This document shows positions 1-28,205 of a stretch of 28,205 bases of DNA, piece by piece (the first letter of the stretch is position 1; every line of letters begins with the position of its first letter). The notes beneath the pieces are model-generated. The model was not told the DNA's origin, ran no database searches, and saw nothing but the letters and a program-made list of their open reading frames with translations. Origin of the DNA: Gammaproteobacteria bacterium (GTDB lineage: Bacteria; Pseudomonadota; Gammaproteobacteria; Eutrophobiales; Eutrophobiaceae); contig JBFIIJ010000001.1 of NCBI GenBank assembly GCA_041601315.1, forward strand, positions 1 to 28,205. Reading direction: 5' to 3'. A program made the position numbers and the translations under genes.

Positions 1-2589
1 GCGATTGAGCTTACGGCTGAATTTCTTGAAACGGGTGCAGAGTTTTTCTTCACTGGTAATTTTTAATACCATTTCAATGGTGAGATTGTACTCTTCAACA
101 ATCATATTGAAGACGGTGTCTCTTATGGCTTTGTCTTCAACCAATTCTGAATAGGCTTTCGCTACTTCCATATCAACCAACGATAAAGTTTTTTCTGTTT
201 CGTCCATGACTAAACGAAAGATGCGTGATTCTTCAAACATCTTGTTAATCATCGCTTCACCTTCTGCACCACGTTCTTCGATGAAGTTCTTCAATGCCGA
301 TCCAACGCCATACCAACCGGGCACCAGATGTCTGTTTTGTGTCCAGGCAAAGACCCAGGGAATCGCTCTTAAGTCGCTTAGAGAATTTGCACCGAAACGT
401 TTGGCAGGTCGCGAACCAATGTTCATTTTCGCCAGTTCTTCTACTGGACTGGCGGCATTGTAGTATTTAACCAGACCTTCTGTTTCGGCTAGCTCTCTGT
501 ATTTTGTAAAAGCGAGATTCGATAAGGTTTCCATTGCTTCATCAAATTTCGGATGCGGTTTTAATTCATCTTCGTTTAATGACTTAATCGTATGTTCAAA
601 TACGCTCGCGGCGAGTAATTCCATTTGGTATTGCGCCGTACCTTCGTTGGCGTATTTTGAAGAGACCACTTCACCTTGTTCGGTAATTCGCATTTGGCCG
701 TGTATTGAACCGGCAGGTTGTGCTGCTATTGCGCGTCCTGTTGGCGCACCACCGCGACTCACTGAACCACCACGTCCATGGAAGAAGGAAATGGGAACAC
801 CCGCTTCCTCGCCTGTTTTAGTCAGGTTCGCTTGTGCTTTGGTTAATTCCCAGTTGGCAGTGAAGTAACCACCGTCTTTATTGGAATCGGAATAACCAAT
901 CATGACTTCTTGCGTGCCGGTTTGTGCTTGTACTGATCGTTTGACGACAGGAAGACTGAGTAATTCTTTCATCATTTCCGGTGCGCGTTGTAGATCATCA
1001 ATGGTTTCGAATAAAGGTACGATAGGTAGACGGCTGAATTCTTCACCTTTATCACCAGCAAACAAACCAGACAGTTTTGCCAGTACATAAACACCTAATA
1101 TGTCGTTAACCGATTGCGTCATACTTAAGATGGCATGACCGAAGGCTTCTCGATCCAGTTTTTTCATCATCTTCGCTGACATCTGGAACAACCCTAATGT
1201 CGATGTTGATTTTTCATCTAGATTAGAAAACGTGGGTAACTTTTTACTTAACGGTTTATCAAGCTCTTCTAGTAACCATGACTTCCATTCATCACTGTCT
1301 GCAGCAGGTGCTTCGTCTTTACCTTGCATCGCTTTATAAATTGCAGTGAGTGTATTATTCGTTGTGGTTGAGTTTTCACGCAGATCAAGACGCGCGGTAC
1401 GAAAACGAAACGCTTCTGCTTCTTGTAATAAAGGCATGACGAAAGAGCGTGACAATTGTTTACAATCGGATTCTCTTAAACCAAACATCAATTGTTTTAG
1501 ATCACTGATGAATTCATCGGCATCAATATAACGAATACCGCTATAGTGCCCTTCTTCATCGTTATCCAGTGTGCCTTTTAATTTAATCAATATACAGGCA
1601 ACGAATTGACGAAACACTTCGCCCGGATTTCTTTCACTGATATGTTCTATCTCATCAATACCTTTTAATATTTCTTCAAGGTCTTGTTCAAACTTTTTTG
1701 ATACGGCAACGTTAGCGCGAGAGACACTAAGCTTTTCTACCATGTCTTGCAGTGATTCGATATAATGTTCCAGAACAGCATGACGATTTTTTAATAATGC
1801 ATCTTTGGTGACGTCATTGGTAACAAAAGGATTACCATCGCGATCACCGCCTATCCATGAACCAAATTGAAAAAAGGGTGGAATAGTAAAATCGGCATCA
1901 GGATAACTTTGTTTTAATGCCCACTTTAACTTTTCATGTGTTTCAGGAATACGTTTATACAATGTCTGTTCGAAGAAATGTAATCCCCAAACGACTTCTT
2001 GTGCAACAGAAGGTTTTACCAGTCTTAATTCACCGGTTAACCAAAGCAGATCAATTTCATTATTTAAATCAGCAATAAATTTTTCACGTTCGCGCGGTGT
2101 CCAACGTGTTGCTTCGATTCGATAGAGTAAGACATAGATGCGTCGATGAATTTCAAGTACGGTAATACGTTTTGCTTCTGTCGGATGTGCGGTAATCGTC
2201 GGACGAATGTGTGCAACATCTAACAGATCTTGAATTTCATTATTCTTAAGCCCTGCTTCTTTTGCTTGTTTGAATACATTAGCAAAGGTACCCGGCACAT
2301 TTTCCAGACCAAATTCTTTTTCAGCGAGTCGACGTCGACGCATGCCGGTATTTTCTTCAGCAACATTTAATAACTGAAACCAGATACCCCATGCCTGAAG
2401 CACACCCAGTAGTAGTTCGGTATTACCAGCAGGCACCGATTTTTCTCCTCGAAAGTACGGAAGAATTTCAGGGTGTCTGTGTTGAATTACGTTGCTGAGT
2501 TGATCAGTTAATAGCTCGACAACTTGTTTTGCATACGTTGCTGAACTTGCATCGAGCGACTGCTCATTAAAACCTACATCATTCGACAT
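1..2589 (-). CDS. ppc: Phosphoenolpyruvate carboxylase, 3'-truncated by the window edge (863 codons visible)
   Basis: Not in the ORF track because no stop lies in the window. Manual translation from ATG at 2589 (MSNDVGFNEQ...) gives, all in one frame, RPTITAHPTEAKR (~2170-2205), FGSWIGGDRDGNPFVT (~1820-1866), EVMIGYSDSNKDGGY (865-909) and FFHGRGGSVSRGG. Frame was spot-checked at these motifs, not codon by codon. Confidence 0.96.
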   Translation of the reverse strand, partial: MSNDVGFNEQSLDASSATYAKQVVELLTDQLSNVIQHRHPEILPYFRGEKSVPAGNTELLLGVLQAWGIWFQLLNVAEENTGMRRRRLAEKEFGLENVPGTFANVFKQAKEAGLKNNEIQDLLDVAHIRPTITAHPTEAKRITVLEIHRRIYVLLYRIEATRWTPREREKFIADLNNEIDLLWLTGELRLVKPSVAQEVVWGLHFFEQTLYKRIPETHEKLKWALKQSYPDADFTIPPFFQFGSWIGGDRDGNPFVTNDVTKDALLKNRHAVLEHYIESLQDMVEKLSVSRANVAVSKKFEQDLEEILKGIDEIEHISERNPGEVFRQFVACILIKLKGTLDNDEEGHYSGIRYIDADEFISDLKQLMFGLRESDCKQLSRSFVMPLLQEAEAFRFRTARLDLRENSTTTNNTLTAIYKAMQGKDEAPAADSDEWKSWLLEELDKPLSKKLPTFSNLDEKSTSTLGLFQMSAKMMKKLDREAFGHAILSMTQSVNDILGVYVLAKLSGLFAGDKGEEFSRLPIVPLFETIDDLQRAPEMMKELLSLPVVKRSVQAQTGTQEVMIGYSDSNKDGGYFTANWELTKAQANLTKTGEEAGVPISFFHGRGGSVSRGGAPTGRAIAAQPAGSIHGQMRITEQGEVVSSKYANEGTAQYQMELLAASVFEHTIKSLNEDELKPHPKFDEAMETLSNLAFTKYRELAETEGLVKYYNAASPVEELAKMNIGSRPAKRFGANSLSDLRAIPWVFAWTQNRHLVPGWYGVGSALKNFIEERGAEGEAMINKMFEESRIFRLVMDETEKTLSLVDMEVAKAYSELVEDKAIRDTVFNMIVEEYNLTIEMVLKITSEEKLCTRFKKFSRKLNR

Positions 2590-2664
2590 ATAATCTTATC
2601 CAGTAAAAAAACGAAATTGGTTCTTTGATAATAGACGTTTTTCGCCTAAAGCGCCTACTGTTGG

Positions 2665-2696
2665 ACGCGATAGCAAAGAAAAGTTTGCTATCGCGT
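2665..2696. other. Perfect 13-bp stem hairpin between the reductase gene and ppc
   Basis: ACGCGATAGCAAA-GAAAAG-TTTGCTATCGCGT. No U-tract follows on the transcribed (-) strand, so it is not a classic intrinsic terminator. Confidence 0.75.
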
Positions 2697-2721
2697 AAAT
2701 TTAACCTAGAAAGTTGTTTAG

Positions 2722-3696
2722 CTATGCTACGCGGTCGTCTGGTTCTTCACCATCGAAAAATGCTTTCACATTTGCTAATGAACGTAAGCCCATTGCAACA
2801 CGTGTTTCTGTTGTTGCGCTACCAAGATGTGGTAACAGCACTACGTTTTCCATGCTAAGCAAGTCTTCTGTAACGGTTGGTTCTTTGGCAAACACATCAA
2901 GACCTGCACCCGCAATAACGCCGTCTTTTAGTGCTTGAACCAATGCGGGTTCATCAACCACATCACCACGTGCAGTATTAATCAGGAATGCGTGTTTTTG
3001 CATCATTCCCAAACGTTCTTTGTTCATCAGGTTGGAATTGCTACCGCCACCGGGGCAATGCAGGGTGACGTAGTCAGCACCTTTCAATACATCTTCAACC
3101 GTATCCAGTTTGGTTGCGCTGAATTTTTTAATCACTTCATCTGATGGTGGATACGGATCAAAAAAGCTGATCTCCATACCAAAACCAAAATGTGCTTTTT
3201 GAGCTACGGCTTGTGCGATACGACCAAAACCAATAAAACCGAGTTTCTTACCCGTTACTTTGGTTGCCAAAAAGTGCGTTGGACACCAGCCATCCCACTT
3301 CTTGTCACGAACTAAACGTTCACCTTCACCGATACGACGCGAAACCGTCAACAATAAACCCATTGCGATATCAGCAGTACAATCCGTCAAGACTTCAGGA
3401 GTATTGGTAACAACAACACCGGCTGCTTTCGCATCATCGGTATTGATGTTGTTAAAACCAACGCCAAAGTTAGAAACAATTTTGCATTTGCGATCATCTG
3501 CACCAAATATTTCCGAGTTAATTTGAAAATCAGAAACTGTAGGACAGACTGCATCATAATTGCGCATTGCTTCTTTGAGTTCGTCGACCGACATTTTGTG
3601 GTCGTCTTCGTTCAAAGTAACGTCGAACAGTTCTTGTGCTTTAGCTTCTGCTTCAGCTGGCCATTTTCGTGTTAAAAGAACCTTAGGCTTACTCAC
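2722..3696 (-). CDS. D-2-hydroxyacid dehydrogenase, GhrB/GyaR-like (glyoxylate/hydroxypyruvate reductase), probably NADH-preferring
   Basis: VSNFGVGFNNI, Rossmann GFIGFGRIA followed by FFDPY (acidic residue suggests NAD), catalytic R/E/H in NTARG, KEP, PHLGS. GTG start with AGGAG 8 nt upstream. Confidence 0.9.
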   Translation of the reverse strand: MSKPKVLLTRKWPAEAEAKAQELFDVTLNEDDHKMSVDELKEAMRNYDAVCPTVSDFQINSEIFGADDRKCKIVSNFGVGFNNINTDDAKAAGVVVTNTPEVLTDCTADIAMGLLLTVSRRIGEGERLVRDKKWDGWCPTHFLATKVTGKKLGFIGFGRIAQAVAQKAHFGFGMEISFFDPYPPSDEVIKKFSATKLDTVEDVLKGADYVTLHCPGGGSNSNLMNKERLGMMQKHAFLINTARGDVVDEPALVQALKDGVIAGAGLDVFAKEPTVTEDLLSMENVVLLPHLGSATTETRVAMGLRSLANVKAFFDGEEPDDRVA

Positions 3697-3728
3697 TTAC
3701 TCATCTCCTGATTTTTATTATTTTATGA

Positions 3729-3778
3729 CCGCCATGAGTGGCGGAAATACTGGCAATGCAGTCATGCCATTGCCAGTA
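3729..3778. other. Tandem intergenic hairpins between mtkB and the reductase gene
   Basis: CCGCCA-TGAG-TGGCGG (3729-3744) and TACTGGCAATG-N9-CATTGCCAGTA (3748-3778). Confidence 0.7.
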
Positions 3779-3796
3779 CAGTGCCATCATTATCTA

Positions 3797-4687
3797 TTAA
3801 CCAGCTTTAGCTAATACTTCCTGCACAACAGGAGCAAATGATGATGGATTTGGTACAACATGAACGCCACATTCTGTCAGTATTTCTACTTTTTCAGCAG
3901 CACTATCGCCAACCGCAGAAATAATCGCGCCAGCATGACCCATACGAGTACCTGCAGGTGCCGTTAGACCAGCAATGTAACCAATCACCGGCTTGGACAT
4001 ATTTTCTTTTGCCCACATTGCGGCTTCTACTTCTTGTGGTCCACCAATCTCACCGATGATAACCACTGCTTTGGTTTCTGGATCTTCTTCAAACGCCATC
4101 AAATGATCTTTGAAAGAACTACCGTTGATAGGATCACCACCAATACCAATACTGGAAGAAATACCAATACCCACTTCTTTCATTTGTGAGGCTGCTTCGT
4201 AACCTAAGGTACCGGAACGACCAACAACACCGACATTACCCGGCATATAAATATGACCTGGCATAATACCCATCATACATTTTCCAGGACTGATTGAACC
4301 TGCACAGTTAGGACCGGTTAGAATCATGCGTTCTTCTTTCTTATAACGACGCATGTAACGCTTAACGCGGATCATGTCTTGTGAAGGAATACCATCGGTG
4401 ATTGCGACACAAAAACGAATGCCTGCATCAGCGGCTTCCATAATACTGTCTGCTGCAAACGGTGGTGGTACAAAAATGATACTCGCATCTGCACCAGTCG
4501 CTGCGACCGCTTCTTTCATAGTATTGAATACCGGTTTATCAAGATGTTTAGAACCACCCTTACCCGGTGTTACACCACCAACAATGTTGGTGCCGTACTT
4601 AATCATATCAGTCGCATGGAAGGTTCCAATTTGACCGGTAAAGCCCTGTACCAGGACTTTTGTATTTTCTGTTAAATGAATTGCCAT
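3797..4687 (-). CDS. mtkB: Malate-CoA ligase (malate thiokinase) alpha subunit, SucD paralogue
   Basis: True start MAIHLTENTK at 4687 (AAGGGGA SD-like upstream). MtkB-type motifs QDMIRVKRYMRRY, VGRSGTLGYEAASQM, GGDPINGSSF; phospho-His motif MGHAGA; adjacent to mtkA and mcl. Confidence 0.88.
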   Translation of the reverse strand: MAIHLTENTKVLVQGFTGQIGTFHATDMIKYGTNIVGGVTPGKGGSKHLDKPVFNTMKEAVAATGADASIIFVPPPFAADSIMEAADAGIRFCVAITDGIPSQDMIRVKRYMRRYKKEERMILTGPNCAGSISPGKCMMGIMPGHIYMPGNVGVVGRSGTLGYEAASQMKEVGIGISSSIGIGGDPINGSSFKDHLMAFEEDPETKAVVIIGEIGGPQEVEAAMWAKENMSKPVIGYIAGLTAPAGTRMGHAGAIISAVGDSAAEKVEILTECGVHVVPNPSSFAPVVQEVLAKAG

Positions 4688-4700
4688 GTTTTGTTTCCCC

Positions 4701-5879
4701 TTACTTCTTACCGGTTGCGTCTTTCCAGGCAGCGACCGCTTTATCAGCAGCTTCCTGTAAGGTATCAGCCATAATGATTGGAAGGCCACTGTCTTTTAAG
4801 ATCTTACGACCTTCTTCAACATTGGTACCCGATAGTCGACAAACCAATGGCACTTTTAAATCAATAGACTTAACGGCTTGCACAACACCTTCTGCAATCC
4901 AGTCACAACGATTAATACCAGCAAAGATGTTAACGAGAATACATTCAACTTTGTCATCTGAGAGAACAAGGTTAAACGCTTTGGTTGTACGTTCAGGAGA
5001 AGCGCCACCACCAATATCAAGGAAGTTGGCTGGCTCACCACCGGCGTGCATGATCATATCCATGGTTGCCATAGCTAAACCGGCACCGTTAATAATACAA
5101 CCAATGTTACCGTCTAGACCGACATAACTTAAACCACGATCTGCTGCGCGCATTTCGCGTGCATCTTCTTGTGACTTATCGCGTAACTCTGCAATGTTGC
5201 TATGACGGAACAGTGCGTTGTCATCAAAACCCATCTTCGCATCGACTGCGATGATGTTGCCTTCTTTGGTAACGACCAAAGGATTGATTTCAACCATGTT
5301 CGCATCTAAATCACGCATCGCACGATAACAACCGAGGAAGGTGGTTACGGCTTGATTGATTTGTGCTTTATTTAAACCTAATGCAAATGCAATTTCACGC
5401 GCTTGAAATGGTTGCATACCGACTGCTGGTTCAACGGCAATCTTGATTATCGATTCCGGTTTTTCAACAGCGAGTTGTTCGATCTCCATACCACCTTCGG
5501 CAGAAGCAACAACGGTGACACTTTCATTTGCACGATCAAGTACAAAGGCAAGATAGATTTCGCGGTCAATATTACAACCCGCTTCGATATATAAACGATG
5601 ACAAACTTTGCCTTGCGGACCGGTTTGATGCGTTATTAATTTTTTACCGAGTAATTCATTTGCTGCGTCTGATACTTCTTTTTCAGATTTACAAACTTTA
5701 ATGCCACCGGCTTTACCTCTTGCGCCAGAATGAATTTGAGCTTTAACAACCCATACTTCTCCACCAATTTCTGTTGCGCGGTAAGCAGCCTGTTCAGGGC
5801 TATATGCTAAACCACCCGCACCAATCGGTATGCCATAGTCTGCGAGTATTTCTTTCGCTTGATATTCATGGATGTCCAC
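4701..5879 (-). CDS. mtkA: Malate-CoA ligase (malate thiokinase) beta subunit, SucC paralogue
   Basis: [10 protein letters not shown]..., [46 protein letters not shown] (MtkA-like variants of the SucC motifs). GTG start with GGAGG upstream; operon context with mcl and ppc. Confidence 0.88.
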
Positions 5880-5924
5880 TAGGTCACCCTCCTATACTTT
5901 ATTTAAAAATTTTTGATTAACGAT

Positions 5925-6872
5925 TTATTTAGCAGCGATTTGATCCGCTTGCGCAATGAGATTGCGTGCCATTTTTTCAGACGCAATATCAATCATCTTG
6001 CCATCAAGTTGTGCTGCACCTGCGCCACTCTTAGCCGCTTCTTCTAACGCTTCTAATACGCGACGTGCATGAGTCACAGCTTTCTCCGGTGGAGACATCA
6101 CTTCATTCGCTAATGGAATTTGCTTAGGATGAATTGCCCACTTACCGTCGTAACCGAGCGCTGCAACACGACGTGCCGCTGCTTTATAAGCTTCAGGATC
6201 ACTGAAATCTCCAAAAGGACCGTCAATGGCACGTAAACCAAAAGCACGACATGCGGTTAGCATTTGTACTTGTGATGTATGCCATTGATCATTTATCGCA
6301 CCTTCACAAACATAATCTGGATTTAAACCGCCGATAATGGTGGTACGTGAACGCATACTTGCCGCGTAATCACCCACACCAAAGTGGAATGCTTCAAGAC
6401 GCTTACTTGAGGTCGCTATAGACATAACATTTGCACCACCAAGCGCTGTTTCGATTAAACATTCAAAACCAATTCTTTTCTCGAGACCCATCGCATCTTC
6501 AACTTGCGTCGTTAACATATCGACAGCGTAGACATCTGCTGCTGTACCGACTTTAGGAATCAAAAAGGTATCGAGATTTTTACCCGCTTTTTCGATGACA
6601 TCGACGACATCGCGATACATATAATGAGTATCTAAACCATTTATACGCACAGATATTGTTTTACCACTCCAATCAAGATCATTTAATGCATCAATCACAT
6701 TTTTTCGGGCTTGTGGTTTGTCAGGCGGTGCAACGGCATCTTCTAAATCAAGAAACACGTAATCAGCTTCACACTTTGATGCTTTTTCAATCATTCCTGT
6801 GTCTGAAGCCGGGACTGCTAGCTCACTACGCTGTAAGCGTGGAGTAGCGGGTTCGTATGAAGTAAAACTCAT
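5925..6872 (-). CDS. mcl: Malyl-CoA lyase (HpcH/CitE family, MclA-like)
   Basis: True start MSFTSYEPATPRLQRSELAVP at 6872 (GAGGA upstream). Motifs FLDLEDAVAP, RINGLDTHYMYRDV, LIETALG, IDGPFGDFSD, GKWAIHP match the Methylobacterium MclA pattern as recalled. Confidence 0.93.
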   Translation of the reverse strand: MSFTSYEPATPRLQRSELAVPASDTGMIEKASKCEADYVFLDLEDAVAPPDKPQARKNVIDALNDLDWSGKTISVRINGLDTHYMYRDVVDVIEKAGKNLDTFLIPKVGTAADVYAVDMLTTQVEDAMGLEKRIGFECLIETALGGANVMSIATSSKRLEAFHFGVGDYAASMRSRTTIIGGLNPDYVCEGAINDQWHTSQVQMLTACRAFGLRAIDGPFGDFSDPEAYKAAARRVAALGYDGKWAIHPKQIPLANEVMSPPEKAVTHARRVLEALEEAAKSGAGAAQLDGKMIDIASEKMARNLIAQADQIAAK

Positions 6873-6910
6873 AGTTATTCCTCTTTTTATCAATATAATT
6901 TAAATAGTTA

Positions 6911-6941
6911 GTTCATAAGATTCAGCATGAATCTTATGAAC
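6911..6941. promoter_or_regulatory. Perfect 14-3-14 inverted repeat 39 nt upstream of mcl (candidate operator or 5' UTR hairpin)
   Basis: GTTCATAAGATTCA-GCA-TGAATCTTATGAAC. Confidence 0.6.
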
Positions 6942-7075
6942 GAGCATTCTTCGTGTTACGTAGGGATGCTTGAGCTGCAGACATATCATCTACATAAAAT
7001 AAATTCGTTATATTGTCGATGCTGCTAGTAGCATCCAGGCTAGCTTGTTAGCATTAATTCTATTTTTATATTTAA

Positions 7076-7088
7076 AATCAATAGCTTA
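7076..7088 (+). promoter_or_regulatory. IHF-consensus site in the mcl upstream region
   Basis: AATCAA-TAGC-TTA matches WATCAANNNNTTR exactly and is preceded by an A/T tract; chance matches are plausible in AT-rich DNA. Confidence 0.45.
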
Positions 7089-7258
7089 TATTATCATTCT
7101 TTTTCAGTGCTATAAACTGTGAGCTATGTCTCAAAATTCGAGCGGGCTATTCTGCCACAAGTCGCACCTGCAAATCCATCGTATGATCAATTACCTATCG
7201 AAAGAAATATTTCATTCTTTCAATAATGATTCAGGTAAGATATTAGTCTTTGATTTTA

Positions 7259-8446
7259 TTAGGAAATACTTGAAAAACCTCTGTCCAGGTCCCGTTTTAA
7301 GTCTTCAATATCTTCCAATCCAACTGAAAGACGGATCATTTGCGGTTTGATACCGGCTTCTTCCCGCTGCTCATCAGTGAGTCGATGATGCGTTGTCGTA
7401 GCAGAATGCGTAATGGTACTTTTTGTATCACCTAAATTGGCAGTTATCGAAAATAACTCTGTAGAATCAATAATATGCCAAGCTGCTTCTTTACCGCCGC
7501 GCACTTCAAAACTAAGCAATCCACCGAACCCGTTTTGCTGGTCTTTGGCTAATTGATGCTGCGGGTGTGACTCAAGACCGGGATAATAAACCTTCTCGAC
7601 TTTGTCATGCTGTTCTAACCACTGCGCTAATAATAAGGCATTTTCACAATGCGCTTTCATACGAACATGCAATGTTTCCAATCCTTTCAGAAAAACCCAG
7701 GCATTAAATGGGCTCATTGATGGGCCGGCCGTACGTAAAAAGCCAAAAATATCGTCTTTTAGTAAGTCATTACTACCAACAATAGCCCCGCCCACACAAC
7801 GTCCCTGACCATCAAGGTACTTTGTTGCTGAATGAATGACGATATCCGCACCGAACTCAAACGGTTTTTGTAATATGGGTGTACATAAGCAGTTGTCCAC
7901 GACTAACAGGCAATCATGTTTATGGGCAATCTCGGCTAAACGCGCAATATCGGCTATTTCGGTCAAGGGATTGGAGGGTGTTTCCAGAAAAAGCAGACGT
8001 GTTGCTGGCGTAATGGCCTGTTCCCAGGCGTCATAATCGATTAAATCAACAAATGTCGTTTCAATACCATATTTACTCAATACATTATCGAAAAGGCCCA
8101 CAGTGGTACCAAAAATGGCTCGCGATGAAACCAGATGGTCACCTGCCTTTAATAGACCCAGACATGTGGTCAAGATTGCACTCATTCCAGAAGACGTACC
8201 AATACAACGTTCGCCCCCTTCCATTGCGGCTAAACGCTCTTCAAACGTTCTAACAGTCGGATTGGTAAACCTTGAATAGATATTACCGGGAGCATCGCCA
8301 CTGAATCGTGCTGCGGCTTCTGCAGCATTTTCGAAAACAAAGCTGGAACTAGCGAATATAGGCTCGCTGTGTTCGCCCTCGTGTGTTCTCACCTGCCCTG
8401 CGCGAACTGCCAGAGTATTTGTACCTAAATTATTTTTATCAGACAT
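7259..8446 (-). CDS. metZ: O-succinylhomoserine sulfhydrylase (PLP-dependent Cys/Met metabolism family)
   Basis: True start MSDKNNLG at 8446 (AGGAG upstream). Motifs EHSEPIFASSSFVF, YSRFTNPTV, SGMSAI, PLP lysine HSATKYLDGQGR, SITANLGDTKSTITH, IRLSVGLED. Confidence 0.92.
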   Translation of the reverse strand: MSDKNNLGTNTLAVRAGQVRTHEGEHSEPIFASSSFVFENAAEAAARFSGDAPGNIYSRFTNPTVRTFEERLAAMEGGERCIGTSSGMSAILTTCLGLLKAGDHLVSSRAIFGTTVGLFDNVLSKYGIETTFVDLIDYDAWEQAITPATRLLFLETPSNPLTEIADIARLAEIAHKHDCLLVVDNCLCTPILQKPFEFGADIVIHSATKYLDGQGRCVGGAIVGSNDLLKDDIFGFLRTAGPSMSPFNAWVFLKGLETLHVRMKAHCENALLLAQWLEQHDKVEKVYYPGLESHPQHQLAKDQQNGFGGLLSFEVRGGKEAAWHIIDSTELFSITANLGDTKSTITHSATTTHHRLTDEQREEAGIKPQMIRLSVGLEDIEDLKRDLDRGFSSIS

Positions 8447-8519
8447 CGTCGATCTCCTAAATAATGAATTAGTTTTAAGAGTCAGCCTGAGTAGATAGTT
8501 CTGAGAGATTGCAGGTTGT

Positions 8520-8571
8520 CTCTTTAGCGGTATTTTTAGTGCGCCCGCAAGCTGATTTTCAAATCGGCGCA
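8520..8571 (-). ncRNA. SAM-II riboswitch aptamer upstream of metZ
   Basis: UGCGCC-GAUUU-GAAAAUCAGC-UUGC-G-GGCGCA-CUAAAAAUACC-GCUAAA-GAG: 6-bp P1 (UGCGCC/GGCGCA), conserved GAUUU, UUGC, A-rich linker and GCUAAA of the SAM-II (SAM_alpha) class, upstream of a methionine biosynthesis gene. Confidence 0.88.
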
Positions 8572-8583
8572 TTACTATTGAAG

Positions 8584-8612
8584 AAAATAGTGAATATATT
8601 GACGTATGTCAA
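8584..8612 (-). promoter_or_regulatory. Sigma70-type promoter for the riboswitch-metZ transcript
   Basis: TTGACA (8612-8607), 17-nt spacer, TATTTT (8589-8584). Predicted start ~8576-8578, a few nt before the aptamer. Confidence 0.65.
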
Positions 8613-8613
8613 T
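8598..8613. promoter_or_regulatory. CRP/FNR-like palindrome between divergent metZ and icd
   Basis: ATTGAC-GTAT-GTCAAT (TTGAC-N4-GTCAA, FNR consensus TTGAT-N4-ATCAA). Overlaps the metZ -35 and is centred ~42 nt upstream of a predicted icd start (TATCAT -10 at 8636-8641). Confidence 0.45.
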
Positions 8614-8709
8614 TAGATAAGGCGACTTTCTAGTCTATCATTTAACGACTAAACTATTAATTGAAGCTCGAGTTCATTTAATAAAAAGAATTTAATAAGG
8701 AGAGCACAA

Positions 8710-10005
8710 TTGGCCACATCAATGAAAGCACCTGTCGGTGGTAGAAAAATCTCAATTCGAAATGGAAAATTAAACGTTCCTGATACGCCTGTTATTCCTT
8801 ATATAGAAGGTGATGGAATTGGTCCAGATGTATGGCAAGCCTCACATCGAGTTCTTGATGCCGCTGTCGAAAAAGCATACGGCGGTAAAAAAGAAATAAA
8901 GTGGCTTGAAGTATATGCCGGTGAAAAAGCGAATAAATTAACGGGAAATTGGTTGCCCGACGAAACGGTTGAAACCTGTCGAGAGTTTCTGGTTTCTATT
9001 AAAGGACCTTTAACCACACCGATTGGTGGTGGCATTCGATCGTTGAACGTTGCATTAAGACAAATACTGGATTTGTACGTTTGTTTAAGACCGGTTCGAT
9101 GGTTTAAAGGTGTTCCCTCTCCAGTTAAACAACCCGAATTGATCGACATGGTTATCTTTCGTGAAAACACTGAAGATATTTATGCGGGTATAGAGTTTGA
9201 ACAAGGAACAGATGAGAATGCAAAATTCCTTGAGCTTTTCAAAGAAGCTTTTCCTAATCATTATCAAAAAATCAGATTCCCAAAATCATCAGGTATAGGT
9301 ATTAAACCGATATCCCGTGAAGGCACACAACGTTTAGTTCGTGCTGCTATAAAATATGCTATCGATAACGGTCGCAAGAGTATTACCTTTGTTCATAAAG
9401 GTAACATTATGAAATTTACTGAAGGTGCTTTTCGTAATTGGGGTTATGAACTTGCAGAAACGGATTTTAAAGATCAAACCTATAGCTGGGATATCTGGGA
9501 ACGCACTCGTGCAGAAAAAGGAACACAAGCGGCACAGGATGAAATGGCACAGGCAGAAAAAGACGGAAAAATTCTGGTTAAAGACGCGATTGCAGACATT
9601 ACCTTGCAACAAGTATTAACCCGACCCAGTGAGTTTGATGTTATCGCAACTATGAATTTGAATGGCGATTATCTTTCTGATGCACTTGCCGCTCAGGTAG
9701 GCGGTATTGGTATTGCGCCGGGCGGTAATATTAATTACGACACCGGACATGCCATCTTTGAAGCAACGCATGGAACTGCACCTAAGTATGCCAACCTGGA
9801 TAAAGTTAATCCGGGTTCTTTATTACTGTCTGGTGAAATGATGTTGCGCTATCTGGGTTGGACTGAAGCTGCTGATATGGTTATTAATGCAATGGACAAA
9901 ACGATTGCTGATAAAACTGTTACTTATGATTTTGCTCGCTTGATGAAGGGTGCAAAAGAAATCAAATGCAGTGAATTTGCGGATGCTTTAATTTCTAATC
10001 TCTAA
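8710..10005 (+). CDS. icd: NADP-dependent isocitrate dehydrogenase (homodimeric prokaryotic type)
   Basis: [25 protein letters not shown] (phospho-Ser equivalent S111, codon 9040-9042), [25 protein letters not shown] determinants HGTAPKY and [11 protein letters not shown] start with AAGGAG 7 nt upstream (alternative ATG at 8722). Confidence 0.97.
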
Positions 10006-10029
10006 AACTTATAAACGAGTTATACGACT

Positions 10030-11760
10030 ATGTCGGAAAGAGATCTGATTGCTGAATGCTCGCAGATAATATACGACGGGTTTATTCGATATAACAGCGA
10101 CTTTCATCGAATGACAAAACGTGCGCGGACACGTTTTGAACAACGCGATTGGAAAGGCCATCAACAGGATATTGTTGATCGTATAGATCTTTATGAAAAA
10201 TCAGTACGGCGTGCCGTTCTCGCTTTGCGTACTCTCCTTGACTACCGTGTTAATGATGAACATCTCTGGCATGAAATAAGAAGTTATTTTTCTGATCGTT
10301 TAAATGAAGTTCCTGATAATGATTTCATAAAAACGTTTTTCAATTCAACGACTCGTCGTATTTTCGGAACCGAAGGTATCGACCCTGATATTGAGTTCAT
10401 TTCATCCGGGCCATCAGATGATCTTCGACTAATTATGTCGCTTAATATTCGTCGTTATCCTTACTGGGGCTCACTTAAAAAAATATTTCAAACCATTCTT
10501 GATGATTTTTCATTTCGAATTCCTTATGACGACGTAGACAAAAATGCAGAACGTATTGCCAAAGTAATTGAAGCACATTCAAAAGAACACGTTGATGATG
10601 ATGTTGAATACTTACGTTTTGAATTTATCGATACATTCTTTTATCAAGCTGCACGAGCCTATCTGGTTGGAAAACTAATTCTTAGTGAAGATGAAGTGCC
10701 TATTGTCATTGCGTTTAAAAATGAACAAGGAGGCATTAGTGTTGATGCCGTTTTTCTTGATGAAAAAGAGATCAGTCTTATTTTTGGTTATACCCGTTCT
10801 TATTATTTTGCTGACCCAAACTCAGTCATTGGTGCTGTTCACTTTCTCAAATCGATACTTCCTAAAAAACCAATCGATGAACTTTATACTGTATTGGGTC
10901 GTTTACGTCAGGGTAAAACAGAACGTCATCGAACATTCACTCAACATCTTAATAACACGCGGGATAAATTTATTCATGCAGAAGGTGACACAGGCCTTGT
11001 CATGATCGTGTTTACATTACCTTCTTACAATCTTGTCTTTAAAGTCATAAGAGATAAGTTTGGTTATCCAAAAACAGTTTCAAGAAACGATGTAATAGGA
11101 AAGTATAAACTTGTATCAAAGCATGACCGTGCGGGAAGACTTATCGATACACAGGAATTCCTGAATCTGGAATTTCCATTAAACCGTTTTTCCAGAGAGC
11201 TTAGAGAAGAATTACTTGATGCCGCATCAGAGAGCGTAAAAAAAGAAAATAATAATTTATTATTACAACATGTCTATATTGAAAGACGAGTGCGTCCATT
11301 AAATCTATATATAAATGAAGTTTCTTATGAAGAAGCTGTTTCTGCTGTGGTTGATTATGGTCAGACTATTAAAGATTTGGCTCAAACAAATATATTTACT
11401 GGTGACCTGTTATTAAAGAACTTTGGCGTGACTCAACATAACCGGGTTATCTTTTATGATTATGATGAAGTTGCTCTGGTAACCGAATGCAATTTTAGAG
11501 ACATTCCTGAAGCAAGTGACTTTGAAGATGAAATGCTGGCCGACACCTGGTACTTCGTTGCTGAGAACGATATTTTTCCGGAAGAGTTTATTCGCTTCCT
11601 TTCAATGAATGATGAATTAAAAATGGAATTTATGAAATATCACAAAGATTTGTTAACCGCTGAATATTGGCGACAAGTTCAACAACAACACTTAAGGGGA
11701 GAAGTTTCATTGGTTGTTCCCTATACATCGACAACGTCAAAACTTAATACGTTCGATTAA
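10030..11760 (+). CDS. aceK: Isocitrate dehydrogenase kinase/phosphatase
   Basis: RARTRFEQRDW, IFGYTRSYYF, GRLRQGKTE, LVFKVIRDKF (ATP-binding Lys), HDRAGRLIDTQEF, GDLLLKNFGVT, VIFYDYDE, DIFPEEF. Starts 24 nt after icd. Confidence 0.95.
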   Translation: MSERDLIAECSQIIYDGFIRYNSDFHRMTKRARTRFEQRDWKGHQQDIVDRIDLYEKSVRRAVLALRTLLDYRVNDEHLWHEIRSYFSDRLNEVPDNDFIKTFFNSTTRRIFGTEGIDPDIEFISSGPSDDLRLIMSLNIRRYPYWGSLKKIFQTILDDFSFRIPYDDVDKNAERIAKVIEAHSKEHVDDDVEYLRFEFIDTFFYQAARAYLVGKLILSEDEVPIVIAFKNEQGGISVDAVFLDEKEISLIFGYTRSYYFADPNSVIGAVHFLKSILPKKPIDELYTVLGRLRQGKTERHRTFTQHLNNTRDKFIHAEGDTGLVMIVFTLPSYNLVFKVIRDKFGYPKTVSRNDVIGKYKLVSKHDRAGRLIDTQEFLNLEFPLNRFSRELREELLDAASESVKKENNNLLLQHVYIERRVRPLNLYINEVSYEEAVSAVVDYGQTIKDLAQTNIFTGDLLLKNFGVTQHNRVIFYDYDEVALVTECNFRDIPEASDFEDEMLADTWYFVAENDIFPEEFIRFLSMNDELKMEFMKYHKDLLTAEYWRQVQQQHLRGEVSLVVPYTSTTSKLNTFD

Positions 11761-12390
11761 TCAGTCCAGCTTTATACCATTCTTTTTCAACGTTGATTCA
11801 AGCAATTCATTCCTTGTTTCAACCTTGCTGTGTTCAGTAAATATTCGATGAATATAAACTGAAATGACAAACATAATTAAAGCATAGGCAAGCACAACAC
11901 CGCCAAGAAAGGAGTGGTACTTATCACCTTGAGCAATTAATAAAAGGCATTGCGGAACGATCGCAGGAACTGAAAAAACAAGATAGACCATTTTACTAGC
12001 CGAATACGTAACAATAGAACCTGCTATCAATGTTGAAATAAACAAAAGTAACATGCCATGATAAAGCACAGAATCAAGCAGAGAGAGCGTACCCTTCGGA
12101 ATAAAGACAAACCCGGTTAATCCCCACATCGTTCCTGATATTGCAGACATTATTAAAAACAAATAAAACCAGAGTTCTATATTTTCTTTATGTTCATTTT
12201 TTTTAAAACACCAGGTAGTAATAAAGCGAGAGAATGTCAGTATTGAAAAAATAGTGAACCAGATATTTAAAACTTTAATTTCAGTTATGTCCTGAAATAA
12301 CCAATATGCTAAAACAGCACCAAAGTAGGTTGCGATATAACTAATATAAGAATGGTTATAAAGTTTCTCTATTTGTTTTATTTCAGTCAT
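11761..12390 (-). CDS. Stand-alone multi-pass membrane protein resembling the N-terminal membrane domain of sensor kinases and GGDEF/EAL proteins
   Basis: About 6 hydrophobic segments, motifs RF..W, ISGTMWG, LIAGSIVTYS, FSVPAIVP, GD.YH, ending in a short coiled-coil-like ETRNELL then stop. No catalytic domain. Confidence 0.75.
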   Translation of the reverse strand: MTEIKQIEKLYNHSYISYIATYFGAVLAYWLFQDITEIKVLNIWFTIFSILTFSRFITTWCFKKNEHKENIELWFYLFLIMSAISGTMWGLTGFVFIPKGTLSLLDSVLYHGMLLLFISTLIAGSIVTYSASKMVYLVFSVPAIVPQCLLLIAQGDKYHSFLGGVVLAYALIMFVISVYIHRIFTEHSKVETRNELLESTLKKNGIKLD

Positions 12391-12435
12391 AGGAAATAGA
12401 GAGTTGCTTGCATTATGAATTAATTAGAAGCATTT

Positions 12436-13272
<837 letters not shown>

Positions 13273-13334
13273 TTATAGTTACGTTAACGCAACTTTGTTA
13301 GTAATGGAATTATTTTATATAGATATCGAACCAA

Positions 13335-13501
13335 GCCTTAGAGGTTTTATTCGAGAACGAGGCGTAGTGCTTTTTTAGAAGCGGAGTTTATATCTAATAA
13401 ATGAGCATCTAAAAAAGTGCTACAACGCCTAGCAAATTTTTTGCTCCTGCAAAATTTGCATTTACACCTTCCATGGCGATCATCGGATAAAAGATCAAGG
13501 C
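13335..13501. repeat. ERIC-like palindromic element (MITE-like), copy A, with a nested second palindrome
   Basis: Core 13357-13427 matches 16836-16905 at ~59/71 positions by manual alignment. Imperfect terminal inverted repeats GCCTTAGAGGTTTTATTCGA / TCGGATAAAAGATCAAGGC; nested GCAAATTTT..AAAATTTGC at 13432-13459; ends 6 nt from the dnaJ stop. Confidence 0.8.
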
Positions 13502-13507
13502 GAAAAA

Positions 13508-14644
13508 TTAACTGGTCATTGAGTCAAAAAAATTCTTAACCCCATCAAGCCACGAACTCGCTTGTGGACTATGCTTGGTACCGCCACTTTGCATCGATTC
13601 TTCGAATTGTTTCAACAAAGCTTTTTGTTCACTATTTAATTTCACTGGTGTTTCAACGACAACACGGCATAGCAAATCACCTTTTGAGGAATTTCTCACT
13701 GAACGTACACCTTTGGATCTAAGGCGAAATAATTTCCCGCTCTGTGTTTCAGCCGGAATTTTTAATTTAACTTTGCCGTCAAGTGTAGGCACTTCAAGCT
13801 CACCACCTAATGTCACTGCAGCAAAACTTATCGGAACATCACAATATAGATCGGTACCATCACGAACAAAGATAGGATGTTCTTTAACATTAATATGTAC
13901 ATAAAGATCACCTGCTGGTCCATTATTCTCACCCGCTTCACCTTCACCTGATAAACGTATGCGATCGCCGTTATCAACGCCTTCGGGTACTTTCACTGAA
14001 ATTGTTTTACTGTCTCTTACACGACCCTGACCCTGGCATGAACCACAAGGATTACTGATTATTTTTCCCTGTCCACGACACTGAGGACAAGTTTGCTGTA
14101 CGGAAAAGAAACCCTGTTGCATTCTGACCTGTCCATGTCCGGCACATGTCGGACAACTTACAGGCGTACTGCCTTTCTTCGCGCCAGAACCGTTACAAAC
14201 TTTACATCCCACCATTTTCGGAACACGAATTTTAACGGTAGTACCGGAAACAGCGTCTTCAAGAGAGAGTTCAAGGTTATAACGTAAGTCAGCTCCACGA
14301 TGAACACGACTGCCACCACCACGACTGCCACCGCCACCAAAAATATCGCCGAAAACGCTATCGAATATATCTCCGAAACCTGCGCCAGCATGTGCGCCTC
14401 CAGCACCGGCACTATTACTGACACCGGCATGACCGAATTGATCATAAGCTGCTCGCTTTTGTGGATCTGACAAAACGTCATGCGCTTCTTTTGCTTCTTT
14501 GAATTTGGATTCGGCAGAGGCATCACCTTCATTACGATCGGGATGATATTTCATTGCTAAACGACGATAGGCTTTCTTTAATTCAGCCGCATCTGCGTTT
14601 TTAGAAACGCCTAATACCTCATAATAGTCTCTTTTGTCTGCCAT
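13508..14644 (-). CDS. dnaJ: Chaperone DnaJ
   Basis: J domain with HPD, G/F linker, four CxxCxGxG zinc-finger repeats, C-terminal domain. Confidence 0.98.
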
Positions 14645-14696
14645 ACCTGATCTCTTTCAGTTATTCTTTTTATTTATCAATCGCTAAAACACAACA

Positions 14697-14725
14697 AGCC
14701 CGGAGAAGAAAATCATCTCCAGGCT
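14697..14725 (-). terminator. Probable leaky intrinsic terminator or attenuator after dnaK
   Basis: On the - strand AGCCUGGAGA-N9-UCUCCGGGCU (10 bp including a U.G pair that only works on this strand), followed by UGUUGUGUUUU. Confidence 0.6.
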
Positions 14726-14766
14726 CACTGCTTTAACAACGCTATTCTAGTTAGAAGTATCTACGA

Positions 14767-16695
14767 TTATTTCTTATCGTCTTCAACTTCTTCAAACTCA
14801 GCATCAACGATATCGTCAGTTGCTTCAGCTTTTTCTGCTGTTTCAGAACTATCGCCTGCGGCATCTGCAGAAGCTTGCTCTTGAGCGTAAGCTTTCTCAG
14901 CTAATTTACCTGCAACTTCAGTTAGCTTGGTTGTCTTCTCAACAATCGCTTCTTTGTTGTCACCTTTAAGTGCTTCTTCCAGATCAGCAATGGCTGCTTC
15001 GATATCCTTTTTCTCTTGATCTTCAACCTTGTCACCCAAATCTTTTATAGACTTATGGGTTGCATGAATCATGTTTTCTGCCATGTTTTTAGCTTCGACT
15101 AATTCTTTAGCAATACGATCTTCTTCAGCATGCGCTTCAGCATCTTTCACCATGTTTTCAATCTCTTCATCAGAAAGACCACTTGACGCTTTAATAACGA
15201 TCGATTGTTCTTTACCTGTAGCTTTATCTTTCGCTGATACATTCAAGATACCATTCGCATCAATATCAAAACTGACTTCGATCTGTGGTACCCCGCGAGG
15301 TGCTGGTGGTATATCACTTAAGTCAAAACGACCCAATGATTTATTACCCGCTGCCATTTCACGTTCACCCTGCAAGACATGTACTGTTACTGCTGTTTGA
15401 TTATCTTCAGCAGTCGAGAATGTTTGGCTCGCTTTAGTTGGAATGGTCGTATTCTTATCAATCAATTTAGTCATGACACTACCCATCGTCTCAATACCCA
15501 AAGACAATGGCGTAACATCTAACAAGAGTACATCTTTAACATCACCACCTAATACACCGGCTTGAATTGCTGCACCTACTGCAACAGCTTCATCAGGGTT
15601 TACATCCTTACGTGGTTCTTTACCAAAGAATGCCTGTACCTTTTCCTGTACTTTCGGCATACGCGTTTGACCACCAACCAAAATAACATCGGTGATATCT
15701 GATTTTGAAATTCCAGCATCGTCCAGTGCAACTTGACAAGGTGCAATGGTGCGCTCAACCAGTTCTTCCACTAATGATTCCAACTTAGCACGAGTCATCT
15801 TCAAGTTAAGATGTTTCGGACCATTCGCATCGGCTGTAATGTATGGCAAATTCACATCGGTTTGCTGACTAGATGATAATTCGATTTTTGCTTTTTCTGC
15901 GGCTTCTTTAAGACGTTGCAACGCTAATGGATCGTTATGCAAATCGACGCCATGCTCTTTCTTGAATTCATCACAAAGGAAATCAATGATTCGAAAATCA
16001 AAGTCTTCACCACCAAGGAACGTGTCCCCGTTGGTTGAAAGTACTTCAAACTGATGTTCGCCATCGATTTCAGCGATCTCAATAATGGATACGTCAAACG
16101 TACCACCACCTAAATCGTATACCGCAATCTTGGCATCTCCACGTTTTTTATCCATACCGTAAGCTAAAGCAGCAGCAGTTGGCTCATTAATAATACGTTT
16201 AACATCAAGACCGGCAATTCGACCGGCATCTTTCGTTGCTTGTCGTTGTGAATCATTAAAATAAGCCGGAACAGTAATAACCGCTTCTTTTACTTCTTCA
16301 CCAAGATAGTCTTCTGCCGTTTTCTTCATTTTCATCAATACACGCGCAGAAACTTCAGGTGCCGCCATCTTCTTGCCATTGACTTCAACCCAGGCATCAC
16401 CGTTGTCAGCCTTAACAATTTTATAAGGAACAAGTTTGATATCTTTCTGAACGGTATCTTCTTCAAAACGACGTCCAATTAATCGTTTCACCGCATAGAG
16501 TGTGTTCTTAGGATTGGTTACTGATTGACGTTTAGCCGACTGGCCAACGAGAATCTCATCATCATCCACGTAGGCAACAATCGACGGTGTCGTTCGAGCA
16601 CCTTCGCTATTTTCTATGACCTTTGCTTCACCACCCTCAAGAACTGCCACACAAGAGTTGGTAGTACCGAGATCAATTCCAATTATTTTTGCCAT
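14767..16695 (-). CDS. dnaK: Chaperone DnaK (Hsp70)
   Basis: [49 protein letters not shown]-terminal DAEFEEV. Confidence 0.99.
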
Positions 16696-16763
16696 TCGCT
16701 TTCTCCAGAAATACTTAACTTACTGATTTATATTAAAATTTTGTTAATAATTCGTTGTTTAAT

Positions 16764-16793
16764 TAAATGAGGTCTAACTACCTGTTTTTCAAG
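16764..16793 (-). promoter_or_regulatory. Sigma32 (RpoH) promoter for dnaK
   Basis: CTTGAA-N15-CCTCATTTA versus consensus CTTGAA-N13-17-CCCCATNTA. Confidence 0.8.
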
Positions 16794-16810
16794 ACTCTAA
16801 ATGCACTTTT

Positions 16811-16933
16811 TATGAATTAGTTATTTTGGCCTAGTACGAGGCGCAGTGCTTTTGAGGAGCGGAGTTTACAAATAGTAAATGAGCACCGCAAAAAGTGCTG
16901 CAACGAAGTAATCGGTCAAAAGAACAATTCATA
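16811..16933. repeat. ERIC-like palindromic element (MITE-like), copy B
   Basis: 123 bp, TA at both ends, imperfect terminal inverted repeats TATGAATTAGTTATTTTGGCC / GGTCAAAAGAACAATTCATA. Core shared with copy A; lies 4 nt from the grpE stop. Confidence 0.8.
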
Positions 16934-16937
16934 ATAA

Positions 16938-17510
16938 TTATTTAGCGACGACTACCATCGCTGGTCTGACTAATCTACCGTTTAACTCATAACCTTTTTG
17001 CATTACTGTCACGACGGTACCTGACTCAGAACCTTCTATTTCCTGCATAGAAATTGCCTCGTGTTGTTCAGGATTAAATTTTTCATTAAGAGGGTCTATT
17101 TCTTTTACGCCAAATTTTTCTATGGCACTGATAAACATTTTCAAGGTTAAATCCATACCCTCTCGTAATTCATCAACAGTTTCAGCACTTTCGGCAGCCG
17201 TCATACCTAAACTTAAACTATCCATTATCGGTAAGAGTTCATGGACGAATTTTTCCAGGGCATATTTATGTGCGCTTTCTATATCGCGAGCTGTTCGCTT
17301 ACGCAGATTTTCCATTTCGGCTTGTGCTCTAAGCGCTGCATCACGATTTGCCTGAGCGTTTTCTTTTTCTTTTTCCAAGAGCGCCTGTAACGTTTCAATA
17401 TCTAATTCCGGTTCTCCTAATGGGACCATATCGTCACTGACATTTTCTTGCTGTTCAGCTACTTCGTTATTCTCTTCTTCCTGAACAGTATCGTTTTCTT
17501 CACCTGACAT
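16938..17510 (-). CDS. grpE: Nucleotide exchange factor GrpE
   Basis: RAQAEMENLRKR, ELLPIMDSL, FNPEQHEA, QKGYELNGRLVRPAMVVV. Confidence 0.98.
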   Translation of the reverse strand: MSGEENDTVQEEENNEVAEQQENVSDDMVPLGEPELDIETLQALLEKEKENAQANRDAALRAQAEMENLRKRTARDIESAHKYALEKFVHELLPIMDSLSLGMTAAESAETVDELREGMDLTLKMFISAIEKFGVKEIDPLNEKFNPEQHEAISMQEIEGSESGTVVTVMQKGYELNGRLVRPAMVVVAK

Positions 17511-17577
17511 TATTTATTTAACCTCTTTGTTTAGACAATAGATTCCCTACGCCTTGCTTGCTGGGCGCGCATTCGTT

Positions 17578-17607
17578 TATGTGGGGATTAATTTTTTGAG
17601 TTCAAGG
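17578..17607 (-). promoter_or_regulatory. Sigma32 (RpoH) promoter for grpE, overlapping the hrcA 3' end
   Basis: CCTTGAA-N14-CCCCACATA, a near-perfect sigma32 consensus. Confidence 0.85.
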
Positions 17608-18649
17608 CGGCGCCGAGCATTTTAGCCGTAATATCGACAATAGGGATAATACGTTCATAATGCATCCGTGTTGGCCCTATTACGCCTAAAACTCCCAGTA
17701 TTTGACCATCAGCCTCATAAGGTGATGTCACTACACTGCATTTATCAAGAACGTCATAACCTGATTCTTCACCAATAAAAATCTGCATTCCATTGGCATT
17801 AATGGCCTGTTCAAGCAAATGTAGGATATCTCGCTTTTGATTAAATGATTCAAATAATTTCTTTAGTTTGTCAGCTGCACCTAGTTCAGCAACATCCATC
17901 AAATTGGTTTGACCGGAAAAAAGTAAATCGTCATTTTTATCTTTTGTTGTATCACTATCGAGCGCTTGCTGTGCCATCTCTATGGCAGACTGCATAGACT
18001 GGTTAACCTTTTCTTTCATTTTTTCCAGTTCATCCAAAATGGATTTTCGAACTTGAGTCAGATCTTTGCCTGCGAAAAGCTCATTTAGATAATTCGATAT
18101 TTTTTGTAATTCCGACGTGGAATAAGTTTTATCCGTATTAATTATTCTGTTTTGAACTTCCCGATCATTAACTACCAGAATCACCAGCACTCGGTTTGAT
18201 GATAAGGCAACAAATTCGATATGTTGCAAAATAGATTGCTTGGGTCGCGGCAACATTACGACGCCCGCTAATTGCGTCACATCCGATAACATTGAAGATG
18301 CGCGTAGCATCAACGAAGAATATTCACTCTCCGGCGCCAATTCTCGTGCGATTTTCTCAACTTGAGATGAATTCAGATCATTCACTCGTAACAGGCTATC
18401 AACAAACAATCGGTAGCCTTTCGCTGTCGGGATTCGTCCTGCCGAGGTATGTGGCGAATGTAATAATCCGACATCCTCAAGATCAGCCATCACGTTACGA
18501 ATTGTCGCCGGGCTCAAGCCCATATTTGAATCTTTAGACAGTGTCCGAGAACCAACTGGCGTGCCATCCTCAATGAAATGCTCCACCAGAGCCTTGAATA
18601 ATTGAAGGCTACGGTCTGATAATTGTGAAGAATCTGTAGTTGAAGCCAT
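17588..18649 (-). CDS. hrcA: Heat-inducible transcription repressor HrcA
   Basis: PVGSRTL, SPATIRNVMADLE, HTSAGRIPT..GYR.FVD, GVIGPTRM; canonical position upstream of grpE. Confidence 0.97.
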   Translation of the reverse strand: MASTTDSSQLSDRSLQLFKALVEHFIEDGTPVGSRTLSKDSNMGLSPATIRNVMADLEDVGLLHSPHTSAGRIPTAKGYRLFVDSLLRVNDLNSSQVEKIARELAPESEYSSLMLRASSMLSDVTQLAGVVMLPRPKQSILQHIEFVALSSNRVLVILVVNDREVQNRIINTDKTYSTSELQKISNYLNELFAGKDLTQVRKSILDELEKMKEKVNQSMQSAIEMAQQALDSDTTKDKNDDLLFSGQTNLMDVAELGAADKLKKLFESFNQKRDILHLLEQAINANGMQIFIGEESGYDVLDKCSVVTSPYEADGQILGVLGVIGPTRMHYERIIPIVDITAKMLGAALNSKN

Positions 18650-18685
18650 GCCCGTCTATAGAGAAATGAGATATTAAATGGAAAT

Positions 18686-18712
18686 TTAGCACTGTCCTCT
18701 ATAGAGTGCAAA
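18686..18712. promoter_or_regulatory. CIRCE element (HrcA operator) 37 nt upstream of hrcA
   Basis: TTAGCACTG-N9-GAGTGCAAA, two mismatches to TTAGCACTC-N9-GAGTGCTAA. Confidence 0.8.
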
Positions 18713-18757
18713 ATCTCTTGTTAATAACAGGTAGAATTAATCCTTTTTATCAAGATA

Positions 18758-18786
18758 TTGGTCACATTAGCGTAGCGTGCTATGTT
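18758..18786 (+). promoter_or_regulatory. Candidate sigma70 promoter for nadK-recN
   Basis: TTGGTC-N17-TATGTT with an extended -10 TG at 18778-18779. Confidence 0.4.
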
Positions 18787-18819
18787 TGGCGAAAAAACCA
18801 CAGGGTTGCCTTTTGAATC

Positions 18820-19686
18820 ATGTTTAAACGAATAGGACTTATTACTAATTCTGGCGTAAAAGCCATACAGACGACCTTAACTGAAGTCGTTGAGTATTTA
18901 GCCTCGCATGATCGAAAGGTCATACTGGATAAATGTTGCGCAGATTTACTCGGTAGTGAGCATAAGCTTGATGTCTATGAAGCCAATGAACTAGGCCAGC
19001 ATTGTGATTTGGTCATTGCCATTGGTGGCGACGGCACCATGCTCATGGCCTCGCATATCCTCTGTGATTTCAATGTGCCTTTACTCGGTATTAATTTAGG
19101 ACATGTCGGTTTTCTTGCTGATATTCCGGCAGATGATATAGCCAGCAATATGGATGAAATATTAAATGGTCATTATGTCGAAGATGTTCGTTTCTTATTA
19201 TGGGGAGAAGTCTACCGTAATGGTCAATGCCTATATGCGGATTATGCGTTTAACGATATCGTTATTCAAAAATGGAATGTGGCACGTTTAATTGAATTAG
19301 AGACTTATATCAATGGTGCTTTTGTGCATACGCATCGTTCTGATGGCATGATCATCTCATCACCAACTGGTTCGACGGCATATGCCCTTGCCAGTGGCGG
19401 TCCGGTTGTTCACCCATCGCTTGATGCTTTGTTATTAGTGCCTATTTGTCCACACTCTGTGACTAACCGTCCTATTGTTGTTGATGGCAACAGCCAAATT
19501 GAGATAGTCGTAAGCACCAGAGAAGTTGATCAAGCGCGACTTACTTTTGATGGTGAAATAAAAGTTGAATTGGCAACGGGCGATCGCGTTCATGTTGTTA
19601 AGAAAAACAAGGAAATTAGATTGATTCATCCGCCAGGACATGATCAGTTTCATATCCTTCGCGAAAAATTACACTGGAGTAAGTAA
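18820..19686 (+). CDS. nadK: NAD kinase
   Basis: GGDGT motif, GINLGHVGFL, SPTGSTAYALASGGP, PICPH; canonical position between hrcA and recN. Confidence 0.96.
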   Translation: MFKRIGLITNSGVKAIQTTLTEVVEYLASHDRKVILDKCCADLLGSEHKLDVYEANELGQHCDLVIAIGGDGTMLMASHILCDFNVPLLGINLGHVGFLADIPADDIASNMDEILNGHYVEDVRFLLWGEVYRNGQCLYADYAFNDIVIQKWNVARLIELETYINGAFVHTHRSDGMIISSPTGSTAYALASGGPVVHPSLDALLLVPICPHSVTNRPIVVDGNSQIEIVVSTREVDQARLTFDGEIKVELATGDRVHVVKKNKEIRLIHPPGHDQFHILREKLHWSK

Positions 19687-19688
19687 GC

Positions 19689-21350
19689 TTGCTACGACAA
19701 CTTGTCATCAACGATCTGGCTGTCATTGACAAACTGAACATTGATTTCAATTCAGGTATGACTGTATTGACCGGAGAAACCGGTGCAGGGAAATCAATAT
19801 TACTTGATGCTCTTGGCCTCATTCTAGGGAGTCGCGCCGACACGAATATCATACGCGGCGGTTCTGATAGAACAGACATCACTGCTATTTTTTCTATTTC
19901 AAATAATACAAACATCATTGCCCGTTTAAATGAAATGGAAATTGAGTCAGACGATGAATTATTTATTAGAAGGACTATTAGTAAAGATGGTCGCTCTCGT
20001 GCTTACTTAAATAACACGCCTGTACCTGTACAGACTTTACGAGAAATTGGTGAGAACTTGATCGATATTCATGGTCAACACGCACACCAATCATTGTCTC
20101 GTCCAAAAATACAACGCGAGTTATTGGATGAGTTTGGTCAATATGACACTTTGTTAAATGATGTCATGAATACTTATCAGGAATGGAAACAAGTCAATCT
20201 ACAACTACAAAACTTCAAAACAGATGGCGAAGATTTTGAAGCAAGATTAACGCTACTTAAATATCAAATAGAAGAACTCGAGCAACTTGAAATTGGCGAA
20301 ACAGAATATACTGAGTTAAATGAAGAACTAAAACGCCAATCACATTCGCAACGTTTACTGGATTCATGTAATGAGATTCTTTCTGATTTATCAGAGTCAG
20401 AGTCTGCTATTAATGACAGATTGTCACATCATCAAAGAGAAATTAATGAACTAAGCGTTATTGATAGTTCACTTGAAAATATAAGTAACTTATTAGATGG
20501 CGCAACGATCCAACTAGATGAAGCGAGCCATGAATTGAGAAATTATGTTGAACGGTTTGATATCGATGCTGAACAAATGAGCACGATAGAAAAACGTTTA
20601 GACAAGTTTCACGATCTGGCACGAAAACATAAAGTAAAGCCAGAAACACTGCCAACACACTTAACTTTATTAATGACACAGTTAAATCAACTGGAAGGTG
20701 GACAAGAACAACACGAATTTCTACAACAACAGAAAATTGATCTAACAAATCAATACTTCAAACTTGCCAAACAATTGACAAAAAAACGCAATGAAGCAGC
20801 AAAGACAATATCAGAAGCCGTTACTGAAAAAATGCATGAGCTTGGTATTGGTGGAAAGTTTAATATTGATATAGAAAAGATTGAAGATGAAACACTTCAT
20901 CAATTTGGCATGGATAAAATTTCATTTCTGGTCTCAACTAATCCAGGGCAACCTTTAAGACCTCTAACCAAAGTAGCCTCCGGTGGAGAATTATCTCGAC
21001 TGAGTCTGGCAATACAAATTATCGGATCAAAAGATAACGGTGTGCCGACAATGATCTTTGATGAAGTCGATGCCGGAATTAGTGGCGGTATTGCAGAAGT
21101 TGTTGGGAAATTATTACATAGTCTTGCAGAACATCGACAAATTTTTTGTGTCACGCACCTTGCTCAGGTTGCTTCATGTGGACATCATCATTTACGTGTT
21201 ATTAAAACAACGAATGCGGATGAAACATTTACTCAGGTAGTTACTCTCGATAAACAAGATCGAATAGATGAGGTTGCACGTCTGTTAGCAGGCATGGAAG
21301 TCACTAATGAAAGCCGTGCAAACGCAAGCAAAATGCTGGAGTCCGTTTAG
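19689..21350 (+). CDS. recN: DNA repair protein RecN (SMC family)
   Basis: Walker A LTGETGAGKS, IHGQH, long coiled coil, signature ASGGELSR, Walker B IFDEVDAG, VTHLAQVA. TTG start. Confidence 0.97.
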   Translation: MLRQLVINDLAVIDKLNIDFNSGMTVLTGETGAGKSILLDALGLILGSRADTNIIRGGSDRTDITAIFSISNNTNIIARLNEMEIESDDELFIRRTISKDGRSRAYLNNTPVPVQTLREIGENLIDIHGQHAHQSLSRPKIQRELLDEFGQYDTLLNDVMNTYQEWKQVNLQLQNFKTDGEDFEARLTLLKYQIEELEQLEIGETEYTELNEELKRQSHSQRLLDSCNEILSDLSESESAINDRLSHHQREINELSVIDSSLENISNLLDGATIQLDEASHELRNYVERFDIDAEQMSTIEKRLDKFHDLARKHKVKPETLPTHLTLLMTQLNQLEGGQEQHEFLQQQKIDLTNQYFKLAKQLTKKRNEAAKTISEAVTEKMHELGIGGKFNIDIEKIEDETLHQFGMDKISFLVSTNPGQPLRPLTKVASGGELSRLSLAIQIIGSKDNGVPTMIFDEVDAGISGGIAEVVGKLLHSLAEHRQIFCVTHLAQVASCGHHHLRVIKTTNADETFTQVVTLDKQDRIDEVARLLAGMEVTNESRANASKMLESV

Positions 21351-21423
21351 ATTTAAACTTTCTCCTTCATAAGACGTCTATATATTAGTCAGTAATTTGA
21401 ATCATTCAATTGCAACAAATTAG

Positions 21424-21432
21424 TGATAAAAT
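21424..21432 (+). promoter_or_regulatory. Extended -10 promoter candidate for the RND operon
   Basis: TG-A-TAAAAT, about 40 nt upstream of the MFP start. Confidence 0.4.
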
Positions 21433-21472
21433 GCGATTAAAGGAATTAATCATCCAAACTCTATAGCAACTA

Positions 21473-22480
21473 ATGAATAATTTATTAACTCTATTTATAT
21501 TACCCTTGCTCATTTCAACCAACGCGTTGGCTAATGAGAGAATTACAGTAAATACGGCAACGATTGCGGATGTGGCGATTTATCCGGAACGTTCTGCGCC
21601 TGCAACCGTAGTTAGTTTGAATGAAAGTACGATTAGTTCACGAATTACTGCGCAAGTAGAAGAGTTACCTGTTCGTGTCGGAGACATTGTTGAAGCAGGT
21701 AATGTATTGGCGAAGCTGGATTGCTCTGATTACAAACTGGCCAGTCGTGCATCCAGATCAAGAATAGAAGCTCTCAAGGCACAAATTGAGTTAGCAAAAC
21801 GTCGTCTAGAGAGAACAAAAAAATTAACACTGAAACAATCTATATCAGAAGAAATATTAGACGAACGTGAATCTGAACTTGCCGTATTAAATGCCGACAC
21901 CAGAGGTGCAAAAGCTGATCTTGAAATGGCTAATGTGAATGAATCACGTTGTACTGTAACCAGCCCTTTTAAAGCATTAATTGTTGAACGCATCAGCGCC
22001 GTTGGTCAATATACTAATGTTGGTACAGCTCTGGTTAAAATAATGGATATAGAACAACTGGAATTATCTGCTCAGGCTTTCAGTCAGGATACCGACCAAA
22101 TATCTAATGCTGATGAATTGGTTTTTGAACATGCAAGTAAACGTTATCCGGTTAAATTAAGATCCGTTATACCGGCAATTAATCCCGAAACACGAAACAA
22201 AGAAGTACGTTTATTATTTAAAAATGGACCTGCACTTCCCGGAGCTGCAGGTAAATTAATATGGCGAGACAGCCGTGCACATATTCCAGGAGAATTTTTA
22301 GTAAGTCGTAATGGTGAACTGGGCGTCTTTAGTATTAAAGATAGTGTAGCTCATTTTATTTCTATCCCCTCTGCACAGACGGGACGTGCCAGTCCAACAA
22401 CACTACCAATTGATACACCTCTTGTTATTGAAGGACAATTTTCTTTAAAAGAAGCTGACAATGTAAGCGTGAAAAACTGA
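21473..22480 (+). CDS. RND efflux periplasmic adaptor (membrane fusion protein)
   Basis: N-terminal signal peptide, lipoyl motif VRVGDIVEAGNVLAKLD, alpha-hairpin, SPFKALIVER...VG, P.INPETR; 1 nt upstream of an RND pump gene. Confidence 0.9.
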   Translation: MNNLLTLFILPLLISTNALANERITVNTATIADVAIYPERSAPATVVSLNESTISSRITAQVEELPVRVGDIVEAGNVLAKLDCSDYKLASRASRSRIEALKAQIELAKRRLERTKKLTLKQSISEEILDERESELAVLNADTRGAKADLEMANVNESRCTVTSPFKALIVERISAVGQYTNVGTALVKIMDIEQLELSAQAFSQDTDQISNADELVFEHASKRYPVKLRSVIPAINPETRNKEVRLLFKNGPALPGAAGKLIWRDSRAHIPGEFLVSRNGELGVFSIKDSVAHFISIPSAQTGRASPTTLPIDTPLVIEGQFSLKEADNVSVKN

Positions 22481-22481
22481 T

Positions 22482-25400
22482 ATGTCTTTGTTAGACCGTT
22501 TTCTTAACAATCATGTCCTGGCGAACCTTACTTTTAGTCTAGTACTTATCATTGGCTTTCTTTCTTATCTGGAAATGCCACGTGCTAAAGATCCTGAAAT
22601 CAATTTCAACTGGGTCAATATCATGACTTTGTTCCCGGGAGCTTCTTCTAAGGATATTGAAAAAAGAATTACCAGTCCGATTGAAGATACCATCAGACGG
22701 TCAATTCAGGACATTCGTTTTATCTCCAGTACCAGCCGTACAGGTATATCCAATATTCTTATTCGTTTTGATCAAATTGATGAAAGGACTTTTGATAAAC
22801 GTTTAACTGATTTACGTCGAGAGGTACAAAATACCTATACCGATGAATTACCCGATGATGCTGAAGACCCGTTTATCTTTGAAGTCACCACTTCAAATGC
22901 TTATCCATCTGCCAGTGTCGCTATTACCAGCGCGGGTGATGATGAAAATCTGAGACGCCAGACACGAAATATTAAAAAAGATATTGAGCGCGTTAAAGGT
23001 GTCGATCGTATTAATGATTTAGGCCTTAACGATCCTGAACTACACATTAAGTTTTATCCTGAACGCCTGGAAGGTTTGGGTATCACACCAGCTGATTTAA
23101 CAGACACAATAAGAACCTACTTTCGTGATGTTTCTGCTGGTGACGTAAAGACTGACGATGGACAATGGATTGTCAGAATAGAAGGAACCAATGCCGATCC
23201 CGGCACACTTGCCAGTTATCCTGTTGTTACGGCTGAAGGAATCGTGCCATTAGGTAATCTTGCAGAATTATCACGCTCTACAGAAGAGCCTTCTGAAATA
23301 GTTAGATTCAACGGTGAGCCTGCCACCTTATTAGCAATCACAAAACAATCTACGACCAATGTGCTCGAGTTGGTTGATGATATCAAAACATATATAGAAC
23401 AACGTAATGTTTACAGTGATGCTACCGGAGTAAAACTATTCCTCGTCGATGACCAAACAATAAGTACACGTGAAGCACTTCAATTAATGCAAACCAATGC
23501 ATTGATAGGACTGACTATGGTCTTACTGGTAACGTGGGCTTTTCTGGGAACACGAATAGCCATACTAACCAGTATCGGAATACCTTTTACTTTGGCCGGC
23601 ACATTTTTAATTTTGAATGCTGCGGGTATGACATTAAACAATATGGTATTACTCGGTATTGTTATTGCCTTGGGTATGCTGGTTGATGATGCGGTAGTGG
23701 TAGTTGAATCAATATATCAACGCTTGCAAAAAGGTATGAATGGGTTGCAAGCTGCAACAGAAGCGTTATTTGAAGTGTTTGCTCCGGTAACGACTTCCGT
23801 CATGACAACCATGGCCGCCTTTCTTCCGTTAATGTTATTGCCCGGTATTTTGGGCGAATTCATGAAAGTCATTCCTATTGTTGTTACGTTAGCATTGGCA
23901 TTAAGTTTACTTGAAGCTTACTGGATGTTGCCTGCGCATGTGATTGCCGCAAAAATAAAATTAACAAACCCTTCTAAATCTCAACAAAAAAGAGAAGCCG
24001 CGACGCATTGGATTCGAATCAAATATACACAACTATTATTAAAAGCATTACGTTATCCTGTTCGTTCTATTATTACAGTGTTATTCATATTTGGACTTGC
24101 TGTCGGCACAGTCGCCAGCGGCAAAATTCGCTTTAACTTTTTTGAAGCAGATGCGCTTCGGTTATTTTACGTCAATATCGAAATGGCTCGCGGCACAACT
24201 TTGGAAGAAACAAACAAAGTCCTCTATGAAGTTGAGCAAGTCGCATTAAAACAAATTCATCCCGATGAATTACGTGCATCGCTCATCTATTCAGGTCAAC
24301 AGTTCACTGAAACTGAACCCTTATTCGCAGATACTGTTGGACAAATCATGATAAGTCTCAACCCTTTTGAAACTGGCGGAAGAAGTGTCGAAGAAATCGC
24401 AGATGCCGTTGAAGCGAATGTAATGAATATTTCCGGCCCTACTAATATTTCCTTATTAAGAATGAAAGAAGGTCCGCCAACTTCAAGACCCATTAATGTA
24501 AAAATTCGTGGTGACGAGTTTGAAGATATTAAAGCTGCGGCTGATGCATTAGTTAACTTTCTTGAATCAAATAAACACTTTAACAACATTACCCTTGATT
24601 ACCGTCCAGGCAATCCGGAACTGGTTTTACGTTATGATGGTGAAGCTATTAAACGTGCCGGAATTAATCCTACCGTATTAAGTAGAAGCATAAGCGCTTT
24701 TGTTGATGGAGAAATAGTGAATGACTTTCAAGATCAAGGCGAGGAAGTAAAACTACGCGTATTGGCAAAGCAGGATGATTGGTATGACATTGAAGAGTTA
24801 TTAAGACAGTCAATATCTTTGCCTGATGGTCGTTCCATAGCGATAGGCGAGCTAGTTATTCCTGAACATGGTTATGGGCAACATAATATTCGACACTATA
24901 ACTTTCGTAGAGCTATCACTCTTGAAGCAGACATAGATAAAGATTTGATTAATACCGTTGAAGCTAATGATTTAATTGTTGAAAAATGGAAAACACTTCA
25001 AAAAGAATTTCCAAGTATTGATCTGGACTTTTCCGGTGTACTGGATGACATCAATGAAAGTATGAGTGCCATTGGTATTTTATTTCTTTTTGGCGTTGGT
25101 CTGATGTATATCATACTCGGCACACAATTTAGAAGTTACTTTCAACCCTTCTTAATATTAGTGACTGTTCCCTTGGCTTTCACCGGAGTTGTTCTTGGAT
25201 TATTAGTCACTAATAACCCGATTAGTTTATATACTTTGTATGGTGTTGTTGCTTTGTCCGGTATATCAGTTAATGCGGCTATTGTTCTTATCTCTGCCGC
25301 TAATTCACGTTTGCAAGACGGCATGAGTTTATTACATGCTACGGTTTATGCAGCACGACGTAGAGTCATTCCTATTTTGATCACATCACTAACAACCATA

Positions 25401-25580
25401 GCTGGACTTTTTTCTTTAGCATCAGGTTTGGCAGGCACATCATTAATCTGGGGACCAGTAGCAACAGCGATTGTTTGGGGATTAGCATTTTCAACCGTAT
25501 TGACATTGTTTGCTATTCCAATGCTTTATCGAATATTTATGAGTCCTAAAAAGTTATTAACTAAAAATTACAACCTCTAG
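22482..25580 (+). CDS. RND transporter, AcrB/AcrD/AcrF family (1032 aa)
   Basis: N-terminal TM1, two large periplasmic loops, TM4 GMLVDDAVVVVE, TTMAAFLPL, TM11 RRRVIPILITSLTT, typical 12-TM layout. Confidence 0.93.
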   Translation: MSLLDRFLNNHVLANLTFSLVLIIGFLSYLEMPRAKDPEINFNWVNIMTLFPGASSKDIEKRITSPIEDTIRRSIQDIRFISSTSRTGISNILIRFDQIDERTFDKRLTDLRREVQNTYTDELPDDAEDPFIFEVTTSNAYPSASVAITSAGDDENLRRQTRNIKKDIERVKGVDRINDLGLNDPELHIKFYPERLEGLGITPADLTDTIRTYFRDVSAGDVKTDDGQWIVRIEGTNADPGTLASYPVVTAEGIVPLGNLAELSRSTEEPSEIVRFNGEPATLLAITKQSTTNVLELVDDIKTYIEQRNVYSDATGVKLFLVDDQTISTREALQLMQTNALIGLTMVLLVTWAFLGTRIAILTSIGIPFTLAGTFLILNAAGMTLNNMVLLGIVIALGMLVDDAVVVVESIYQRLQKGMNGLQAATEALFEVFAPVTTSVMTTMAAFLPLMLLPGILGEFMKVIPIVVTLALALSLLEAYWMLPAHVIAAKIKLTNPSKSQQKREAATHWIRIKYTQLLLKALRYPVRSIITVLFIFGLAVGTVASGKIRFNFFEADALRLFYVNIEMARGTTLEETNKVLYEVEQVALKQIHPDELRASLIYSGQQFTETEPLFADTVGQIMISLNPFETGGRSVEEIADAVEANVMNISGPTNISLLRMKEGPPTSRPINVKIRGDEFEDIKAAADALVNFLESNKHFNNITLDYRPGNPELVLRYDGEAIKRAGINPTVLSRSISAFVDGEIVNDFQDQGEEVKLRVLAKQDDWYDIEELLRQSISLPDGRSIAIGELVIPEHGYGQHNIRHYNFRRAITLEADIDKDLINTVEANDLIVEKWKTLQKEFPSIDLDFSGVLDDINESMSAIGILFLFGVGLMYIILGTQFRSYFQPFLILVTVPLAFTGVVLGLLVTNNPISLYTLYGVVALSGISVNAAIVLISAANSRLQDGMSLLHATVYAARRRVIPILITSLTTIAGLFSLASGLAGTSLIWGPVATAIVWGLAFSTVLTLFAIPMLYRIFMSPKKLLTKNYNL

Positions 25581-25582
25581 TT

Positions 25583-26527
25583 TTAATTTCCGCCAATAAC
25601 TTGTTTCAATTCCTTATTCTCACTAACCTTAACTCTGTTTCTGCCATCGCGTTTAGCGCAATATAGTGCATTATCGGCTAATTCTATTAATAATAGTTCT
25701 GATTTTTCTTTATCCGGATATAAGACTGATAAACCAAGGCTGATAGTCACAGTTGAGTGCACCTTGGAATAACTGTGTAAAATATTTAATTCAGATACAG
25801 CTTCACATAGTTTATGTGCAATCACTTTTGAACCTTCTAAATCAGTATTGCTTAAGATGATTGCAAACTCTTCGCCACCATAGCGTGCACAAAGATCACC
25901 AGGCCTTTTACCAAAGTCGATAATCATCTTACCCAATCTTCTCAGACAATCGTCGCCCGCAAGATGTCCATAATGATCATTAAACTCTTTAAAATAATCA
26001 ATATCCAAAATTATTAGTGAAAGTGGCTGGTTTAATCTTGCAGCTCGATCCCACTCATCTTTTAAAGATTTATTAAAATGTCGCCGGTTTGCAAGTCCAG
26101 TAAGATCATCTGTTAGTGACTGTACCTTAACTTTTTCTTCTGCTAATTTTCGTTCGGTAATATTTTTGTGAGAAATAACAAAATAAGGTTCCCCAAGCAA
26201 ATTCAAAGACGCGACATGCATCATAAACCACCGCTTTTCAGTAGGACTGTGACACGGATATTCTAAATAAAAATTTTCAATGTCTCCTTGAATGACCTTT
26301 CTTATTCCTTTTGCCGCTTTTTTGCCATACTTATCGGACTTTACTGCATCACATATCTCCAGATAACTTATGCCTAACCACTCATTGGTCACTTTACATT
26401 TATTTACTATAGCAAAGTCAATCCACGATGAATTCGTATATTGAATAGCTCCATTTTTATCAACGACGACAATATGGTCCGAGACTGAATCCAGAACAGA
26501 CTGATAGAATTTTTTGGTGTATTTCAT
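25583..26527 (-). CDS. PAS-GGDEF diguanylate cyclase, predicted active, with I-site
   Basis: N-terminal PAS (LDSVSDHIVVVD...EYPCHSPTEKRWF), DDLTGLANRR, DIDYFKEFNDHYGH, RPGD I-site five residues before GGEEF, ADNALY.AK..GRN. Confidence 0.93.
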   Translation of the reverse strand: MKYTKKFYQSVLDSVSDHIVVVDKNGAIQYTNSSWIDFAIVNKCKVTNEWLGISYLEICDAVKSDKYGKKAAKGIRKVIQGDIENFYLEYPCHSPTEKRWFMMHVASLNLLGEPYFVISHKNITERKLAEEKVKVQSLTDDLTGLANRRHFNKSLKDEWDRAARLNQPLSLIILDIDYFKEFNDHYGHLAGDDCLRRLGKMIIDFGKRPGDLCARYGGEEFAIILSNTDLEGSKVIAHKLCEAVSELNILHSYSKVHSTVTISLGLSVLYPDKEKSELLLIELADNALYCAKRDGRNRVKVSENKELKQVIGGN

Positions 26528-26563
26528 TAAAACTAATAATTTTAATTATCTCATGGCAATAAA

Positions 26564-26580
26564 AGCATAATTTATGCCAA
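26564..26580 (-). promoter_or_regulatory. Sigma54 (-24/-12) promoter candidate for the diguanylate cyclase
   Basis: TTGGCATAAATTATGCT has GG-N10-GC spacing (consensus TGGCAC-N5-TTGC), ~37 nt upstream of the ATG. Confidence 0.6.
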
Positions 26581-26603
26581 ATGAAATTATTAAATAATAT
26601 AGA

Positions 26604-26616
26604 TAACTTATTGAAA
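26604..26616 (-). promoter_or_regulatory. IHF-like site just upstream of the sigma54 promoter candidate
   Basis: TTTCAA-TAAG-TTA, one mismatch to WATCAANNNNTTR, in a ~20% GC stretch. Confidence 0.4.
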
Positions 26617-26844
26617 TAAATTAATTATTTAAAATTAGACCAGAATAGGTAACAGAAGCTTAATGACTTGAAATTTATGAGAATAATCAAACGACATTAA
26701 AATAAATATTGGTAACACATCGTTAAGTTAAGAAACAGTTTTAATAAATACTTTATAGAGTTATATAGAACTGCTAATTAACTTTACGTAAAAATTAAAA
26801 TGACTAATTAATACGGAAATAAACCAAGGAAATATTCGTCAGGA

Positions 26845-27246
26845 TCAATCTTTTGGTTTTACATACAGAACCAGACTATGTTCAACTAAATCATAACCAT
26901 GCTTTTCTGCAATCGACTTTTGTAGTTTTTCGATCTCTTCATTTTGAAACTCAATGACTTTACCTGTTTTTAAACAAACCATATGGTCATGATGAACTCC
27001 ACTGTCTAATTCAAAGACGGAATGGCCGGAATCAAAATTGTGGCGCATGACCAGTCCAGCAGATTCAAATTGGGTTAATACACGATATACGGTAGCTAAC
27101 CCAACTTCTTCTCCATTATCTAATAATGTTTTATAAACATCTTCAGCGCTCATATGACGCTGATTTGAGTCTTCGAGAATCTCCAGAATCCGGATTCTAG
27201 GCAAAGTCGCTTTAAGGCCTGCCTTCTTTAAGTCTTGTGCTTCCAT
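26845..27246 (-). CDS. fur: Ferric uptake regulator
   Basis: LKKAGLKATLPR, HMSAEDVYK, GLATVYRVLTQFE, HHDHMVC...GKVIEF; AAGGAGG SD. Confidence 0.97.
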   Translation of the reverse strand: MEAQDLKKAGLKATLPRIRILEILEDSNQRHMSAEDVYKTLLDNGEEVGLATVYRVLTQFESAGLVMRHNFDSGHSVFELDSGVHHDHMVCLKTGKVIEFQNEEIEKLQKSIAEKHGYDLVEHSLVLYVKPKD

Positions 27247-27411
27247 ATGATCCTCCTTGCTATAAGTGCAAGTTAATATTTGCTACATTCAGTTCAATCT
27301 GAAAAAGTATACTGTAGATGAGAATAAATGTCGTTGAGGAATTCTCCCGTAAGGGTTATTCTGCATTATTAAATCTATTAATTATTGCTCTCAAAATACC
27401 AACTCGTGAAC

Positions 27412-27876
27412 ATGAAAAATCTAGTCGTACTTTGTCTTTCCCTGATCTTACTTAGTGCCTGCTCTCGTAGTTTTGATGGCGGATACAATATGCCGCTACT
27501 GTATAAAATTGATGTTCAGCAGGGAAATGTCATTGAACAAGATATGATTAATAAGCTAAAACCCGGCATGAATAAAGAGCAGGTTAAATTCATCATGGGA
27601 ACACCGGTCATAGTCGACCCTTTTCATAACGAACGTTGGGAATATATCTTCAGCTACCAAAAAGGCGGCGGCGTACGAGAACAACGTCACATCACACTTC
27701 ATTTTGATGATGACAAATTAACCCATCTTTCCGGAGATATTGAAGTATCTCATGCGCCCCTTGATGAAAATGAAATTGTGACTGAAAGTGAAGCCGTACT
27801 CGTACCAAAAACCAAGAAAGAAGAAAAAGGGTTTTTTGGTCGAATTTGGGATAAGGTAACCCCCGGCGAAGACTAA
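27412..27876 (+). CDS. bamE: Outer membrane protein assembly lipoprotein BamE (SmpA/OmlA)
   Basis: Likely start MKNLVVL at 27412; lipobox LSAC; YKIDVQQGN, GMNKEQV.FIMGTP..DPFH..RWEY; divergent from fur. Confidence 0.95.
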   Translation: MKNLVVLCLSLILLSACSRSFDGGYNMPLLYKIDVQQGNVIEQDMINKLKPGMNKEQVKFIMGTPVIVDPFHNERWEYIFSYQKGGGVREQRHITLHFDDDKLTHLSGDIEVSHAPLDENEIVTESEAVLVPKTKKEEKGFFGRIWDKVTPGED

Positions 27877-27881
27877 TACGT

Positions 27882-28169
27882 TTACTTCTTTTTTGCGCGT
27901 TGTCGCCTGGCTTCTTTTGGATCAGCGAGTAAAGGTCGATAAATTTCTATACGATCACCAGCATGTAAAATGGTATCCAGCGTTTGAATTTTACTAAAGA
28001 TACCGACTTTATTACGGTTTAAATCAATCTCAGGAAAACGATCAAGTATTCCCGAGTAATGAATTGCCTGTTCAATATTTGTTCCATCTGGCACATCGAG
28101 CTTTAAACTATTTTGACTATTCGGCTCTATGTAAATCAGCTCAACACTGATTATTTCATTCTGTACCAT
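27882..28169 (-). CDS. ratB: RnfH/RatB family ubiquitin-like protein
   Basis: Likely start MVQNEIISVE at 28169; KVGIFSK, GDRIEIYRPLLADPKEARRQRA; overlaps the ratA stop by 14 nt. Confidence 0.92.
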   Translation of the reverse strand: MVQNEIISVELIYIEPNSQNSLKLDVPDGTNIEQAIHYSGILDRFPEIDLNRNKVGIFSKIQTLDTILHAGDRIEIYRPLLADPKEARRQRAKKK

Positions 28170-28205
28170 AAACAACCTGAGCTCTTTCAATGAAGGCATC
28201 AACCA
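28156..28205 (-). CDS. ratA: 3' end of RatA (COQ10/START family), 5'-truncated by the window edge
   Basis: Manual translation ...VDAFIERAQVVYGTE* (stop 28156-28158) matches the RatA C-terminal VDAF..RA..VYG motif, in the canonical ratA-ratB-bamE-fur order. Confidence 0.8.
   Translation of the reverse strand, partial: VDAFIERAQVVYGTE

Follow-up and report, generated by a model that had tools for sequence, protein, structure and literature searches.

The five genes at positions 1–6872 of the window (the whole 28,205-nucleotide stretch of DNA analysed here) probably make up the core operon of a serine cycle of the isocitrate-lyase-positive type in a methanol-using host, in a derived form without sgaA, where the class-V aminotransferase AT5b would most likely carry out the transamination. 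SgaA, serine-glyoxylate aminotransferase, is a defining enzyme of the serine cycle. The operon itself is not new and the pathway is textbook knowledge; the new part is the absence of sgaA from both the operon and the lineage. From its gene content, the host is proposed to be a marine, as yet uncultured gammaproteobacterium with methanol as a substrate.

The operon and its neighbourhood

The preliminary description had recognised five co-oriented genes for malyl-CoA lyase, malate thiokinase, a reductase and PEP carboxylase, and these were confirmed on the minus strand in the order mcl-mtkA-mtkB-hpr-ppc. The features of the operon and its surroundings are as follows.

6872..5925, minus strand: mcl, malyl-CoA lyase of the HpcH/CitE family (ATG at 6872, stop at 5925)
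5879..4701, minus strand: mtkA, malate thiokinase beta subunit (NF010647, 708 bits)
4687..3797, minus strand: mtkB, malate thiokinase alpha subunit, SucD-type (ATG at 4687; NF004230, 423 bits)
3696..2722, minus strand: hpr-type D-2-hydroxyacid dehydrogenase (hydroxypyruvate/glyoxylate reductase; GTG start at 3696)
2590..2721, minus strand: hpr-ppc spacer with two hairpins (fold of -33.9 kcal/mol)
2589..1, minus strand: ppc, PEP carboxylase (ATG at 2589; PF00311, 773 bits; NF000584, 759 bits)
6873..7258, minus strand: metZ-mcl spacer, the site of sgaA and a terminator in relatives (synteny with loci L020–L031)
7259..8455, start approximate, minus strand: metZ, O-succinylhomoserine sulfhydrylase (NF006003, 690 bits)
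8710..11760, plus strand: icd-aceK pair, a conserved neighbour

Sequence comparisons identify the operon genes as those of true Mcl and Mtk rather than SucCD, with activity on malate predicted. MtkA scored 708 bits on the malate–CoA ligase beta model NF010647 (cut-off 604), against 540 bits for the genome's own SucC on the same model, and a separate sucCD is encoded on contig C353 (51% and 55% identity to MtkA and MtkB). In the MtkA tree, the operon protein fell within the Mtk clade of methylotrophs while the genome's SucC formed a long outgroup branch, which bears out the earlier assignment as malate thiokinase. The best solved relative of Mcl is the Methylobacterium malyl-CoA lyase 5UGR (431 bits, full length), compared with 325 bits for 4L9Y and approximately 100 bits for citrate lyase beta; the only curated NCBIfam model for Mcl is haloarchaeal, and the 119 bits reached on it (cut-off 500) are uninformative. 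The Hpr-type reductase reached 278 bits on the glyoxylate reductase model and 209 bits on the GhrB model, approximately 235 bits against glyoxylate reductases in the PDB and 217 bits against the Hyphomicrobium D-glycerate dehydrogenase 1GDH; as it scores under every curated cut-off, its specificity for hydroxypyruvate is putative. Orthologues of hpr hold the same operon position in relatives (59–90% identity).

The window is the entire contig C1 of a genome in 477 contigs (94% complete), so the region past ppc is not directly readable. The 3' end of ppc is cut at contig base 1, leaving approximately 50 C-terminal residues missing, and over residues 1–850 the protein shares 74% identity with the 912-aa Ppc of relative locus L020. 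One hairpin in the hpr-ppc spacer (approximately 2639–2665) is a short repeat with copies on contigs C223, C104, C29, C217 and C64 (blastn-short), while the metZ-mcl spacer contains a 31-bp palindrome at 6911–6941 and matched no Rfam family. The metZ gene, by which a SAM-II riboswitch lies at 8503–8580, is a conserved upstream neighbour outside the operon. The icd-aceK neighbourhood also occurs at relative loci L020, L027, L029, L036 and L039. The other window genes are housekeeping genes: besides metZ and icd-aceK, these are dapB, dnaJ-dnaK-grpE-hrcA, nadK, recN and those for an RND pump.

C1 and serine-cycle genes across the genome

The preliminary description correctly placed sgaA, glyA, gck and mtdA/fch outside the window, and a genome-wide search for C1 and serine-cycle genes recovered xoxF, mtdA/fch/ftfL, glyA, glycerate kinase and isocitrate lyase, while sgaA, Ccr and Gcl were not found. 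For methanol and formaldehyde oxidation, the genome encodes a XoxF methanol dehydrogenase on C240 (best solved relative XoxF 6DAM, 725 bits), four Fae and, on C5, the H4MPT pathway (fhcCDAB, mch, an mtdB-type gene, mptN and beta-RFAP synthase). The H4F branch comprises fchA, which adjoins an MtdA-type gene on C69, and FTHFS (ftfL), split across two contigs. SHMT (glyA), malate dehydrogenase (mdh) and a glycerate kinase of the GlxK/GarK type are further serine-cycle parts alongside PEP carboxylase; a search of the genome for a MOFRL-type glycerate kinase gave no match. Isocitrate lyase scored above cut-off (C48) and, because a search of the genome for Ccr of the ethylmalonyl-CoA pathway was negative, it would be the route of glyoxylate regeneration. 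Malate synthase G is also present, and glyoxylate therefore has another sink. Among markers of other assimilation routes, Hps was found neither in this genome nor in eight genus mates (one of them single-contig), and RuBisCO neither in this genome nor in five genus mates; the search for pmoA in this genome gave no match, a weak negative since the control genomes gave none either. The earlier proposal of a full serine cycle therefore holds for the remainder of the C1 and serine-cycle set and for the lack of a RuMP or Calvin marker, but not for sgaA, which is missing genome-wide.

With this gene set, methanol would be oxidised by XoxF and the formaldehyde converted to formate via Fae and the H4MPT pathway, after which FtfL, Fch and MtdA would carry formate to methylene-H4F for GlyA to combine with glycine into serine. 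Serine would yield hydroxypyruvate, to be reduced to glycerate by the Hpr of the operon and converted to PEP by glycerate kinase and enolase. Ppc, also from the operon, would then form oxaloacetate and Mdh malate, which MtkAB would activate to malyl-CoA and Mcl split into acetyl-CoA and glyoxylate. The glyoxylate would be transaminated back to glycine, most likely by AT5b, while acetyl-CoA would pass through citrate and isocitrate to give a second glyoxylate via isocitrate lyase. It is possible that the neighbouring AceK and Icd partition isocitrate, controlling its flow to isocitrate lyase.

Loss of sgaA and the aminotransferase AT5b

In relatives, sgaA lies between metZ and mcl, whereas the window holds only a spacer there. 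Neither this genome nor any of 10 relatives yielded an sgaA orthologue; two of these relatives are essentially closed, G004 as a single contig and G023 as two contigs with 100% completeness, and there were eight further genomes. In addition, tblastn detected no remnant of the gene in the metZ-mcl spacer or the rest of this genome, where the best match to sgaA was AT5b (29–32% identity). Judged by gene order and content, the operon is a derived, shortened form of the ancestral sga-mcl-mtkA-mtkB-hpr-ppc unit, from which sgaA was lost.

AT5b, an orphan SGAT-like class-V aminotransferase, is carried by this genome and by all 10 sgaA-less relatives. It comes after ppc in relatives; here it is found on contig C224, preceded by a toxin-antitoxin-like pair, and as contig C1 ends inside ppc, adjacency of the two genes is not demonstrable in this genome. 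At L039, from the closest species representative, the gene next after ppc is AbiC-like instead of AT5b, as far as the available 2.3 kb show. Across 21 Mcl-bearing genomes of the family, 11 encode AT5b only, seven SgaA only, three both and none neither. A RecN proxy tree shows three or more changes of state for sgaA, each of them in genomes that carry AT5b. No more than three independent events underlie the co-distribution of AT5b and sgaA loss, which is not enough for a test. Fisher's test gave p = 0.001, but this ignores relatedness and was not relied on, because phylogenetic pairs leave only two to three contrasts.

AT5b, which is very divergent, aligns end to end with SgaA at 30% identity, retaining the SQK motif with the PLP lysine and the C-terminal substrate arginine. 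Sequence comparison (108 bits) and predicted fold (TM 0.91, normalised to target) both point to the serine:glyoxylate aminotransferase 6PK1 as its best solved relative, with a serine:pyruvate aminotransferase next. On the closest curated model it reached 186 bits (cut-off 650), and it carries approximately 45 extra N-terminal residues, a stretch for which model confidence was low. Among 1.84 billion cluster representatives, none from outside this bacterial family was a close relative, and in 80 loci no homologue adjoined serine-cycle genes outside the family. The genome's one further class-V candidate, on C386, was rejected as an alternative aminotransferase: it is PhnW and adjoins phosphonopyruvate decarboxylase. 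AT5b is the candidate substitute for SgaA and most likely performs the transamination of glyoxylate in its place.

Mcl keeps most invariant columns of its family, but carries three substitutions, G22A, A167G and E242D, at sites where 32 other Mcl show no variation. The three-change allele was found in most sgaA-less genomes, the rows of which formed a clade in the Mcl tree (support 100/100), and it crossed a genus boundary together with AT5b. A broader reading, which we offer tentatively and regard as possible rather than probable, is that a family of methylotrophs abundant in the ocean has rewired its serine cycle at the glyoxylate node: AT5b would have displaced SgaA at least two or three times, accompanied by an Mcl allele changed at three universally invariant positions, with both genes moving between genera as a functional pair. 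Such joint movement would point to co-adaptation of Mcl with its aminotransferase, for example for the handing over of toxic glyoxylate.

Alternative readings and comparison with known systems

Loss of sgaA could instead have left the cycle open, with the operon only making acetyl-CoA and glyoxylate/glycine from PEP and CO2 as an auxiliary partial serine cycle like that of type I methanotrophs, AT5b serving an unrelated role and C1 compounds being used mainly for energy. Partial serine cycles have been reported in gammaproteobacterial methanotrophs, for example in the Methyloprofundus symbiont (PMC10199937). AT5b coexists with SgaA in three genomes and so may have a function of its own, and isocitrate lyase with malate synthase would permit heterotrophic growth. 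However, partial-cycle methanotrophs assimilate via RuMP, while neither Hps nor RuBisCO was found here, and both hpr and glycerate kinase have been kept; hpr is under strong purifying selection in the sgaA-less genomes (dN/dS 0.05–0.06 in comparisons among them). Every Mcl-bearing genome of the family also has at least one of the two aminotransferases. We regard an open cycle as unlikely.

Mcl and Mtk are reversible enzymes, and the module could also run in reverse to assimilate C2 units, with Mcl condensing acetyl-CoA with glyoxylate from isocitrate lyase or glycolate, Mtk releasing malate and ATP as an energy-conserving bypass of malate synthase, and the reductase handling excess glyoxylate. 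The presence of isocitrate lyase and AceK, the conserved aceK-icd neighbourhood and the absence of sgaA are all compatible with this direction. Against it, ppc in the same operon supplies the forward direction, malate synthase G makes a bypass unneeded, the ancestral operon starts with sgaA, and the genome is built for C1 oxidation with no other C1 assimilation route found; we consider reverse operation rather improbable. A natural route resembling the malyl-CoA-glycerate (MCG) pathway, the other possibility raised in the preliminary description, would use Ppc, Mdh, Mtk, Mcl and glycerate kinase, all of which are present, to turn PEP and bicarbonate into acetyl-CoA and glyoxylate and return glyoxylate to PEP via glyoxylate carboligase, tartronate semialdehyde reductase and glycerate kinase, but it is close to refuted, as no glyoxylate carboligase was found in this genome (best TIGR01504 match 349 bits against a cut-off of 711, the level of below-cut-off matches in 13 of 14 control genomes).

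Dozens of uncultured species share the conserved operon, and marine metagenomes commonly contain the lineage (more than 100 MtkA clusters at ≥88% identity). A search of sequencing runs for the operon, and for mtkA by itself, listed no RNA run, and the DNA occurred only in the probable source sample. In an even draw of 400 gammaproteobacterial genomes, 42 had an MtkA above cut-off; the earlier statement that the pathway is uncommon in Gammaproteobacteria applies to cultured strains only. Methanol and other C1 compounds represent a large marine carbon flux, for which the known gammaproteobacterial users mostly have the RuMP pathway, as do Methylophaga and the methanotrophs; by gene content, this lineage would rely solely on a XoxF-fed, isocitrate-lyase-type serine cycle. 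The sgaA-less form offers a testable case in which a defining enzyme of a textbook pathway may have been replaced by a distant paralogue, and AT5b offers designers of engineered serine cycles a new candidate part. No publication on this lineage came up in literature searches covering the serine cycle, xoxF and marine Gammaproteobacteria, and a search for the taxon name UBA7359 found nothing. A pelagic 'Thiotrichaceae' genus, GCA-2705445, has been described with methanethiol oxidase and H4MPT (Priest et al., bioRxiv 10.1101/2022.08.12.503524); the lineage is not equated with it because no SBP56/MTO gene was found in this genome or five genus mates.

In Methylorubrum/Methylobacterium extorquens AM1, the qsc clusters read sga-hprA-mtdA-fch and mtkA-mtkB-ppc-mcl. 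The enzyme set (Mcl, MtkAB, Hpr-type reductase and Ppc) and the C1 supply through H4MPT and H4F modules are the same here, whereas the genes form one compact operon without sgaA, mtdA/fch lie elsewhere and the glycerate kinase is of the GlxK/GarK rather than the MOFRL type. As previously noted, the gene order differs from that of alphaproteobacterial loci, where arrangements such as mcl(-) mtkA mtkB ppc, mtkA mtkB hpr mcl and related orders occur. The nearest named relatives in the gammaproteobacterial clade are the Methylococcales (MtkA 69–74% and Mcl 61–66% identity), in which the partial serine cycle has hpr-sga divergent from mcl-mtkA-mtkB and ppc outside the cluster. These organisms assimilate via RuMP, whereas here neither Hps nor pmoA was found and ppc lies inside the operon. 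The candidate aminotransferase AT5b shares with SgaA and Arabidopsis AGT1 (PDB 6PK1) the class-V fold, the SQK motif and the C-terminal arginine, at 25–30% identity. Another close system is the six-gene operon sga-mcl-mtkA-mtkB-hpr-ppc of uncultured Gammaproteobacteria from the same family and beyond, which has the same gene order (74–97% protein identity) and the same neighbours, metZ with its SAM-II riboswitch and icd-aceK; relative to that operon, the form described here is missing sgaA and the terminator and carries a distinct mcl allele, with AT5b as the sole SGAT-like gene remaining in the genome.

The malate thiokinase operon and its spacers

The source genome is a 2.69-Mb assembly of 477 contigs (38% G+C, 94% complete, 2% contamination), and the window is the entire contig C1. 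Gene calls and profile scores confirmed the mcl-mtkA-mtkB-reductase-ppc operon proposed in the preliminary description, and re-derived boundaries matched its coordinates exactly. All five genes are arranged in tandem on the minus strand.

Operon genes in the window
6872..5925, minus strand: mcl, start ATG
5879..4701, minus strand: mtkA, start GTG
4687..3797, minus strand: mtkB, start ATG
3696..2722, minus strand: hpr-type D-2-hydroxyacid dehydrogenase (hpr), start GTG
2589..1, minus strand: ppc, start ATG, running off the contig

MtkA scored 708 bits against the curated malate--CoA ligase beta model (cut-off 604), Mcl aligned over its full length with the Methylobacterium malyl-CoA lyase structure 5UGR (431 bits), and Ppc is a PEP carboxylase of the usual bacterial type. 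The assignment of MtkAB as malate thiokinase rather than true SucCD is upheld, because a separate sucCD is encoded on contig C353 (51% and 55% identity to the MtkA/MtkB pair) and the genome's own SucC forms a long outgroup to every Mtk sequence in the tree. The reductase matched archaeal glyoxylate reductases (235 bits) and 1GDH, the serine-cycle D-glycerate dehydrogenase of Hyphomicrobium (217 bits); it scored below all curated profile cut-offs and its substrate assignment is presumptive.

The operon itself is ordinary for this region of the tree, as the six-gene core sga-mcl-mtkAB-hpr-ppc is found in many other uncultured Gammaproteobacteria and one Gemmatimonadales genome, and an even draw of 400 gammaproteobacterial genomes includes 42 with an MtkA above the cut-off (a count that takes in G063, an unpublished genome). 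Relatives of MtkA comprise more than 100 cluster representatives from marine metagenomes (88-97% identity), labelled 'Thiotrichaceae bacterium' or 'Gammaproteobacteria bacterium' and some located on closed contigs of 2.7-2.9 Mb. The locus order in relatives is aceK-icd (opposite strand), metZ, sgaA, mcl, mtkA, mtkB, hpr, ppc and AT5b, the last encoding a class-V aminotransferase of 456 aa. Where relatives carry sgaA, as at L020:7688-8869, a strong terminator-like hairpin stands between it and mcl (L020:8870-8935, L023:4157-4292), so sgaA may there be its own transcription unit, or an attenuated one.

Several further elements occupy the spacers of the window. Upstream of metZ there is a SAM-II (SAM_alpha, RF00521) riboswitch (8503-8580, minus strand; 40.2 bits, gathering score 36), and a promoter-like site, TTGACA-N17-TATTTT, is located at 8612-8584. 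A perfect 14-3-14 palindrome, unique in the genome, is found at 6911-6941, 39 nt before mcl; in L039 (the locus of the closest species representative) and L024 its left arm is conserved and its right arm carries 2-3 changes, so pairing is not strictly kept. Within the metZ-mcl spacer, a block of ~80 nt (about 7100-7180, minus strand) is well conserved with L039, in contrast to the flanking spacer, and has no Rfam match. Hairpin-forming elements are also present inside the operon, in the mtkB-hpr spacer (3697-3796) and the hpr-ppc spacer (2639-2665), the latter being a short repeat with copies on contigs C223, C104, C29, C217 and C64.

C1 metabolism of the host

The operon had been read either as part of a serine cycle or as a natural route resembling the malyl-CoA-glycerate (MCG) pathway. 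A genome-wide search for C1 and serine-cycle genes recovered an XoxF-type lanthanide methanol dehydrogenase (best solved relative XoxF 6DAM, 725 bits), whose orthologues were recovered from 17 of 24 further genomes of the family, and a complete H4MPT block (fhcCDAB, an MtdB-type gene, mch, mptN and beta-RFAP synthase). It also recovered fchA adjoining an MtdA-type gene, together with formate-tetrahydrofolate ligase, SHMT, malate dehydrogenase, a GlxK-type glycerate kinase, isocitrate lyase and malate synthase G. Four Fae paralogues (contigs C5, C10, C114 and C424) and four MtdA/MtdB-type (Mpt_N) paralogues (C5, C69, C153 and C261) are encoded in this 2.7-Mb genome. The Mpt_N paralogue on C261 has an in-frame TAG, and the neighbours of that on C153 match no NCBIfam model. 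A second PQQ dehydrogenase on C211 (locus L107; 579 aa) scored 448 bits against TIGR03075, below its cut-off, and adjoins a 579-aa MFS transporter; more PQQ-dehydrogenase fragments occur on C447 and C410.

Neither crotonyl-CoA reductase nor glyoxylate carboligase was found in the source genome, RuBisCO was absent from it and five genus mates, and hexulose-phosphate synthase was absent from it and eight genus mates, one of them single-contig (positive control, an unrelated gammaproteobacterium). The search for pmoA also gave no match in the genome, a weak result as the controls were silent too. Judged by its genes, the host is a methylotroph with one visible assimilation route. The inventory recovered and the markers missing fit a methanol-fed, isocitrate-lyase-positive serine cycle and do not fit the MCG-like route, which is rejected as no glyoxylate carboligase was found; the direction of flux and the role of AceK are presumed. 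The serine-cycle reading is supported, with one correction to it: the canonical serine-glyoxylate aminotransferase gene, sgaA, is missing. Identity of the lineage with the 'Thiotrichaceae' genus GCA-2705445 of Priest et al. could not be demonstrated, since a methanethiol oxidase gene turned up neither in the source genome nor in five genus mates.

Absence of sgaA and a candidate replacement

In the window, metZ and mcl are separated only by a 386-bp spacer that holds no sgaA remnant, and no sgaA orthologue was identified anywhere in the source genome, where the best match is AT5b (~30%). An assembly gap can be ruled out as the cause, since the same state occurs in G004 (a single contig), G023 (two contigs, 100% complete) and eight further genomes (G001, G006, G007, G010, G015, G017, G021 and G022). 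Despite the loss of sgaA, glycerate kinase is retained alongside hpr, for which comparisons between sgaA-less genomes show strong purifying selection (dN/dS 0.05-0.06), and this argues that hydroxypyruvate production continues in the sgaA-less lineage.

AT5b (L108:868-2241, on contig C224) can be aligned over its entire length with SgaA of relatives (30% identity) and retains the PLP-lysine motif SQK and the substrate-binding arginine. By sequence, its best solved relative is the serine:glyoxylate aminotransferase 6PK1 (108 bits, versus at most 65 bits for AGXT enzymes), which is also the top match of its AlphaFold model (pLDDT 85.9; TM 0.91 normalised to target), followed by a serine:pyruvate aminotransferase. 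Among 1.84 billion cluster representatives, AT5b matched only its own cluster and fragments, then sequences of at most 34% identity; AT5b represents an orphan subfamily restricted to this family of bacteria. Apart from AT5b, the genome encodes one class-V candidate, PhnW; this PhnW/AepZ aminotransferase gene on C386 (locus L119) adjoins one for phosphonopyruvate decarboxylase, which suggests 2-aminoethylphosphonate biosynthesis.

Aminotransferases in Mcl-bearing genomes of the family (n = 21)
SgaA only: 7
SgaA and AT5b: 3
AT5b only: 11
Neither SgaA nor AT5b: 0

In a RecN proxy tree, all 10 genomes in the clade of the source genome lack sgaA and carry AT5b, and there were three or more changes in sgaA state, every one of them in a genome that carries AT5b. 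Such a distribution would be expected if AT5b was gained, coexisted with SgaA and then displaced it, the number of independent events being too small to test this validly. AT5b is a candidate replacement for SgaA. The adjacency of ppc and AT5b is seen in relatives, the two lying on separate contigs (C1 and C224) in the source genome. A Gp49 (HigB-like)/HTH_37 toxin-antitoxin-like pair (L108:19-542) is directly upstream of AT5b on C224, while an AbiC-like abortive-infection gene (L039:17298-18134) follows ppc in L039; the stretch between ppc and AT5b varies, which may be the reason for the contig break.

A distinct mcl allele

Mcl sequences from the sgaA-less loci (window, L039, L032 and L024) form one clade on a long branch (support 100/100), a grouping that MtkA rejects (p-AU 0.0002, for a group picked after identities were seen). 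DNA identity of the window to the other three loci peaks over mcl (84-95%) and falls on either side, and synonymous divergence is 0.30-0.65 in mcl versus 0.5-3.6 in the downstream genes. G023, the genome bearing L032, belongs to another genus of the family and its RecN is only 47% identical to that of the source genome, yet its Mcl (94%) and AT5b (91%) are closer to the source genome's than those of most or all genus mates, with MtkA, MtkB, Hpr and Ppc at 82%, 81%, 79% and 61%. As Mcl and AT5b are closer than RecN and the genes between them, both appear from these identities to have been transferred laterally within the family, the two ends of the operon apparently having been exchanged.

Three positions that do not vary in 32 other Mcl sequences from several phyla are substituted in Mcl of the sgaA-less clade (G22A, A167G and E242D), which also has H268 and A284 where all 32 have R or K. 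The link between this allele and sgaA loss is not absolute, as G001 and G010 are sgaA-less yet keep the ordinary allele. The pathway and the operon are of known kinds; what is new is the variant without sgaA, which has AT5b and an mcl allele of its own.

Follow-up and report, generated by a model that had tools for sequence, protein, structure and literature searches.

The phosphorylation of isocitrate dehydrogenase (IDH) by AceK, a kinase/phosphatase, is the case with which the study of protein phosphorylation in bacteria began, and the substrates of AceK are predicted in the field from the class of the IDH recognition segment. This segment has been defined as residues 239–275 of E. coli IDH, and its class C as the helical hairpin found in B. 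subtilis and A. thiooxidans (PMC3521221). The hairpin of B. subtilis IDH was described as preventing the action of AceK (PMC3521221), and the statement was repeated in 2025 in a paper whose criterion for phosphorylatability is the absence of the insertion (PMC12707098). The AceKs of S. maltophilia and X. sacchari were reported to phosphorylate IDHs of a small NAD-type class (PMC12707098). P. aeruginosa and P. putida possess a dimeric, AceK-controlled ICD along with a monomeric IDH (PMC13660168).

We analysed a stretch of 28,205 nucleotides (the window) of a marine gammaproteobacterium, for which the sequencing runs that contain it are DNA runs of marine metagenome only. It carries an icd gene followed by aceK (Table 1). 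That the two genes are co-oriented and 24 nucleotides apart, as the first-pass annotation had claimed, was borne out by their open reading frames. The same annotation took it as a premise that the helical insertion makes B. subtilis IDH a poor substrate of E. coli AceK, in agreement with the published work (PMC3521221, PMC12707098). A literature search found no published description of an AceK with an adjacent hairpin-type IDH.

Table 1. Features of the icd-aceK locus (positions in the window)
Feature	Position	Strand	Description
Promoter-like site TAGATA-16-TATCAT	8614-8641	+	Candidate; upstream of icd; consensus scan, 9/12 matches
icd	8710-10005	+	Type I homodimeric NADP-dependent isocitrate dehydrogenase (predicted), class C (helical-hairpin) recognition segment
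Ser111 codon	9040-9042	+	Predicted phospho-acceptor, equivalent of E. coli Ser113; GIRSLN motif and alignment to E. coli IDH
Recognition-segment region, 13-residue Bacillus-type insertion	9475-9567	+	Residues 256-286; gapless against 1HQS, gapped against E. coli IDH
icd-aceK spacer	10006-10029	+	Exactly 24 nt; free of terminator-like hairpin
aceK	10030-11760	+	Bifunctional isocitrate dehydrogenase kinase/phosphatase (predicted), 576 aa
AceK substrate recognition loop NFRD...WYFV	11491-11559	+	Residues 488-510; equal in length to the E. coli-type loop (E. coli 484-510)

The icd product has 431 residues when counted from the TTG start of its reading frame; an ATG at 8722 gives the form of 427 residues that is found in the protein database. 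It scored 321 bits against Pfam Iso_dh, 714.8 against NCBIfam NF005425 (cut-off 490) and 685.8 against TIGR00183 (cut-off 567). From these equivalog-level matches and the serine in its GGGIRS motif, the enzyme is assigned as a type I homodimeric NADP-IDH. The motif GTAPKYA at residue 355 is that of the NADP type. When the protein database was searched with this IDH, the matches listed were near relatives only (at least 82% identity) and gave no wider phylogeny. Matches of the quality of the promoter-like site upstream of icd (9/12) show no excess here over shuffled sequence, and the site is a candidate.

The predicted phospho-acceptor serine was found to be kept, as had been noted earlier. The recognition segment is of a different class from that of E. 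coli. The best solved relative of the enzyme was B. subtilis IDH (1HQS), with 669 bits and zero gaps through the segment, whereas E. coli IDH aligned with 565 bits and a 13-residue gap exactly at the recognition segment. The earlier description of a segment about 13 residues longer and similar to that of B. subtilis was thereby confirmed. By alignment, then, the recognition segment is of class C, exceeds that of E. coli by about 13 residues, and its gapless match to 1HQS suggests the fold of a helical hairpin; it has the insertion in place of the beta-strand segment of class A.

The aceK product was matched over its full length by the Pfam regulatory domain (PF20423, residues 12–310, 280 bits) and kinase domain (PF06315, residues 312–566, 353 bits), and scored 641 bits against NCBIfam NF002804 (cut-off 488). 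Equivalents of Lys336, Asp457, Asn462, Asp475 and Asp477 of E. coli AceK were all found in it, as K338, D459, N464, D477 and D479, and these are invariant across alignment A1. We take Asp457 of the E. coli enzyme to have a catalytic or ATP-binding role. Such roles have been described for Lys336, Asn462, Asp475 and Asp477 (PMC9138534, PMC6591243). Both kinase and phosphatase activities on IDH are predicted for this AceK. Of the 23 residues of the substrate recognition loop, 12 agree with the E. coli type, in keeping with the divergence noticed in the first-pass annotation.

The order of genes is not that of aceBAK. Here aceK sits behind icd, and the genes for isocitrate lyase (ICL) and malate synthase are both present in the genome, each away from icd-aceK, on contigs C48 and C178, respectively; the earlier notion of a dedicated icd-aceK unit instead of aceBAK thus holds. 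A scan of the spacer between icd and aceK revealed no terminator-like site.

We think it likely that AceK has the NADP-IDH encoded next to it as its substrate and phosphorylates it reversibly at Ser111, in spite of the Bacillus-type helical hairpin, and that the two genes form a unit, probably read as a single transcript, which serves as a switch of the glyoxylate shunt. When the NADP-IDH is shut by phosphorylation, isocitrate would be diverted to isocitrate lyase, for which the genome encodes the lyase and malate synthase G elsewhere. The AceK clade would tolerate the hairpin, or use it. A small NAD-type IDH encoded on another contig (C219) would probably stay outside the switch or be a secondary target.

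The distribution of the gene pair points in the same direction. The hairpin icd was found directly 5′ of aceK in 16 genomes of the genus and in both other genera of the family, wherever the contig allows it to be seen. A survey of neighbourhoods, proposed with the first-pass annotation, gave an association of insertion and aceK: among the 80 nearest AceK loci (species-level genomes), a class C icd adjoins aceK in 32, lying upstream on the same strand in 30 and downstream in two. The gap is below 80 nucleotides in 18 of the 30 upstream cases, and the insertion region is gapless in all 32 of the linked IDHs. The linked loci come from Steroidobacteraceae, Woeseiaceae, Peristeroidobacter soli and two non-proteobacterial MAGs. 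The pairing is inherited; it is neither a local oddity nor unique to this genome. In Steroidobacteraceae, a 152-residue protein and a NUDIX-like protein (named by its sequence motif) are encoded between icd and aceK, an arrangement that we judged to be incidental. Many of the genomes counted as unlinked hold a class C IDH elsewhere, so that a lack of linkage does not mean a lack of the enzyme; many members of the AceK clade indeed keep such an IDH away from aceK.

In the sample of the phylum, this IDH subfamily occurred in 3 of 401 genomes, and all three have AceK. When the Iso_dh family was searched in four genomes with a linked class C icd (G467, G469, G472 and G476), its members were LeuB and the class C IDH only, and ICL was found in each of them; two of these four, G467 and G469, were searched for a monomeric IDH as well, and none was found. 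Within the genus, aceK and the class C icd are both missing in G008, G012 and G018, which keep the small IDH and ICL. A monomeric IDH replaces the cassette in G008 and G012, the two of these three that were searched for it. The joint loss of icd and aceK may be one event, because a single deletion can remove adjacent genes. Because of the linkage in 32 of 80 loci, the genomes in which it is the sole IDH and the joint loss within the genus, the class C IDH is the likely cognate substrate of AceK.

Within the phylum sample, the AceKs paired with an E. coli-type IDH are only 33–41% identical to the AceK of the window, which falls in a separate clade. This clade is large, stands apart from that of E. 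coli, Pseudomonas and Burkholderia, and in it aceK is usually linked with an icd of the hairpin type. On raw counts, two loop positions follow the linkage: Arg503 was present in 27 of 35 linked and 2 of 51 unlinked AceKs, and a residue other than proline at position 506 in 28 of 35 linked and 7 of 51 unlinked ones. Only seven contrasts are phylogenetically independent; about 3.4 of these go in the same direction and none in the opposite one (p about 0.25). Co-evolution of the AceK loop and the IDH insertion is suggested by these data. Of the co-evolved pair postulated in the first-pass annotation, the part that stood is the covariation in raw counts; with seven contrasts the test is underpowered, and the AceK of this genus has Leu503 in place of Arg503. 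A strict scan for specificity positions between class C-linked AceKs and those paired with the E. coli class returned nine columns, and it is uninformative on recognition because none of them lies within the recognition loop.

A complex of AceK with an IDH monomer was predicted, giving an ipSAE of 0.41 as against 0.00 for the best of three controls. Among solved complexes, 58 of 80 reach the mark that this score passes, as against 2 of 110 mismatched pairs; these counts are rough for the present case, where our own alignments were used. Scores of 0.60 or less belong to only 7 of the 80 solved complexes and to both passing mismatches. The majority of the confident contacts of the model fall on the AceK loop and join it to residues flanking Ser111, at the active site. 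The model weakly favours the pairing of AceK with this IDH, and its pass may stem from the solved E. coli complex being remembered by the predictor. Such a prediction had been suggested earlier as a check; it placed the loop by Ser111, but the insertion made no confident contact with AceK in the model with an IDH monomer. AceK is said to recognise the IDH dimer.

That the target might be a second IDH elsewhere had been considered in the first-pass annotation, which did not foresee the small NAD-type enzyme that was found. This enzyme has a serine at about residue 82 in a GGGFRS motif, which compares with Ser80 of SmIDH, and the NAD-type DI motif (PMC12707098). It is 49–55% identical to the small IDHs of 15 AceK-bearing genomes, in all of which that class was the sole type I IDH found and a long type I IDH is lacking, and about 53% identical to the small IDHs of AceK-bearing Xanthomonadaceae genomes. 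In the AceK tree, moreover, the family of the window adjoins the Xanthomonad clade (Stenotrophomonas, Xanthomonas) as its sister. Taken with the published hindrance of AceK by the insertion (PMC3521221, PMC12707098), this could mean that AceK targets the small enzyme, the hairpin NADP-IDH escapes, and the linkage just co-expresses an alternative IDH with the regulator. We regard this as improbable. The three cassette-less members of the genus keep the small IDH and ICL, yet have no AceK; an ortholog of the small IDH is absent from G024, which carries icd-aceK, and from 20 of the 21 linked genomes that lie outside the family; G467 and G469 have no candidate IDH other than the class C enzyme; and the small IDH adjoins aceK in none of the 80 nearest loci.

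AceK might also act on both enzymes and throttle the whole oxidative branch together. The acceptor serine lies in a GGGxRS loop common to the two, and the AceK clade has members with either partner class, G260 and G379 carrying both. Against this, the recognition segments differ greatly, the small class being devoid of the insertion, and AceK is highly stringent according to published work, so that we find this reading unlikely as well. We give very little credence to the linkage being a historical relic, with an AceK that has no activity on the hairpin IDH, or weak kinase or chiefly phosphatase or ATPase activity, and no physiological switch: although B. subtilis IDH was reported to serve the E. 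coli kinase poorly as a substrate (PMC3521221, PMC12707098) and the insertion lacks a confident contact in the model, the catalytic residues and both AceK domains are conserved across a deep clade, the spacing of less than 80 nucleotides is retained in 18 genomes of distant species, and ICL was found in every genome checked.

Predicted phosphorylation of the adjacent hairpin IDH is the reading that we prefer, and it bears on the rule that hairpin IDHs resist AceK, a rule that comes from tests of foreign IDHs with the E. coli kinase. This rule is probably not general, because the pairing recurs in many uncultured lineages, and probably clade-specific, because the pairing of AceK with the insertion-bearing IDH is conserved, including in genomes where that IDH is the sole one. 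On balance we lean towards the view that the helical insertion does not bar AceK in general and that the hairpin-type IDH is native substrate to an AceK clade that is distinct and widespread, with loop positions such as Arg503 and a non-proline residue at 506 aiding recognition. Such a clade would cover marine gammaproteobacteria, Steroidobacterales, Woeseiaceae and basal Lysobacterales, and have relatives in Acidobacteriota and Eisenbacteria. If this is true, the use of IDH phosphorylation by a bacterium is not predicted by the class of the recognition segment, and the switch extends well past the lineages to which it is now ascribed. Reconstructions of the metabolism of abundant uncultured gammaproteobacteria of marine waters and sediments would then gain a post-translational switch of the glyoxylate shunt. 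The locus and its relatives, one of them in the cultured Peristeroidobacter soli JW-3, offer natural kinase-substrate pairs in which to study how recognition was re-solved.

Compared with the E. coli AceK-IDH switch (aceBAK; 3LCB, 4P69), the present system has the same two-domain AceK with its Lys, Asp, Asn and Asp-x-Asp residues, a loop of equal length, the acceptor serine in an NADP-IDH of type I, and ICL and malate synthase in the genome. It differs in that aceK lies behind icd and not behind aceA, and in the recognition segment, which has 13 additional residues and belongs to the helical type of B. subtilis. With the reference for class C, B. subtilis IDH (1HQS), it shares the hairpin core W260, R265, G271, A275 and G286; B. 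subtilis, taken as a control genome, gave no AceK match, whereas here the same class of IDH is encoded immediately upstream of aceK.

Like P. aeruginosa and P. putida, this genome has two IDH isoenzymes, one of which is expected to be under AceK control. In those species AceK controls an isoenzyme of the E. coli class; in the present genome the second isoenzyme is a dimer of the small NAD type, and a monomeric IDH is met in sister species, where it replaces the cassette. The likeness to S. maltophilia and X. sacchari (PMC12707098) lies in an AceK of the sister clade and in the small IDH, also present in this genome. No long type I IDH was found in four searched genomes of the Stenotrophomonas-like genus, and none of seven surveyed Xanthomonas and Stenotrophomonas loci has an IDH within 6 kb of aceK; here, in contrast, the hairpin icd is linked to aceK, as it is in Steroidobacteraceae and Woeseiaceae.

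The icd and aceK genes lie on the same strand with a 24-nt spacer, in which a sequence scan found no terminator-like hairpin. The protein database carries a 427-aa form of the icd product, which begins at an in-frame ATG (8722). In profile searches the IDH scored far over the cut-offs of the NADP-IDH equivalogs, and AceK matched both Pfam domains and the NCBIfam equivalog. The predicted phospho-acceptor, Ser111, is kept within GIRSLN. The closest solved relative of the IDH is the B. subtilis enzyme 1HQS (669 bits), which aligned without gaps across residues 256-286; the E. coli IDH (565 bits) showed a 13-residue gap exactly there. The gene arrangement, the acceptor serine and the longer Bacillus-like segment (the insertion) described in the first-pass annotation were thus all confirmed. 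We refer to IDHs with this B. subtilis-type helical-hairpin recognition segment as class C. As the hairpin core residues W260, R265, G271, A275 and G286 are common to the window IDH and B. subtilis IDH, the hairpin itself does not obviously appear remodelled. The AceK loop (residues 488-510), which had been read as divergent from E. coli, is indeed identical at only 12 of 23 positions, its length being equal to that of the E. coli-type loop. The stop codon of aceK abuts that of a convergent gene for a predicted membrane protein, which had no match in Pfam or NCBIfam.

Coordinates of the genes and loci described (unprefixed positions are those of the window)
Feature	Position	Strand	Description
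icd	8710-10005	+	ORF, 431 aa from TTG start
aceK	10030-11760	+	ORF, 576 aa
Predicted membrane protein	11761-12390	-	209 aa
Small NAD-type IDH gene, home genome (G000), contig C219	L002:1486-2508	-	relatives L062-L064, L091
Monomeric IDH (PF03971)	G008:C6:121199-123400		
Monomeric IDH (PF03971)	G012:C35:53909-56110		
Divergent Iso_dh protein, G024	L087:579-1598	+	340 aa, without GGxRS substrate loop
Long IDH variant, G379	L066:7310-8884	-	upstream of aceK
icd-aceK gap	L105:4859-5946		152-aa protein and NUDIX-like protein (named by sequence motif only)

Yates et al. in 2011 reportedly found stringent AceK binding sites kept only in Gram-negative bacteria, and are said to have placed hairpin IDHs outside the substrate classes. 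The premise given in the first-pass annotation is stated in print: the variable region at residues 239-275 of E. coli IDH is the AceK recognition segment, and AceK action is said to be blocked by the helical hairpin of the B. subtilis enzyme (PMC3521221); in 2025 phosphorylatability was still predicted from the absence of the insertion (PMC12707098). The evidence for this barrier comes from the E. coli kinase tested on foreign IDHs, and B. subtilis IDH was a poor substrate rather than none, so that a cognate kinase handling the hairpin would be a moderate surprise, not a radical one. Within an incomplete coverage of the literature, no paper was found on icd-aceK linkage or on AceK occurring with an insertion-bearing IDH.

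The home genome (2.69 Mb, 477 contigs, 94% complete) has one aceK; a marine metagenome was the sole sequencing run found to contain the stretch. Isocitrate lyase (ICL) and malate synthase G are encoded on contigs other than the window's, so AceK has a glyoxylate shunt to serve. The genome has three Iso_dh members, namely LeuB, the window IDH and an IDH of about 340 aa; a search for monomeric IDH found none. The first-pass annotation had named, as a case that would refute it, AceK targeting a second, E. coli-type IDH elsewhere in the genome. The last of the three members is a second candidate substrate of a small NAD type, absent from that annotation. In place of the KY of the window IDH it has a DI motif, which by established cofactor rules points to NAD use. 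Its presence matters, since work on Stenotrophomonas maltophilia and Xanthomonas sacchari reports phosphorylation of their small NAD-IDHs by the AceK of the same species (PMC12707098). The main rival explanation is that the small NAD-IDH is a target of AceK in the home genome, either the sole one or a second one.

The gene for the small IDH has no ATG, GTG or TTG near the N-terminus. In four of the five family members checked, ATT stands 6 nt downstream of a conserved GGGAGA Shine-Dalgarno box, while the fifth has GTT at this position and ATC before it. This points to ATT as a non-canonical start codon, and perhaps to control of translation.

Of the 22 further genomes in the genus, 19 have aceK, as do the family's two other genera. 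Where the contig reached far enough for linkage to be scored, hairpin-type icd lay directly upstream of aceK (16 genus loci and both other genera), in every case gapless over the insertion. Neither aceK nor class C icd was found in G008, G012 and G018, all of which retain the small IDH and ICL; G024 has icd-aceK, and no small-IDH ortholog was found there. Within the genus and family, therefore, AceK goes with class C IDH rather than with the small IDH, although the three losses may trace back to one event, as adjacent genes can be lost together. Among the three cassette-lacking members, G008 and G012 were searched for monomeric IDH and both carry it, and it seems that one or other of this enzyme and the cassette IDH fills the NADP-IDH role in the genus. 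The third Iso_dh member of G024 has no GGxRS motif and falls well short of all IDH cut-offs, its best NCBIfam match being PRK08997 (195 bits against a cut-off of 510).

In an evenly drawn sample of 401 genomes of the phylum, with IDH class judged by genomic match length against query span, AceK occurred in 80. About 60 of these had an E. coli-class IDH, 13-15 residues shorter. Long type I IDH was absent at the threshold used from 16 of the 80, and the small IDH was present in 15 of these 16, a point for the rival explanation. Class C length was seen only in the window's genus and in G260; G379 has an IDH variant with other indels beside aceK. IDHs with E <= 1e-185 to the window IDH occurred in three of the 401 genomes, all with AceK. 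In the AceK tree, the family, G260 and a Xanthomonad-like family were split from all AceKs paired with E. coli-class IDH (aLRT 91 and 86).

Species-level genomes were then scanned with an alignment of this clade, and the 80 nearest AceK loci were obtained. Class C icd was linked to aceK in 32. In 30 it preceded aceK in the same orientation, at 69-83% identity and with no gap over the insertion; the spacer was below 80 nt in 18 of these. In the other two, a Thermoanaerobaculia MAG and an Eisenbacteria MAG, it lay downstream. A shorter-segment IDH was near aceK in five of the 80 loci, and the small IDH at none. Among the linked genomes are Steroidobacteraceae, Woeseiaceae, an Ectothiorhodospiraceae MAG and the cultured Peristeroidobacter soli JW-3. 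On the clade tree, two of three gammaproteobacterial subclades showed linkage, as did G260, which is nested in the Lysobacterales subclade; the latter, Xanthomonas and Stenotrophomonas included, mostly had no IDH near aceK. Many clade genomes without linkage carry class C IDH elsewhere. On the simplest reading, linkage to the hairpin IDH is ancestral to the clade, and the Xanthomonas/Stenotrophomonas lineage lost the long IDH, its AceK working on the small one.

Some loci differed in layout. Nine, mostly labelled Steroidobacteraceae, have an icd-aceK gap of 0.7-1.35 kb. A long IDH variant with a recognition segment of E. coli length lies about 2-4 kb upstream of aceK in G379 (L066) and in Pseudoxanthomonas (L151, L152); the G379 enzyme is further enlarged near residue 192 by an insertion of some 24 residues, and in G379 icd and aceK are separated by a LysR-like gene. 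AceK homologs of full length and 39-45% identity (L136, L139, L141, L142, L144, L150, L153-L159, L162-L166, L169, L171-L173, L175), were on contigs labelled Gemmatimonadota, Chloroflexota, Acidobacteriota, Desulfobacterales, Myxococcota, Actinomycetota, Chitinophagales, Chthoniobacterales and Eisenbacteria, a range wider than the Gram-negative genera named in a review (PMC9138534), with MAG binning errors possible.

The linked genomes outside the family argue against the small IDH as the substrate there, since its ortholog was absent from 20 of 21. Moreover, the Iso_dh members of G467 (a 3.9-Mb contig), G469, G472 and G476 were LeuB and class C IDH only, with ICL present in all four; monomeric IDH was searched for in G467 and G469 and found in neither. 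With class C as the only Iso_dh member besides LeuB, the IDH substrate of AceK in these genomes, if any, would be the hairpin enzyme. These genomes are the strongest argument that AceK of this clade accepts class C IDH; in the home genome AceK may still use the small IDH, in addition or instead. A third Iso_dh member (270-290 bits, match of about 1107 nt, long ORF) was seen in other icd-aceK genomes of Steroidobacteraceae and Woeseiaceae (G470, G471, G473, G474, G475, G479, G480, G484), and may be another IDH type.

A complex of AceK (residues 5-576) and one IDH chain (residues 5-431) was modelled with our own paired alignments. The median ipSAE of three runs was 0.41, while the best of three controls scored 0.00; the verdict was 'weak support'. 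In the calibration, which is only rough with user alignments, 58 of 80 solved complexes attained the mark, as did 2 of 110 mismatched pairs. Scores of 0.60 or less came from only seven of these solved complexes and from both of the mismatches that passed, and the model may reflect memory of a solved homologous complex. In full-length numbering, confident contacts linked AceK residues 492-523, which span the loop and its following turn, to IDH residues 100-106 and 113, flanking Ser111, and to the nucleotide-side residues 333-366. The insertion was absent from these contacts, the IDH being modelled as a monomer. Most linked AceKs carry Arg at 503, a residue other than Pro at 506 and an aromatic one at 509; in those paired with the E. 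coli or small class these three positions hold Ser/Ala, Pro and Ser/His. This trend would fit the co-evolved pair proposed in the first-pass annotation, but with only seven independent contrasts it was non-significant, and the window's own genus has Leu503. Co-evolution of loop and IDH class is hence a reasonable hypothesis rather than a result.

Taken together, the earlier interpretation is partly supported. The probable arrangement, in our judgement, is a switch formed by AceK and its cognate class C IDH, passed down within a large and so far unrecognised AceK clade. In the AceK system of S. maltophilia and X. sacchari it is Ser80 of the small NAD-IDH that is reported to be phosphorylated, and the small IDH of the home genome has, in GGGFRS, a Ser at about residue 82.
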